Assembly: GCA_963796055.1 (NCBI GenBank)
Contig: CAWCKH010000005.1
Coordinates: forward strand, 64,001-128,000
Length of the DNA: 64,000 bases
Reading direction: 5' to 3'
Origin: an uncultured delta proteobacterium
GTDB taxonomy: Bacteria > Myxococcota > Myxococcia > Myxococcales > Myxococcaceae
Every line of letters starts with the position of its first letter. Positions within the stretch are counted from its first letter, which is position 1. The notes beneath the pieces were generated by a model. The model searched no databases. It saw only the letters and a list, made by a program, of their open reading frames with translations, and was not told where the DNA came from. Shown here in pieces: positions 1-64,000 of the stretch. The translations under genes and the position numbers were made by a program.

Positions 1-241
1 TGGGCACGCTGCGCCCGCGGACCATCCGGGCGGCGTGGATGAGGGTGCCGTCCCCGCCGAGCACCAGGATGAGCTCGGCCCGCCGCGCCATCTCCTCGGG
101 CGGGGTGGCCGGCCAGCCGGTCGCCATGGCGAGCTCCGGCTCGGCGAGCAGCTCGAGCTCGGGGAACCGCGCCCGCACCTGTTGCGCGAGCGCCACTGCC
201 TCGGCGCTCCCCCGCTTCACCACCACGGCGACCGTCTTCAC
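1..241 (-). CDS. nadK: NAD(+) kinase, 5' part (runs off the window edge)
   Basis: Manual translation from GTG at 241 gives VKTVAVVVKRG...AELILVLGGDGTLIHAAR, which contains the NAD kinase GGDGT signature. Not in the ORF track because it is truncated. Confidence 0.85.
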   Translation of the reverse strand, partial: MKTVAVVVKRGSAEAVALAQQVRARFPELELLAEPELAMATGWPATPPEEMARRAELILVLGGDGTLIHAARMVRGRSVP

Positions 242-278
242 CTTGGCCCGAAGCTCTTACTACAAGGAGAGCCGAACC

Positions 279-1604
<1,326 letters not shown>

Positions 1605-2314
1605 TCAGCGTTCGTGGAACTCGAGCACCGTGGCAGTGTCGACGTCGCCGGCCAGGAAGAGCATTCCGTACAGCTTTCCGGCGGGGTCGTAGCCGAAGCT
1701 GAGGAGGTAGGTGTTCCATCCCAACGGGAGGGTCGACCATCCGTCCGCTCCGCGTGAGAGCAGCACCCCATCGGCCTCGCCCCCCAGCAGAGCCGCCGGG
1801 CGCATGCCGGCAGTGTTCGCCGCGATGAGGTGAGGGAGGCCGCAGCAGAGCGTCGGAAGCGGCTTCGGCGACGACCAGACCGGGCCCTCGCGGTGGAGAA
1901 CGAACGCCTCCGTGTCGAACCCGATGCCCTCTTGCCTCACCATCAGATCGAGGCTCGTGGCACCGGCCAGCAGCTCGAGATCCGGGAGCGAGATCGAGCT
2001 CGCCAGCGTGGTCGCCTGCCAGCTCCCGGCGCGCTCCAGCACCAGGAGCCCCTGGTCTCCCGAGGCGGCGACCTCGATGCGTCCGTCGGGGGCGACGGCG
2101 ATCGCCAGCCCGTGGAGGCTGGTCATGGGGGTGAGGGTGGCGGCGGGGGACTCGACCAGGTACCCCGAAGGATGCTCGAGTCGAGGCCGAAGGCCGGATC
2201 CATCGGCGTCGCCGTCATCGCCTCGGCCGCGCCGGACTGCACCACCACCGGGGAGACGGCTCGCAGGGACCCGGCCAGGACGAGGACGCTGAGGAACCAG
2301 GTTCGACGCTGCAT
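1605..2314 (-). pseudogene. Hypothetical secreted beta-rich protein, apparently frameshifted
   Basis: The signal-peptide-like start MQRRTWFLSVLVLAG (ATG 2314, GGAAGG upstream) is in a different frame from the protein-like body (LAIAVAPDGRIEVAA...SFGYDPAGKLYGML) that ends at 1605. The frame switch lies near 2150-2200. Confidence 0.4.
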
Positions 2315-2356
2315 GCCTTCCCCCCCAGGACCCTTGGACGATCGCTCGGCCGTGGC

Positions 2357-3418
2357 TCAGTCGTGGTCCGCTCCACCGTGGTCGTCGTCCCGGCTGCCGT
2401 CGATGCGGATCTCCGAGATGGTGTACCGGGACACCTGCGCGCACCACTCTGAGTCCGGCGTCACGTACTCCTGGCTGAAGATGCGCAGGTCGAGGGCGAG
2501 GTTGGTCACCAGTAGATGCCGCCCGGCGAAGCGGATGCTCGCCGGGAAGAGGAGACCCACCGGCTCGCCATGACGGACCGCGCCGCCGAAGTCACCCAGC
2601 TTGGCGATCAGCTTGCCCGCGGGATCGAGCACCACCACGTCGTCCGACTGGTTCTCGGCGACCCAGACGTTGTCGTGGTCGTCCACGAGCAGCCCGTCCG
2701 CTCCGTTGATCGCCTGGGCGAAGATGGCAGGAGAACCTCCGGGGTTACTGCCGACAACGGGAATCTTGAGAACCGTGTCGCTGCCGGTGTTGGCGACGAA
2801 CATCGCACTCTCCGCCCGGTTGAAGCGGATCCCGTTGGCCCCGAAGGGGGGGACGCCCGTAGTGCGGAGCAGCGGGTCGTCGATCCAGGCGGTCGCCACG
2901 CCCCCGTTCGGAGGAGCCTTCCAGATGATCCCCTGCGCACTGTCCGAGATGTAGACGTTCCCGGCGTGGTCGAAGGTGATGTCATTGAGCCCCGCGCCGC
3001 CCGGATGCGGCAAGGCTGGCAGGGTGATGAAGGGCTGCGCAGCGCCGGTTCTCGCATCGACAGCGAGCACCTGACCGGCGCCGAAGTCGTTCACCAGCAG
3101 GACACCGCTGTGTGGATGGAAGCGCAGCCCGAGGAGATGCGGAGTCGAGGGCGTCACCGGGATCTGGCGGACCAGCCGACCGTGCTCGTCGAACACCGTG
3201 AGCTGTCCCTGGCCGGTGGCGGAGCCGGTGGCGGTGAAGCCGAAGCCGGTCACGTAGACGTGGCCGTGCGGACCGACATCGAGCCCCTCGGGGCCGGAGG
3301 AGCCGGGCGGCATTACCGCAAAGGTGCGGACCCGCCCGCGATCCCAGGCGTGCGCCGACCCGCCGAGCAAGAGAAAACCGAGCGACAGCACCGAGACCGC
3401 ACGACGCGTTCCGCGCAT
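2357..3418 (-). CDS. Secreted SMP-30/gluconolactonase-like beta-propeller protein
   Basis: Signal peptide ending AHA. Propeller/metal motifs GPEG, GLNDITFD..GNVYISD, GANGIRF and GADGLLVD. GGGAGG SD. Confidence 0.8.
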   Translation of the reverse strand: MRGTRRAVSVLSLGFLLLGGSAHAWDRGRVRTFAVMPPGSSGPEGLDVGPHGHVYVTGFGFTATGSATGQGQLTVFDEHGRLVRQIPVTPSTPHLLGLRFHPHSGVLLVNDFGAGQVLAVDARTGAAQPFITLPALPHPGGAGLNDITFDHAGNVYISDSAQGIIWKAPPNGGVATAWIDDPLLRTTGVPPFGANGIRFNRAESAMFVANTGSDTVLKIPVVGSNPGGSPAIFAQAINGADGLLVDDHDNVWVAENQSDDVVVLDPAGKLIAKLGDFGGAVRHGEPVGLLFPASIRFAGRHLLVTNLALDLRIFSQEYVTPDSEWCAQVSRYTISEIRIDGSRDDDHGGADHD

Positions 3419-3819
3419 GACGTCCTCCCGTCGGATCCGGGACCGGAGGGGCCCCGGCGCGCTGGAAGGAGACGCCCTGGTGCTGCAGGCCGCAACTGCC
3501 GCGGACTGCAGCCGCAGGCGCATGCCAAGTAGATGTCAGACCGACGCGGAGGGGAAGCTCGCTCCGGCACCGGAGCACCACGAGTCGGCCCGGGCCGCAG
3601 CGCAGATGCTGGGGAGCAAGAGCTGGATCGAGGAGACCAGCCGCGGCGGAGAAGGTCCGACGCAGGCTCGAGGCGGCGACACGCCCCGGAGCCTCGACGA
3701 CTTCGGGTGGCGCCAGCACCGGCGGTGAGCGGGGCCGGCTGCGGCGGCCTCAGGAGTTCGCGCGCTGCTCCGATGACGCTGCCCAACCGGGTTCGCATCT
3801 GACGAGCGCTGCCAAAAGT

Positions 3820-4140
3820 GTCCCGTTCGGGTTCCCTCGAACTTGCGAACCTTTTCCGGACGCTCGGGGGCGGGGGGGGGGTGCGCCCTCGCCAGAGCGT
3901 CCGGTTCGGGTTCGCGAGTGCCTGCCTGGGAACCAGCTGAGCAGCCGTCCGTGTTGCGAGACGCGGTGTCCAGCCTCCCCAGTCGCTCGCCCCCTGGGCT
4001 CAGCGAGCTCGGAACGCCCGCTCGCGCGCGCTGGTTCCCACGTTGCAGCTGCGAAACAATTTCGGACACCTCGGCGGGTGCCCGGACCCCCCTCCCCTGG
4101 CGACCGTCCGGTTCGGGTTCGCGAGTGCAACCTGGGAACC
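3820..4140. repeat. Array of alternating-orientation ~15-36 bp repeats, core GTCCGG-N4-GGTTCGC
   Basis: Exact 24-bp direct repeat cgtccggttcgggttcgcgagtgc at 3898-3921 and 4105-4128. Inverted degenerate copies at 3841-3865 and 4030-4067. Partial copy at 3820-3834. Confidence 0.8.
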
Positions 4141-4159
4141 CGCGCGGACGCAAATCGTC
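4135..4159 (+). promoter_or_regulatory. Possible ECF-sigma promoter GGAAC-N16-CGTC upstream of the AraC gene
   Basis: GGAAC at 4135-4139, a 16-nt spacer, then CGTC at 4156-4159, about 40 nt before ATG 4200. Overlaps the palindrome ggacg-caaat-cgtcc. Confidence 0.3.
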
Positions 4160-4199
4160 CTTTTGTGCGCGTGCGCGCTTCTTGCTTCGGCCCCCGCGA

Positions 4200-5065
4200 A
4201 TGGATGAAGCAAGCGATGCGCTCGAAGATGCACTGACCGAGCTGCGCTTCCGTTGCGCCCTTCTCGACGAGGGCCCGGTTCCGAGCCCGGGGCGCCGGGC
4301 GTTCCCGGTGGACGCCATCTCGCTCCACGTCCCGCTCGCGGGTCGCTGTCACATCGATGTGGCCCTTCCGGTCTGGGTCCATCGGCTCGAGCCCGGGGAG
4401 ATCCTCGTGGTGAACCAGGGTGTGGACGGCGCGCTCCGCGCGACCTCCGACGGCAGCCCGCGGCCGAAGGTTCTCTCCATGCGTGTCGACTTCGATGCTC
4501 CACAGGGGCATCCGCTGCTCGACTCTCTCCCTCCGCTCATCCGCGCCACCGTCCGCAAGGTCCCCGCGCCTGGGTCATTCGAGCCGCTTCTTGCGGCACT
4601 CCTCGCCGAGTACACGATGCCCATGCTCGGTCGCAGGGAGGTCTCGCGGGCTCTATGCACCTCCATGACCTCGACTGGACCAACAAGGGCTGGCTGCGGG
4701 CGCTCGCCGATCCGGTGATCAAAGGGCAGCTGACTCCGCCGGCACCGGCGGGCCCCGGCTCCGAGACGGTCCGCAGTCTGGCGGATGCATCGGGGCGCTC
4801 GGAACGTCGCATCCGCGCGCGGTTTGCGAAGTTCGCCGGCTCGAGTCCCTCTGAGCTCATCCGGCACTCGCGTGCGCGCCGAGCGGCGAGGCTGCTCCTC
4901 GACGGCGAGACTGATCTCGCGCTGATCGCGCGCCTAACCGGCTATCGCACCCGTCAAGCCTTTTGTCGTGCGTTCAAGCGCGAGCTCGGCGTCTCACCCG
5001 CAGCGTACTGGCGGAGCGCGAACGGCCGGCGCTTCCCTCGCAAGCCCAAGGGACCGAAGAAGTGA
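4200..5065 (+). pseudogene. AraC-family regulator (cupin + HTH), frameshifted near 4655
   Basis: The N-terminal cupin part (MDEASDALEDAL...HPLLDSLPPLI) and the C-terminal part (GWLRALADP...IARLTGYRTRQAFCRAFKRELGVSPAAYWR) are in different frames. Confidence 0.8.
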
Positions 5066-5109
5066 CGAGTTGAGGCCGAATCGTCCGCGGCGGCGGGTGC
5101 CAATCGGAC

Positions 5110-5868
5110 TCAGACGAGCGGAGTGACCCGGCCGAGTCGCAATGAGAGCGGCCAGCGGATGAGGCGCGCCATCGCCGGATCGCCCCACCCGGCCCGCAGC
5201 TCGTCGCCGAAGCGATCGAACTCGGCTCCGCGACCGGCCCTCCGGAGTGACTGCACCGCAGACCAGGTGCCCACGTACCCGAGCAGCTGCTCGGCATTCC
5301 AGCGGTGCTCGAGCGCGAGGGCCGGTGCTTCCACCGGCTCGAACGGGAAAGGCAGCGAGCGGTAACCCTCGTCGACGAGCCGGCGTTCGGGGGGCCAGTG
5401 GCCCTCGAGCGTCTTCCGGTAGAACTGATCGACGATCCATCCGATCTGAGGCTCCGCCTCCATCACCGCGTAGGTGACGAGGGCAATGAGGCCACCGGGC
5501 CGGGCCACCCGGCGGACTTCCTGGTAGTAGGCGTCGAGGTCGAACCAGTGAACCGCCTGCGCCGCCACGGCACAGTCGACGCTCCCGTCGTCAAGTCCGC
5601 TCGCCTCGGCCGGGGCCACCGCGTAACGCACCGCGGGGTGCGGTGTCGCAGCGGCGATCTGTGCGGCACTTGCATCCGTCGCCACCACGCTCTCGAACAC
5701 CTCACCGAGCACCGCCGAGAGCTGCCCCGATCCGCAACCTGCGTCCCAGGCGAGGCCGCGTCCCGGCGACCGCGCGGCCAGGGCCTCGGCCACTGCGCGC
5801 GGATACACCGGGCGGTGCGCGGCGTATCCGGTTGCCGTGGCCGAGAAGTGGTCCTTGAACCCGCTCAT
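5110..5868 (-). CDS. Class I SAM-dependent methyltransferase
   Basis: MSGFKDHFS...YAAHRPVYP, motif I WDAGCGSGQ, and AQAVHWFD. Confidence 0.9.
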   Translation of the reverse strand: MSGFKDHFSATATGYAAHRPVYPRAVAEALAARSPGRGLAWDAGCGSGQLSAVLGEVFESVVATDASAAQIAAATPHPAVRYAVAPAEASGLDDGSVDCAVAAQAVHWFDLDAYYQEVRRVARPGGLIALVTYAVMEAEPQIGWIVDQFYRKTLEGHWPPERRLVDEGYRSLPFPFEPVEAPALALEHRWNAEQLLGYVGTWSAVQSLRRAGRGAEFDRFGDELRAGWGDPAMARLIRWPLSLRLGRVTPLV

Positions 5869-6140
5869 CCTGCTCCGACCTACCTCGCCCCGCCGCTGCG
5901 TGCACGCAACAGGCGCATGCCACGCCGGCACGGCGACCGTGGTCTCCGGTGCGACCATGGACTTTGCTGCGGTTCCCCTGAGCGCCCGGGAGCGCGTAGG
6001 CCGCTCAAAGCGTGCCCACCGGCCCCACGCCCTGCCTTCCGCCGTCCACCCGGGGCCGTGCCCGAACGCCCGGACCGAGAGAGCGCCGCAGAGGTCATCC
6101 CCGCGGCCGACAGACCCGGGCACCGGTCGCGGCTCAGCGT

Positions 6141-7412
6141 TCACCGATCAGCCCGCACCGTGACCGCGAGCTCTCCTCGGGGCACGACCGCATCCACCAG
6201 GGTGGCGGTTTCACCGACCGCCTCGACGGTGATCGGCCCTTCCCCTCCCAGTGTGGCAGCGAGCTCGCTCCCGGTGGGCCAGGTGCCCGTCTCGGCCCGG
6301 AGGAGGTCGGCGGTGACGGCGCCTCGGAGCAGCTGCAGCTGTGCCCGCCCCCGCGCATCCGAGCGCGCAACCCGGCCGAGCTGCGGCAGGGCGAACGCCG
6401 CCCGGGGATTCATCCACGGCCGCTCCCCCGCCGCGAGCACGTCGAGCCGCTCGGCCCGTGCCGGCATGGGCAGGCCTGCCGCCTTCACCGCCGCGGCAAG
6501 ACGGGCGTCGATGCGGTGCCACGCATCCCCGAGGGCCAGGGCAAAGCGCCAGTCCGTCCGCCCGCTGGGAGCATTCTCCCGGGCCCATGCCGCCACCGAC
6601 TCCGGCAACCCGTCCGGCGGCGCCAGGTACGGAGCGAAGGCCCGCGCACGCGCCCCGAGCGCGTACTCGGCCATGATCACGCCGAGCGCCGGCGTCCCCT
6701 CCTCCACCCGGCCGAGCGCAAGGGCCGCGGAGCGCTTCACCTCGGTGGGGGCGGCGTCGAGGGCTGCGACGCATGGCCGGAACGCCACCTCCTCCACGGC
6801 CAGGGCGGGGAGCCGCCCGGCGAGGCCGGCCCCCCACGAGGCGTCGCGGGCGAGCGCCTGGAGATCGACGCAGACGCGCACCGCACCCGCCGCATCCCTC
6901 AGGGACATCAGCTGACGGACGTGGAGCGCTCCGAGCTTCCCCGCGTAGGGCAAGGTGGCCCAGCCGCGCGGACGCGCCACAGGCGTCGGCGTGTCGAGCG
7001 TCCCCAGACCCGGAGGAGGACCGGCCTCGGCGGCATGGGTCGCCGCCAGGAGCGCGCCCAGCGGCCCAGCCCCGGCGTCGAGCTCACGCCGGCACGAGGG
7101 GGAGAGCGCATCGAAGGGCCGTTCCCCCTCCCGCACCGCCCGGCACAGCTCGACGTCCGCCGATGCCGCCTGCAGCTCGGCGAGCGCGTCCCAGGCCCGC
7201 GCAGCAGATGCACCGAAGGTCCCCGGCTCGGGGGACGGGAGGTGCGGCGGACGCGGAAAGCGAGCGGCGGCTCGCGCCTGGAGGTCGCGGCGGAGCGCCC
7301 GCGCTGGCCCGGCCGTCGACGTCCGCCAGAGCGCCACGCCCACCAGGACGACCACCGCCACCATCACCAGCCAGAGTGCACCTTGCAGCCGTCGCGCCGC
7401 CCGCTCACGCAT
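6141..7412 (-). CDS. Hypothetical protein with an N-terminal transmembrane anchor
   Basis: Long GC3-rich ORF with hydrophobic segment LWLVMVAVVVLVGVALW. Start uncertain (7412 or 7427). Confidence 0.6.
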   Translation of the reverse strand: MRERAARRLQGALWLVMVAVVVLVGVALWRTSTAGPARALRRDLQARAAARFPRPPHLPSPEPGTFGASAARAWDALAELQAASADVELCRAVREGERPFDALSPSCRRELDAGAGPLGALLAATHAAEAGPPPGLGTLDTPTPVARPRGWATLPYAGKLGALHVRQLMSLRDAAGAVRVCVDLQALARDASWGAGLAGRLPALAVEEVAFRPCVAALDAAPTEVKRSAALALGRVEEGTPALGVIMAEYALGARARAFAPYLAPPDGLPESVAAWARENAPSGRTDWRFALALGDAWHRIDARLAAAVKAAGLPMPARAERLDVLAAGERPWMNPRAAFALPQLGRVARSDARGRAQLQLLRGAVTADLLRAETGTWPTGSELAATLGGEGPITVEAVGETATLVDAVVPRGELAVTVRADR

Positions 7413-7431
7413 CAGGGCGGCGCACACTGCC

Positions 7432-7474
7432 AGAAAAAGCGAGGGCCCGCCCGGCGCGCGCCGGGCAGGCCCTC
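7432..7474 (-). terminator. Rho-independent terminator after the sigma-54 regulator operon
   Basis: Minus strand reads gagggcctgcccggc-gcgc-gccgggcgggccctc followed by gctttttct. Confidence 0.75.
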
Positions 7475-7538
7475 TTGTCCCCGTCAGGGACGCCGCCCGG
7501 GTCGCAGTGCCCGGGCTGACGGCCCTCCGGATGGTCTC

Positions 7539-8983
<1,445 letters not shown>

Positions 8984-8984
<1 letters not shown>

Positions 8985-10555
8985 CAGTTCCTCACGGAAG
9001 GGAAAGACGTTGGGGGGATGGGAAGAAGGACGGTGAAGGTGGAGCCCTCGCCGGGGGCGCTCTGCACCTCGAAGCGGCCACCGTGGTCCTGGACGATGCG
9101 GTAGGCGATCGCCAGGCCCAGGCCGGTGCCCTGGCCCGGGGGCTTGGTGGTGAAGGACGGCTCGAAGATGCGCCGGAGCACCGAGGCCTCGATGCCGGTA
9201 CCGGTGTCGCGGACGCTGACGAAGACGTGGGTGTCGCCCCGCCCGGTGCGGACGGTGAGCGTGCCCGGCTTCCCGTCCAGCGCGTAGAGACCGTTTTGCA
9301 AGAGGTTCAGGAGCACCTGCCCCATCTGCCCCGTGTCGCCGATCACCGGTGGCAGTTCGGCCTCGGTCTTCACGTCCAGGGCCGCCTCGGGCGACTTCTT
9401 CAGCTGGGCTCCGAAGAGGAACGCTGCGTCGTCCACGCAGCGATTCAGGTCGAACGGGCGGCGGTCGCCCTCCTGCGAGCGGCGGCTGAACTGGAGCAGG
9501 CTCTCCACGATGCGCTTGCACCGGAGCGCCGACTCCTCGATCAGCTGCAGGGAATCGAGGTCCCCCTTGGCGCGCCCCACGTCCCGCTTCATCAGCTGGG
9601 CGAAGGTGAGGATCCCGGCCAGCGGGTTGTTGATCTCGTGCGCCACGCCGCCGGCGAGCTGGCCCACCGCGGCCATCTTCTCGGTCTCGACCAGGCGCGC
9701 GGTCATGGTCCGCTCGTCGGTCACGTCCCGGTACGCGCACACCGCCTGCCCCTCCTCCGCCATGGGGTAGACGTCGAGCACGTAGATTCTTCCCTTGTGC
9801 TGGATCTCCGCCCGGCCTTCCTTGCCGCTGGAGATGGCCTTCTTCATCGGGCAGCCCGTGCACGGGGTGTCACGACCGAAGAGGAACTGGTGGCAAGGCG
9901 GGTTCTGGCTCACGCCCTGGACGGGGCGTCCCGCCACCCGCGCATAGGCCACGTTGGCCCGCCGCACGCTGTGGTCCGAGCCCCGCACCACCGCCAGGGG
10001 CAGGTCGAGCGAGTCGAAGGACAGCTCCCATTCGCGCTTGGCCACCACCAGCAGCCGGGTCCGCTGCTGCACCCGCTCCTCGAGCTCGGCGTTGAGGGCC
10101 CGCAGCTCCTCGTTCTGGGCCCGGGTGACCTCTTGCAGGTGCGCGTTCTCCCGCTGCACCGCGTACTGCTCGAAGGCGCTCTGCACGGTCAGCAGCAGCG
10201 CCGAGTCGTTCCAGGGCTTGGCGATGAAGCGGAAAATCTCGGAGCGGTTGATCGCCTCCTCGATGGCCCGCTGGTCGGCGTGACCGGTGAGCATGATCCG
10301 CTGCGCGAGCGGGATGCGCTGCTTCACCTGGGCCAGGAAGTCCGCCCCGTTCATTCCGGGGAGCCGGAAATCCGAGATGACCACCTCGGGAGTGAACTGC
10401 TCGAGGACCTTGAGCCCCCGCTCACCGTCGAGAGCGGTGCGGATCTCCCAGTCCCCGCTGCGCAGCACGCGACGGAGCGACTTGAGGATGTTCTCCTCGT
10501 CGTCCACCACCAGCAGCCGCCCCTGAGCGGGCGACATCCTGAGCGCGGGCTCCAT
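8984..10555 (-). CDS. Hybrid sensor histidine kinase (REC - coiled coil - Cys-containing PAS-like - HisKA - HATPase)
   Basis: LLVVDDE/SDFRLP receiver, H-box AHEINNPL, NLLQNG, DTGTGI and GTGLGL. TGATG overlap with the downstream regulator. Confidence 0.92.
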
Positions 10556-10584
10556 GGCGTGTCTTCCAGTCCGTGAAAGGGGAT

Positions 10585-10600
10585 TGCAACCGCCCGGCCA
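10585..10600 (-). promoter_or_regulatory. Sigma-54 (-24/-12) promoter of the kinase-regulator operon
   Basis: Minus strand TGGCCGGGCGGTTGCA has the correct GG-N10-GC spacing and lies about 30 nt upstream of ATG 10555. Confidence 0.6.
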
Positions 10601-10754
10601 CCCGCCCGGTCTTTGCCAACCCCCGAGGATCAGGTCCGTCTTGCCCTGTGCTGGTGTTTGGACCCGGGGTCACTCTACACCCACCCCCCCACCTTGTGGT
10701 CGCCAGCGACCCAGGTCGGTCACGCGGACGCCGCGGCCGTCCAGGCCCTGAGGC

Positions 10755-11687
10755 TCAGGAGGGTCCTGGGCCGCGAGGGAGCGCACCGACCCCCGGGTCG
10801 GCGAGGCAGACCCGGTTGCGACCCTCGCGCTTGGCGCGGGCGAGGCATCCGTCGGCGGCGCCGATCAGCTCCTCGGGCGTCTGGACCTGCACGGCGGGAT
10901 GGCTGCCCACGCCCACACTGACAGTGAGGAGCACGTCGGCCGTGGGACCGGTCCGGAGCGCGGCGACGTCGCGGCGGATCCGCTCCGCCACCGTGAGCGC
11001 CCCCGCCAGGTGGGTCTGGGGAAGGATGCAGGCGAACTCGTCACCGCCGGTCCGGGCAACCGTGTCGGTCTCCCGGACGGCGGCCAGCAGGCACTGGGCC
11101 ACGGCGCGGAGCACCCCATCGCCCACCAGGTGACCGAAGGACTCGTTGATGCCGCGGAACTGATCCAGGTCCACCAGGACGAGGGCGAGCGGGTTGTCGT
11201 ACCGCTGGGCACGGCGGAACTCGTCCTCGAGCCGGAGAAGAAAGTAGCGGCGGTTGTGTACCTCGGTGAGCGCGTCGACGACGGCGACCCGGTCCTCCGC
11301 GCCCTGGGTCATCGGCCCCGAGGCTCGACGGAACACTGCGGTCCGGCGGCGCAGCCGCGCGAGCAGCTCCTCCAGGCCCACGCTCGCCGGGAGCACGTCG
11401 TCCGCGCCGAGGTCCAGGAGCCGGGCCCGGCCCTGGGCGTCGTCCACCCCGAGCACCAGCACCGGGCGTCCCGCGTCGGTCTTCGCCCGCACCCGGGAGA
11501 GCAGGCCCGCGGCCCCCCAGGGAGGGCATGGCTCGACGACGAGGAATGCGTCGGGTGACTCGAGGCTGGCGGCCCGGTCCACCGCCTCACCGTCCTCGAA
11601 CCGGGTGAGGGCCCAGCCCGCCTCCTCGAGCCCGCGGGCGAGCGCGCTCACCGGAGCGTCCTGCGTGGTGACGAGCCAGAGGTTCAT
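10755..11687 (-). CDS. Diguanylate cyclase with a degenerate receiver domain
   Basis: DALTEVHNRR, DLDQFRGINESFGHLVGD, I-site RETD and intact GGDEF. The N-terminal REC-like region lacks the canonical acidic pocket. Confidence 0.9.
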   Translation of the reverse strand: MNLWLVTTQDAPVSALARGLEEAGWALTRFEDGEAVDRAASLESPDAFLVVEPCPPWGAAGLLSRVRAKTDAGRPVLVLGVDDAQGRARLLDLGADDVLPASVGLEELLARLRRRTAVFRRASGPMTQGAEDRVAVVDALTEVHNRRYFLLRLEDEFRRAQRYDNPLALVLVDLDQFRGINESFGHLVGDGVLRAVAQCLLAAVRETDTVARTGGDEFACILPQTHLAGALTVAERIRRDVAALRTGPTADVLLTVSVGVGSHPAVQVQTPEELIGAADGCLARAKREGRNRVCLADPGVGALPRGPGPS

Positions 11688-11829
11688 TCTTGGAAAGTCC
11701 CGACAGGCTAGCAGAGAGGCGAACGCGTTGACCGTCGCACACTCGTCTCCCGGGTGCACCGTAACCCCGCGAGACGCAAGGTCGTTTGCGCGGTGTCGGG
11801 ACACAGGGCTAGACCCGGGGGCCCAGGCC

Positions 11830-13875
11830 TTGGACCCCCATCGCGGAGAGCCGCCCCCCGTCCCAGAGCATGCCCTGCCTCCCCCGCTCCGGCAGCGGGT
11901 GCGGCGCTGGCTGGTGGGGCGCCCGCGCAGCGTGGAGGACCCGGGTGTGTTCCACCGAGTCTCGCTGGTGGCCTTCCTGGCGTGGGTGGGGCTGGGAGCC
12001 GACGGGCTGTCCTCCTCGTCGTATGGCCCCGAGGAGTCCTTCAAGGCGCTCGGGAGCCACGTGGCGCTCGCGCCCTTCCTGGCGCTGGCCACCGCGTTCA
12101 CGGTGGTGATCATCGCCGCGGCGTACTCGCGGATCATCGAGCACTTCCCGTTCGGCGGGGGCGGGTACATCGTCGCCACCCGGCTGCTCGGCCCGAGTGC
12201 CGGCGTCGTCTCCGGCAGCGCCCTGATGGTGGACTACGTCCTGACCATCACCACCTCGATGGCCGGAGGGGCCGACGCCATCTTCAGCTTCGTCCCGCCG
12301 TCGCTGCACGGCTGGAAGCTGCCGGTGGAATTCCTGGCCATCGGGGTGCTGGTGGTGCTGAACCTGCGTGGGGTGCGCGAGTCGGTGACGATCCTGGCAC
12401 CGATCTTCCTCCTCTTCCTGGTCACCCACGTGGTTCTCATCGGTGGCTCGGTGCTCGGCCGGGTCGACGAGGTGCACGTGGTCACCGAGCAGGTCCGCAG
12501 CGGGCTCTCTTCCGGGGCGGCGACGCTCGGCCTGGGAGGAATGCTGGCGCTCTTCCTTCGCGCCTACTCGATGGGGGCCGGCACGTACACCGGCATCGAG
12601 GCGGTGAGCAACGGGCTGCAGATCATGCGCGAGCCCAAGGTGGAGACCGCGCGGCGCACCATGGTGCTGATGGCCGTCTCGCTCGCCCTCACCGCCGGCG
12701 GCATCACCCTGGCCTACCTCCTGCTGCACGTGGCGCCGGTGACCGGGCGGACGATGAACGCGGTGCTCGCTGACCGCTTCGCCGGCACGTTCCATCTCGG
12801 CGGCCTCCCGGTGGGCCAGTGGTTCGTCTGGCTCACCCTGCTCTCCGAGGCCCTGCTCCTCTTCGTCGCTGCCCAGGCCGGGTTCCTCGACGGGCCGCGG
12901 GTGATGGCGAACATGGCAGTCGACAGCTGGGCCCCACACCGGTTCGCGCAGCTCTCCGACCGGCTGACGATGCAGAACGGGGTGCTGCTGATGGGCGGCT
13001 CGTCGCTCCTGGCCCTGCTCTACACCCGCGGCGACATCACCACCCTGGTCACCCTCTACGCGATCAACGTCTTCGTCACCTTCTCGCTGAGCCAGCTCGC
13101 CATGTGCCGCTTCTGGTGGCAGCAGCGAAAGGCCCGGGCGGACTGGCGGCGCCAGGGCGCTATTCACGTCGTGGGCCTGGTGCTCTGCCTGGGCATCCTG
13201 GTGGTCAACGTCTACGAGAAGTTCCGCGAGGGGGCGTGGGTCACGCTGGTGGTGACCGGGGCGGTGGTGGGAGTCTTCGTCTGGACGCGCGCCCACTACC
13301 GGAAGGTGCAGCAGAACCTCCGCCGGCTGGACGACATCCTCCCCGCCATGCCCAAGTCCAGGGCACCGGCCCGGGCGCTCGACCCGGGCAAGCCCACCGC
13401 GGTGCTCCTGGTCGGGGGCTACGCCGGGCTCGGCGTCCACTCGCTGCTCACCATCCAGCGGCTGTTCCCCAACTACTTCCAGAACTTCGTCTTCCTCTCG
13501 GTGGGGGTCATCGACTCGGCCACCTTCAAGGACATCGCCGAGGTGGTGGAGGTGAAGGAGCGGACCCGCGCGGCTCTCGACGAGTACGTGAGCCTGGCCC
13601 AGGGGCTCGGACTGGCGGCGACGGCACGGATGGCGCTGGGGACCGAGGCGGTGGAGACCGCCACCCAGCTCTGCCGCGAGGTGGCCAAGGAGTTCCCGCG
13701 GGCGCTGTTCTTCGCCGGGAAGCTGGTCTTCGAGCAGGAGCGCTGGTACCAGCGGATGCTCCACAACGAGACCGCGTACCAGCTCCAGCGCCGGCTCCAG
13801 TTCGCCGGGCTGAACGCGATGGTGCTCCCGGTCCGCCTGCTCGAGGGCGAGGCCCAGGCGAAGGCCGCAGCGTAG
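11830..13875 (+). CDS. APC-superfamily transporter, KimA/YdaO-like (putative K+ uptake)
   Basis: ADGLSSSSYGPEE, GGGYIVA, DYVLT, NLRGVRES and TGIEAVSNG motifs. Many TM segments plus a C-terminal cytosolic domain ending LHNETA. Start (TTG 11830) uncertain. Confidence 0.8.
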   Translation: MDPHRGEPPPVPEHALPPPLRQRVRRWLVGRPRSVEDPGVFHRVSLVAFLAWVGLGADGLSSSSYGPEESFKALGSHVALAPFLALATAFTVVIIAAAYSRIIEHFPFGGGGYIVATRLLGPSAGVVSGSALMVDYVLTITTSMAGGADAIFSFVPPSLHGWKLPVEFLAIGVLVVLNLRGVRESVTILAPIFLLFLVTHVVLIGGSVLGRVDEVHVVTEQVRSGLSSGAATLGLGGMLALFLRAYSMGAGTYTGIEAVSNGLQIMREPKVETARRTMVLMAVSLALTAGGITLAYLLLHVAPVTGRTMNAVLADRFAGTFHLGGLPVGQWFVWLTLLSEALLLFVAAQAGFLDGPRVMANMAVDSWAPHRFAQLSDRLTMQNGVLLMGGSSLLALLYTRGDITTLVTLYAINVFVTFSLSQLAMCRFWWQQRKARADWRRQGAIHVVGLVLCLGILVVNVYEKFREGAWVTLVVTGAVVGVFVWTRAHYRKVQQNLRRLDDILPAMPKSRAPARALDPGKPTAVLLVGGYAGLGVHSLLTIQRLFPNYFQNFVFLSVGVIDSATFKDIAEVVEVKERTRAALDEYVSLAQGLGLAATARMALGTEAVETATQLCREVAKEFPRALFFAGKLVFEQERWYQRMLHNETAYQLQRRLQFAGLNAMVLPVRLLEGEAQAKAAA

Positions 13876-13894
13876 GCCTGGTCGCTGAGCCGGC

Positions 13895-16039
13895 TCACCC
13901 CACGGGGTGGAACCGCTCCCCCCGCTCGGCCATCCGTCGGAGCAACGGGGCCGGCTCGAAGCGAACCCCCTTCCGCTGCTGCCAGTGCTCGAGCCGGCGC
14001 AGCAGCTCGGCCGGACCCATCGCGTCGATGGCGCGGAAGGGGCCGCCCCGGAAGGGTGGGAAGCCGAGGCCGAACACCGCGCCAACGTCGCCGTCGCGGG
14101 CGCTGCGCAGGATGCCTTCCTCGAGGCAGCGGACCGCCTCGTTCAGGAAGAGCAGCACCGGCCGCTCGCGGAGCTCATCCTCGGGGAACGGCACCCGGGT
14201 CGGGCCGCCAGGGAGCGCTTCGTACACCGCGGTGTCCACCGGCTTGCCCTTCACGTCGTAACGGTAGAACCCCTTCTTCGTCTTGCGGCCGAGCCGACCC
14301 TCCTTCACCAGGGCGGCCATGGTGGCCGGCGGCGTCATCCGCTCGCCGAAGGCGTCGTGGAGCACGTGGCTGACCTTCTCCCCCACGTCGATGCCCACCT
14401 CGTCCAGCAGCTGGAATGGACCCACCGGGAACCCATAGGCCCGGAGCGCGCCGTCCACCGCGGCGATGTCCGCGCCCTCGACCAGAAGGTGCGCTGCCTC
14501 GTTGAGGTACGGGGCGAGGACCCGTGAGGTGTAGAAGCCCGGGCCGTCGCGGACGACGATCACCGTCTTTCCCTGCTTCTTTCCCAGCTCGACGCAGGTG
14601 GCGACGACCGAGGAGTCGGTTCCTCCGTGGGTGATGATCTCCAGGAGGGGCATCTTCTCCACCGGGCTGAAGTAGTGCATCCCGATGACGTTGCCGGGGC
14701 GCCTCGAGCCTTCCGCCAGCCGGGCGATGGGGATGGAGCTGGTGTTGGAGGCGAAGATGCACTGCTCGGAGGTGGCGGTCTCCACCTCGGCGAGGAGCCG
14801 GCGCTTGAGCTCGAGGTCCTCGAACACCGCCTCGATGACCACGTCGGCGCGCCCGAAGCCGGAGAGATCGATCGTGGCCGTGACCCGGGCGAGGACCTTG
14901 TCCAGCCCCCGCCGGTCCAGACGGCGCCGGCGTACGCGCTGGTCGAGCAGCCCCCGCACGTGGGCGAGCGCCCGACCGAGGGAGGTGTCGTCGCGCTCCT
15001 TGATGCGGACCGGAAGGTGAGCCTTCTCGGCGGTGACGAAGGCGATGCCCCCGCCCATGAGGCCGCCGCCCAGCACCACGACCTTGTGGACAGGCCTGGC
15101 CTTCGCCGCGCCGTCCACGCCGGTGTCCTTCTTCAGCGCGGTGGTGGCGAAGAACAGCTCGCGGAGCCGGGTGCTCACCTCCGTGACCAGCAGCTCCCCG
15201 AAGGCGCGGGCCTCGGCGCGCTGCCCCGCCTCGAAGCCCTTCTCCACGCCCTCGCGGACCACCTCCAGCGCGCGCTCCGGGGCCGGGTAGTGCCCGCCGC
15301 TCTTCTTGAGCAGCTGCTTGCGCGCCTCGGCGAAGAGGAGCTTCCGGCCGATGGGATTCCCTTCCAGGGCCGCGCGGGTCACCGTCTCCCGCGGGCTCCG
15401 GTGCGGCCCGTGGTGGGCAGTCTTGCCCCCGCCCGCGGCCAGGGCCTGCGCATGCTCGACGGCCACGTCGATCAGGATCGACCGCGGCACCACCTCGTCG
15501 ACCAGGCCCAGCTTGCGGGCCCTGGAGGCGCGGACCGGATTCCCGGAGAGGATGAGGTCGAGCGCGGCCTGCACGCCGATGAGCCGGGGGAGTCGCTGCG
15601 TGCCGCCGGCGCCGGGCAGGAGCCCGAGCTGTACCTCCGGAACCCCGAGCTGGGTGCGCGGCGCGTCCGACGCCACCCGGCCGTGGCAGGCCAGCGCCCA
15701 CTCCAGGCCGCCGCCGAGACACGCCCCGTGGATGGCGGCGACCACCGGCTTGGGGAAGCTGGCAAGGCGCTCGAACCCCTGCTGGCCCTCGCGCGAGGCT
15801 TTCTCGCCGTCGGCCGCGGTCCGCAGCGAGCCGAGCCACCTCACGTCCGCGCCGACGACGAAGTCCTGCTTTCCGGAGGTGAAGACGATGGCCTTGACCT
15901 CCGGGTCCTGTCCGAGGCGCTGGAGCTCCTGCTCGAACTCGGCGCCCACCGCAGGCGAGAGGGTGTTCACCGGCTCGTCGGGAAGGTCGAAGGTGAGGAC
16001 CGCCACGTCGCCGCGCATCTCCGAGCGAAAGGCAGCCAT
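13895..16039 (-). CDS. fadJ: Fatty acid oxidation complex alpha subunit (enoyl-CoA hydratase / 3-hydroxyacyl-CoA dehydrogenase)
   Basis: CLGGGLE, PEVQLGLLPGAGGTQRLPRL, GGGLMGGGIA, ASNTSS, GMHYFSPV and GFPPFRGGP. Confidence 0.92.
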   Translation of the reverse strand: MAAFRSEMRGDVAVLTFDLPDEPVNTLSPAVGAEFEQELQRLGQDPEVKAIVFTSGKQDFVVGADVRWLGSLRTAADGEKASREGQQGFERLASFPKPVVAAIHGACLGGGLEWALACHGRVASDAPRTQLGVPEVQLGLLPGAGGTQRLPRLIGVQAALDLILSGNPVRASRARKLGLVDEVVPRSILIDVAVEHAQALAAGGGKTAHHGPHRSPRETVTRAALEGNPIGRKLLFAEARKQLLKKSGGHYPAPERALEVVREGVEKGFEAGQRAEARAFGELLVTEVSTRLRELFFATTALKKDTGVDGAAKARPVHKVVVLGGGLMGGGIAFVTAEKAHLPVRIKERDDTSLGRALAHVRGLLDQRVRRRRLDRRGLDKVLARVTATIDLSGFGRADVVIEAVFEDLELKRRLLAEVETATSEQCIFASNTSSIPIARLAEGSRRPGNVIGMHYFSPVEKMPLLEIITHGGTDSSVVATCVELGKKQGKTVIVVRDGPGFYTSRVLAPYLNEAAHLLVEGADIAAVDGALRAYGFPVGPFQLLDEVGIDVGEKVSHVLHDAFGERMTPPATMAALVKEGRLGRKTKKGFYRYDVKGKPVDTAVYEALPGGPTRVPFPEDELRERPVLLFLNEAVRCLEEGILRSARDGDVGAVFGLGFPPFRGGPFRAIDAMGPAELLRRLEHWQQRKGVRFEPAPLLRRMAERGERFHPVG

Positions 16040-17343
16040 CAGACGGCCTCCAGAACCAGTGCCGCGCCGAGCCCGCCGGCCGCGCAGACGGTGCAGAGGG
16101 CAGTGCTCTTGCCGCTGCGGGCGAGCGCATCGAGTGCCTGCATGACGATGCGGGCTCCGGTGGCGCCGAAGGGGTGGCCGAGGGCGATGGATCCGCCGTG
16201 GATGTTGAGGCGCGCCGGGTCCACCTCGCCCAGCGGCGCCGAGCGGCCCAGCTTCCTGGCGAACTCCGGGCTGGCGAAGGCCTGGAGGTTGCTGGCCACC
16301 TGCGCGGCGAAGGCCTCGTGCATCTCGACCAGGTCGATGTCCGCCAGGCGCATCCCCGCCCGGTCGAGCGCCACCGGCGCGGCGTAGGCCGGTCCCTGGA
16401 GGAGCTGATCGGCCGGGTCCGTCGCGGCGTAGGCGAAGGCGCGCAGCGCCCCCAGCGGCCGGAGCCCCAGCGCCCTGGCCCGGTCCTCGCGCATCACCAG
16501 CAGCGCGGCCGCGCCGTCGGTCAGGGGCGAGCTGTTTCCGGCAGTGACCGAGCCGTGCGCCTTGTCGAACACCGGCTTGAGCTTCGAGAGCGCCTCGAGC
16601 GAGGTGTCGGGACGGATGATGTCGTCCGTGGTCCCGGTGGTGGTGTACGCCGGGGGCACGGGGACGTGCATCACCTGGGCATCGAACACGCCGGCCTTCC
16701 AGGCCGCGGCGGCGCGCTGGTGCGAGGCAAGCGCGATCTCGTCCTGCCAGGTGCGCGAGATCCGGTTCTCCTTGGCCATCTTCTCCGCGCTCTGCCCCAT
16801 GGTGAGGCCGGTGGAGTACTCGGCGATCGCGGGTGGAACCGGGACCAGATCCCCGGGGTGGACGCCAGCGAAGGCGCGGAGGCGGTCCGGCAGCGAGCGC
16901 GCGCGGCTGGCCTTCACCAGCGCGCGGGAGAGCGGGCGGCTGGTGAAGATTGGCACGTCGCTCATCGACTCGGTGCCACCGGCGATGGCCACCTGGCTCA
17001 CCCCGAGGGCCATGGCGGAGGCGACGTCGGTGAACGCCTGGATGGAGGTGGCGCAGGCGCGGGAGACGGTGTGGGCCTCGAGTCCCCTCGGCAGCGCCGA
17101 GGCGAGGCCGACCTCGCGGGCGATGCTCGGAGCCAGCAGCGTGGGGATGGCCTGGCCGAAGACGATCTGATCGATCTCCACGGGGTCGACGTCCGCGCGT
17201 TCGACGAGCTCCCGGACCACCGTCGCTCCGAGGTCGAGAGAGGTGAGAGAGCCGAAGACGCCGCCGGCCTTGACGAAGGGGGTCCGGAGCCCCTTCACCA
17301 CGACGGCGCGCGACGTGCCGGGTTGACCGAGCAGCTGCGCCAT
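16039..17343 (-). CDS. fadI: 3-ketoacyl-CoA thiolase
   Basis: VSRACATS (catalytic Cys), HEAFAAQ, GHPFGATG and CAAGGLG. Translationally coupled to fadJ. Confidence 0.92.
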   Translation of the reverse strand: MAQLLGQPGTSRAVVVKGLRTPFVKAGGVFGSLTSLDLGATVVRELVERADVDPVEIDQIVFGQAIPTLLAPSIAREVGLASALPRGLEAHTVSRACATSIQAFTDVASAMALGVSQVAIAGGTESMSDVPIFTSRPLSRALVKASRARSLPDRLRAFAGVHPGDLVPVPPAIAEYSTGLTMGQSAEKMAKENRISRTWQDEIALASHQRAAAAWKAGVFDAQVMHVPVPPAYTTTGTTDDIIRPDTSLEALSKLKPVFDKAHGSVTAGNSSPLTDGAAALLVMREDRARALGLRPLGALRAFAYAATDPADQLLQGPAYAAPVALDRAGMRLADIDLVEMHEAFAAQVASNLQAFASPEFARKLGRSAPLGEVDPARLNIHGGSIALGHPFGATGARIVMQALDALARSGKSTALCTVCAAGGLGAALVLEAV

Positions 17344-17450
17344 GACGCGGCGTTCCAGCAGAGACTCACTCGGGCGTCAATCGGCGGTCCGGGCCTTCGG
17401 GGCGCGAGCTACGGTCGGCTCGTTCCGCCGAAGCCCTGAACTCAGGCGGT

Positions 17451-18419
17451 TCACGCCGCGCGCGCGGCCGCCGATTCGTCCCGCATCACCTCGAGCGTCT
17501 TCCGGATCCCCTCGTTGTACGAGGTCTTCTTCACCGGCCCGAGGAGCTTCTGGAGCGCCGAGTCGTCCATGACCACCGGGTTCGTGTGGAGGTAGCTCAT
17601 CTCCACCAGCTCGCGCATCAGCGGATTGAAAAGCCCCATCACCCGGAGCGTGTTCTTGCCGGCGACCCGGAACTTCGGCGTCTTGCCGGCTGCGGCGAAC
17701 ACCCTGGTCACGAACTCCCGCTGGGAGATTGTCCCGGAGCCGCCGAGGTGCCACCAGCGGCCGTATGCCTCCGGCCGGTCCGCCAGGTCGAGCAGCACCG
17801 GGCCGACGTCCGGCACGAAGACGAACTCGTGCGGCGTGTCGATGGGGCCGATCAGGTTGGCCGTTCCGCCATGGAGCGCGGCGACGAAAGCGCTGTGAAG
17901 GAAGCTCTTGTCGATGCCCGGTCCGTAGAAGTCCGGGAGCCGGAGGATGGTTCCGCGGATCTTCCCCGCCGCGTCGGCTTCGAGGAGGAGGTCCTCCTGT
18001 TCCTTGCGCATCCGGCCCTTGAAGGTGTGCGGCTCGCGCGGGTGGTCCTCCGCAACGCGCGCGGTCCTCGGCATGCCGTACGGGTACACCGTGCCCACGA
18101 GCAGGACGCGCTGTACGCCCTCGGCGATCGCGCCGTCGAGCGTCTGCCGCATCACCACCGGGTGCTGCTCGAAGTGGTGGTACGGAACGCCCACCAGGTG
18201 GACGAGGGTGTCGAGGCCGCGCACGGCAGCCCGGACCGACGCGGCGTCCTCTGGATTCCAGACGACCCGCTCGACACCGGGCATGTCCCCGAAGCTCGCC
18301 TCGAGCGCGCCAGCCGACCGCCCGATGACCCGGAAGGGGGTGCGCCGGTCCGTGAGCGCCTGCCCCACGCTCCGGCCAATCGCTCCCGCCGCACCCACCA
18401 ACCCGATTCGCTCCACCAT
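17451..18419 (-). CDS. NAD-dependent epimerase/dehydratase family protein
   Basis: GAAGAIG Rossmann motif, VYPYG, KGRMR and RLPDFYGP. AAGGAGG SD precedes the ATG. Confidence 0.88.
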   Translation of the reverse strand: MVERIGLVGAAGAIGRSVGQALTDRRTPFRVIGRSAGALEASFGDMPGVERVVWNPEDAASVRAAVRGLDTLVHLVGVPYHHFEQHPVVMRQTLDGAIAEGVQRVLLVGTVYPYGMPRTARVAEDHPREPHTFKGRMRKEQEDLLLEADAAGKIRGTILRLPDFYGPGIDKSFLHSAFVAALHGGTANLIGPIDTPHEFVFVPDVGPVLLDLADRPEAYGRWWHLGGSGTISQREFVTRVFAAAGKTPKFRVAGKNTLRVMGLFNPLMRELVEMSYLHTNPVVMDDSALQKLLGPVKKTSYNEGIRKTLEVMRDESAAARAA

Positions 18420-19065
18420 GACCGCCTCCTTAACGGCGGCGCGGCGGCAACGCGAGAGAACCGAGCTCCGCGAACGGATTCTCGACGCGGCGCGGGACAT
18501 CGTTCGGCGCGAGGGATTCGGCGCGCTGACGGTCCGGAAGATCGCCGACGCCATCGAGTACGCGCCCGGAACGCTCTACCTCTACTTCGAGAACCGCGAC
18601 GCCATCGCCCGCGAGCTCTCCTTCGAGGGGTTCCGGAAGCTCCTGGAGGCCTTCGCGCCGGCCGAGACGCTCGCCGACCCGCTCGCCCGTCTCGAAGCCA
18701 TCGGACGCGCCTACGTGAAGTTCGGGATGGAGCACCCCGAGACCTACCGGCTCATCTTCATGGAGGACCCGCAGCTCACCACCGCGGTGTTCAAGGCAGC
18801 GGGCGATGACCCCGGGCAGCGCGCGTATCGGGCGCTCCTCGATCCGCTCGACGAGCTCCGCAAGGCCGGGCGACTGCGGCGGGGCGCCGACGTGCAGCCG
18901 CTCGCCGACACGCTCTGGGCCTTGGTGCACGGCATCGTCAGCCTGAAGCTCACCTGCCCCGGCTTTCCGGTGACACCGGTGGAGCCGCTTCTGGACACCG
19001 CCCTGCGGACCTTCCTCGACGGGCTGGTCCGCCTTGCCCCGTCTAGGGCGTCGGCGGCGCGGTGA
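18418..19065 (+). CDS. TetR/AcrR regulator (WHG-type C-terminal domain)
   Basis: RERILDAARDIVRREGFGALTVRKIADAIEYAPGTLYLYFENR and WALVHG. The only nearby in-frame ATG overlaps the start codon of the divergent gene. Confidence 0.88.
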   Translation: MTASLTAARRQRERTELRERILDAARDIVRREGFGALTVRKIADAIEYAPGTLYLYFENRDAIARELSFEGFRKLLEAFAPAETLADPLARLEAIGRAYVKFGMEHPETYRLIFMEDPQLTTAVFKAAGDDPGQRAYRALLDPLDELRKAGRLRRGADVQPLADTLWALVHGIVSLKLTCPGFPVTPVEPLLDTALRTFLDGLVRLAPSRASAAR

Positions 19066-20086
19066 CGTGACAGCCCAGCCGGTGCACGGTCTCCACCAGG
19101 TGCTTCGCCGCGTCGGGTGACGTGGGCGGCAGGATGCCGTGCCCGAGGTTGAAGATGTGCCCGACGGGCCCGGCGCGGCGGAGGATGTCCGCCACCCGCT
19201 GCTCCAGCTCGGCCGGCGGGAGAAAGAGCGCCAGAGGATCCAGGTTGCCCTGGAGCGCCACGTCCGGTCCGGCGAGCGCGCGGGCCTGGTCGATCTCGAT
19301 GCGCCAGTCGCAGCCGAGCACGTCGGCCCCGGTCCTCCGGAGCAGGGGCAGGTGCGTGGACATCGCGGTGCCGAAGACGATCACCGGCACGCCCTTCGCC
19401 TGGAGCGCCTGCACCATCCGGGTGAGGTACGGGAGGCTGAACGTCTCGAAGTCGCGCGGGCTCAGCTCGCCGCCCCAGCTGTCGAAGATCTGGGCGATCC
19501 GCGCGCCCGCCTCGACCTGCATCTCGAGATACGGGATGAGCGTGCGGGTGAGCCGGTCGAAGAGCGCGTGGGCGAGCTTCGGCTGCTCGAAGAGGAGCCG
19601 CTTGATGAGGATGAAGCTCTTGGAGCCGCCGCCCTCGACCATGTAGGCGGCGAGGGTGAACGGCGCGCCGGCGAAGCCGATGACCGGCACCGCGTCGTGC
19701 AGCGCCGCCCGCGTACGGCGGATCGCCTCGGCGACGAAGCCGGTCTTCTCCACCGGATCCGGCACCACCAGCTTCTCGACGTCGGCAGTGGTCCGCAGCG
19801 GCGAGGGGAAGTGCGGCCCGCGGTCGCCGAGCTCGAGCTCCATCCCCATCGCCTCGGTGGGGATGAGGATGTCGGAGAAGATGATCGCCGCGTCGACGCC
19901 CAGCCGGCGGACCGGCTGCACCGTCACCTCGGCGGCGAGGTCCGGCGTCTTGCACAGCGGGAGGAAGTCGATCTTCTCGCGAACCGAGCGGTACTCGGGC
20001 AGGTAGCGCCCGGCCTGGCGCATGATCCACACCGGGGTCACGTCCACGGGCTGCCGGCGCGCGGCGCGCAGAATCCGATCGTTCAC
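19043..20086 (-). CDS. hemE: Uroporphyrinogen decarboxylase
   Basis: PVWIMRQAGRYLPEY, IIFSDIL, GAPFTLAAY, QGNLDP and FNLGHG. Confidence 0.97.
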   Translation of the reverse strand: MNDRILRAARRQPVDVTPVWIMRQAGRYLPEYRSVREKIDFLPLCKTPDLAAEVTVQPVRRLGVDAAIIFSDILIPTEAMGMELELGDRGPHFPSPLRTTADVEKLVVPDPVEKTGFVAEAIRRTRAALHDAVPVIGFAGAPFTLAAYMVEGGGSKSFILIKRLLFEQPKLAHALFDRLTRTLIPYLEMQVEAGARIAQIFDSWGGELSPRDFETFSLPYLTRMVQALQAKGVPVIVFGTAMSTHLPLLRRTGADVLGCDWRIEIDQARALAGPDVALQGNLDPLALFLPPAELEQRVADILRRAGPVGHIFNLGHGILPPTSPDAAKHLVETVHRLGCHVTAPPTP

Positions 20087-20152
20087 GTCCGACGGACGTA
20101 GCAGGAACGACCGAACCTGGCGAGGGGCTCGGGCGGCGGCCAGCGGCGCGAT

Positions 20153-20566
20153 TCAGGCACCGTCGCCGCGGAGGACGGGCTTGAGATCGAGGACCGGCGT
20201 CCCGTCGATCGCCTCGAGCGGGCCCACCCGGATCCGCCGCCCCTCCACCGTGAGGACCCGGACCCGGTGCAGCCCGATGGGGTTCGGACGGTCCGGTGAG
20301 CGGGTGGAGAACACGCCGGTGATCGGCCGCGCCGGATCGCTCCGGGGATGGACCTCGAGCACCGCGCGGTCGGCCTGGTGGAGCCAGGTCACCAGGAAGA
20401 CCTCGTCGCCCGGCGTGAGCCCCGAGGCCGCCGGGAGAACCTCGGGCCGAAGCTCGATCCAGGCATCCGGGCCGCCCTCCCTCCCCTGCATCGGCGCGCG
20501 CGCCCGGTCCCGCAGCTCGGAGTGGATGGTGCCAACCGGGCGGAGCTGAAGGTCCACCCCTCTCAC
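20153..20566 (-). CDS. trmO: tRNA (N6-threonylcarbamoyladenosine(37)-N6)-methyltransferase TrmO-like protein
   Basis: LRPVGTIHS, GVFSTRSPDRPNPIGL and IDGTPVLDLKP. GTGA overlap with the upstream gene; alternative start at 20557. Confidence 0.88.
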   Translation of the reverse strand: MRGVDLQLRPVGTIHSELRDRARAPMQGREGGPDAWIELRPEVLPAASGLTPGDEVFLVTWLHQADRAVLEVHPRSDPARPITGVFSTRSPDRPNPIGLHRVRVLTVEGRRIRVGPLEAIDGTPVLDLKPVLRGDGA

Positions 20567-21378
20567 CGTCGCCCGGCGAAGAGCGCGTTGAGCTCCGGGT
20601 AGGGCATCGCCCCCTCGAGCATGGCCTCGTAGCCGCGTCCGTCGAGGAACTGCCGGGCGGCGCGCCGGGTCAGACCATGGACGGCGCTGGAGATCCCCGA
20701 GCCCGCGCTCACCCGTCGCACGCCGAGTGCCCCGAGCTCTGCCACCGAAGGCAGCCGTGCCCACACCAGGACGTTCAGCGGGAGCGGGACACCGGCCACG
20801 ATCTCTCGGATCGATGCCGGCTCCACGACGGCGGGCACGAAGAGTCCGTCGGCGCCGGCGTCGCGGTACTTCCGCCCGCGGGCGATGCTCTCCTCGACGG
20901 CGCGCTCGGGCGGGGTGAGCGCTTTCAGGTAAACGTCGGTGCGGGCGTTCACGAACAGATCCACTCCGGCGCGGGCGGCCCCGCGCTTGGCGGCCGCGAT
21001 CCGCTCGCAGAGGACCTCGGGGCGGTCCGTCCCGTCCTCGAGGTTGATGCCCACCGCGCCGGCGCTGGCGAGGGCGAAGGCGTTGTCGGCGACGGCCGCG
21101 GGATCGGAGGCGTAGCCCGCTTCCATGTCGACGCTCAGGGGTACCGAGACGACCCGGGCGATCTCGGCGACGGCGGTGAGGAGGACGGAGGCCGGGAGCG
21201 CGCCCCCGTCGGCGTACCCGCGCGACCAGGCCAGACCGGCGCTGGTGGTGGCGATGGCCTGTGCGCCACAGGACTCGATGACGCGGGCGCTGCCTGCGTC
21301 CCAGGCATTGGGAAGCAAGAGGGGGGTCTTTCCGTGGTGCAGTTCTCTGAAGCGCGTGGCCGCAGTGCGGGTGTCCAT
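20563..21378 (-). CDS. Isocitrate lyase / PEP mutase family protein
   Basis: LPNAWDAGSA, ATTSAG, DMEAGY, GINLED, NARTD and AGADGLFVP. Confidence 0.9.
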   Translation of the reverse strand: MDTRTAATRFRELHHGKTPLLLPNAWDAGSARVIESCGAQAIATTSAGLAWSRGYADGGALPASVLLTAVAEIARVVSVPLSVDMEAGYASDPAAVADNAFALASAGAVGINLEDGTDRPEVLCERIAAAKRGAARAGVDLFVNARTDVYLKALTPPERAVEESIARGRKYRDAGADGLFVPAVVEPASIREIVAGVPLPLNVLVWARLPSVAELGALGVRRVSAGSGISSAVHGLTRRAARQFLDGRGYEAMLEGAMPYPELNALFAGRR

Positions 21379-21514
21379 GGTGGGGTCTCCGAAGATGTAG
21401 ACTTGTCCATAGCGAGCGGGCGCAGAGGAGGCACAGTTCGCGAGCGTCGTCCTTGACACAGCTGGAACCGGGACCGTACAAGCGCCCCCGTCGTCGAGGA
21501 GCGGAGCCGGGACC

Positions 21515-21586
21515 GGGCGGGTAGCTCAGCGGTAGAGCATCGCCCTTACAAGGCGAGGGTCACAGGTTCGATCCCTGTTCCGCCCA
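21515..21586 (+). tRNA. tRNA-Val(TAC)
   Basis: Acceptor stem gggcggg/tccgccc, D arm tagctcagcggtagagc, anticodon arm tcgcc-ctTACaa-ggcga, T loop ggttcgatcc. CCA not encoded. Confidence 0.95.
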
Positions 21587-21604
21587 ATCGAAGACCGTCG
21601 TACT

Positions 21605-21678
21605 GGGGAGTTAGTTCAGCTGGTTAGAACGCCGGCCTGTCACGCCGGAGGTCACGGGTTCAAGTCCCGTACTCCTCG
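21605..21678 (+). tRNA. tRNA-Asp(GTC)
   Basis: Acceptor stem ggggagt/actcctc, anticodon arm ccggc-ctGTCac-gccgg, T loop ggttcaagtcc. CCA not encoded. Confidence 0.95.
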
Positions 21679-21679
21679 C
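21637..21679 (+). repeat. attL core (3' half of tRNA-Asp), 43 bp
   Basis: ctgtcacgccggaggtcacgggttcaagtcccgtactcctcgc, identical to 24712-24754. Confidence 0.92.
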
Positions 21680-21804
21680 TTCGTAAGAGCCCGGATGGAC
21701 CGCGGAATTCGCTGCTGTCTCCGGGCTCCGCTTCACCCTCCGCTGGCGATGCCAGAAAGGGTCCCAGAAAACCGTTCGCGGATCCGCTGAGCGAGTGGGG
21801 CGAA

Positions 21805-21963
21805 CTGCTGACGGTGAGGGAGGTGGCAGGACGGCTGCGCCTCCATCCCTCCACTGTTTACGGGCTCTGCGAGCGAGGCGAACTAGGGCACGTGCGCGTC
21901 AGCAACGCACTTCGGGTGCGTCCAGTCGACCTCGAGACGTTCGTACGGACTAGTTGTCGGTAG
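21805..21963 (+). CDS. Excisionase-like helix-turn-helix protein (HTH_17-like), start unclear
   Basis: Manual translation LLTVREVAGRLRLHPSTVYGLCERGELGHVRVSNALRVRPVDLETFV. No in-frame ATG; GTG at 21814 is possible. Below the ORF-track size cut-off. Confidence 0.75.
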   Translation: MLTVREVAGRLRLHPSTVYGLCERGELGHVRVSNALRVRPVDLETFVRTSCR

Positions 21964-22002
21964 CGTCCGCAGCGGGAACGCGAACACACCGCGACTCTTC
22001 GA

Positions 22003-23940
22003 AGGCTGAACTGTGCCCTCACGGGAGCCACAGTCCAGCCTGACACTGGAGTAGGGCCGCCCTGTCCTAGTTTCAGCGGCTTCGTCCGAGCTGGTCGCGT
22101 CCTCGTGTCGCGGTTTCCGACCCGGTCGAGCACACCAGACGCACACACGCCGCCAACCCCCCGGACGACCGCGGTCATCCGAGCTTCCTCCTGAGCCCCC
22201 CGGCGCACAGGTGAGCTGCCCTAGACGGCGTCCACGTGACTGGACGGCGCGTGCAGCGCGGACCCGTCGTCGTCTCCTGGCGCAGCGGCTGCACGAGGGC
22301 CTGCGGCAGTGGCGCGGCGGGCGGAGACGGCGGGGGACAGGGAGCGCGAGACCGTTCTCGGGCAAGAGGGGAAGCGGGCGCTCGGGGCAGTCGAGCATCG
22401 CCGCGACGTCGAGGGCACCGTCCTGCACCAGGCCGTCCGAGGCCATCTCGCCAGCTTTCTCGCCGGGTCGGCCGACCGGGGCGGTCTTCCGCGCTTCGTC
22501 GAGCGCGACTTTGCCCGGAACCTCGCCTGCGGAGTGCCGGCGTACGGCTTCGCCCGGCTGGCCTGCGCCGGATGCCGAGCCGAAGTGCTGGTCCCCTTCT
22601 CCTGCAAGTCACGCGGAGTGTGCCCCTCCTGCAACGCCCGCCGGGCGCACGACACCGCCATCCATCTGGTGGAGCGCGTGCTTCCCCGGGCGCCGTACCG
22701 CCAGTGGACGCTCTCGCTGCCCATGCCGCTGCGCTTCTCTCTGGCCAGGGATTCCCGGCTCCTCTCCGAGGTGCTGGGCCTCTTCGTCCGGGCGCTCTTC
22801 GCCTTCCAGCGGCGGACGGCCCGGCGGCTCGGGGTGTCCCGGCCACTCACCGGCGCTGTGGCCTTCGTCCAGCGCTTCGGCTCGGCGCTCCAGCTGACGC
22901 CCCACTTCCACCTCCTCGTCCCCGAGGCCGTCTTCGAGGAGGTGCACGAGGCGGAGCTGCGCCTGCACCCCTTGCCTCGGCCCACCGACGCCGAGGTGGA
23001 GACGCTCGCCGTCACCGTGGCCCGGCGCACCCTCGCGCTGCGGCGTGCGCGCGGCATCCTCGAGGAGGAGGCCGTCCCGGACGCAGCACTCGATGTCCTG
23101 CAGCTCGAAGGCATCCAGGTGCCGCGGAGCGGGCCGCGTCCTCCCGCCCGCCGGCCGGGCCGCCGCTGCGCCTTCGTCGAGGGCTTCTCCCTCCACGCCG
23201 ACACCTGGCTTCACGAAAACGACGTCACGGGCCTCGAGCGGCTCTGCAACTACGGCGCCCGCGGGCCCCTGTCGCTCGAGCGGCTGTCGGCCTTGCCCGA
23301 CGGACGGCTCGCCTACCGGATGAAGCGGCCCTCTCCGGCAGGACAGACGCACCTCCTGCTGTCTCCGCTGGCCTTCCTCCGCCGGGTGGCCGCGCTCGTC
23401 CCACCCCCCAGGGCCAACCTCGTGCGTTACTTCGGCGTCTTCGCCCCCAACGCCAGGGTGCGGCCCCGCGTCGTGCCTGCGCCTCCTTCCCCTGCGCCGC
23501 TGGCCGAGGCAGCTTCCTGCCCCGTCACGCCGGAGCCTCTCCGCCCCCGGCCGCCTCGCCGCCCCATCCCCTGGGCCGAGCTCCTCCGGCGGACCTTCCA
23601 GTCCGACGTCCTCACCTGCCCGCGCTGCGGCGGCACGCGCCGCGTGGTGGCCGTCGTTCTCCGTTCCGCCACCGCCCGGGCCATCCTGGAGCATCTGCGG
23701 CTTCCCTCCAGGCCCCTCCCCCTCGCTCCAGCCGCCTCTCCGCCCCAGCTCGGCCTCTGGTGAGTGCCGTCCGAGCTTCGAGACCGCCCTACCCTGACGA
23801 CGGGCCACGTACTGCTCTACCCCCAGCAGCGGTGAGCACTCCTTCCGAGCGCCTCCTGCCTTCGTCGTCCTCCCCGTCGCCGGCCGGACGACCCGGTCCG
23901 TACCTGGCTTCCGCCGCGAAAAACCCGTTTGTTCTTCCTT
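22003..23940 (+). mobile_element. IS91/ISCR-like element (approximate limits)
   Basis: Transposase followed about 170 bp later by gtttgttcttcct, which resembles the oriIS end, with an abrupt base-composition change at 23941. An upstream hairpin at 22003-22041 is a candidate terIS. Confidence 0.55.
22309..23763 (+). CDS. IS91/ISCR-like rolling-circle (HUH) transposase
   Basis: Zn-binding CAGC...FSCKSRGVCPSC, RQWTLSLP, QRFGSALQLTPHFH (HUH), GFSLHA, LERLCNYGAR (catalytic Tyr), RYFGVFAP and C-terminal CPRCGG. Exact start uncertain. Confidence 0.92.
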   Translation: MARRAETAGDRERETVLGQEGKRALGAVEHRRDVEGTVLHQAVRGHLASFLAGSADRGGLPRFVERDFARNLACGVPAYGFARLACAGCRAEVLVPFSCKSRGVCPSCNARRAHDTAIHLVERVLPRAPYRQWTLSLPMPLRFSLARDSRLLSEVLGLFVRALFAFQRRTARRLGVSRPLTGAVAFVQRFGSALQLTPHFHLLVPEAVFEEVHEAELRLHPLPRPTDAEVETLAVTVARRTLALRRARGILEEEAVPDAALDVLQLEGIQVPRSGPRPPARRPGRRCAFVEGFSLHADTWLHENDVTGLERLCNYGARGPLSLERLSALPDGRLAYRMKRPSPAGQTHLLLSPLAFLRRVAALVPPPRANLVRYFGVFAPNARVRPRVVPAPPSPAPLAEAASCPVTPEPLRPRPPRRPIPWAELLRRTFQSDVLTCPRCGGTRRVVAVVLRSATARAILEHLRLPSRPLPLAPAASPPQLGLW

Positions 23941-24046
23941 GGATCATATGCGACTCCCTCGTGTCGCGTTTGCTTAGTAGATTAGGACACCTAATTCATG
24001 TTTTAGGAGCAAATAAGTTGCGTGTTGCCAAAGAGGGAGGGTCGCC

Positions 24047-24526
24047 ATGAGCCTGAATTCGAGAGCGTTGTTGCTGGTGCTTTGTTTACTGGGGGCAACG
24101 GAAGTCGTCGGTCAGGAAGCCGTCACCGCACTTGACCGTACTCTTTCGAAGACCCATATGCGACAGGACACCACTTCCGTCGCGATCGCCGACGCGCCAG
24201 TGCAAGCATTCGCTCCGACGACGATTCAGTGTGGAAAGCAGAGTTGCACGGTGAGGGTTGAGGTCTCCAGCCAGTTTTTCAACGTCACTTCCGGGAACGC
24301 CGTTAGACTGCATGTCAAAGCGGATGGCGCCCCATTCCCAGTCACAGGATTTGAAATCGATGGCGGAATCAACAGACCGGTGGCGCATCTCACCACGGTG
24401 TCATCACTGAAGAGCGATCTCAGTCCAGGACCACACACCATTTCGGTGGACTTTGATATGCGAACGCCGGGTGGCAAAGCGGAGGCGTCCATTCGTATAT
24501 TGACCATTCAAGTGTTTACACCTTGA
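24047..24526 (+). CDS. Hypothetical secreted beta-rich protein, AT-richer than the host (island cargo)
   Basis: GAGGGAGG SD and signal peptide MSLNSRALLLVLCLLGATEVVG. Many A/T-ending codons, unlike the flanking genes. Confidence 0.75.
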   Translation: MSLNSRALLLVLCLLGATEVVGQEAVTALDRTLSKTHMRQDTTSVAIADAPVQAFAPTTIQCGKQSCTVRVEVSSQFFNVTSGNAVRLHVKADGAPFPVTGFEIDGGINRPVAHLTTVSSLKSDLSPGPHTISVDFDMRTPGGKAEASIRILTIQVFTP

Positions 24527-24540
24527 ACAATCCAGAAATC

Positions 24541-24583
24541 GCAGTGCTGCCACCTCGCGCACGGTCAGCAGCGCGGGGGACAT
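24541..24583 (-). pseudogene. Truncated second excisionase-like HTH
   Basis: ATG 24583 gives MSPALLTVREVAAL, matching LLTVREVA of the 21805 gene. Similarity stops at the edge of the AT-richer segment. Confidence 0.6.
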
Positions 24584-24711
24584 TAGGGGGCCACGGCGAG
24601 CGTTCCTAGCCCGTCCAGCGGGTCCATCCGGTCGATGGTCCGTGCCGCCGTTCTGAAGAATAGCAACAGGTTGGACGCTGTGAGCAGGCTCTGGATGATA
24701 ATTAGAATCAA

Positions 24712-24754
24712 CTGTCACGCCGGAGGTCACGGGTTCAAGTCCCGTACTCCTCGC
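24712..24754 (+). repeat. attR core (displaced tRNA-Asp 3' fragment), 43 bp
   Basis: Identical to 21637-21679. The preceding sequence is not tRNA-like. Confidence 0.92.
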
Positions 24755-24758
24755 AACG

Positions 24759-25055
24759 TCACTCAGCGGGAATCTCGGGAGATGCGCCGCCAGTCGCTGC
24801 AGGTGCTGACCGGCGCGCTGGCCACTCCCGGTACGCGTTGGGGTCCTCGGTGAGCACGCCGGTCTGGTCGTCACCGTAGAAGAAACGCTCGACCACCTTC
24901 CCGTCCTGCCACTCCGTCCGCACGCAGGCGAGCCAATAACTAGGGTCCGTCGATCCGTACTCATCCAGGACCACCTCCAGCGACTGCCTGGCGGCGTCGA
25001 GCGCGGTTGCCCAGCCGGAGACGGTGCAGGTCCAGTTGGCAGGGTGCTCGGACAC
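24759..25055 (-). CDS. Small hypothetical protein or gene remnant
   Basis: Protein-like composition (SYWLACVRTEWQDGKVVERFFYGDD) and GC3-rich codons. No family recognised. Confidence 0.35.
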   Translation of the reverse strand: MSEHPANWTCTVSGWATALDAARQSLEVVLDEYGSTDPSYWLACVRTEWQDGKVVERFFYGDDQTGVLTEDPNAYREWPARRSAPAATGGASPEIPAE

Positions 25056-25244
25056 GACGTCCTGGACCGTACACGTCGCGCCTGACGCCTGACCGTCTAA
25101 CCCGGCGGGCCCACGGGACTGCTGGGGAGCGTCGGCGTTACCGTCCAGTCGCCTGTCCGGCTCCTCTTCGTGACCCGCTCAGGCGTAGGTTCCGGCCGGG
25201 GCGACGGGCAGCGCTGCCGGTGGGTTCAGGAAGGGAGGACGCCG

Positions 25245-25932
25245 ATGGCGAGCCAGGAGTTCCAGGTCTCCGTACCGGCGGGAGATGCCGTTCTGGAGGG
25301 AACGCTGGGCATCCCGGAGCGACCACGCGGGGTCGTGCTGTTCGCTCATGCCAGCGGCAGCAATCGCCACAGTCCGCGCAACCGCTACGTGGCGGGCTAC
25401 CTGCAGAGCCACGGACTCGCCACCCTGCTCCTGGACCTGCTGACCACCGAGGAGGAAGAAACGGAGAGGTGGATCCGCCACCGTCGGTTCGCCGAGGACG
25501 AGACCGAACTGTCGCGACGTCACCTCGATCTCGAGGTGCGGACGTTCGCCGATCGTCTCATCGCCGCGACCGGATGGTTGGCGCAGAATGAGCAGACGCT
25601 GGGCATCTCCTATTTCGGCGCGAGTACCGGCGCCGCCGCGGTGCTCCTGGCGGCGGCTCGGACCCCGTATCCGGTGGAGGCGGTCGTTTCGCGGGGTGGG
25701 GGTCCGGAGCTCGCCGCGGATCATCTCCGCCAGGTCCGCGCGCCGACACTTCTCATCGTCGGGGGCGACGACCAACCCGTCATCGAGAGGAACCGCGAGG
25801 CGCTGGGGGACCTGGGCTCGAGCCACCCACCTCTTCGAGGAACCCGGCGCGCTGGACGCCGTGGCTCACCTCGCCACCGCCTGGTACGGGCAGCATCTGG
25901 TCGCACCCGGCCCCCGCACCCACGACGCCTAG
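25245..25932 (+). pseudogene. Dienelactone hydrolase-like alpha/beta hydrolase, frameshifted near 25820
   Basis: VLFAHASGSNRHSPRN, YFGASTG and PTLLIVGGDD are in one frame. The catalytic-His segment ATHLFEEPGAL is in another. Confidence 0.8.
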
Positions 25933-27116
25933 TGAAGGGTCCTGGCAGCGCCGGTCCCCTGAGCCGGGGCGCCTGACTGACCCGGCTTCTCCAGGCGGCA
26001 GACGAATCCCCACCCACCGCCAAGCTCGCTCAGCGCGAGCACCAGCTCGTTCTTCCCCTTCTGCAGGGGCAGGTACACCGCGTCGTTCTCCGGACTGACG
26101 ATGCCCAGGAACCGCGGGTCGCGGAAGGCCTGGGCGCTACGCCCCCGGTAGAGGATCCTCCCGTTGAGGAACACGCTGACGTCGTCGCTGTAGCCGAGGG
26201 CCAGCTTCTTCACCTCCTCGCGGTCGGAGGTGATGGTGGTCCGGGCGTAGACGACCTTCATCCCCGGCTGGGGCTGCAGCCGGGTCGAGAAGTCGGCCTG
26301 GAAGCTGACCCTGGGGTGGGGAGCGGAGTGGTAACGGTAGATGGCCACCAGTCCGGGCGGCTCGGCTTTCACGGCCTTCCACTGGATCGTGGCCAGCTCC
26401 GACGCGGAGAGCGGGCGCTCCAGGTCGCGTTCCAGGGCGTCATAGGTGGGCGACAAGCTCCACTTCGTCAGGGTGCCGGGAGGTGTCGGCGGCAGGTGTC
26501 GCTCCCACGGCACGTCGGGCGTCGGCCGGAACTCGAAGTTGGAGAAGTACGTCTCGCCGATGAGCACCGCCAGCGCCACCTGGCCCCTCTGCAGACCTGA
26601 CTTCAGATCGCCCATGACCAGCGCTGGCTTCTCCATGTCCTTCACGAACAGCTTGGCCCGCGCTCCCGCCACCTCCAGGCGCAGGTGGAACCAGACGTCC
26701 CTGGGGATGTCGACCGCGCCGGTGAAGCCCGGCCCGTTGTAGAGCTGCCAGTTGAGGCCGGTGTTGAGCACCGGCGTGTACTGCATGGCGTCGGCCTGCC
26801 CGGACTGATGCTGGCGGAGGTAGACCCACTCGGCGTTGGCGCCGTCGGATGCAATCCGGAACTGGATGCCGAAGAACCCGCGAGCGGCCGGCGTCGAGAC
26901 GTCGACGTCGATGACCCCGTCACGCATCTCGAGCCCCTTCACCGTCGCCGCGCCCCCGTCCAAAAGGATGGCCTTGCGACCCTGATGCTCGGTCACCTTG
27001 GCCTGTCCCTCGAGCTCCCAGCGTGGCGAGTCGGGTGGAACAAGGACCGCCTCGGGCGCGGCCGTCACCCGCGAGCAGACGAGACAGACACCGAGGACGA
27101 CGACGGGACGGAGCAT
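25929..27116 (-). CDS. Secreted hypothetical protein (lectin-like/DUF1080-like N-terminal domain, beta-sandwich C-terminal domain)
   Basis: Signal peptide and GGAGG SD. Motifs DGVIDVDV, WFHLRLEVAG, GYSDDVSVFLNG, LQKGKNEL and GGWGF. Confidence 0.7.
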   Translation of the reverse strand: MLRPVVVLGVCLVCSRVTAAPEAVLVPPDSPRWELEGQAKVTEHQGRKAILLDGGAATVKGLEMRDGVIDVDVSTPAARGFFGIQFRIASDGANAEWVYLRQHQSGQADAMQYTPVLNTGLNWQLYNGPGFTGAVDIPRDVWFHLRLEVAGARAKLFVKDMEKPALVMGDLKSGLQRGQVALAVLIGETYFSNFEFRPTPDVPWERHLPPTPPGTLTKWSLSPTYDALERDLERPLSASELATIQWKAVKAEPPGLVAIYRYHSAPHPRVSFQADFSTRLQPQPGMKVVYARTTITSDREEVKKLALGYSDDVSVFLNGRILYRGRSAQAFRDPRFLGIVSPENDAVYLPLQKGKNELVLALSELGGGWGFVCRLEKPGQSGAPAQGTGAARTLH

Positions 27117-27397
27117 GGCAGGCCCTCCAGCCGGTGCCGCTACCTCCGCGTCTTCCGTCCGATTGCGCGCGTGCAGGCAACCGCGCGGATGCTGCAGCCA
27201 GCCCGCGGTTCGCACCGAGGCGGGCCCTTGACGGCCGGGATGTTCGCCGAGGTGCGGACCATGGAGGAGATCGTTGGGCGCTTCGCGGCCTGGCGATCCT
27301 CCTACCCTGCCGTCGGGTGGCACAGATCGAGGCGCACGCGGCGCTCCGGGTCGAGGGCGAGTAATGCCATCCGACGCGCGAACCAGGGTGACGACGG

Positions 27398-28345
27398 TCA
27401 ACGACTGCCCTGCAGCGCTCGAGCGCTCACCGCTGCATCGCGCGCCGCCGAGGAACCTGGCTCGCCCGCATCGAGCGGCTCGCGCCAGGCGATGTCCAGA
27501 CCCTTGCGCCGGCTCACGAGCCAGAGCGCGGCGGTCGCAAGCCCGATGATCGCGATCGCCAGCCCGCCGCCTTCGATGCTCGGCGCCTGCCCCGTCCAGG
27601 CGACCGGTCCGCGCTGGACCACGCTCACCAGCTGGTGAGCCTTCCCCGCGCCGAGGTCCACGATGCCGAGCGTGTCCTGCATCCAGTCCCACGCCGCGTG
27701 CCAGCCGATGGCCCAGCCGAGCGATCCCGTGACGAAGCGGGCCAGGATCAGCATCAGGGTCGCGATTGCTGCCGAGACGACGAACCCGACGTCCACGCGC
27801 TGCGCCGGATTCGCCAGATGGAGCAGGCCGAAGACGACCCCAGTGCCGAGCGTCGCGGCCCACAGCGGGAGCCGCTCCCCCAGGTCTTGCAGGAAGACGC
27901 CGCGCAGGAGGAGCTCCTCCATCACCCCGATGCCCATCGCGGCAAGGAGCGCACCGACCACGGCCGAGAGCTTCCATGGCTCGCCGACCCAGGTCGGCTC
28001 GACCCAGCCGAGTTGCCACTCCACGCAGAACAGCGCACCCAGCATCAGCACGCCGACGGCGAATCCCAGGACCAGCGCGCGTGCCAACCGCCGGGACCAG
28101 GTGAGCCCCACCCATGACCAGGGCCGGTGATCCATCCGACTCCTGAGCATCCGGGTTCCAAGGATGAACGCGCCCCCACCGACGAGGGTGACCACAAGTC
28201 CCAGAACCCATCTGGGGACGATCGCCCGGAGCGCATGACCGAGGATGCTGGCGGCCGCGCCGCAGACGGCGTACAGGAACAGGTACGAGACGAGCCTCCA
28301 TCCGAGCCGGAGGCGCCCTTCACCGTCGATCAGCCAGCGACGCAT
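27398..28345 (-). CDS. CPBP (Abi/CAAX type II) intramembrane glutamic endopeptidase
   Basis: EELLLRG, FGLLH and HAAWD motifs in a multi-TM protein. Confidence 0.88.
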   Translation of the reverse strand: MRRWLIDGEGRLRLGWRLVSYLFLYAVCGAAASILGHALRAIVPRWVLGLVVTLVGGGAFILGTRMLRSRMDHRPWSWVGLTWSRRLARALVLGFAVGVLMLGALFCVEWQLGWVEPTWVGEPWKLSAVVGALLAAMGIGVMEELLLRGVFLQDLGERLPLWAATLGTGVVFGLLHLANPAQRVDVGFVVSAAIATLMLILARFVTGSLGWAIGWHAAWDWMQDTLGIVDLGAGKAHQLVSVVQRGPVAWTGQAPSIEGGGLAIAIIGLATAALWLVSRRKGLDIAWREPLDAGEPGSSAARDAAVSARALQGSR

Positions 28346-28535
28346 CCAGAGCCTCAGGGAGGAGATGGTGCGCCTGCGTACGCACCTTCGCCGCTCCCAT
28401 TTCCCGGTCCCGCATCGGTTCGTGCCGAGTTGCAGCGGGCGGTCGGCGCCGTGCCGCGGGCGTCTGCCCCCGCAAATCTTGCGTCAGCGCGCGCGTGCTC
28501 GCAGCGAGCCTCGCGCGGTGCGACGATGACCGGCC

Positions 28536-30491
28536 ATGACGGATCCCCTCGCTCCGTTCTTCCTCGGCGCCTACGGGGAGAACAACGACTTCTTCGAGAA
28601 GACGCTCCTCGAGCTGGTGCGGGACCACGTCTTCTGGCGGCGCAACTTCCATCCCGAGGACGAGCCGCCCATCGGCACCCACGACCAGTACACCCGCGCA
28701 TACCTCGACGGGCTGGCCCGGACGCGGCACGAGCTCCACCAGCTCACCGCCGCGCTGAAGCGCTCGGTGCCCTTCTTCCACCCACGGTACCTCGGGCACA
28801 TGGTCTCCGACCTCCTGATGCCCGGGCTCATCGCCCAGCTGGTCACCACCCTCTACAACCCGAACAACATCGTCGAGGACGTCGCCCCCATCACCGTCCA
28901 GCTGGAGCTCGAGGTGGGCCGGCAGCTGGCGCGGATGCTCGGGTTCGGCGTCGACCCGGCCCACGAGCCCTGCGCGCTGGGGCACCTCACCTCCGGCGGC
29001 ACCGTGGCCAACGACGAGGCGCTCTGGCTGGCGCGCTCGGCGCGGCTCTACCCGCTCGCCCTCCGGGACGCCTCACAGGCCTCCGGCATCTCGGTGCCGG
29101 ACGTCCCGGTGCGCGCTTCCAGCACCGACCTCGAGCTCCTCGCGCTCGGGGCCGGCGAGGTGCTCGCGCTCGCCCGCCGGGTATCCGCCTTCTGCTCCCG
29201 CGAGCCGCCCGGCCCCGAGCTCTTCGCTGCGCTCACCGCTGCCCGGGTGGAGGAGACCGGCCTTGCTGCCTTCGCCGCCCGACATCCGGCCCTGGAGCGG
29301 ATGGTGGTGGTGGTGCCCGCCACCGCGCATTACTCCTGGCACAAGGCGATGAGCCTCCTCGGGCTCGGCGGGGGAAACCTGGTCGAGGTGCCGGTGAACC
29401 AGGCCCGGCTCGACGGTGCCGAGCTCGCCCCGGCGCTGGAGGCGCTCCGGAAGGACGGGCGGCCGGTGCTGGCGGTGGTCGGGGTGTACGGCACCACCGA
29501 GTTCGGCACGCTCGACTCGATCCACGAGCTGATCGAGGTCCGGCGCCGCTTCCCCGGCTTCTGGCTGCACGTCGACGCGGCCTGGGGCGGATACCTTCCC
29601 ACGCTCTTCCGCGACCGGAAGGGACAGCTTCTCCCCCGCGAAGCGGTGCGCGAGGGCTTCCACTACTTTCCGTCCGAGCGCGTCCACCGCGCCACCGCGG
29701 CGCTGGCCGAGGCCGACTCGGTGACCGTGGACCCGCACAAGCTCGGCTTCGTGCCCTTTGGCGCCGGAGCCCTGGTGGTGCGCGACCGGCGCGTCCTGGA
29801 TCTGGTGCAGCAGGAGGCGCCGTACGTCTTCACCTCGCCCCCGGACGAGGACGAGCGCCGCTACCGGAAGCTCGGCCGGTACATCCTCGAGGGAAGCAAG
29901 CCCGGCGCGGCCGCCGCGGCCTGCTACGTGAACCACCGCGTGCTGCCGCTGGACCGCGACCACTTCGGGCGGCTCCTCGCCCGCTCGGTGCAGACCTGTG
30001 AGCGGCTGGTGGACCGCGTTCCAGGTCTCCAGCAGGAGCTGGCAGCCTGGGTCCGTCTGACGATTCCCTTCGAGCCCGATTGCAACCTGGTCTGTCTCGC
30101 CTTCAACCCCAAGGGGAACCGCTCGCTGAAGGCGGCGAACGCGTTCGGTCGCCGCCTCTTCGAGACCATCGACGTGCGCCCGGATCGACCCGTGCAGCTC
30201 AAGGAATTCTTCGGCTCGTCCACCACCGTGCCGCTGGACCACTTCGGTACCGACGAGCTCCAGCGCGTCGCCGCCGAGCTGCAGTTGGAGCTCGCCCGGC
30301 CCGACGACAGCGGACTGTTCCTGCTCCGGCACACGCTGATGAACCCGTGGCTGCAGACCTCTCCCGGGCCCGACGAGCCGAGTTACGTGGAGGCCTACTG
30401 CCACTTCCTCTCCCGGCAGATCCGGGCCCTGCTGGACGCGAATCCGATCGCCCAGACCCTCCCGGCGAAAGTGCGCTCCGACGGGCTGTGA
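28536..30491 (+). CDS. PLP-dependent group II amino-acid decarboxylase, tyrosine-decarboxylase-like
   Basis: RYLGHM, LYNPNN, SGGTVAN, HYSW, HVDAAWGG, DPHK (PLP Lys) and ILEGSK. Confidence 0.88.
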   Translation: MTDPLAPFFLGAYGENNDFFEKTLLELVRDHVFWRRNFHPEDEPPIGTHDQYTRAYLDGLARTRHELHQLTAALKRSVPFFHPRYLGHMVSDLLMPGLIAQLVTTLYNPNNIVEDVAPITVQLELEVGRQLARMLGFGVDPAHEPCALGHLTSGGTVANDEALWLARSARLYPLALRDASQASGISVPDVPVRASSTDLELLALGAGEVLALARRVSAFCSREPPGPELFAALTAARVEETGLAAFAARHPALERMVVVVPATAHYSWHKAMSLLGLGGGNLVEVPVNQARLDGAELAPALEALRKDGRPVLAVVGVYGTTEFGTLDSIHELIEVRRRFPGFWLHVDAAWGGYLPTLFRDRKGQLLPREAVREGFHYFPSERVHRATAALAEADSVTVDPHKLGFVPFGAGALVVRDRRVLDLVQQEAPYVFTSPPDEDERRYRKLGRYILEGSKPGAAAAACYVNHRVLPLDRDHFGRLLARSVQTCERLVDRVPGLQQELAAWVRLTIPFEPDCNLVCLAFNPKGNRSLKAANAFGRRLFETIDVRPDRPVQLKEFFGSSTTVPLDHFGTDELQRVAAELQLELARPDDSGLFLLRHTLMNPWLQTSPGPDEPSYVEAYCHFLSRQIRALLDANPIAQTLPAKVRSDGL

Positions 30492-30506
30492 GCGGCAGCG
30501 CCGGGA

Positions 30507-33095
30507 TCAGTGCCGCACCGATTCCTGGGAAGGCCGCCATCGGGCGGCCTGGGCCCGGCTCTCGACGCCGAGCTTCTCGAGGATCGCCGAGACGTGGTGG
30601 TCCACCGTCTTGGCGGAGATGAACAAGCGCCGGCCGATCTCGGCGTTCCGGAGGCCCTCGTGGAGCAAGGCCAGCACTTCGGCCTCCCGCGCGGTGAGCC
30701 CGGCCGGATGGGCGCGGGTCTCCGCCCGCCGGCCACGGGGGACCTTCCTCACACCGCGGGCACGGAGCCGCGCCGCGACCCGCGCGGCTGCCGCGCGCAT
30801 CCCCAGCTGCTCGAGCGACTCGAATGCCGCGCGGAGGCCCGGCTCGTCCGCGGCGTCCGCCAGCGCGAGCGCCGCCTCGAACGGGCAGCCCAGACGCGTC
30901 CATGCCCGCCGGGCTACGGCGTGTCGGCCTTGCAGGCTGGCGCCGAAGGGCGGCGCCACCCAGCGTGGCGACTTCACCGCCTTCCCGCTGCGCGCGAGCG
31001 CAACCAGCAGCTCGCCGCCAATCCATCCGTCGCGCACCTCGACCGCGCGCGGGAGCGCCCGCCCCACCTCGGCACGGGCGCGCGCGTCGTCGCCCTCCAG
31101 CCACGCCGCCTCCGCGCGGGCGATGGCCACCGGCCCCAGCCGCTGCAGTTCCCCGATGCGGCTCGCCAGCTCGAGGGCCTCGTCCAGCACCGGCCAAACC
31201 TCCGTCGCCCCTCGCCGGGCGCGCACCCGTCCCAGGACGCAGAGCGGGATGACCCGCGCGAGGATGGGGAGCCCGGGGCGCCGGAGCACTTCCTCCGCCC
31301 GGGCCATCGCTGCATCGAGGCGGCCGGCGTGCAGCTCGGCCATTGCGCTCCAGCCCAGGAGGTAAAAGCGGTACCCGTCGAGGTCGCACTCCTCGGTGAA
31401 GGCCAGCCCGTCGCGGAGGACGCACGCGGCGCGCGAGAGCTCCCGCCGGGTCACCATGTGGGTGACGAGGTTCGCCCAGGCGCGTGCCGCGTCGTCGTCG
31501 AGACCAGCGGCCAGCGCCGCCTCCAGGCTCTCGCCCAGCAGCCGCCAGCCGTCGGGCTGGGAGACGTTGAGCTTGCACGAGCCGAGGTTGCACAGCGCGT
31601 GGATGACGATGGGGCGATCGCCGAGACGCCGCGCCAGGGCGAGTGCCTTGCGCGCCAGCTTCGCGCCCTCCACGCTCTCGGCAGCCACCATCCGGAGCTG
31701 GGCAGAATTGCTGTACGCGGCTGCCAGCTCCCGGCTGGCCGGCAGTTCCTGGAGGACGGCCACCGCCCGCGCCGCCCACCGCTCCGCCTCGGCGTTGTTT
31801 CCCGCGAACCAGTGGAAGCGCGACAGCCAGCGGAGGTCGTCGCCGCGTCGCAGCTGCTCTCCCATCGACTCGCGCAGGCGCACCGCCTGCTGGCACGCCT
31901 CGATGGCCTCGTCGAGCCTCCCCGTCAGGTAACACTCCACGGCATAGGCTTCGAGCAGCTCCGCCCTCTGCGCCCGGTCGGACCCGGCGAAGGCGAGGGC
32001 CCGCGCGAGCTGCGCGGCGGCTTCGCGGTGGGAGCGCAGCGCGCGCGCCTGTCGGGCCGCGGCCACTGCGTACTCGAGCACCGCCGGCGCGTCCGCCGCG
32101 CCCGCTGCATGGTGCGAGAGCCGGGCGAGCTCCACCTGCCCATGCGCACCGGACCGGAGCGCCTGTAGCAGCTCGCCGTGGAGCGCGCGCTCGCGTCCGG
32201 GCGGGAGCAAGGAGAGGATCGCCTGCCGGACGATCTCGTGGCGGAAGCCGACGCGGGAGGGCCCGGCATCGAGGAGACCAGCGGTGACGGCGGACTCGAG
32301 CGACAGCGCTCGCCCGAGCACCCGCTCCAGCACCGGCAGCTCCGCCGAGGTCCCCGCGACGGCCGCCACCTCCAGCGTCCGCCGCGCCGCCAGGGGCAGC
32401 CGACCCACCCGCGCGAGCACGGCGTCGAGCACGTTGTGTGGAACCGATGCTCCGCGTCCGGCGACCAGCTCGGTGACGAAGAACGCGTTCCCTCCGGTGC
32501 GTCGATGTAGCTCGACCGCGTCGAGCCCGGTACCGGAGGCCATCGTCCGGACCGCCTCCACCGACAGCGCCTCCACCGGGATGCGCTGGAGTACCCCCGA
32601 GCTGGCCACGTCCCCCAGCGCGACGCGGAGGGGATGGGCCGGCCCGACCTCGTCCTCGCGCATCGTCACGACCACCAGGGCACCCGTGGACTCCACCCGG
32701 CGGGCGAGGAATCGCAAGAGGTCGATGGTCGCCGCGTCCGCCCAGTGGGCGTCCTCGATGACCAGCAAGGTTGGACGGATCCGTCGCAGCTCGGCCAGGA
32801 CAGCCCCGAAGAGCTCCTCGCGCCGGGCCGACGTCTCGAGCAGCGTCCGGAGTCCCGGGGCGGCCGCCACCACGTCCCGTAGCGGCCCGAGCGGCCGCGG
32901 GGTGGAGAGCGAGTCGCAGGCGCCGATGAGGACGCGGCGGCCGGCTGGCCCCCGCGCGACGAACGCCCGGACCAGGCTGGTCTTGCCCGCGCCGGCCTCG
33001 CCGCCCACGAGCGCCAGCCGACCCCGTCCGCGCTCCGCCTCCGCGCACGCTGCAGAGAGCGCGGCCAGGGCACCTTCACGCTCCAGGAGCAGCAT
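30507..33095 (-). CDS. Large ATP-binding LuxR-family regulator (AAA + TPR-like + LuxR HTH)
   Basis: [26 protein letters not shown] and LTAREAEVL...[15 protein letters not shown]. Confidence 0.92.
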
Positions 33096-33120
33096 CCTGG
33101 GCGCGCAGGGTACTCCTCCG

Positions 33121-33489
33121 TCAGAAGCTCAGCGAGGCCGCCCCGGCCAGCAGTTGCTCGTGGATGACGCTCGAGCCGGCGATCTCCGTGCCCTCGATGA
33201 GGTCTTGCTGGGTGTACCCGCGCGACTTCACGCAGGGCGTGCAGGCCACGAGGCGGCCGCCCCTGCGGAGGAAGTCCTTGACCAGCGCGGCGAGGGGATC
33301 GAGCGGCGGGACGTGGGTCGTGTCGATCGCCCGGCGGCGCGCGAGGTCCACCGCCGAGCTGGTCAGAAACACGGTCACCTTCCTGAATCCGGTGGTCATC
33401 CCGCCGTTGGCGATGGTGAAGCCGACCGAGGACAGCTCGTGATCGGTTCCCTTCGTCATCAACACCACCAGCTCACGTTGCTCGGACAT
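33121..33489 (-). CDS. DsrE/DsrF-like family protein
   Basis: [12 protein letters not shown] and [12 protein letters not shown], 122 aa. Confidence 0.8.
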
Positions 33490-33602
33490 GGGGCACCCCT
33501 GAAGTTTGGATGTTGCAGGGGGGCAGCGTGTCGGCGGTGAGGTCCGGGCACATGGGGAGGATTCCCCATCTTTCGAGGCGCCACGGGCCCGTCAGCCCCG
33601 GC

Positions 33603-34109
33603 TCAGGCCGCGGCGCCGGCCATGGCCGGCGGCCCCCCGCGTCCGAGGAAGCGGCGGGCGGCGAGAGCGATGGGCAGCCCCACCAGCAGGGCGTGACCGA
33701 TGACGCCGTTCAGGACCAGCGGGAGCGGGGGCATCGAGGGGGGGATGCGCGACAGAGGGATGACCCCGAAGCCCATCACCACCCACACCACGACCCCGAA
33801 GGCCAGACCCCACCCCACCGCGTCGCGCCGGAGCCGGGGGAGCCGCTCGCTGGCCAGCACGAACACCGCCGCGGCGGTGAAGGCGATGAGGAAGTGAATC
33901 GCCAGTCCGAACAGCGCGGTCCCTCCCCCTCCGGCGAAGGCCGCCTGCCCCATCAGCCCGCTAGCGACGAACTGGTAGATGGCCACCGGCTTCATCCCGA
34001 ACGCCAGGCCGTAGGCGACGATCGCGTTCACTCCATCCAGCACCGCCACCGCCAGCCCTCCGGCGACGATGGCCTGCACACGCCCACTGCTTCGCACGTT
34101 GTTCTCCAT
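33603..34109 (-). CDS. Four-TM membrane protein
   Basis: Hydrophobic helices with YQFVASGLMG, GLAIHFLIA and GHALLVGLPI. Divergent from a LysR gene. Confidence 0.75.
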   Translation of the reverse strand: MENNVRSSGRVQAIVAGGLAVAVLDGVNAIVAYGLAFGMKPVAIYQFVASGLMGQAAFAGGGGTALFGLAIHFLIAFTAAAVFVLASERLPRLRRDAVGWGLAFGVVVWVVMGFGVIPLSRIPPSMPPLPLVLNGVIGHALLVGLPIALAARRFLGRGGPPAMAGAAA

Positions 34110-34193
34110 GAAGACCTCCACGACGGGTTTGCCACCTCAGATGCCTCCGGGGCATCCTCGGCGACGACAAATGACTGTTCTTGGAGGAGAACG

Positions 34194-35120
34194 ATGATCC
34201 CCATTGATCAGGTCGGGTCCCTGGCCCTCTTCGCCCGGGTGGTGCACCACCGCTCGTTCTCCGCCGCCGCCCGGGAGGCAGGCCTGGCCAAGTCGGCGGT
34301 GAGCCGGCGCATCGCCGAGCTGGAGCAGGCGCTGGGGGTGCGGTTGCTCCACCGGACCACCCGGAGCCTCTCGCTGACCGAGGAAGGAGTCCGGGTCCAG
34401 GAGCACGCCCGGGCGCTGGTGACCGCCGCCGACTCGGCGCAGCAGGTGGCGGGGCTCGCCACCGGCGCGGTCCGCGGAACCCTCCGGCTCAACGCCACCG
34501 TGGCCTTCGCCCAGCTCTACCTGGTCCGGGCGCTGACCGAGTTCCTCGCCCTGCACCCGGAGGTGGAGGTGCACCTCTCGACCGACAACCGGCTGGTGGA
34601 TGTGGTGGAGGGAGGATACGACGTGGTGTTCCGCATCGGCCGGTTGACCGACTCGAGCCTGGTGGCGCGGCGCCTGGCCACCGACCGGATGGTCATCTGC
34701 GCCGCTCCCGCCTACCTGGCGCGCGCCGGCATTCCACGTTCACCGGCCGACCTCGTCCAGCACGCCTGCCTTCACTACATGCTCGTGCCGCGCGCCGCCG
34801 AGTGGAGGTTCCGGCGAGGTGCGCGGAACGTCGAGGTCTCCACCCGCGGCCCGTTCTCCTGCGATGACGGCCTGGCGATGCGGCAGGCGCTCCTGGCCGG
34901 AGCGGGCCTGGGGACCGTCCCCTCGATGCTGGTCGCGGAGGACGTCGCGGCAGGCCGGCTCCAGCTCGTGCTCGAGGGAGCCCGACGCTTCGAGTTCGGC
35001 GTCCACGCCCTCACCGCGCACCGCACCCACGCCCCGCCGCGGGTCCGGGCGCTGCTCGACTTCCTGGTGGCGCACTTCCGGGTCAACGGGCCCCGGGCCC
35101 TCCCCCCGCACCCGGCGTGA
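34194..35120 (+). CDS. LysR-family regulator (CrgA-like)
   Basis: FARVV..RSFSAAAR...SAVSRRIAELEQALGVRLLHRTTRSLSLTEEG. GGAGGAG SD. Confidence 0.93.
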   Translation: MIPIDQVGSLALFARVVHHRSFSAAAREAGLAKSAVSRRIAELEQALGVRLLHRTTRSLSLTEEGVRVQEHARALVTAADSAQQVAGLATGAVRGTLRLNATVAFAQLYLVRALTEFLALHPEVEVHLSTDNRLVDVVEGGYDVVFRIGRLTDSSLVARRLATDRMVICAAPAYLARAGIPRSPADLVQHACLHYMLVPRAAEWRFRRGARNVEVSTRGPFSCDDGLAMRQALLAGAGLGTVPSMLVAEDVAAGRLQLVLEGARRFEFGVHALTAHRTHAPPRVRALLDFLVAHFRVNGPRALPPHPA

Positions 35121-35171
35121 AGGCCTCCCCGCCGGCGACCCCTTTTCTCCCGGCCCTGGCTCTCAGCTGGC

Positions 35172-35375
35172 ATGACCATCGAAGGTGCGGTCCGCGTCCT
35201 CGCCGGAAGCTTCGTCCTGCTCGGGGCACTGCTCTCGTGGTGGGTGAGCCCCTGGTGGCTTCTCCTCGACGTGTTCGTCGGGCTCAACCTCATCCAGTCC
35301 GTCTTCACTGGCTTCTGCCCGGCGGAAATGATCTTCCGGCGCCTCGGTCTCCGGACCGCAACCGGCCGAGCCTGA
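35172..35375 (+). CDS. DUF2892/YgaP-like small membrane protein
   Basis: FVGLNLIQSVFTGFCP signature. Confidence 0.85.
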   Translation: MTIEGAVRVLAGSFVLLGALLSWWVSPWWLLLDVFVGLNLIQSVFTGFCPAEMIFRRLGLRTATGRA

Positions 35376-35443
35376 CCTTCGAGACGACCGTACCAGTCCG
35401 TGGACTTCAGCCCACGCCCGGTCTTCGCTAGGGTGTTCGCCCC

Positions 35444-36193
35444 ATGTCGAGGCCGCCGGGGGAAAATCCGAGCCCCCCGCTCTTCCAGATCCGCGAACCG
35501 CCCCGGCGGTTCCTGGGGCCGTTCCTCCTGGTGGCCGCCCTCCACGCGGGCCTCCTCGTCTGGACAGGCCAGATGCGTCCTCCCCCCGCGAAGCCTGCAG
35601 CCGAGCCGGTCGAGATCGTCCTGCGGCTCCCGCCCCGGAAGGTCGCGGTGAACGAGCCTCCGGGGGGCGGGCCCAGGCGGCCGCCGCCCCCCGCCCACCG
35701 TCCCAAGGCCCGGCGCCTCCGCCCCCCCAAGGTCATTCCCCCGCCGGTGGTGGAGGAGCCGCCTCCCCCGATTCCCGACCCTCCGAAGGTCGCCGAGGCG
35801 GAGGAGGCCGGAGACGAGGACGACGGGGACGGCGATCCGGACGCCTTGCCGGGCCTCGGGGGAGGCGGTGGCACGGGCACCGGGAGCGGGCCCGGGGTCG
35901 GTCCCGGGCACGGGAGCGTGACGTCGAAGGCCCGCCAGGCCTGGCTCAGCCACACCGACTGGCGCTGCCGCCGCCCCGGCTACGACGAGCTCGGACGGAT
36001 CGTGGTGCGGATCCGGGTGGACGTGCTGGCCGATGGCAAGCCCAAGCAGGTTCGGGTGGTGAAGCCCGGTCCCGAGGAGTTCAACCGGCGGGCCGTCGAC
36101 TGCGCCCTCGACGAGACCTACCTGCCCGCGCTCGACCCCGACGGACGCCCCATCCCCGGCGATTGCGAGTTCAGCATCGAGTTCCTGAACTGA
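35444..36193 (+). CDS. TonB-like energy transducer
   Basis: N-terminal TM with conserved His (AALHAG), Pro-rich spacer, Gly-rich stretch and TonB_C-like domain ([10 protein letters not shown]). Confidence 0.75.
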
Positions 36194-36288
36194 GCTGATG
36201 TCGTCGCCCGGGGCGTTGCCCTCCCGGGAACAGCACGTTCCACTGCTCGAGTGGTGCGCCGGGAGTGCCGCGGCCGTAAAGGTGATTC

Positions 36289-36852
36289 ATGACACGGATC
36301 GCGATCATCATCGGCAGCACCCGGCCCGGGCGGAAGGGCGAGGCCGTCGCCCGCTACGTGCTGGACATCGCCCGGAAGCGGAACGACGCCGAGTACGCGC
36401 TGGTGGACATCGCGGAGTACAACCTGCCGCACCTCGACGAGCCGGTTCCCCCTTCCATGGGCCAGTACAGCAAGGCCCACACCCTGGCCTGGGCGAAGAC
36501 GATCGACGCCTTCGACGGCTACGTCTTCGTCACCCCCGAGTACAACCACTCGACCTCGGCTGCGCTGAAGAACGCGATCGATTTCCTGTTCAAGGAATGG
36601 AACAACAAGGCAGCCGGCTTCGTGAGCTACGGCAGCGCCGGCGGCGCCCGGGCAGTGGAGCACCTGCGGCTGGTGATGGCGGAGCTGATGGTGGCCACCG
36701 TCCGCGCCCAGGCGATGTTCTCGCTGTTCACCGACTTCGAGGCCTTCACCGTCTTCAAGCCCCACCCCCACCACGAGAAGGCGGTGAACGCCATGCTCGA
36801 GCAGGTCGTGTCCTGGGCCGGGGCCCTGAAGACGGTGCGCAAGAAGGCCTGA
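36289..36852 (+). CDS. NADPH-dependent FMN reductase
   Basis: GSTRPGR, TPEYNHS..LKNAID and [14 protein letters not shown]. Confidence 0.93.
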
Positions 36853-36911
36853 ATGGCGCAAGATTGTCCAAGTCCCCACGGGGAACTCCGGACAGGCTCC
36901 GGCGACTGCCC

Positions 36912-37775
36912 ATGAGCGCCCATCTCCACGCCACACCGCTGCTGGTCGGCGACGAGCTGTCGGTGTTCGACGTCCACTGCTCGGCAGGTCCCCAGGACGC
37001 GGCGCCACCCGAGGTGCACCGTTCCTTCGTGCTGGCCTACGTCCGGACGGGGAGCTTCGCCGTCCGCACCGAGCGCGGGGCGCACCAGCTCGTCCCGGGC
37101 GGGTTCATGACCGGTGCCCCCGGCGAAGTGTACGCCTGCAGTCACGAGCAAGGAGGCGGCGACACCTGCCTCGCCCTTCACCTCTCGCCCGCGCTGGTGG
37201 ACGCGCTGGGCGGCGAGCGTGCCGCCGCTGGCTGGCACGCCGGTGGCCTCGCACCCGAGCCCGAGCTGGGGATGCTCGCCGCGCTGGGGCTGGCGGCGGC
37301 CAAGGGCGGCACCGACGTCTCGCTCGAGGAGGCGGCGCTGCTGCTGGTGGACCGCTTCCTCGCCCGGGGCGGGGCCTCGCGACCGGCCTGGGCACCGCGG
37401 CTGGTCGACCGCCGGCGGGCGGTGGAGACGGCACTGTGGGTCGAGGCCCACGCCGACCAGCCGGTGCAGCTGGCCACCTTGGCACGTCGGGCGGGCCTGA
37501 GCGCCTTCCACTTCCTCCGCCTCTTCAGCCGGGTCCTCGGGGTGACCCCGCACCAGTACCTGGTGGCGGCCCGGCTCCGTCGCGCGGCGCGCCTCCTGGC
37601 CAATCCGGCGCGCCCGGTGACCGACGTGGCGTTCGAGGTCGGCTTCGGGGATCTCTCGCACTTCGTCCGGACCTTCCGCCGGGCCGCCGGCGTGTCTCCC
37701 GGGCGTTTCCGGCGCCTCGCGCGCGCCGAGCGCAAGTTCCTCCAAGCGAGGCTGGACTCGGCCCGGGCAGGATGA
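36912..37775 (+). CDS. AraC-family transcriptional regulator
   Basis: [19 protein letters not shown] and [19 protein letters not shown]. Confidence 0.9.
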
Positions 37776-38143
37776 TCTCCATGTTCGATCACCTTGGCCT
37801 CAGGACCTCCCGCCTCGATGCCGCCATCCGCTTCTACGAGGCCGCGCTCGCGCCGCTCGGGCACCGGCTCGCCTCGCGCGACGAGCAGGGAGCCGGGCTG
37901 GGCCCGCCAGATGCACCGGCGCTGTGGCTGTCCCGCGTCACCGGCCAGTCGGGCTCGAGCGTCCACCTCGCCTTCGCCGCCCCCGACCGGCAAGCGGTCG
38001 ACCGGTTTCACGCTGCGGGTCTCGCGGCGGGGGGCAGGGACAACGGTGCGCCGGGCGCGCGTCCCGACTACGGCCCGCGGTATTACGCGGCCTTCCTGCT
38101 CGACCCCGACGGGAATAACGTCGAGGCGGTCTGCCTGAAGTAG
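37772..38143 (+). CDS. VOC/glyoxalase family protein
   Basis: [21 protein letters not shown] and [21 protein letters not shown] overlap; alternative start at 37781. Confidence 0.9.
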
Positions 38144-38191
38144 CCCGGTCAGGCGAGCGCCGCCCAGCGTTCCGCGCTAAGAGCGGCAGGG

Positions 38192-38581
38192 GTGAGCGGG
38201 AGGGAGACGCCAGTCCGGGGCAGTGTGGTTGTCGCCGACGACGACCGCGAGCTCCGCGAGGGGCTGGTCGACGTGCTCGAGCACGAGGGCTTTCGCGTGC
38301 TCGAGGCGGCGGACGGCCCGGCAGCGGTGGAAGCGGTGCTCGGCGCGCCTCGCCCCTGCCTGATGCTGCTCGACCTGGTCCTGCCCCGCTACTCCGGGCT
38401 CGAGGTTCTCGCCCGTCTGGAGCGGGAGAGGCCCGAGCGGGTGCGTGTCTTCCTGATGACCGGCCAGACGCCGGCCCCGGAGCTCCCACCGGGTTCCATC
38501 GTGGCGGACGTGCTCATCAAGCCCTTCACCCTCGACGCGCTGCTGGTGCGCATCCGGAAATTCCTCGCCGAGGCGGGCTGA
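38192..38581 (+). CDS. Single-domain response regulator
   Basis: VVADDD, LLDLVLP, MTG and KPF motifs. Confidence 0.85.
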   Translation: MSGRETPVRGSVVVADDDRELREGLVDVLEHEGFRVLEAADGPAAVEAVLGAPRPCLMLLDLVLPRYSGLEVLARLERERPERVRVFLMTGQTPAPELPPGSIVADVLIKPFTLDALLVRIRKFLAEAG

Positions 38582-38600
38582 CCCAGGTTCGTCGCTGGTT

Positions 38601-41573
38601 CTAGCCCCGGCCCCGCGGGCGGCGCCGCCACGCACCCCAGGCGAGCAGCAGCGCCAGCGCCGGGAGCAGCGCCGCGCTCCCGCTCGTGCTCCGGCAGGCG
38701 CAGCCCCCGCTCACCTCCCCTCCTTGCGTGAGCGGGGCCGAGGCCTGGGCGGTCTTCATCAGCACCGGGGTGGCGCGCCCGGTCGCCTCCCAGATGGCGT
38801 GGAGGGCGTCGCCCGTGCCATCGGTCAGGTTCGCCGCGGCGAGCGCCTCCACGTACTCGCGGGTGGTCGGCTGGTAGAAGAGCCGCGCCTCCACCGTGGT
38901 GCTCCCCGCGGCGAGCGCGGAGGCCGGGAAGGTGACCCGGTACGTCCAGTCCACCGCGCCCATCGCACCACCGTCCGCGTCGCGGAGGAAGCTGATTCCC
39001 ACCGGTGCGGTGTCCTGGTCGGGGCGGAAACCCAGTGGCTCGATGCGGGTGTCCTTGAGGATGGTGTCGTGCAGCGCCAGGTGGTCCAGCCCACCGTCGC
39101 TGCGCGCGTGCACCGCCTCGAACACGGCCAGCTGCGAGTCGGAGAGCAGCAGGCCCGCGTCGCCGTCGTAGGCGCCGCTCACCACCTGGCCGTCGACCCG
39201 CAGCTCGAGGAAGACCCGCCGGCCGTCGGCATAGCCAGTGGGCAGCTTGTGCCCGGTCCGGTTGAAGACCCGGACCTTCACCTCCACCTCGGTCTCCACC
39301 GGGATGGCGCCACCGGGAAGGGTGATCTGCACCTCCGCGGCGCCGCCGAGGTTGTCCAGCGCCGCCGCGCGGTTCGCGGCGAAGGCGGCGTCCAGACCCG
39401 CGAGCTGGCCGGAAGCGGCGGCAGCACGGACCGCATCGAGCCCCCACACGTTGCCGCCGACGAAGGCGTGGCGGCTCGGCGTCTGCCGGGCAGGGCCGTC
39501 CTTGGCCACCGGGAGGCTCTGCGTCTCGCGCAGCATGTGACAGGACTGGCAAGTCTTCGGGGAGGCGCCGCTGGAGTACGCGGACTGGAGCCACTCGGAG
39601 TAGGTGGTGTCGAGCGGGAAGGCCCGCTGCGTCCCGGCGCGTTTCAGGATTGGGTTGCGCACCTCGTGGCACTGGCCGCAGAGGCTGCTCTGGCTGACCG
39701 CCGGATCCTGCACTCCGGTGTGCGCCGGGCTGTCCACGTTGGGGTAGGGCCCGAAGACGGTGAAGCTGGGCTCGAAGGTGAGCTGGGCGTTGCCGATCAC
39801 CCCGGCATCGGTGCGGGTGCGGTGGCAGGCCTCGCAGCTGACGCCGGCGCGGTCCACCGCGTCGAGCGCGCTCCCGTTCGGAGGTAGCCCGTGGCCCTGG
39901 ACGTAGGAGGTGGGCGAGTGGCAACGCAGGCACCACTGCCCGATGCCCAGCACGTCCTGGTTCGCGACGCTGAGCGCGGCCTGGTAGAGCGGGTCGCGGA
40001 CCGCGTTGGCCATCATCGTCGCCGCCCAGCTGTCCCAGGGCATGTACGGGGTGCCGGCGTCGACCGACGCGCTGGCGTGGCAGAGCTGGCAGGTGTCCGG
40101 CCCCTGGAACGGCGCGCCGCCGGCGAGACCTCCCGGCGGGGTGCCGCCGCCGAAGTCGATGGGTCCGGCGTCGAGCGGTGGCCCGGCGTCGGGCCGCGGT
40201 CCGGCGTCGGGCGCTCCCGCATCCGGACGGCCCGCGTCGGGCGCTCCCGCATCCGGACGGCCCGCGTCGGGCCTACCGGCGTCCGGAACTCCTGCGTCCA
40301 CGCCCGGACGGGGGGAGACGAGGAGGATGCTGCCCTCGACGCGTGAGACGTAGAGGTTTCCGTCCGGACCGACGAGGAAGCGCGTCACGGTGCCGAAGCC
40401 GGTGCCGAAGTCAGCCCGCGGGCTGGCCACGAACCCGTCCCGGTTCGCGTTGGGGGTCAGGGTCCAGACGTTGCCGTTGGCGTTGTCGCCGAAGAAGTAG
40501 CGCCCCCGGTACGGCGCGGGGAAGCTGGCGCTGTCCACGAAGACGCCGCCGGTGATGCTCTGGCAGTTCCCGTCGTTGTTCCCCAGGGCGCCAGCGTGCT
40601 CGCAGAAGTACGCCGGGTCCACGCAGTCGGCGCCGACGCCGTTGGGGCCGAGCGGGTCGCATCGGGTGACCGGATGGCCAAACGCGCCCTCGCGGTAGGG
40701 CCAGCCGTAGTGCTGGCCCTTGCGGACCAGGTCGATCTCCTCGTAGCTGACCTCGCCGACGTCGCCGACCCAGAGGAAGCCGGTCTGTGGGTCGAAGGCG
40801 AAGCGGAACGGGTTGCGAAACCCCCAGGCCCAGATCTCCGTCCTCGCGCCGGCGATGAGGGTGCCTGCGTCCGGGCCGCTGCCGCAGCTTCCGTTGCACG
40901 CCGGCACCGTGGTTCCCGGGGCGGCGAGCGGGTTGTCGTTGGGGATGGTGCCGTCGAGGTTGATGCGGAGCACCTTCCCGTTGGCCGTGGTGAGGCAGGT
41001 CCCGATGTAGTTGCCGATGTTTCCGCCGGGAGGGAGGCCGGTGTTGCAGCCGGTGTCGCCGACGCCGACGTAGAGCTTGCCGTCGGGCCCGATGGCCAGC
41101 GCCCCGCCATCGTGGTTGGCCGGGCCCTGCAGGTTCTGCAGCAGCACCGTCACGGCCATCTGGGCCGTGCTGCAGGAGCCGGTGCACTGGAGCGTGTTGT
41201 CGGGGTTGAGCCGGACCTTGAGCACCCGGTGCTTGTTCGCGGTGGTGGGCCCGTCCGAGGCGTAGAAGTACAGGAAGGTGTTGGAGGCGAACTGGGGATC
41301 GACCTCCACCCCCAGCAGACCCTTCTCGCTGTCGAAGTCCACGCTGAAGCTGCCCGCGGTCACCACGCTGCCGTCGGTGCGGCGGACCTTCACCGCGCCG
41401 GTCTTCTCGGTCATCACCACCCGGCCGTCGGGGAGAAAACGGAAATCGGTGATCTGCCCCTGCCCCGAGACGTACGTCCCCACCTGGAAGGTGCTCGCCG
41501 GGCCGCCGGTGGTGAGCGTCTGGGCGGTTGCGGGGACCCAGACGAGGGTGGCCGCCAGGAGGAGCCTGCGCAT
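38601..41573 (-). CDS. Secreted PQQ-dependent sugar dehydrogenase (sGDH/YliI-type) fused to a pentaheme cytochrome c, with a MYXO-CTERM-like anchor
   Basis: Signal peptide. Dehydrogenase motifs EKGLLG, NHDGG, GKVLRI, GFRNPF, GDVG..EEID and YGWP. DAG-repeat linker. Heme motifs CQLCH, CLRCH, CEACH, CGQCH, CQSCH. Tail GGCAC + TM + RRR. Confidence 0.88.
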   Translation of the reverse strand: MRRLLLAATLVWVPATAQTLTTGGPASTFQVGTYVSGQGQITDFRFLPDGRVVMTEKTGAVKVRRTDGSVVTAGSFSVDFDSEKGLLGVEVDPQFASNTFLYFYASDGPTTANKHRVLKVRLNPDNTLQCTGSCSTAQMAVTVLLQNLQGPANHDGGALAIGPDGKLYVGVGDTGCNTGLPPGGNIGNYIGTCLTTANGKVLRINLDGTIPNDNPLAAPGTTVPACNGSCGSGPDAGTLIAGARTEIWAWGFRNPFRFAFDPQTGFLWVGDVGEVSYEEIDLVRKGQHYGWPYREGAFGHPVTRCDPLGPNGVGADCVDPAYFCEHAGALGNNDGNCQSITGGVFVDSASFPAPYRGRYFFGDNANGNVWTLTPNANRDGFVASPRADFGTGFGTVTRFLVGPDGNLYVSRVEGSILLVSPRPGVDAGVPDAGRPDAGRPDAGAPDAGRPDAGAPDAGPRPDAGPPLDAGPIDFGGGTPPGGLAGGAPFQGPDTCQLCHASASVDAGTPYMPWDSWAATMMANAVRDPLYQAALSVANQDVLGIGQWCLRCHSPTSYVQGHGLPPNGSALDAVDRAGVSCEACHRTRTDAGVIGNAQLTFEPSFTVFGPYPNVDSPAHTGVQDPAVSQSSLCGQCHEVRNPILKRAGTQRAFPLDTTYSEWLQSAYSSGASPKTCQSCHMLRETQSLPVAKDGPARQTPSRHAFVGGNVWGLDAVRAAAASGQLAGLDAAFAANRAAALDNLGGAAEVQITLPGGAIPVETEVEVKVRVFNRTGHKLPTGYADGRRVFLELRVDGQVVSGAYDGDAGLLLSDSQLAVFEAVHARSDGGLDHLALHDTILKDTRIEPLGFRPDQDTAPVGISFLRDADGGAMGAVDWTYRVTFPASALAAGSTTVEARLFYQPTTREYVEALAAANLTDGTGDALHAIWEATGRATPVLMKTAQASAPLTQGGEVSGGCACRSTSGSAALLPALALLLAWGAWRRRPRGRG
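40204..40272. repeat. 30-bp tandem repeat (2.3 exact copies) encoding the DAGRP/DAGAP linker
   Basis: gcgtcgggcgctcccgcatccggacggccc starts at 40204 and 40234, with a partial copy at 40264. Degenerate 15-bp units extend on both sides. Confidence 0.9.
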
Positions 41574-41706
41574 GCGTGGGTGCGGAGCAGAGCAAGTCGC
41601 ACGCCCGGGCGAAAGCCGGACCCGCGTTGCAGAATTCCGCTGTTCCACGACGCCGTTGCCGGGTGCGGACCACGCCCGGCGTGGGCACTCCACACCGGGA
41701 TCGGTT

Positions 41707-42003
41707 TCAGACGCCGGCGCGGCGGAGCTCCGGGGCGAGCCGGCCCGACAGTGCGAGCGCCCACATCTTCCAGTCCGCAGCCAGCGACCAGAGCGGGTAG
41801 CGGAAGGTGGCGGCGAAGCCGTAGCCCGCCACCAGGGCACCGACCAGCAACAGGGGCCGACCGCTCACCACCGTCCAGACCAGCAGCAGCAGCGAGAGCG
41901 TGGTCCCCACCAGGTGGAGCATCCGCGTGCCGGGCTGGCGGTGCTCGCGCAGATAGTAGGGCCAGAACTCGGCGAAGCTGCCGATGCGCGGCCCGGCGTT
42001 CAT
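41707..42003 (-). CDS. DUF962/Mpo1-like membrane protein with an apparent in-frame internal deletion
   Basis: [13 protein letters not shown]...LHLVGT...[15 protein letters not shown]. The usual W-x-GH-x3-E-x-N-x-P segment is absent. Confidence 0.8.
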
Positions 42004-42512
42004 GCCCGCTGCAGCTCCTTCAGCATGGTCTCGGCGTCGCTCACCTCGAACTTCCCGGGCGCCTCGACGTGGAGCGACTTCACCATCCCGTCGTCGAGCA
42101 GCATCGAGTAGCGCTGCGAGCGGACGCCCATGCCCTTCGAGGTGAGGTCCTGGTCCAGCCCCAGCGCCCGGCTCCAAAAGGCGCTCCCGTCGGCCAGCAT
42201 GCGGATCTTCCCCCCGGTCTTCTGCTCCCGTCCCCAGGCGCCCATGACGAAGGCGTCGTTCACCGAGACGCACCAGATCTCGTCCACGCCGCGGCCCTTC
42301 AGCGCGGCGGCCTGGGCGAGATAGCCGGGGACGTGCTTCGCCGAGCAGGTGGGGGTGAACGCCCCGGGGAGCCCGAACACCACGATCCGCTTGCCGGCGA
42401 CCAGCTTCGAGACCTGGAACGTATTGGGGCCGAGCGCGCAGCCCGGCGTCTCCTGCTCGATGAACTCGCTCAGCGTCCCGTCGGGGACGCGGTGTCCGAC
42501 CTGGATGGGCAT
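42000..42512 (-). CDS. Peroxiredoxin (Prx5/redoxin family)
   Basis: [20 protein letters not shown] and RSQRYSM. Confidence 0.93.
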
Positions 42513-42548
42513 GGGAGCGCGGAAGTAGCACGTCCCGTCGGCGCGACG

Positions 42549-44387
42549 CTAGACGTGCCCACGCGGGGCAGCGGTCGACCAGGAGCGGAGCGCCCGGAGC
42601 TGCGCCGTCTTCTTCGACTGGTGCTCTTCCATTCGCCGGAGGATGTCGTCGAGGACGGAGACGGCGTCCAGGATGTGCGGGCCCTTGTTGAGCATGACGC
42701 ACTCGGCGCGCTCACCCATCGCCGCGTCGGTCACCTCGGCCCGGCTGGGCACACCGTTCTTGGCCAGCCCCTCGAGCACCTGGGTGGCCCAGATCGCCGG
42801 CACGTGCGCGGCCTCGCTGATCCACAAGAGCTCCTCCTGCACCTCGGCCAGCCGCTGGTAGCCGCACTCCACCGCGAGGTCGCCGCGGGCGATCATCACC
42901 CCCGCCCGCTCGTGCTCCATCGCCGCCCAGAGCAGGGCCGGCATCGCGGCAAAGGCGTGGGCGGTCTCGATCTTGAGGATCAGTCCCAGGTGCGAGGCCG
43001 AGAGCCGGTCCAGCTCGGCGCGGAGGGCATGGATGTCCTCGGGGCGCTGGACGAAGGACATGCCCACCAGGTCCGCCAGCCTCACCACGGTCTGCAGATC
43101 CCGGCGGTCGTCGTCGGTGAGCGCCGGGAGCTGGAGCGCGGTGTCGGGGACGTTGATGCCCTTCTCGCTGGCCAGCTTCCCGGAGGGCCGCGGACCACGG
43201 ACGATGCGGAGCTCGAGCCGGTCCGGGTGCACCTCCACGGCCTCGGCATGGAACTTCCCGTCATCGAGCATCACCCGGTCACCGGGCCGGACCCGGGTGA
43301 AGAGCCTGGGCTCGGTGCACCCCACCCGCCCGGGTTCCACCACCCGCCCGGTGCTGTCGCGCAGCTCGGCCCGGCCCGGCGCCAGCGAGCGGGTGAGCAC
43401 CAGCCGTTCGCCGGGGACGAGGGTGATGGGCAGCTCGGGCTCGGGCAGCGCGAGCGGACAGGCACCGGGGTCCACCTCCGAGGTCTGGAACCGCGTCTCG
43501 GGCACGATGAAGGCCTTCTGCTCTGCCTCTCCCCGGAGCACGTCACCGAGCCGCTCGACGATGCGCAGGGTGCGGCGAAGCCCGCGGGCATCGCGGAACT
43601 GGAGCTCGGCGCCGGGGCTCAGCCCGCGGGTCCAGTCCGCCGGGAACTGGAGCTGCGGTCCGGTGGCCGGCGGGTACGTCCCCGCCGGGACGATCCACAC
43701 GGTGGTGGGCACGAGTAGCTTGCCGCGCATGTCGCGCCGGAGCTTCCAGCTGACCACCGGCGGCCCAGGGCTGAGCGGGCCGGTGCGGATCTTCGGCCCC
43801 CCGAGGTCCATCAGGATGCGGCACGGATGTCCGCTGGCCTTCTCCGCGGCCCGCACGTGGGCGGCGATGCGGGTCCAGACCTCCGGCCCATCGTGGGCAC
43901 AGTTGATCCGCAGGATGCCCATCCCTCGGTTCACCAGCGCCCGGACGGCGCTGGGATCCTCGGCCAGGCTCGCGTCGGCGGTGACCATGATCCGCACTGC
44001 CCGTCCCTCGGGGGCCGGTCCGAGCAACGCCTCGGCATTTCGGGCCAGGGCGCTGCGGCCCTCGTCGAAGTCCGGTCCGCGGAGCGTCTCGACTGCGGCC
44101 GCCCCCTGCCCGTCGAGCCCCCGCAGCGCCCGGCGGACTGCCCGCAGCGTGGCCTCCACATGGCCTTCGGCCCTCCCCAGAGAGGAGAGCCCGAGCTCGG
44201 CCAGCGTCTGCTGGAGACGCCGGAGGTCGTGGCTCCGGAGCGCGAGGTAGTGCCGGAGGTTCACCGCCCCCGCCCGGTGTGGAGAGGCGAGAGCCTGTAG
44301 CTCGGTGGACGAGGGCGTCGCCCGCTCCACCTCTCCGAGCAGCGAGTCGAGCTGGGACAGCGTCGCTGAGGCGGATGACGGGCTCAT
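42549..44387 (-). CDS. pyk: Pyruvate kinase (long form, no C-terminal regulatory domain)
   Basis: [48 protein letters not shown] and CVML. Confidence 0.9.
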
Positions 44388-46891
44388 GCGGCCTCCATGG
44401 CACGCCCAGGTGACGGACCGGTGAACCTGGGCACGACTCGCGCCTTCACCCACTGCACCAACAAGAGATAGGTCGCGGTGGCGAGCGCGAGGAAGAGGAA
44501 GAACGGCCCGGGGAGCGGCTCGAACCCCAGCGGCCCGGCGAGCGGCGTCCAGGGCAGCGCCGCCGCCAGGGCCACCACCGCCACGGCGGTGGCGGCGAGC
44601 AGCGGGCTCGGGCGGCTCCGGAACGGGTTGCCGGTGGTGCGGATGACGAAGACCACCAGGACCTGCGTCGCCAGCGACTCGACGAACCACCCGGTGTGGA
44701 ACAGCCGCTCGGAGGCGTGAAAGACGCCGAGGAGTATCCAGAAGGTCAGGAAGTCGTAGAGCGAGCTCACCGGCCCGACCACCAGCATGAACCGGCGGAC
44801 CGCGCGGATGTCCCAGTGCTGGGGCCGAGCGAGGGACGCGGCGTCGACCCGGTCACTGGGGATGGTTACCTGCGCCAGGTCGTAGAGGAAGTTGTTGAGG
44901 AGGATCTGGGTGGGGAGCATCGGCAGGAACGGGAGGAAGAGCGAGGCCACGGCCATGCTCAGCATGTTCCCGAAGTTCGAGCTGGTCCCCATGAGGAGGT
45001 ACTTCATGACGTTTCCGAAGGACTTCCGGCCCTCGACGATGCCGGTGTGGAGCACGCCCAGGCTGCGTTCGAGCAGCACGATGTCCGCCGCGTCGCGCGC
45101 CACGTCCACCGCGGTGGCCACCGAGATACCCACGTCGGCGGTGTGGAGCGACGGAGCGTCGTTGATGCCATCGCCGAGGAAGCCCACCACGTGTCCGCGC
45201 CGGCGCAGCGCCTGGAGGATGCGAGTCTTCTGCTGAGGCGAGACCCGGGCGAAGACCGCGTGCCGCTCGGCCACCAGCCCCAGCGCTGGGTCGGTCAGCC
45301 GGTCGAGGTCGTCGCCCAGCACCACGCGCTTTCCCCCGATGCCCACGGCCTCGCAAACGTGACGGACCACCAGCGCGTCGTCGCCGGAGAGGATCTTCAC
45401 CGCCACGCCATCCCGCCGGAGCGCTCGCACGGTCTTGGCCGCGTCGGCGAGCGGTGGATCGAGGAAGGCGATGAACCCGGCGAGGCAGAGGTCGCGTTCG
45501 GACTCGAGACCGCAGGGCTCGTCCGGGCCCAGGGAACGCGAGGCCACGGCGAGGACCCGCAGACCCTGCCCCGCCAGGGCGCGCTCGGTCTGCTGGCAGC
45601 GGGCACGCGCCGCGCCGTCCAGTCGCTGGACAGCGCCGGCGCTCTCCCACTCCGTGCAGGCTGCGAGCACGTTCTCCGGGGCGCCCTTGCAGACCAGTAC
45701 CGGCGTTCCGGCGCGCGCCGCGGCCACGCTCATCCGGCGGCGCTCGAAGTCGAACGGCACCTCGTCGAGCCGCTGCCAGTCCTCGGCTGTCCCGTCCGCC
45801 GCGGCGAGGATGGCATCCTCGAGCGGGTTTCTCAGCCCGGTCTGTAGCGCGCTGCTCACCCTGGCGAGGGCGAGCGCGCGGGGGGCCGGGGTCCCGGCCC
45901 CATCCACCGAGCGCTCGAGCTCCATGCGCCCCCGGGTGAGCGTGCCGGTCTTGTCACTGCAGAGGACGTCGATGCTCCCGAGGTTCTGGATGGACGGGAG
46001 GTGCTTCACGATGACCTTGGCCCGGGCCATCCGCACCGCGCCCTGGGCGAGGGTCACGGTGGTGATCATCGGAAGAAACTCGGGGGTGAGCCCGACCGCG
46101 AGCGCCACCGCGAAGAGCAGCGACTCGAGCGGCGGGCGGTGCTTGGCGACGCTCACCACCCCGATGAAGAGCACCAGGAACAGGATGGTCCGGGTGATGA
46201 AGAGGCTGAAGTCGCGGATGCCGTGCTCGAACGCGTTCTGGGGCGGACGCTCGGCGAGGCGTGCGGCAATGGCCCCGAGCTGGGTGTGGCCACCGGTGTG
46301 CTCGACCACTGCCTCGGCGGTGCCGCTGGCGACCGACGTTCCGGCGTAGACGTGACCCGCCGAGACCCCGCTGCCCTCGGGCGCGGCGCCGACCTCCTTC
46401 TCCACCGGCAGCGACTCACCGGTGAGCGCCGACTCGACGACGTGCAGGGCCCGAGCGGTGAGGAGGCGCGCATCAGCCGGTACCAGGTCCCCGGCGGACA
46501 GACGGATGGTGTCGCCGGGAACGAGCTCGCGCCGCGGGAGCTCCGTCCACCGGCCGTCGCGCAGCACGGTGGCGGTGGGCGCCACCTGTGACCGGAGGCG
46601 CTCCACCGCCTTCGCCGAGCGGAATGACTGGACGAAGTCGATCGCCGCGCTGAGGACCACCATCGCCACGACGATGACCGCGTTGACCCGCTCTCCCAGC
46701 ACCGCCGAGGCCACCGCAGCCACCAGGAGGATGCCGAGCAGCGGGTTGGAGACGCTGGCCAGCAGCTGCCGGAACCGCGAGGCGCGGGTGTGCGCCGCGA
46801 CCTCGTTCGGGCCCTCGCGGGTAAGCCGCGCCTCCGCCTCGCCCGTGCTCAGTCCGGCGCCGGCGGGATCCTCCGTGCTCCTAGGTTCCAC
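44384..46891 (-). CDS. mgtA: Mg2+-transporting P-type ATPase
   Basis: LTGES, AVGLTPEFLP, DKTGTLT, CKGAPE, GDGINDAP, SSNFGN, NNFLYD and FHTGWFVES. Confidence 0.92.
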   Translation of the reverse strand: MEPRSTEDPAGAGLSTGEAEARLTREGPNEVAAHTRASRFRQLLASVSNPLLGILLVAAVASAVLGERVNAVIVVAMVVLSAAIDFVQSFRSAKAVERLRSQVAPTATVLRDGRWTELPRRELVPGDTIRLSAGDLVPADARLLTARALHVVESALTGESLPVEKEVGAAPEGSGVSAGHVYAGTSVASGTAEAVVEHTGGHTQLGAIAARLAERPPQNAFEHGIRDFSLFITRTILFLVLFIGVVSVAKHRPPLESLLFAVALAVGLTPEFLPMITTVTLAQGAVRMARAKVIVKHLPSIQNLGSIDVLCSDKTGTLTRGRMELERSVDGAGTPAPRALALARVSSALQTGLRNPLEDAILAAADGTAEDWQRLDEVPFDFERRRMSVAAARAGTPVLVCKGAPENVLAACTEWESAGAVQRLDGAARARCQQTERALAGQGLRVLAVASRSLGPDEPCGLESERDLCLAGFIAFLDPPLADAAKTVRALRRDGVAVKILSGDDALVVRHVCEAVGIGGKRVVLGDDLDRLTDPALGLVAERHAVFARVSPQQKTRILQALRRRGHVVGFLGDGINDAPSLHTADVGISVATAVDVARDAADIVLLERSLGVLHTGIVEGRKSFGNVMKYLLMGTSSNFGNMLSMAVASLFLPFLPMLPTQILLNNFLYDLAQVTIPSDRVDAASLARPQHWDIRAVRRFMLVVGPVSSLYDFLTFWILLGVFHASERLFHTGWFVESLATQVLVVFVIRTTGNPFRSRPSPLLAATAVAVVALAAALPWTPLAGPLGFEPLPGPFFLFLALATATYLLLVQWVKARVVPRFTGPSPGRAMEAA

Positions 46892-47007
46892 GCTCGTCCG
46901 TGCCTCTTGGCATGGGCGGAGCGTCTGGTCACGTGACGTTGCTGTGGTCCGAAGGGCCTAGGCCGGATCACTGGCGCGGTGGAAACCGGGCGGATCGCGG
47001 CTGCCCG

Positions 47008-47895
47008 TCAGCGCCGCCCCGGGGCGGCGGGAGCGACCTCGATCGCCCGGGTGAGCATCGGGTTGGGAACCCCGCGCAGCCATGCGGCGTGCACCGGCAG
47101 CTCGGAGCCGGGCAGGCGCAGCCGGATGGCTCGGACCCCGGCACGGCGCGGGCCGTCGGGGTGCATCGCCGGGACGACGGAAAAGCCGAGCCCGGCGGCG
47201 ACGAACCCGAGCAGGGACGCGGTGGAGTCCGCGGCGAAGCGCTCCTTCGCCGAACCCCCCAGCGCCTCCACCGCGCGCCGCTGCAGCGCACGGCTTGCGG
47301 GGTCCGCTCCGAAGGTGAGGAACGGGAGCTCGGCCAGCCGGCGCGGGTCGAGCCTGTGCTTCTGCGCGGCCGGATGGGAGCTGGGGAGCACCAGGAAGCC
47401 CCAGAGCGTCCCGATCGCCCGCACCTCCACGTCAGCGGGAATCTGAGGAAGGTGGTCCACCAGCAGATCCAGCTCCCCGGAGCGGAGGAGCGAGACGTCC
47501 GGAGCGCGGAGCTCGGTGAGGGTGACGTCGATCTCCGGATGTCGGCGGTGGAGCGCGCGCAGCCAGCCCGGAAGGAGCTCCTGGACCAGGAGCGCCGCTG
47601 CCCCGATGCGGAGCGTCCCGCCGAAGCTGCCCGCCCGCAGCGCCTCGGCCGTGACCCGGAGCGCTTCCAGGAAAGGCGCGACCACCGCGTAGAGCGCCTG
47701 GCCGTGCGGGGTGAGCGTCATCCGGTCCTTGGCCACCCGGCGGAGGAGCCGCACCCCGAGCTCGGCCTCCAGGCGTCTGACCTGCTGGTGCACTCCGGGC
47801 TCGGTGATGGGGTACGGGAAGGAGCGGACCGCCCGCGCGTACCCCCCGGTGCGCGCCACCCAGTAGAAGCCGGTCAGGCGGTCGAGCGAGTTCAT
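47008..47895 (-). CDS. LysR-family regulator
   Basis: N-terminal HTH ITEPGVHQQVRRLEAELGVRL and substrate domain GTLRIG...LRSGELDL...VAAGLGFSVVP. Confidence 0.85.
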   Translation of the reverse strand: MNSLDRLTGFYWVARTGGYARAVRSFPYPITEPGVHQQVRRLEAELGVRLLRRVAKDRMTLTPHGQALYAVVAPFLEALRVTAEALRAGSFGGTLRIGAAALLVQELLPGWLRALHRRHPEIDVTLTELRAPDVSLLRSGELDLLVDHLPQIPADVEVRAIGTLWGFLVLPSSHPAAQKHRLDPRRLAELPFLTFGADPASRALQRRAVEALGGSAKERFAADSTASLLGFVAAGLGFSVVPAMHPDGPRRAGVRAIRLRLPGSELPVHAAWLRGVPNPMLTRAIEVAPAAPGRR

Positions 47896-48006
47896 TCACT
47901 TCAATTTATCAAAGAATGGCTCCTTAGTTCCTGGACCGAAAGGAGCCTCCCGGACCAGCCTGGCGCTGCATGGGCGGTTCCCGCCCTGCACTCACAAGGA
48001 GGACCG

Positions 48007-48264
48007 ATGATGTCATCCGAACCCGCCCGCAACCTGGTGCATGGGCTGCTGCTCGCCGTCTGGGCGGCGGTGGGGCTCCTGGTCACGCTGAGCGCCCTGG
48101 CCCACCCCGCCGCGCTGGTCGGATCCGGAGGCTTCTGGCTCTGGTTCGTGGGCTTCGCGCTGCTGGTCCATGGCGGCCTCCCCCTCGCGCTGGCCCTCGT
48201 GCCCCGCGTCTTCCCGCTCTCGCTGCTCCGGGTGGCGGGCCTCGACGTCCTGGGGAGAGCCTAG
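48007..48264 (+). CDS. Small membrane protein
   Basis: AAGGAGG SD and two hydrophobic helices. Confidence 0.65.
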   Translation: MMSSEPARNLVHGLLLAVWAAVGLLVTLSALAHPAALVGSGGFWLWFVGFALLVHGGLPLALALVPRVFPLSLLRVAGLDVLGRA

Positions 48265-48266
48265 CC

Positions 48267-48560
48267 ATGCGCAACTCGCCCGAGCTCCCTCCGACACACA
48301 GCGCCGCCTGGGTCGTGCAGTCCTGGCTCTCGTTCGCCATCTCGGTGACCGCCACCGCTCTCGGCATCTACTGCCTGCCCGACGGCGGGTGGGTGAAGGG
48401 CTTCCTGGCCATGGGCCTGCTCTTCACCGTGGGCTCCTCGCTCAGCCTGGCGAAGACGGTGCGGGACCTCCACGACGCCACCCGCCTCACCGCGCGCATC
48501 GACGAGGCGCGGGTCACCAAGCTCATCGCCGAGCACGACCCGCTCAAGCCGGCCATCTGA
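48267..48560 (+). CDS. YiaA/YiaB two-helix membrane protein
   Basis: AWVVQSWLSF...GIY.LP..WVKGFLAMG...SLAKTVRD. Confidence 0.85.
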   Translation: MRNSPELPPTHSAAWVVQSWLSFAISVTATALGIYCLPDGGWVKGFLAMGLLFTVGSSLSLAKTVRDLHDATRLTARIDEARVTKLIAEHDPLKPAI

Positions 48561-48690
48561 GGCCGGGGCGCGCGGCACCCTGGGAGCGCGTGGACCCCAC
48601 ACGCACCTCTACCCGCGCGAATCGGGTGACGGAACGTCTCCGGCGGCGGCAACTGTCAGCGTACGCTCGTCGGAACGCTCGAGAGGTCTC

Positions 48691-49563
48691 ATGCGCCGTC
48701 TGCTGTCGTCGCTGCTGCTGCTCACCGTCGCCTGCGCGCTGGGGGACTACTCCGGCGGCACGGGCAATCTGAACAACGGGCCCGATGGGGGCTCGAACGG
48801 CGGTGGCGGCGTCGTGCCGGGTGACCTGCCGTGCGACGTGGCGACCTTGCTCTCCGCCCATTGCACCAGCTGCCACGGCACGCCGCCCAGTGGCAACGCG
48901 CCGATGCCGCTCGACAGCCACGCGGCCCTCACCGCCCTCTCCAGCACGTTCGCCGGGCAGTCCGAGGCCCAGCGGTCGCTGGTCCGGATGGAGGACTCGG
49001 CCTCGCCGATGCCGCCCGGAACCGGGGTGACCGTCCCCGCCGCGGACATCGCCGCGTTCGCCAGCTGGGTCGACGCCGGCACGCCCACCGGAAGCTGCGC
49101 GCCGGCGCAGGACCCGGTGTTCAGCGCGCCCCCCAAGTGCAGCAGCAACAGCTACTGGACCAACGGAGACGAGGGCAGCTCCCAGATGCACCCCGGCGTG
49201 GCCTGCATCGCTTGTCACGCCAGGAGCGGCGATGCCCCGAACTTCGCCATCGCCGGCACCGTCTACCCGACCGGGCACGAGTTCGACGACTGCAAGGGAA
49301 CCGCTGCGGCGGGAGCCAGCGTCACGGTCACCGACAAGAACGGCGTGTCGCGCAGCTTCGGGGTCAACTCGGTAGGAAACTTCTACGGCAACCCGGGTGG
49401 GGGCTGGCCGGCATTCCCGATCACCGCCACGGTGAGCTTCAACGGGAAGACCCGGAGCATGGCCACCGCGGTCCCCTCCGGGGATTGCAACACCTGCCAT
49501 ACCCAGAGCGGCACCGCGGTGGGTGGAATCCCCGCGCCGCCGGGGCGCGTTGCGCTACCCTGA
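48691..49563 (+). CDS. Triheme c-type cytochrome lipoprotein
   Basis: Lipobox TVAC. CTSCH with distal MPP, plus CIACH and CNTCH. Confidence 0.85.
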   Translation: MRRLLSSLLLLTVACALGDYSGGTGNLNNGPDGGSNGGGGVVPGDLPCDVATLLSAHCTSCHGTPPSGNAPMPLDSHAALTALSSTFAGQSEAQRSLVRMEDSASPMPPGTGVTVPAADIAAFASWVDAGTPTGSCAPAQDPVFSAPPKCSSNSYWTNGDEGSSQMHPGVACIACHARSGDAPNFAIAGTVYPTGHEFDDCKGTAAAGASVTVTDKNGVSRSFGVNSVGNFYGNPGGGWPAFPITATVSFNGKTRSMATAVPSGDCNTCHTQSGTAVGGIPAPPGRVALP

Positions 49564-49570
49564 GCCCGCC

Positions 49571-50014
49571 TTGAGACGCGTCCTCCTCGCCACCACGGTG
49601 CTCGCCGGTGGGCTGGCGCACGCCTCGTCCACCTTCCCGGAGGAGATCCGGGCCCACCTCGCACTGTCGTACACCCCGGACTGCTCGCTCTGTCACGCCA
49701 ACGGGCAGACCGGCTTCGGGACGGTGACCACGCCCTTCGGGACGTCGATGCGCTCCCGCGGACTGGTGGCGCAGAACCTCGCCAGCCTCGACACCGCGCT
49801 GGACGCGCTGGCGGCGGAGAACAAGGACAGCGATGGTGACGGGGTCGGAGACACCGACGAGCTGAAGGCCGGAAGCGACCCGAACGTGGCGGGGGGAGGC
49901 AGCTTTCCGCCGCCGACGTACGGCTGCTTCGATGTGAGCGGGCAGCTCTCCTCGCCGCTGGCGCTGCTTCCCCTCGCGCTGGCCTGGCTGGCGCTCCGCA
50001 TGCGCCGGGCCTGA
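49571..50014 (+). CDS. Small secreted monoheme protein with a DxDxDG Ca-binding loop and MYXO-CTERM-like tail
   Basis: Signal peptide ending AHA, CSLCH, DSDGDGVGDTDE, and YGC + TM + RMRR. TTG start. Confidence 0.75.
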   Translation: MRRVLLATTVLAGGLAHASSTFPEEIRAHLALSYTPDCSLCHANGQTGFGTVTTPFGTSMRSRGLVAQNLASLDTALDALAAENKDSDGDGVGDTDELKAGSDPNVAGGGSFPPPTYGCFDVSGQLSSPLALLPLALAWLALRMRRA

Positions 50015-50120
50015 CCGACGCGGGCGGCCCGGCACGACGCACGGGCGAACGAGCGCCCTCCCCGACCGAGATTGCCCGAGGACGCACGGTCGCCCGTCTC
50101 CTGTCGCTTCGCTCCGACGG

Positions 50121-50285
50121 CTAGACCGTTCGTCCTCGCCCGAAGATGAGCGACAGCACGGCCAGGATGAGGAAGAGGAAGAACAGAACCTTGGCGATGC
50201 CAGCGGCGCCGGCTGCGATGCCGCCGAAGCCGAAGACCGCGGCGATGATCGCGATCACGAAGAAGACAGCAGCCCAGTACAGCAT
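50121..50285 (-). CDS. DUF1328 (UPF0391/YtjA-like) small membrane protein
   Basis: Manual translation [54 protein letters not shown]. Confidence 0.9.
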
Positions 50286-50396
50286 CCGTGTGACCCCCTG
50301 CTGGAGTTGAACGGGTGCAAGCTGGGCCGCTCGGAACCGCAGCGGAAGTGGCGTTGTTCAGCCGGGAACGAAGTGCGCCGCGCACGCGGCATGCCA

Positions 50397-51563
50397 TCAC
50401 CGTCCGGCCGCGGGGCCTCCGCCCTGGGGAGCGAGCGGCTGCACCGGGTCGCCGTCGGAGAGCTCGGCGCTCGGGTTGAGCACCACCCGCTCCCCTCCCT
50501 TCAGCCCGGTGAGGATCTGGACGCGGCGGCCGTCGTCGTCGCCGGGCTGGATGCGGACCAGCTTCACCCGGTTTCCCGCTTCGAGCTGCGCGACGTAGAG
50601 CGCATCCCCCCGCCACGCCAGGGCCTCCCCGGGGACCACCGGCGTGCGCCGGCCCGGGAACCGAATCTTCACGTTGACGTAGCTGCCGGGGTAGAGGCGC
50701 ACCGGCTCGTTGGGGATGTCCATCTCCACCAGCATGGTGCGGGTGCGCGCATCGATGCCCTGCGAGGTGCGAGTCACCTTGGCCTCGATGGGATGCGACG
50801 GATCGTCCGGAAGGGCGATGGCCACCGGAGCGCCGGGGCGGATTTCCGCCGCATCGTCCTGGCCGACGTAGACCTGCACCCGCATGGTGCGCATGTCGGC
50901 CACCTCGAACAGCGGCTGGACCGACTGGTTCGACGAGGTCCCCGCAGCCACCAGCGCTCCGGGGTCCACATACCGGGCGGTGACCACCCCGTCGAAGGGC
51001 GCGCGGAGCTGCTCGTAGGACTGAGTCGCCAGCAAGCTCTGCAGCGTCGCCCGGGCGACGGCGAGGGCACCCTCGGCGGTGTCCAGGTCCTGCTGGGCGA
51101 TGAAGCCCTGCGGCCGGAGCTTGCGGGCCCGGTCCGCCTGTACCTGCTTCACCTGGAGGTCCGCCCGGGCCCCGAGGACGGCCTGATCCGTCTCCGGCGA
51201 CTCCAGGCGAGCGAGCAGTTCGCCCTTCTTCACCGGGGTCCCCTTGTCGACCTTCACCTCGCGCACGTACCCCGCCACCTTCGAGTACAGGGTGGACTGG
51301 TTCCAGGCCCGCACCTCGCCGGGCAGGCTCAAGGTCCGGTCGGCGGCGGAGAGCTCCACGTCGGCGACCCGGACCGCCGGGCCGCGGTCGAGCACGGTCG
51401 CCCGCTGCGCGCGCTCGCGGGCGTCGGCGTTCCGCCGAGTCAACGCCAGCGCCCCCACCCCCAGCAGCGCGAGCAGCACCAGCACGATGGTCCCGATGGT
51501 CAGTGCCCTGGGCCGGGCTGGCGCCTGTGGCTCGGTCTTCGCCATCTCGTGCAGCTCGGTCAT
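50397..51563 (-). CDS. RND efflux periplasmic adaptor (MFP)
   Basis: SKVAGYV..V.VDKG, LRAPFDGVVT and DARTRTM. Confidence 0.92.
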   Translation of the reverse strand: MTELHEMAKTEPQAPARPRALTIGTIVLVLLALLGVGALALTRRNADARERAQRATVLDRGPAVRVADVELSAADRTLSLPGEVRAWNQSTLYSKVAGYVREVKVDKGTPVKKGELLARLESPETDQAVLGARADLQVKQVQADRARKLRPQGFIAQQDLDTAEGALAVARATLQSLLATQSYEQLRAPFDGVVTARYVDPGALVAAGTSSNQSVQPLFEVADMRTMRVQVYVGQDDAAEIRPGAPVAIALPDDPSHPIEAKVTRTSQGIDARTRTMLVEMDIPNEPVRLYPGSYVNVKIRFPGRRTPVVPGEALAWRGDALYVAQLEAGNRVKLVRIQPGDDDGRRVQILTGLKGGERVVLNPSAELSDGDPVQPLAPQGGGPAAGR

Positions 51564-54500
51564 GCGAGCGCTCCCGGGTGTGCGCCCTGGCTCTCCTCCA
51601 AGAAGCGCTCGTCCAGCCGGTGCGCGCGGGGCTCCTTGCGGCGGAGCACCGAGTAGATCACCGGGACGATGAACAGGGTCACGAAGGTGGCCACCAGCAG
51701 GCCGCCGATGACCGCGCGACCGAGCGGAGCGTTCTGCTCGCCGCCCTCCCCGAGCGCAAGGGCCATCGGCAGCATCCCCAGCACCATCGCCAGCGCGGTC
51801 ATCAGCACCGGGCGGAGCCGGATCTTGCCCGCCTCCAGCGCGGCCTCGAGCGGTCCGAGCTGCCGCTGGCTCCGGACCTCGTTGGCATAGGACACCAGGA
51901 GGATGCTGTTGGAGACCGCGATGCCCACCGCCATGATCGCGCCCATGAAGGACTCGACGTTGAGCGTGGTCCCGGTGACCCCCAGCATCCAGAGGATGCC
52001 CACCAGTGCGCCCGGCACGGCACCGAGGATGATGAACGGGTCCAGCCAGGACTGAAAGAGCACCACCATCAGCAGATAGACCAGCACCACCGCCAGGATG
52101 AGTCCCAGCCCGAGCGCGCTGAACGAGGTGCGCATGCTCTCGATCTGGCCGCGCACGGAGACCTTCATCCCCTTGGGAAGCTCGTGGAGCGAGTCGATGG
52201 CCTTCTGGATCTCCGCCGCCACCGACCCGAGATCGCGCCCCTCCGCCGCGGCCTGTACGTTGATCACCCGCTGGATGGTGGAGTGGTTGACCGAGGCGAG
52301 GGTCTTCCCCGGCGAGAGCTGAGCGAAGCTTCCGAGGTAGAGGCTGCCCGGGGACGAGGCGGCGTCGGTGAGTCCGCGGGTCAGCGTCTGGCGGAGCGGC
52401 TGGGAGCCGGCGACGGTGAGGGGAGTGGCGAGGAGGTCTCCGGTGCTCCGCATCAGCGGGAGCGGCGTCTGGACCGCGACGATGTAGTTCACGTTGTTCT
52501 GGGGGCTGAGCCAGAAGTTGGGGTTCACCAGGGAGCTGCTGCTCAGGGAGATGAGGAGGTTGTTCGCCACCTCGCGCTGCGAGAGCCCGACCTGCGCCGC
52601 ACGCAGCCGATCGACGTCCAGGTTCAGTGCCGGGTAGTCGAGCACCTGGGGAATGCGCACGTCGACGATGCCCGGGATGCGCCGCAAGCGCGCCGCGAGC
52701 TGCCGGCCGACGGTGAAACCCTTTTGCAGATCGTTGGACTCGATCACCACGTCGATCGGTGCGGGCAGCCCGAAGTTCAGCACCTGGGTGACGATGTCCG
52801 CCGGCTGGAAGTAGAGCGAGCTGCCAGGGAAGGCCTGCGCAAGCTCCTGGCGGATCTGCTTCATGTAGTCGCGGGTGGGGCGGTGGTCCGGCCTGAGCGA
52901 GATGAGGATCTCCGCGTCCTGGGGACCGATGTTGTCGGTGGAGACGAAACCCAGGTTGTACGAGAGTGGGACCCCGATGTTGTCGTTGAGCGAACCGAGC
53001 TCCGAGGCGGGGATGATCTCCCGGATCTTCCGCTCGGCCTCGAGCACCATCCGCTCGGTGTCGGTGATCCGGGTGCCGATCGGCGCCCGGAAGTGGAGCC
53101 GCATCAGGCCGGCGTCCACCTCGGGGAAGAAGTCGAGCCCGACGAATGCCGGGAGCGCCGCGGAGACCAGCACCACCACCCCGAAGGTGGCGAGCATCCA
53201 GTTCCGGTGGTGGAGCGCCACGTCGAGCAGCCGCCCGTAGGTGGACTGGAAACGCTCGTAGCCGTGGTCTCTCCAGCGGTTGAAGCGGGCGAAGGGGCCG
53301 GTGCCCTCCGTCTCCGAGTGGGCGTCCTCCCGTTCGAGCAATCGCGCCAGGGCCGGCACCAGGGTCCGGCTGAGGACGTAGGAGGCGAGCATGGAGAACA
53401 CGACCGCCACCGCCAGCGGGGTGAAGAGGTAGCGCGCCGGCCCGGTGAGCAGCACCACCGGGAAGAAGACGATGCAGATGGTGAGCGTGGCTGCCAGCGC
53501 CGGGGTGGCAACCTCGTGCGCTCCATCGAGGATGGCCACGGTCAGCCGTTTCCCGGCGGCACGGTTGCGGTGAATGCTCTCCACCGCCACGGTCGCATCA
53601 TCCACCAGCATGCCGATGGCCAGGGCCAGGCCTCCCAGGGTCATGAGGTTCAGGGTGTTGCCGGTGGCGAAGAGGCCGGCGATGCCCACCAGGATGGCCA
53701 GGGGGATGGAGCTGGAGACGATGGCCACGCTCCGGAAGCTCCCCAGGAAGAAGAGGATCATCAGCGAGACCAGGATGGAGCTGATGACCGCCTCGTGAAG
53801 CACGTTGGAGAGCGCGGCCCGGACGAAGATCGACTGGTCGAAGTCGAGCTTTAGCGCGATGCCGTCCGGCGCGGTGGCCTGGATGGACGGGAGCAGGTCC
53901 TTCACCCCGTCCACCACCGCCAGGGTGCCAGCGTTGGAGTGCTTGAGGATGACGATGTAGCTGGCCCGCTTGCCGTCGATGTGAACGATGTTCTGCTGGA
54001 CCGCGAATCCGTCCCGGACGTGGGCCACGTCCCGGAGGAGCACCGGGGCCCCGTTCACCACCTTGACCGGGAGCGCATTGAACTGGTCGACGGTCGCGGG
54101 GCTGGAGTTGAGCTTGACGTTGTACTCGGTCGAGCCGATCTGCGCGCTTCCCGCCGGGATGATGACGTTGGATTGGAGGAGTGCAGTGACCACGTCGGTG
54201 GGGCTCAGCCCCTTGGCGGCGGTGGCCCGCGGGTCGACGTCGACCATGATCTGCCGCTGCTTGCCGCCGTAGGGTCCGGGGATGGAGGTTCCCGGGATGG
54301 TGAACAGCCGCACCCGGAGGAAGTTGAGACCGTAGTCAAAGAGCTGTTGCTCGCCGGCGGTATTGCTGCTGACGGTGATCTGGGCCACCGGGACGTTGCC
54401 GGCGTTGAACCGGAGCACGATCGGAGGCTGGATGCCCGAAGGCATGATCCGGCTGGCGGTGAGGGAGACCGAGGTGATCTGCGCGATGGCGGTCCCCAGG

Positions 54501-54802
54501 TCGGCGTCCGGCTCGAAGTAGAGCTTGAGCAGCCCCACCCCGGCAATGGACTGAGACTCGATGTGGCTGATGCCATCGATGGTGGTGGAGTAGGCCCGCT
54601 CGCTGATCAGGACGATGCGCCGCTCCATGTCCTCGGCCGAGAGCCCGGGGTAGTTCCACACCACGATGACCACCGGGATGTCGATCGACGGAAAGATGTC
54701 GGTCCGCATCCTTGTGACCGAGAGCAGCCCGGCGATGAAGATCAGCGCCGAGAAGACGGCCACGGTGTAGGGCCGGCGAAGCGCCAGCCGGACGATCCAC
54801 AT
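51560..54802 (-). CDS. RND efflux permease
   Basis: 1080 aa. DIFPSIDIPVV, GMLVDDATV, RLRPVLMT and PLGRAVIGGL. Confidence 0.95.
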   Translation of the reverse strand: MWIVRLALRRPYTVAVFSALIFIAGLLSVTRMRTDIFPSIDIPVVIVVWNYPGLSAEDMERRIVLISERAYSTTIDGISHIESQSIAGVGLLKLYFEPDADLGTAIAQITSVSLTASRIMPSGIQPPIVLRFNAGNVPVAQITVSSNTAGEQQLFDYGLNFLRVRLFTIPGTSIPGPYGGKQRQIMVDVDPRATAAKGLSPTDVVTALLQSNVIIPAGSAQIGSTEYNVKLNSSPATVDQFNALPVKVVNGAPVLLRDVAHVRDGFAVQQNIVHIDGKRASYIVILKHSNAGTLAVVDGVKDLLPSIQATAPDGIALKLDFDQSIFVRAALSNVLHEAVISSILVSLMILFFLGSFRSVAIVSSSIPLAILVGIAGLFATGNTLNLMTLGGLALAIGMLVDDATVAVESIHRNRAAGKRLTVAILDGAHEVATPALAATLTICIVFFPVVLLTGPARYLFTPLAVAVVFSMLASYVLSRTLVPALARLLEREDAHSETEGTGPFARFNRWRDHGYERFQSTYGRLLDVALHHRNWMLATFGVVVLVSAALPAFVGLDFFPEVDAGLMRLHFRAPIGTRITDTERMVLEAERKIREIIPASELGSLNDNIGVPLSYNLGFVSTDNIGPQDAEILISLRPDHRPTRDYMKQIRQELAQAFPGSSLYFQPADIVTQVLNFGLPAPIDVVIESNDLQKGFTVGRQLAARLRRIPGIVDVRIPQVLDYPALNLDVDRLRAAQVGLSQREVANNLLISLSSSSLVNPNFWLSPQNNVNYIVAVQTPLPLMRSTGDLLATPLTVAGSQPLRQTLTRGLTDAASSPGSLYLGSFAQLSPGKTLASVNHSTIQRVINVQAAAEGRDLGSVAAEIQKAIDSLHELPKGMKVSVRGQIESMRTSFSALGLGLILAVVLVYLLMVVLFQSWLDPFIILGAVPGALVGILWMLGVTGTTLNVESFMGAIMAVGIAVSNSILLVSYANEVRSQRQLGPLEAALEAGKIRLRPVLMTALAMVLGMLPMALALGEGGEQNAPLGRAVIGGLLVATFVTLFIVPVIYSVLRRKEPRAHRLDERFLEESQGAHPGALA

Positions 54803-54910
54803 GAGAGACCCCGACCCTCCAGAACGAAGCTTCGTACTAACGCTGGCCTGGACGCGAGCCCACCCGTCTACACATGGGAGACACGCGCTCCGCGCACCGG
54901 GGAAGGTTTC

Positions 54911-54922
54911 TTGTGATCACAA
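54911..54922. promoter_or_regulatory. Perfect 12-bp palindrome TTGTGATCACAA, candidate operator between the divergent RND operons
   Basis: AT-rich self-complementary 12-mer near the centre of the 54803-55013 intergenic region. Confidence 0.55.
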
Positions 54923-55013
54923 CGTTTCCTGCACCCGGGTGTCGGGCCTCGGAACGGTGGACGATCCCCAGGAAAAAGATGCGCTCCGGCCCGGACTGGA
55001 GCATGAGGGGGCC

Positions 55014-56402
55014 GTGCTCACCCGCACTGCCCTTCTCGTCCTCGCTCTGGCAGCCGTTCCCGGGGGCGCCCGGGCACAGTCGACCCCCCCGGACGCCGGT
55101 ACAGCCCCGGTGATGCAAGTGCCCCTCCGCTCACCGGCGGAGCCTTCCCCCGACGCCCCCAACGTGCTGCACCTGGTCGACGCCGTGCAGGCCGCCCTCC
55201 AGAACCAGCCGCAGCTCGTCGAGGCCCGGGCCAACGCCGCGGCCGCCGAGGGCCGGGTCATCCAGGCCCGCTCGCCCCTGCTCCCCCAGGTGACCCCGCA
55301 GGCCTCGTGGACCCGGAGCTACCGCGCCCTCACCTCCGTCGCCACCGGCGGCACCGGGACCACCGCCAACACGGCGGTGTGCGTCACCAGCGCATGCAAC
55401 ACCTGGCGCTTCGGGGTGGCAGGTACCCAGACCCTCTTCGACCCCTCCACCTGGGCTGGTTGGGAGTCCTCGCAGCGGCTCGCCGAGTCGCTGAACGCCA
55501 CCGCGGCCGCCACACTGAACAACGTCATCCTGAACGTCCGCGTCTTCTACTTCCAGGCCCGTGCCACCCGGGACCTGGTCTGGGTGGCCGATCAGACCCT
55601 GAAGAACCAGATCACCCACCAGCAGCAAGTCGAGGGCTTCGTTCGGGTGGGAACCCGTCCGGAGATCGATCTCGCCCTGGCGAGGCTGAACGTCGCCAAC
55701 GCCCGGGTGCAGCTGATCAATGCCCAGAACAACGACCGGATCGCCAAGGCCCAGCTCAATCAAGCAATGGGGTTGCCTCAGGGCACCGACTACCAGGTCG
55801 CCGGAGACGAGCTGGCGCCCCTCGACGTGGAGGACCGGCCGCTGACCTTCCTGTTTGACCAGGCGCTCGCCTCCCGTCCGGAGATCGCCTCGTTCGACTA
55901 CGCGAGGCAGGCCTCGGGCAAGGCGCTCGACTCGGCCCGGTGGGGCTGGAGCCCGACCATCGGGTTCAGCGGGAGCTACTACAAGGCGGGGCCGGAGCTG
56001 GACGCGCTGGCGGACAGCTGGGCCTTCGGATTCACCCTGACCTGGCAATTGCTCCAGGGAGGCCTCACCGTCGGCCGGGTGCGCGAGGCCGAGCAAAATC
56101 TCGTGTCCTCGACGGCTGCCCTCACCGGCGAGCAGCTTCAAGTCCGGTTCGACGTCGAGCAGGCCCAGGCCACACTCCTCGGCAACAGGGAGAGCGTGGT
56201 CGCCTCCCAGGACGCGGTGGACAACGCCCGGGAGCAGCTCCGGCTGGCCGAGGGCCGGTACCAGGCCGGGGTGGGCACCATCATCGAGCTCAGCGACGCC
56301 CAGGTGCAGCTGACCACCGCCGCGGCGCAGCTGGTCCAGGCGCAGTACAATCTCTCCACCGCGCGAGCCCGGCTGCTGGCCGCGCTCGGCCGGCAGGAGT
56401 GA
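55014..56402 (+). CDS. TolC-family outer membrane efflux protein
   Basis: Signal peptide, two OEP repeats, and RYQAGVGTIIELSDAQ. GTG start after GAGGGGG. Confidence 0.9.
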   Translation: MLTRTALLVLALAAVPGGARAQSTPPDAGTAPVMQVPLRSPAEPSPDAPNVLHLVDAVQAALQNQPQLVEARANAAAAEGRVIQARSPLLPQVTPQASWTRSYRALTSVATGGTGTTANTAVCVTSACNTWRFGVAGTQTLFDPSTWAGWESSQRLAESLNATAAATLNNVILNVRVFYFQARATRDLVWVADQTLKNQITHQQQVEGFVRVGTRPEIDLALARLNVANARVQLINAQNNDRIAKAQLNQAMGLPQGTDYQVAGDELAPLDVEDRPLTFLFDQALASRPEIASFDYARQASGKALDSARWGWSPTIGFSGSYYKAGPELDALADSWAFGFTLTWQLLQGGLTVGRVREAEQNLVSSTAALTGEQLQVRFDVEQAQATLLGNRESVVASQDAVDNAREQLRLAEGRYQAGVGTIIELSDAQVQLTTAAAQLVQAQYNLSTARARLLAALGRQE

Positions 56403-57796
56403 CCGTGGCCGAGACTTCCCCCGAGCAGCCGCCCCCACCCGGGTCCCCGGCATCAGGGGCGGCCCGCCGTTCGCGCCGGTGGGTCCTGGTCGGCATTGCC
56501 GTCCTGATCGTCCTGGGCATCGTGCTCCTCCGGCGGGGCAAGGGCGACGGCTCCAAGGGCCCCGGGGGCGGGGCCCAGGCCCGGGTCGTGCCGGTGGGCG
56601 TCTCGGCGGCGGAAAAGCGCGACGTGCCCATCTGGGTGGAGGGCCTGGGCAACGTCACCTCGCTCGCCACCGTCACGGTGCGCGCCCGGGTGAGCGGGCA
56701 GATCGTCTCCATCGCCTTCCAGGAGGGCGCCCGGGTCAAGCAGGGGGAGCGGCTGGTGCAGGTGGATCCGCGGCCGTTCAAGATCGCACTGCAGCAGGCG
56801 GAGGCCACCAGCGCCCGGGACCTGGCGACACTGAAGAACGCCGAGCGCGACCTGGCGCGCTACAACGACCTCGCCTCCCAGAAGCTCATCTCCCAGCAGC
56901 AGCTCGACCAGCAGCGGGCCACCGTGGACGCCGCCCGGGCGACGCTGGCCCTCGACCAGGCGGCGGTGAACAACGCCCGGCTCAACCTCCAGTTCTCCAG
57001 CGTCACCTCGCCCATCGACGGCATCGCCGGCGTCCGGCAGGTGGACCTGGGGAACCTGGTCACTTCCACCGACGCGAACGGCATCGTGGTGCTCACCCAG
57101 ATGGACCCCATCGCAGTGCTCTTCACCCTCCCCCAGGACGACCTCCCGCGGGTGTCGGAGGCGTTCTCCCGGGGTCAGCTCCTGGTCGAGGCCTGGGACC
57201 GCAGCGGTCTGGCGAAGCTGGGCACCGGCAAGCTGACGGTCATCGACAACCAGGTGAACCCCGGCACCGGCACCATCCGTCTCAAGGCCGAGTTCCCCAA
57301 CCCCGAGCTTCGCCTCTGGCCGAGCCTGTTCGTGAAGGCGCGGATGCGCCTGCAGACGCGCCAGGGGGTGGTGGTCGTCCCCACGCCCGCGGTCCAGCGC
57401 GGTCCGAACGGCACGTTCGTCTACGTGGTCGGCCCCGACAGCACGGTGGCGGTGCGAACCGTGCAGCTGGACACCACCCAGGGATCGCTGACCATCGTCG
57501 CCCAGGGCATCCAGACCGGTGAGCGGGTGGTGGTGGACGGGCAGAACCAGCTCCGCGCCGGAGCCAAGGTGGATCCCCGGCCGGTGCCGATGCCGGCGAC
57601 GCCGGGCGAGCAGCAGCCGCCGCAGGCCGCGCCGCGCTCCCAGGCCGAGGGCGGCACGCCGGACGCCCAGGGGCAGCGGTCGCCGGCACCCGCGCAGGGA
57701 GCGCAGTCGGGGCAGCCCCGGCCCGACGAGACACCGCAGCAGCGGCAGGCCCGTCAGTCACAGCAGGGGGCGCCGCGCGAAGCGAGCGTGCAGTGA
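56399..57796 (+). CDS. mdtA: MdtA/MuxA-type RND periplasmic adaptor
   Basis: TVRARVSGQ, VDPRPF, GVRQVDLGNLV and IDNQVNPGTGTIRLKAEF. Confidence 0.88.
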   Translation: MTVAETSPEQPPPPGSPASGAARRSRRWVLVGIAVLIVLGIVLLRRGKGDGSKGPGGGAQARVVPVGVSAAEKRDVPIWVEGLGNVTSLATVTVRARVSGQIVSIAFQEGARVKQGERLVQVDPRPFKIALQQAEATSARDLATLKNAERDLARYNDLASQKLISQQQLDQQRATVDAARATLALDQAAVNNARLNLQFSSVTSPIDGIAGVRQVDLGNLVTSTDANGIVVLTQMDPIAVLFTLPQDDLPRVSEAFSRGQLLVEAWDRSGLAKLGTGKLTVIDNQVNPGTGTIRLKAEFPNPELRLWPSLFVKARMRLQTRQGVVVVPTPAVQRGPNGTFVYVVGPDSTVAVRTVQLDTTQGSLTIVAQGIQTGERVVVDGQNQLRAGAKVDPRPVPMPATPGEQQPPQAAPRSQAEGGTPDAQGQRSPAPAQGAQSGQPRPDETPQQRQARQSQQGAPREASVQ

Positions 57797-60700
57797 GCAT
57801 CAGCGAGCCGTTCATCCGTCGGCCGGTGGGGACCACGCTTCTCACCGTGGGCCTGACCCTGGCCGGGCTGGTCGCCTTCCGGCAGCTGCCCATCTCCGCG
57901 CTGCCGCAGGTCGACTACCCCACCATCGTGGTCTCCACCACCTTCCCCGGCGCCTCGGCGGAGACGATGGCCTCCAGCGTCACCGCACCGCTGGAGCGTC
58001 AGTTCGGGCAGATCCCCTCGCTGGCGCAGATGACCAGCGTGAGCAGCGCGACCAGCTCGCAGGTCACGCTCCAGTTCACGCTGGACCGGAACATCGACTC
58101 GGCCCAGCAGGACGTGCAGGCGGCGATCAACGCGGCCTCCAGCGTTCTCCCGGCCAACCTCCCCGCGCCGCCCACCTACAGCAAGAGCAACCCGGCGGAC
58201 GTCCCCATCCTCACCCTGGCGATCTCTTCCGAGACGCTCCCGCTGCCGAGGGTCAACGACTACGCGGACAGCATCCTGGCCCAGAAGATCAGCCAGGTCT
58301 CCGGGGTGGGTCTGGTGACACTGGGCGGTGCGCAGCGGCCGGCGGTCCGGGTGCAGGTCGATCCCGAGGCACTCGCCGGCACCGGGCTCACCCTGGAGGA
58401 CGTCCGCACGGCGCTGGTCGCGGCGAACATCAACGCCCCCAAGGGCACGCTGGACACCCCGCGCCAGGAGTACACCCTGGCCACCGACGACCAGCTCGGC
58501 GATGCGAAGTCCTTCGCCCCGATCGTCCTGGCCTACAAGAACGGCGCGCCACTGCGGCTCCAGGACGTGGCGGCCGCAGTCGACGGGGTGGAGAACGCGC
58601 AGCTCGCCGGCTGGGCCAACGAGCGGCGAGCGATTATCCTGAACGTTCAGCGTCAGCCGGGGGCCAACGTCATCCAGGTCGCGGACCGGGTGAAGGCGCT
58701 CCTGCCCCAGCTCGAGGCGAGCCTGCCGCAGGGCATCCACGTGTCGATCCTCAGCGACCGGACCGAGACCGTCCGGGCCAGCGTGGCGGACGTGGAGTTC
58801 ACCCTGGTGCTGACCATCTTCCTGGTGGTGGCGGTCATGTACCTCTTCCTGCGGAATCTGCGGGCCACCACCATCCCCGGCATCACGGTGCCCCTCAGCC
58901 TGATCGGCACCTTCGGGCTGATGTACCTGCTGGGGTACAGCCTGAACAACCTGTCGCTGATGGCGCTCACCATCTCCACCGGCTTCGTGGTCGACGACGC
59001 CATCGTGATGATCGAGAACATCAGCCGCTTGATCGAGGAGGGCGAGTCTCCCTTCCGGGCGGCGCTCAAGGGGGCCGGGCAGATCGGCTTCACCATCGTC
59101 TCGCTCACCGTGTCGCTGGTGGCGGTGCTGGTGCCGCTGCTCTTCATGACCGGGCTCATCGGCCGGCTCTTCCGCGAGTTCGCGGTGACGCTCTCGCTGG
59201 CGATCGGGGTCTCGGCGCTGCTCTCGCTGACGCTCACCCCGATGATGTGCGCCTGGATCCTCAAGCCCGAGCCGCCTCCGGAGCAGCGCGGGCGCTTCTA
59301 CGCCTGGAGCGAGCGAACCTTCGAGCGGGTCATCGCCTCCTACGGCCGCGGCGTGGACTGGGTGCTCCGGCACCAGCCGCTCACCCTGGCGATCACCGTC
59401 GGCACCTTCCTGCTCACCGTGGTGCTGGCGCTGATCATTCCCAAGGGCTTCTTCCCGGTGCAGGACACCGGGCTCCTCACCGGCATCACCGAGGCCGGTC
59501 CCGACGTGAGCTTCGGCCGGATGTCCGTGCTGCAACAGGAGGTAGTCAGGGTCGTCCGGGAAGATCCCGACGTGGCCGGAGTGGCCTCGTTCATCGGCGC
59601 CGACGGGAACAACCCGACCACCAGCAGCGGTCGTCTGTCGATCGCCCTGAAGCCGCGCGGGGACCGAAAGGCCAGCGCGACCCAGATCATCGCCCGGCTC
59701 CAGCCGAGGCTGGCGCAGGTGGCGGGCATCTCCACCTATCTCCAGGCGGTGCAGGACCTCCAGATCGAGACCCGCCAGAGCCGCACGCCCTACCAGTACA
59801 CGCTGGAGGACGCCGACCCAAGCGAGCTGGCCGAGTGGGCCCCCCGGCTCCTGGCCAGCCTCCGCGCGCTGCCCGAGCTGAAGAGCGTGGCCACCGACCA
59901 GCTGGGCCACGGGCCGGTGACCTTGCTCAACATCGACCGGGACACCGCCTCACGACTGGGCATCTCCACCCAGGCCATCGACGACACGCTGTATGACGCG
60001 TTCGGCCAGCGGCAGGTCTCGATCATCTTCACCCAGCTGAACCTCTACCGGGTGATCCTGGAGGTGAACCCCGAGCTGGCCAAGGGCCCGCGGGCGCTGG
60101 ACCGGATCTACGTGCGCAACGTCAACGGCAGCCCGGTTCCGCTCTCGGCGGTGGTGCAGCGGGTGGAGACCACCGCGCCGCTCACCGTGAACCATCAGGG
60201 CCAGTTCCCGTCGGTCACCCTCTCCTTCGACACCGCGCCCGGGCACTCCCTCGGGGCGGCGGTCAAGGCCATTCGCCAGGCCACGGATTCTCTGGGTCTG
60301 CCGCGCGGGATGAAGGCCAGCTTCCAGGGTACGGCACAGGAGTTCCGCGACAGCCTGGCGAACGAGCCGATCCTGGTCCTGGCCGCGCTGATCACCGTCT
60401 ACATCGTCCTGGGCGTCCTCTACGAGAGCTACATCCATCCCATCACCATCCTCTCCAGCTTGCCCTCGGCAGGGGTAGGCGCGCTGCTGGCGCTGATGCT
60501 GTGCGGGATGGAGTTCGACATCGTGGCCCTGATCGGGATCGTGCTCCTGATCGGCATCGTCAAGAAGAACGCGATCATGATGATCGACTTCGCGCTGCAG
60601 GCCGAGCGTGAGGAGAAGCTCTCCCCCCTCGAGTCGATCAAGAAGGCCTGCTTGCTGCGTTTCCGGCCGATCATGATGACCAGCTTCGCCGCGCTCCTCG

Positions 60701-60912
60701 GCGGACTCCCCCTGGCGCTCGAGGGCGGCACCGGGAGTGAGCTCCGGAGGCCGCTCGGGGTCAGCATCGTGGGCGGCCTGCTCATCAGCCAGGTGCTCAC
60801 CCTGTACACCACCCCCGTCATCTACCTGTACATGGAGCGCTTCGGCCGCTGGCTCGCTGCACGCCGCCACCCGGGCAAGGCGACGACCGCGCCCGAGGGA
60901 GCGCCGGGGTGA
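57793..60912 (+). CDS. mdtB: MdtB/MuxB-type RND permease
   Basis: SALPQVDYPTI, TAPLERQFGQ, GFVVDDAIV, YESYIHPITILS and KKNAIMMIDF. Confidence 0.9.
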   Translation: MSISEPFIRRPVGTTLLTVGLTLAGLVAFRQLPISALPQVDYPTIVVSTTFPGASAETMASSVTAPLERQFGQIPSLAQMTSVSSATSSQVTLQFTLDRNIDSAQQDVQAAINAASSVLPANLPAPPTYSKSNPADVPILTLAISSETLPLPRVNDYADSILAQKISQVSGVGLVTLGGAQRPAVRVQVDPEALAGTGLTLEDVRTALVAANINAPKGTLDTPRQEYTLATDDQLGDAKSFAPIVLAYKNGAPLRLQDVAAAVDGVENAQLAGWANERRAIILNVQRQPGANVIQVADRVKALLPQLEASLPQGIHVSILSDRTETVRASVADVEFTLVLTIFLVVAVMYLFLRNLRATTIPGITVPLSLIGTFGLMYLLGYSLNNLSLMALTISTGFVVDDAIVMIENISRLIEEGESPFRAALKGAGQIGFTIVSLTVSLVAVLVPLLFMTGLIGRLFREFAVTLSLAIGVSALLSLTLTPMMCAWILKPEPPPEQRGRFYAWSERTFERVIASYGRGVDWVLRHQPLTLAITVGTFLLTVVLALIIPKGFFPVQDTGLLTGITEAGPDVSFGRMSVLQQEVVRVVREDPDVAGVASFIGADGNNPTTSSGRLSIALKPRGDRKASATQIIARLQPRLAQVAGISTYLQAVQDLQIETRQSRTPYQYTLEDADPSELAEWAPRLLASLRALPELKSVATDQLGHGPVTLLNIDRDTASRLGISTQAIDDTLYDAFGQRQVSIIFTQLNLYRVILEVNPELAKGPRALDRIYVRNVNGSPVPLSAVVQRVETTAPLTVNHQGQFPSVTLSFDTAPGHSLGAAVKAIRQATDSLGLPRGMKASFQGTAQEFRDSLANEPILVLAALITVYIVLGVLYESYIHPITILSSLPSAGVGALLALMLCGMEFDIVALIGIVLLIGIVKKNAIMMIDFALQAEREEKLSPLESIKKACLLRFRPIMMTSFAALLGGLPLALEGGTGSELRRPLGVSIVGGLLISQVLTLYTTPVIYLYMERFGRWLAARRHPGKATTAPEGAPG

Positions 60913-63900
60913 GCGCAGGGGGACAGGAACCGCCCTCTGTCCCGGGCGGGGCGGCCGGCGTCTCCCCCCAGCACCAGGAGGACGCCCCTGGAGCCGCTCC
61001 GGGGCGCGGGGCGTCCGGGCTGAGCGAGCCCTTCATCCGGCGTCCCATCGGCACCTCGCTGCTCGCGGCGGCGATCATCCTCCTGGGGGTGGCGGCGTAC
61101 ACCCAGCTCCCGGTGGCGCCCCTGCCACGGGTCGACCTGCCCACCATCTCGGTCTACGCCAACCTGCCCGGGGCGAGCCCGGAGACGATGTCCTCGGCGG
61201 TCGCGACCCCGCTGGAGCGTCGCCTGGGGCGCATCGCCGGGCTCACCGACATGACGTCGACCAGCTCGCTGGGTTCGACGTCCATCACCCTCCAGTTCGA
61301 GCTGAACCGCGACCAGGACGCCGCGGGGCGCGACGTGCAGGCGGCGATCAACGCCGCGGCGGCCGACCTCCCGACCAACCTGCCCTTCCGCCCCAACTAC
61401 CGGAAGGTGAACCCGAGCGACACGCCGATCCTGATCCTGGCGCTGACCTCGGAGACCTTGCCGCTGCCCCAGGTCTTCGACGCGGCGGACACGGTGCTGG
61501 CGCAGCGCATCGCGCAGGAAGAGGGCGTGGGCCAGGTCTTCGTGGGCGGTGGGCAGCAGCCGGCGGTCCGGGTGCAAGTGGATCCCGAGTCGGCAGCCGG
61601 GGTGAACCTCACCCTGGCCGACGTGCGTCAGGTGCTCGCCGGCGCCTCGGTGAATCGCCCCACCGGGAGCGTGGGGGGCGAGCTGCAATCGACCACGCTC
61701 GCCACCAACGACCAGCTCTTCCGAGCCGACCAGTACCGGGACCTCCTGCTCGCCCAGACCCCGAACGGGGTGGTGCGGCTCGGGGACGTGGCCCGGGTGG
61801 AGGACAGCGTCCAGAACACGCGGGTGGCGGGGTGGACCAACGGCGTGCGCTCGGTGCTGATCATCGTCCGGCGGCAGCCCGGGGCGAACATCATCGACAC
61901 GGTGGAGCGGATCAAGGCGCTGCTCCCGTCGCTGGCCTCCTCGGTCTCGCCGGCGATCAACATCCAGGTCGCCTCCGACCGGACCCAGACCATCCGTGCC
62001 TCGGTGCACGACGTGGAGAGGGCCCTGCTGGTCAGCGTGGCGTTGGTGGTGGTGGTGGTGTTCCTCTTCCTCCGCTCGGCCCGGGCCACCGCCATCCCCA
62101 CCATCGCCATGCCGCTGTCGATCCTCGGCACGTTCGCGGTGATGTGGCTGCTCGGCTACAGCGTGAACAACCTCTCGCTGATGGCGCTCACCATCTCCAC
62201 CGGCTTCGTGGTGGACGACGCCATCGTGGTCACCGAGAACATCGCCCGGTACGTCGAGCAGGGGATGCGTCCATTCCAGGCCGCGCTCCGCGGAGCGCGG
62301 GAGATCGGCTTCACCATCGTCTCCATGACCGTGTCGCTGCTCGCGGTGTTCATCCCCATCCTCCTGATGGGGGGCATCGTCGGGCGGCTGTTCCGCGAGT
62401 TCGCGGTGACCCTGGCGGTGGCGATCACCGTCTCGGGCCTGGTCTCGCTCACCGTGACCCCGATGATGGCCTCGCGCTTCCTCCAGGCCCCCCACGAGCG
62501 CGAGCGGGGACGCTTCTATCGGTACAGCGAGCGGGCCTTCCAGAAACTCTCCTCCGGTTACGACCGGTCGCTGCGCGCCGTGCTGGCGCACGCCTGGCTG
62601 ATGCTCGGGGTGGTGCTGGGCGCCGTGGCAGTCACCGTCCTTCTCTTCGTGCGCATCCCGAAGGGGCTGTTCCCGCAGCAGGACAACGGGTTGCTCATCG
62701 GCTTCAGCGAGGCACCCCAGGACGTGAGCTACCAGACGATGCGCGAGCGGCAGATGCAGGTGAACACCATCGTCGGGGCGGACCCGGACGTGTCGAGCGT
62801 GGTGTCGTTCATCGGCGGGGGCTTCGCGGGTGGAGCGGGCAACACCGGGTCGCTATTCGTGACGCTCAAGCCGCGGCCGCCGCGCAAGGCCACCGCGGAT
62901 CAGATCATCGCCCGGCTGCGGCCGAAGCTGGGGAAGCTGGTGGGCATCAACCTCTACCTCCAGGCGGCTCAGGACGTGCGGGTGGGCGGGAGGCTGGCCC
63001 GGACCCAGTACCAGTACACCATCCAGGATCCGGACCTGACCGAGCTCAACACCTGGGCCCCTCGGGTCTTCGAGGCGCTGAAGGGGCTTCCGGAGCTCAC
63101 CGACGTGGCCACCGACCAGCAGTCGGCCGGGCTGGAGCTGCGGATCTCCATCGACCGCGACAGCGCCGCGCGGCTGGGGGTCACCGTCCGGGACATCGAC
63201 AACGCGCTCTACGATGCCTTCGGCCAGCGGCAGATCTCGGTCACCTACGGCCAGGCGAACCAGTACCGGGTGGTGATGGAGGTCACCCCGGCGTACCTCG
63301 AGGACGTGGACACGCTGAAGGTCCTCTACGTCCGTTCGAGCTCGGGCGGGCTCGTCCCGCTGTCGGCCCTCACCACCGTGACCCGCGGGAACCTGCCCAC
63401 CTCCATCAACCACCAGGGCCAGTTCCCCTCGGTGACGCTGTCATTCAATCTCGCCCCGGGGAAGTCGCTGAGCGACGCGGTGAAGGCCGTGCAGGGTGCA
63501 GAGGCCGAGATCCGGCTCCCGGCCAGCGTCCAGGGCGGCTTCACCGGGACCGCGCAGGCCTTCCAACAATCACTGTCCAGCCAGCCGATGCTGATCATCC
63601 TCGCGCTGCTGGCGGTCTACGTCGTCCTCGGCGTGCTCTACGAGAGCTACGTCCATCCAATCACCATCCTCTCCACCCTCCCCACCGCGGGGGTGGGCGC
63701 GCTCCTGGCCCTGAGGCTCACCGGGACCGACCTGAGCATCGTGGCGATCATCGGGATCATCCTCCTCATCGGCATCGTGAAGAAGAACGCGATCATGATG
63801 GTGGACTTCGCGATCGATGCCGAGCGGAGCGAGGGGCTGTCCACCCGCGCGGCCATCCTCAAGGCCTCCGAGCTGCGCTTCCGGCCCATCCTGATGACCA

Positions 63901-64000
63901 CCCTGGCCGCGATGTTCGGGGCGTTGCCGCTGGCGCTGGGCTCGGGCCTGGGCTCCGAGCTGCGCCGGCCACTGGGCATCAGCGTGGTGGGCGGGCTGCT
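60909..64000 (+). CDS. mdtC: MdtC/MuxC-type RND permease (runs off the window edge)
   Basis: Open frame from the GTGA overlap at 60909: SEPFIRRPIG, PVAPLPRVDLPTI, ATPLERRLG, GFVVDDAIV and KKNAIMMVDF. No stop before 64000. Confidence 0.88.
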   Translation, partial: MSAGGQEPPSVPGGAAGVSPQHQEDAPGAAPGRGASGLSEPFIRRPIGTSLLAAAIILLGVAAYTQLPVAPLPRVDLPTISVYANLPGASPETMSSAVATPLERRLGRIAGLTDMTSTSSLGSTSITLQFELNRDQDAAGRDVQAAINAAAADLPTNLPFRPNYRKVNPSDTPILILALTSETLPLPQVFDAADTVLAQRIAQEEGVGQVFVGGGQQPAVRVQVDPESAAGVNLTLADVRQVLAGASVNRPTGSVGGELQSTTLATNDQLFRADQYRDLLLAQTPNGVVRLGDVARVEDSVQNTRVAGWTNGVRSVLIIVRRQPGANIIDTVERIKALLPSLASSVSPAINIQVASDRTQTIRASVHDVERALLVSVALVVVVVFLFLRSARATAIPTIAMPLSILGTFAVMWLLGYSVNNLSLMALTISTGFVVDDAIVVTENIARYVEQGMRPFQAALRGAREIGFTIVSMTVSLLAVFIPILLMGGIVGRLFREFAVTLAVAITVSGLVSLTVTPMMASRFLQAPHERERGRFYRYSERAFQKLSSGYDRSLRAVLAHAWLMLGVVLGAVAVTVLLFVRIPKGLFPQQDNGLLIGFSEAPQDVSYQTMRERQMQVNTIVGADPDVSSVVSFIGGGFAGGAGNTGSLFVTLKPRPPRKATADQIIARLRPKLGKLVGINLYLQAAQDVRVGGRLARTQYQYTIQDPDLTELNTWAPRVFEALKGLPELTDVATDQQSAGLELRISIDRDSAARLGVTVRDIDNALYDAFGQRQISVTYGQANQYRVVMEVTPAYLEDVDTLKVLYVRSSSGGLVPLSALTTVTRGNLPTSINHQGQFPSVTLSFNLAPGKSLSDAVKAVQGAEAEIRLPASVQGGFTGTAQAFQQSLSSQPMLIILALLAVYVVLGVLYESYVHPITILSTLPTAGVGALLALRLTGTDLSIVAIIGIILLIGIVKKNAIMMVDFAIDAERSEGLSTRAAILKASELRFRPILMTTLAAMFGALPLALGSGLGSELRRPLGISVVGGL

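Follow-up and report, generated by a model that had tools for sequence, protein, structure and literature searches.

A gene on the reverse strand of the window (the whole 64,000-nucleotide stretch of DNA analysed) encodes a 990-aa protein in which a six-bladed propeller of the GSDH/sGDH fold is joined to a five-haem module of the PHC fold and a C-terminal sorting tail (Table 1). It is established that the halves are fused, that each has the fold named, that their linkage recurs and that the genome encodes sorting and haem-maturation functions. With a probability just short of even, the protein is a surface two-module oxidoreductase, the propeller of which would oxidise an organic substrate while the haems would discharge electrons outside the cell. 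Literature searches found no description of a propeller-pentahaem architecture, in agreement with the sequence-only reading, which knew of no characterised protein of this kind.

Translation of 38601-41573 ran without an internal stop. The ORF finder places the start further out, at a GTG at 41840; this extension runs into the upstream Mpo1-like gene, and the start of most homologues coincides with the ATG at 41573. The order of parts proposed from the letters alone (signal peptide, GSDH propeller, DAG linker, five CxxCH motifs, tail) was confirmed by translation and profile search, with the signal peptide a likely one. All five CxxCH motifs lie exactly where they had been placed, and none of 20,000 shuffles reached five (maximum 2). 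NHDGG and RNP were located at aa 153 and 253, and ten Cys were counted in the propeller.

Table 1. Features of the fusion gene and its product (positions in the window; numbering of residues from the ATG at 41573).
Feature	Position	Strand	Basis
Fusion ORF P0001: propeller-linker-pentahaem/Ig-MYXO-CTERM	38601..41573	-	translation and homologues
Likely Sec signal peptide, aa 1-17	41523..41573	-	by eye and hydropathy
GSDH/sGDH-fold six-bladed propeller with Cys-rich insertions, aa 18-424	40302..41522	-	PF07995, AF2
NHDGG; H154 aligns with the sGDH catalytic His	41103..41117	-	His in 98/98 relatives
RNPFR; R253/N254, sGDH quinone-binding pair; R257, clade-specific invariant Arg	40803..40817	-	
T395-V-T397-R398, where solved PQQ aldose dehydrogenases have blade-6 R-x-R-D/E	40380..40391	-	alignment
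DAG linker, Pro/Asp/Ala/Gly-rich	40155..40301	-	sequence
Exact 39-bp repeat in linker, period 30, copies from 40272 and 40242	40204-40272		
PHC-fold module, helical five-haem cap and Ig-like stem, aa 474-952	38718..40154	-	AF2
CxxCH 1 (CQLCH)	40077..40091	-	motif
CxxCH 2 (CLRCH), equivalent to catalytic haem 2 of MccSep	39918..39932	-	motif and alignment
CxxCH 3 (CEACH)	39822..39836	-	motif
CxxCH 4 (CGQCH)	39666..39680	-	motif
CxxCH 5 (CQSCH)	39537..39551	-	motif
M520-M521; M521 at the MccSep 'SIHA' His (by-eye alignment), putative distal haem ligand	40011..40016	-	
L654-D655, aligned with MccSep C239-C240; haem-2 Cys ligand lost	39609..39614	-	
Ig-like stem, aa ~744-952	38718..39344	-	AF2 and structure search
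H775-KLPTG-Y781; Y781 aligned with MccSep Sec325	39231..39251	-	
H831, Ig-stem His; candidate haem-2 ligand or catalytic residue	39081..39083	-	
MYXO-CTERM-like tail (GGCAC, hydrophobic helix, RRR)	38604..38711	-	TIGR03901

The fusion is real. Twenty-seven full-length homologues (60-90% identity, 82-100% coverage) drawn from ncbi, jgi, ena and lgn each carry five CxxCH motifs, and a single ORF spans the linker in 8/12 genus relatives. A mis-joining of the halves at the 30-bp repeat, named earlier as something that would refute the fusion, is ruled out by these homologues, and an assembly artefact at that site has a negligible probability. Its one point of support is that the linker measures 75 aa in the query and 62-70 aa in the 27 close homologues; being 5-13 aa longer, it may contain one 30-bp copy that is strain-specific or an assembly slip, and in either case the reading frame stays intact. 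Four DNA sequencing runs with short contigs left the linker uncovered and are uninformative on this point. In one genome (G021) two overlapping ORFs were considered as a true split and rejected, since they match the fused protein P0029 with a frame shift in the Gly-rich linker.

Beyond the genus, the two halves occur as tandem genes in eight other Myxococcaceae genomes, in seven of which separate leaders and MYXO-CTERM-like tails are visible, and the fusion is present in one further genus. On a tree of 107 rows the fused state requires seven changes, six of them forced by well-supported branches. Tandem genes and repeated fusions support a functional tie between the halves. The pentahaem module belongs to a Sec/Cys-free PHC subfamily with at least 590 matches in one-genome-per-species data; among the best 80 of these loci a GSDH propeller was found in 17 (fused in 2, within 6 kb in 15), including Sorangium, Chondromyces, Anaerolineales, Krumholzibacteriia and Planctomycetota, and every other neighbour cluster reached at most seven loci. 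The split version is found in the cultured Sorangium cellulosum So ce56 and Chondromyces apiculatus. The propeller was lacking from 63 of the best 80 loci, many of them incomplete, and from 142/150 pentahaem representatives. Most members otherwise carry adhesion or sorting domains only; the other catalytic or carrier domains fused to the module are also redox, namely lysyl oxidase (P0175) and cupredoxin (P0214). Genus-conserved neighbours (peroxiredoxin, P-type ATPase, TonB-C protein, FMN reductase, DsrE, decarboxylase) were rejected as partners because GtrA, helicase and kinase genes replace them in other genera. Neither a conserved acceptor or partner gene nor a conserved porin or periplasmic cytochrome gene was found beside the locus in the neighbourhoods of the genus and of other genera.

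The Pfam GSDH family (PF07995) covers aa 44-411 of the propeller (E 1e-40). Its AF2 model (pLDDT 91.7) shares the fold of sGDH/Asd (YliI) enzymes (1C9U, 2G8S, 2ISM, 7CDY, 3A9G), with Z scores of 43.2 (2ISM; rmsd 1.6, 315 aligned), 42.2 (7CDY) and 36.3 (1C9U) vs 29.1 for HHIP; as modelled, the propeller is thus nearer the PQQ aldose dehydrogenases. The H, R-N-P and G-D motifs of sGDH/Asd are retained, and H154, R253, R257, D271, E278, E279 and D363 are kept in 98/98 propeller relatives. The invariance of the His/Arg/Asn triad makes a dead pseudo-enzyme of the HHIP type less likely. Unlike sGDH/Asd, the query carries disulfide-type insertions and a fused cytochrome, RNP-Q-G has become RNP-F-R, the blade-6 R-x-R reads T-V-T and the K of 'GALK' is A (A365). 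The blade-6 Arg-x-Arg and blade-5 Lys, which we take to be partners of the PQQ carboxylates, are thus absent by sequence alignment; R-x-R occurs in 0/98 relatives, and in 1/98 both blade-6 positions are basic. PMC6881789 gives some of these ligand roles and describes the blade-6 Arg as common to CcPDH, sGDH and Asd. On the TIGR03606 profile the propeller scored 82.3 bits, below the cut-off of 434.55. GSDH propellers without this clamp are routinely labelled 'PQQ-dependent sugar dehydrogenase'.

Genes for PQQ supply, proposed earlier as something to look for in the genome, give a similar picture. In profile searches pqqC was found neither in this genome nor in any of 13 genus genomes; in the family it occurs in 1/19 genomes with linked halves vs 8/132 others. 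The search gave no match in any control genome but is sound in that pqqC passes the cut-off in some relatives (3/61 and 9/151). Two short PqqD-like matches and three radical-SAM matches under the PqqE cut-off were considered insufficient for a pqq operon. PQQ use by the propeller is therefore doubtful on sequence grounds, R-x-R being missing and pqqC not tracking the pair. The earlier designation as a PQQ sugar dehydrogenase holds for the sGDH fold and the His/Arg/Asn triad but not for the Arg-x-Arg and Lys or the genus-level pqqC. The genome, without pqqC, nevertheless encodes an AA12-type propeller paralogue with a NERD motif, which makes PQQ scavenging plausible.

Among the closest known systems is the Coprinopsis cinerea pyranose dehydrogenase CcPDH (6JT5), likewise secreted and with a cytochrome attached to its propeller; an AA8 cytochrome b is followed by the AA12 six-bladed PQQ domain and CBM1. 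According to PMC4133262 and PMC6881789, CcPDH binds PQQ without several of the sGDH ligands and feeds the fused cytochrome. The query propeller aligns with it (Z 31.9, rmsd 2.4, 303 aligned) and retains the catalytic His and Arg-Asn, but it carries five c-type haems in a PHC fold where CcPDH has a single b haem, and it ends in a membrane-sorting tail where CcPDH has a CBM. The PQQ-carboxylate arginines of CcPDH have no evident counterpart. As regards Arg273, Arg621 and the N-x-x-D metal motif of the AA12/CcPDH type, a comparison of motifs gave T-D for blade 1, G-T for blade 6 and GDVGE for the metal loop of the query, where the AA12-type paralogue has EEPR, NERD and WGRP. CcPDH also shows that the earlier generalisation of six-bladed sGDH-type enzymes as haem-free was wrong, and a 2026 preprint describes bacterial six-bladed PQQ proteins with haem domains adjacent or fused. 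With six blades and five haems, the query differs from type II quinohaemoprotein alcohol dehydrogenases (eight blades, one haem c), and no PF01011 match was found in the genome. Secreted bacterial proteins likened to the query by annotation, of the Teredinibacter turnerae TERTU_3803 and Cellvibrio Cbp2D type, join a GSDH-annotated domain to c-type haem, but their haem domains are small (X183/X132) and accompanied by CBMs. TERTU_3803 showed neither PQQ binding nor glucose dehydrogenase activity (PMC10916295).

The haem half probably does more than relay electrons. Its AF2 model (pLDDT 92.8) matches Thermochromatium tepidum c552 (5ZE8), which has five haems and an Ig-like domain, over the whole domain (model residues 13-473; Z 25.6, rmsd 3.0, 334 aligned, 22% identity), and the runner-up reaches Z 9.4. 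The same fold unites the PHC family of c552, ExtKL, Gsu2801, the cable-bacteria sPHC/lPHC and PtdA; in cable bacteria, PHC domains are fused to truncated haemoglobin, another redox domain (PMC11976967). The query subfamily is distinguished from c552 by its MM/Tyr/His signature, surface sorting and pairing with a propeller. ESM Atlas searches with the haem half returned uncharacterised clusters only. The Ig-like domain, the C-terminal ~210 aa of this half, had been overlooked earlier.

In sequence searches the top PDB match was the Geobacter sulfurreducens polysulfide reductase MccSep/ExtKL (9WT8; E 7e-4 with the single sequence, 2e-5 with the profile), a likeness that is sequence-based, 9WT8 being absent from the listed structure matches and perhaps outside the libraries searched. 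Both proteins have a cap-and-Ig architecture and an N-x-x-G-H-x-x-P-x-G loop. MccSep is a periplasmic tetramer, in contrast to the tail-sorted query, with a branched haem arrangement and a catalytic haem 2. Its Sec325 and Cys239 align with Tyr781 and Leu654, and neither a Sec/Cys at position 325 nor the haem-2 Cys is present; the query scored 41.8 bits on NF040886 vs a cut-off of 250, and no true MccSep passed that cut-off in 251 phylum genomes. Among 274 pentahaem domains, position 521 is Met in 266, position 655 is D/E/Q in 270, position 781 is Tyr in 255 and His in 8, and H831 is kept in 251; Cys is outside the five commonest residues at the Sec325 and Cys239 columns. Conserved polar residues that are not ligands (K776, R785, D841, R843, Y781, D/E/Q655) fit the expectation for an active site. 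The "five-haem chain" of the sequence-only reading stands as to its five motifs but understated a PHC-fold module with an Ig domain, in a family whose one characterised enzyme is catalytic at haem 2.

The fusion protein is probably surface-sorted. MYXO-CTERM indicates the exterior side of the outer membrane (PMC11980579), and C958 and C960 are invariant in 15/15 aligned proteins. In addition, the genome encodes a myxosortase (NF040914, 130 bits), the type II secretion protein GspD (TIGR02517, 590 bits) and cytochrome c assembly proteins. Surface anchoring, as suggested earlier, agrees with these genes and with the Cys motif, helix and Arg tail, although the query tail scored 17.4 bits on TIGR03901, under the cut-off of 20. 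Of the fused orthologues scanned, P0002 (20.1) and P0020 (21.7) pass, P0031 (19.7) falls short, and P0011 and P0029 gave no match among those listed.

Under the favoured reading, and by analogy with TraA, the protein would be exported by Sec, receive its haems in the periplasm, be lipidated and cut by myxosortase at the Cys motif, and reach the outer surface by type II secretion. The invariant H154/R253/N254 site may then remove two electrons from a sugar-type hydroxyl by means of a quinone, the simplest choice being scavenged PQQ gripped by substitute residues, for which R257 and K/R84 are candidates. By analogy with MccSep, electrons would enter at exposed haem 1 and pass via haems 3 and 4 to haem 2, in a pocket where Tyr781, His831 and Asp655 would take the place of Sec and Cys. 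There, a small extracellular acceptor may be reduced, candidates being O2/peroxide, Fe(III) and quinone; a His/Met haem would raise the potential, suiting a quinol donor. Against this stand the missing blade-6 Arg, the scarcity of pqqC, the negative TERTU_3803 tests, the many pentahaem relatives that stand alone and the lack of an adjoining conserved partner gene. Furthermore, M521, H618, H702, H775 and H831 could occupy all five distal sites, leaving no open haem.

Several of these points favour a somewhat unlikely alternative, namely that the propeller uses no PQQ and is no dehydrogenase but an HHIP/HIPL-like binding or hydrolytic module, with the pentahaem a separate, co-anchored enzyme acting on ligands or products of the propeller. 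The lost Arg-x-Arg and Lys, the absence of linkage to pqqC, TERTU_3803 and the prevalence of adhesion or sorting domains would be explained, but the invariant triad, a modelled fold nearer Asd/sGDH than HHIP and the redox nature of the other fused domains speak against it. Substitution of His by Met usually raises haem potential, which argues against a reversed flow, in which the pentahaem would take electrons from surface cytochromes or a small donor at haem 2 and the propeller would act as a reductase; the solved six-bladed quinoproteins, moreover, oxidise. MccSep being a reductase, c552 being termed low-potential and the large multihaem cytochromes of the genome are in its favour, and it is improbable overall.

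Quite improbable, too, is a canonical PQQ aldose dehydrogenase with five haems as a plain wire inward to the respiratory chain. The sGDH fold, conserved His/Met sufficient for six-coordination of all haems and a separate cluster of putative 9-13-haem cytochromes elsewhere in the genome, as a possible conduit, are compatible with it. Nevertheless, the canonical PQQ ligands are missing, the tail suggests a location on the outside of the outer membrane, the flanks of the locus contain no conserved gene for a porin or periplasmic cytochrome, and the characterised enzyme of the fold is catalytic with branched haems. Nothing was found in support of inward electron flow, one of the two directions offered by the sequence-only reading.

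A broader, rather unlikely proposal is that of an extracellular redox pair spanning several phyla, in which a clamp-less RNP[FWY]R/GDVG GSDH clade would be active through novel PQQ binding or another cofactor, and a Met/Tyr/His PHC enzyme with catalytic haem 2 would couple sugar oxidation to O2, Fe(III) or quinone reduction outside the cell, a bacterial analogue of fungal CDH/CcPDH. The fusion ties together two large uncharacterised families, the clamp-less GSDH propellers and the Sec/Cys-free PHC pentahaem subfamily, and makes both modules assayable in one polypeptide, where reduction of the haems would serve as an internal readout. If PQQ or substrate activity proves positive, the protein would be a bacterial counterpart of the fungal extracellular sugar-to-cytochrome enzymes, not yet identified according to PMC10916295, and a candidate for direct-electron-transfer electrodes; if negative, a common annotation would be corrected.

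The 990-aa frame P0001 is uninterrupted in translation, and its five CxxCH motifs, each placed exactly by the sequence-only reading, lie far beyond chance, none of 20,000 shuffles giving five. A GSDH domain, the six-bladed sugar-dehydrogenase-type propeller likewise expected there, is placed at aa 44–411 by Pfam, and the NCBIfam matches to TIGR03606, NF040886 (ExtKL) and TIGR03901 are below cut-off. The genome holding the window comprises 5.53 Mb and is 98.5% complete; named relatives of P0001 are Myxococcaceae/Myxococcota. Among the best 120 listed of 233 homologues found, 27 are 60–90% identical over 82–100% of length, and all 27, as well as the homologues P0029 and P0031, carry both halves and five CxxCH motifs. 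The fusion is thus real, and the earlier worry about a mis-join at the linker is allayed. The upstream peroxiredoxin gene also occurs in six genus relatives and is missing from the compared loci of other genera; it may be relevant if the fusion enzyme makes peroxide. The 163-aa protein listed in the table is near the fusion in genome G008 too.

Coordinates of features in the window, its genome (G000) and compared loci
Location	Strand	Feature
window 38601-41573	-	P0001, propeller–pentahaem fusion
window 42000-42512	-	peroxiredoxin gene, upstream of the fusion
window 48691-50014	+	290-aa protein with three CxxCH (class I cytochrome c match), then 163-aa single-CxxCH protein with MYXO-CTERM-like tail
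G000:C4:2117033-2119174 (L005)		AA12-type six-bladed propeller, NERD lanthanide motif, PQQ ligands apparently intact
G000:C4:705334-710910 (L003)		1,858-aa frame, second clamp-less GSDH propeller (SHSIG, GLRNPFR), MYXO-CTERM-like tail
G000:C1:305515-325985		seven clustered multihaem ORFs, 5–13 CxxCH each
L033 7092-8772 (G016)		internal deletion; start of propeller and end of haem module remain
L040 2192-7124, L041 5856-10365		tandem GSDH propeller pairs, each propeller fused to a two-CxxCH domain; two other genomes of the order
L068 3710-5812		700-aa frame beside pentahaem gene
P0175, P0214		pentahaem module fused to lysyl-oxidase domain and to cupredoxin

The pairing recurs in the family. All 12 genus relatives match the fusion, eight with one ORF across the linker, two with adjacent but frameshifted halves and two cut by contig ends. 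The haem profile matched 43 of 151 family genomes at 1e-30; 16 loci from this search and 15 earlier ones were examined, four lying near contig ends where the state is not readable. Outside the genus, eight genomes (L028, L029, L125, L126, L127, L129, L133 and L130, the last in reversed order) hold tandem propeller and pentahaem genes, with separate leaders and MYXO-CTERM-like tails visible in seven. L132 shows the fused state in another genus, L027 is probably a frameshifted fusion, L030 has a pentahaem without propeller and L031 the reverse. Six more distant pentahaem loci among those examined lack a propeller; the more distant PHC-type (pentahaem cytochrome family) proteins of Myxococcaceae at L134–L139 have none nearby, and in some of them the loop reads GHK.P.GYPSRR or GVAFRR. 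Most simply, two genes of one operon would have become one when the first lost its tail and the second its leader. At L027, L028, L029 and L030 (four genera) the pentahaem gene has a gene for a GtrA-type membrane protein downstream and a helicase in the vicinity; the GtrA-type gene is not found there in the window's genus.

Across wider bacteria, a scan with one genome per species yielded at least 590 pentahaem relatives. At the best 80 of these loci a GSDH propeller is fused in two and within the flank in 15; these 17, four of which repeat family genomes already counted and five of which are one Polyangiaceae group, include Sorangium cellulosum So ce56, Chondromyces apiculatus, Anaerolineales, Krumholzibacteriia and Planctomycetota. 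No other neighbour cluster occurs in more than seven of the 80; these clusters were built with BLAST, which has lower sensitivity than the HMM applied to GSDH, and 14 loci retained GSDH after the coding filter. We selected 107 of 275 haem domains for a quick tree, on which 'alone' for P-rows means simply not fused; the fused label requires seven changes there, six of them forced by starred branches. The pairing is the rarer condition, with both halves present in 8 of 150 pentahaem representatives. Among 40 long representatives the partner is GSDH in four, lysyl oxidase in one and cupredoxin in one, the remainder carrying either no further domain or one of adhesion, lectin or sorting type. The 700-aa frame recurs at seven loci (L068 and related Dokdonella loci), has no Pfam or NCBIfam match and may be a wrong-frame ORF.

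The haem-module model (pLDDT 92.8) combines a helical cap with an Ig-like stem, and matches T. tepidum pentahaem c552 (5ZE8) with Z 25.6 and rmsd 3.0 over 334 residues, the next row reaching Z 9.4; as modelled, it is a PHC-fold cytochrome. This family comprises ExtKL, Gsu2801, c552, which is without assigned function, and cable-bacteria proteins (PMC11976967), with PtdA as a further member (bioRxiv 10.1101/2023.11.21.568154). The best PDB match by sequence is MccSep, the ExtKL polysulfide reductase of Geobacter sulfurreducens, which has four bis-His haems, haem 1 as proposed entry point and a His/Cys239-ligated haem 2 beside Sec325 (bioRxiv 10.1101/2025.11.18.688581). An MccSep identity is ruled out: Sec325 aligns with Y781 and Cys239-Cys240 with L654-D655; by eye, the His of 'SIHA' corresponds to M521. 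In 274 domains, up to 80 of whose loci were chosen by patterns with MM and GHK.P.GY, conservation is high for M521 (266), H618 (268), H702 (274), H775 (274), Y781 (255; His in 8), H831 (251), D/E/Q655 (270), R785 (273), D841 (273) and R843 (274). All 45 sequences of a set chosen without these patterns likewise have M521, H775 and Y781. Two ORFs of the genome's multihaem cluster are 800–1,000-aa decahaems, OmcA/MtrC-like by eye.

The propeller model (pLDDT 91.7) is closest to PQQ aldose dehydrogenases (2ISM, Z 43.2; 7CDY, 42.2; 1C9U, 36.3), versus Z 32.9 and 31.9 for AA12, the CcPDH-type family, and 29.1 for HHIP. H154 aligns with the catalytic His of sGDH and R253-N254 with its RNP motif; H154, R253, R257, D271, E278, E279 and D363 are invariant in 98 related propellers covering every propeller type linked to pentahaem. 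The fold and the H154 and R253-N254 matches fit the proposed PQQ sugar dehydrogenase; the PQQ clamp does not. In the alignments T395-V-T397-R398 stands opposite blade-6 R-L-R-E (Thermus; weak-scoring but ungapped and GPDG-anchored) and R-I-R-D (E. coli YliI), and A365 opposite the Lys of 'GALK'. Since blade-6 arginines and Lys are replaced and R-x-R occurs in 0 of 98, P0001 falls, on alignment, outside sGDH/Asd; it may nevertheless work like such an enzyme. R406 is presumably the label of an sGDH arginine. An Arg621-type arginine is common to CcPDH, sGDH and Asd, and Arg408 and Lys377 bind the PQQ carboxylates in sGDH (PMC6881789). CcPDH binds PQQ though without several sGDH ligands (PMC4133262); the GSDH-annotated domain of TERTU_3803 bound none (PMC10916295). 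The genome's 1,858-aa frame is without a haem motif.

The search for pqq genes proposed by the sequence-only reading returned no pqqC in the window's genome or its 12 genus relatives, and PqqE did not reach cut-off in the former. Of the 151 family genomes, 19 have linked halves and one of these 19 has pqqC, against 8 of the other 132; one of five more distant genomes carrying the pair has it too. The same genome encodes the AA12-type paralogue L005, with EEPR, GLRN, NERD, HGSWN and WGRP. NERD is a lanthanide signature (bioRxiv 10.64898/2026.07.10.737718). This paralogue weakens the argument from pqqC absence, and the organism may therefore scavenge PQQ.

As to location, the surface tail first proposed is partly borne out: it scores slightly below the TIGR03901 cut-off, its two Cys are invariant in 15/15 fusions, and the genome encodes myxosortase, GspD and cytochrome c assembly proteins. 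MYXO-CTERM-type tags put proteins on the outer surface via type II secretion (PMC11980579). The word 'cytochrome' does not occur in this article or in another myxosortase paper. Distant fusions have other tails, e.g. FlgD-Ig.

A six-bladed propeller with tethered cytochrome is a known design from CcPDH, and bacterial propeller proteins with mono- or dihaem partners were already mentioned (bioRxiv 10.64898/2026.07.10.737718). Searches of the open-access literature found no description of a propeller joined to a PHC pentahaem or of the Met/Tyr/His pentahaem subfamily; relatives may be listed in the supplementary files of the two preprints on MccSep and on the lanthanide signature.

Given the intact homologues, an artefactual fusion is scarcely credible. 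A PQQ-free propeller next to an independent haem enzyme, with which the lost clamp and missing pqqC would agree and the aldose-dehydrogenase fold less so, is unlikely yet the strongest rival. Electron flow in reverse is rather improbable, and slightly more so a canonical enzyme with the inward wire once suggested: from the outer surface, inward transfer would need a conduit, and locus and neighbour comparisons revealed none linked to the fusion. The architecture, the folds, the linkage of the halves, the kept and lost residues and the sorting genes are observed, whereas cofactor, substrate, direction of flow and acceptor are inferred. Our tentative preference is that P0001 may be a surface oxidoreductase, whose propeller would use a quinone to oxidise a sugar-type substrate and whose PHC module would carry the electrons onward to a putative remodelled haem-2 site, from which they would be discharged to an acceptor outside the cell.
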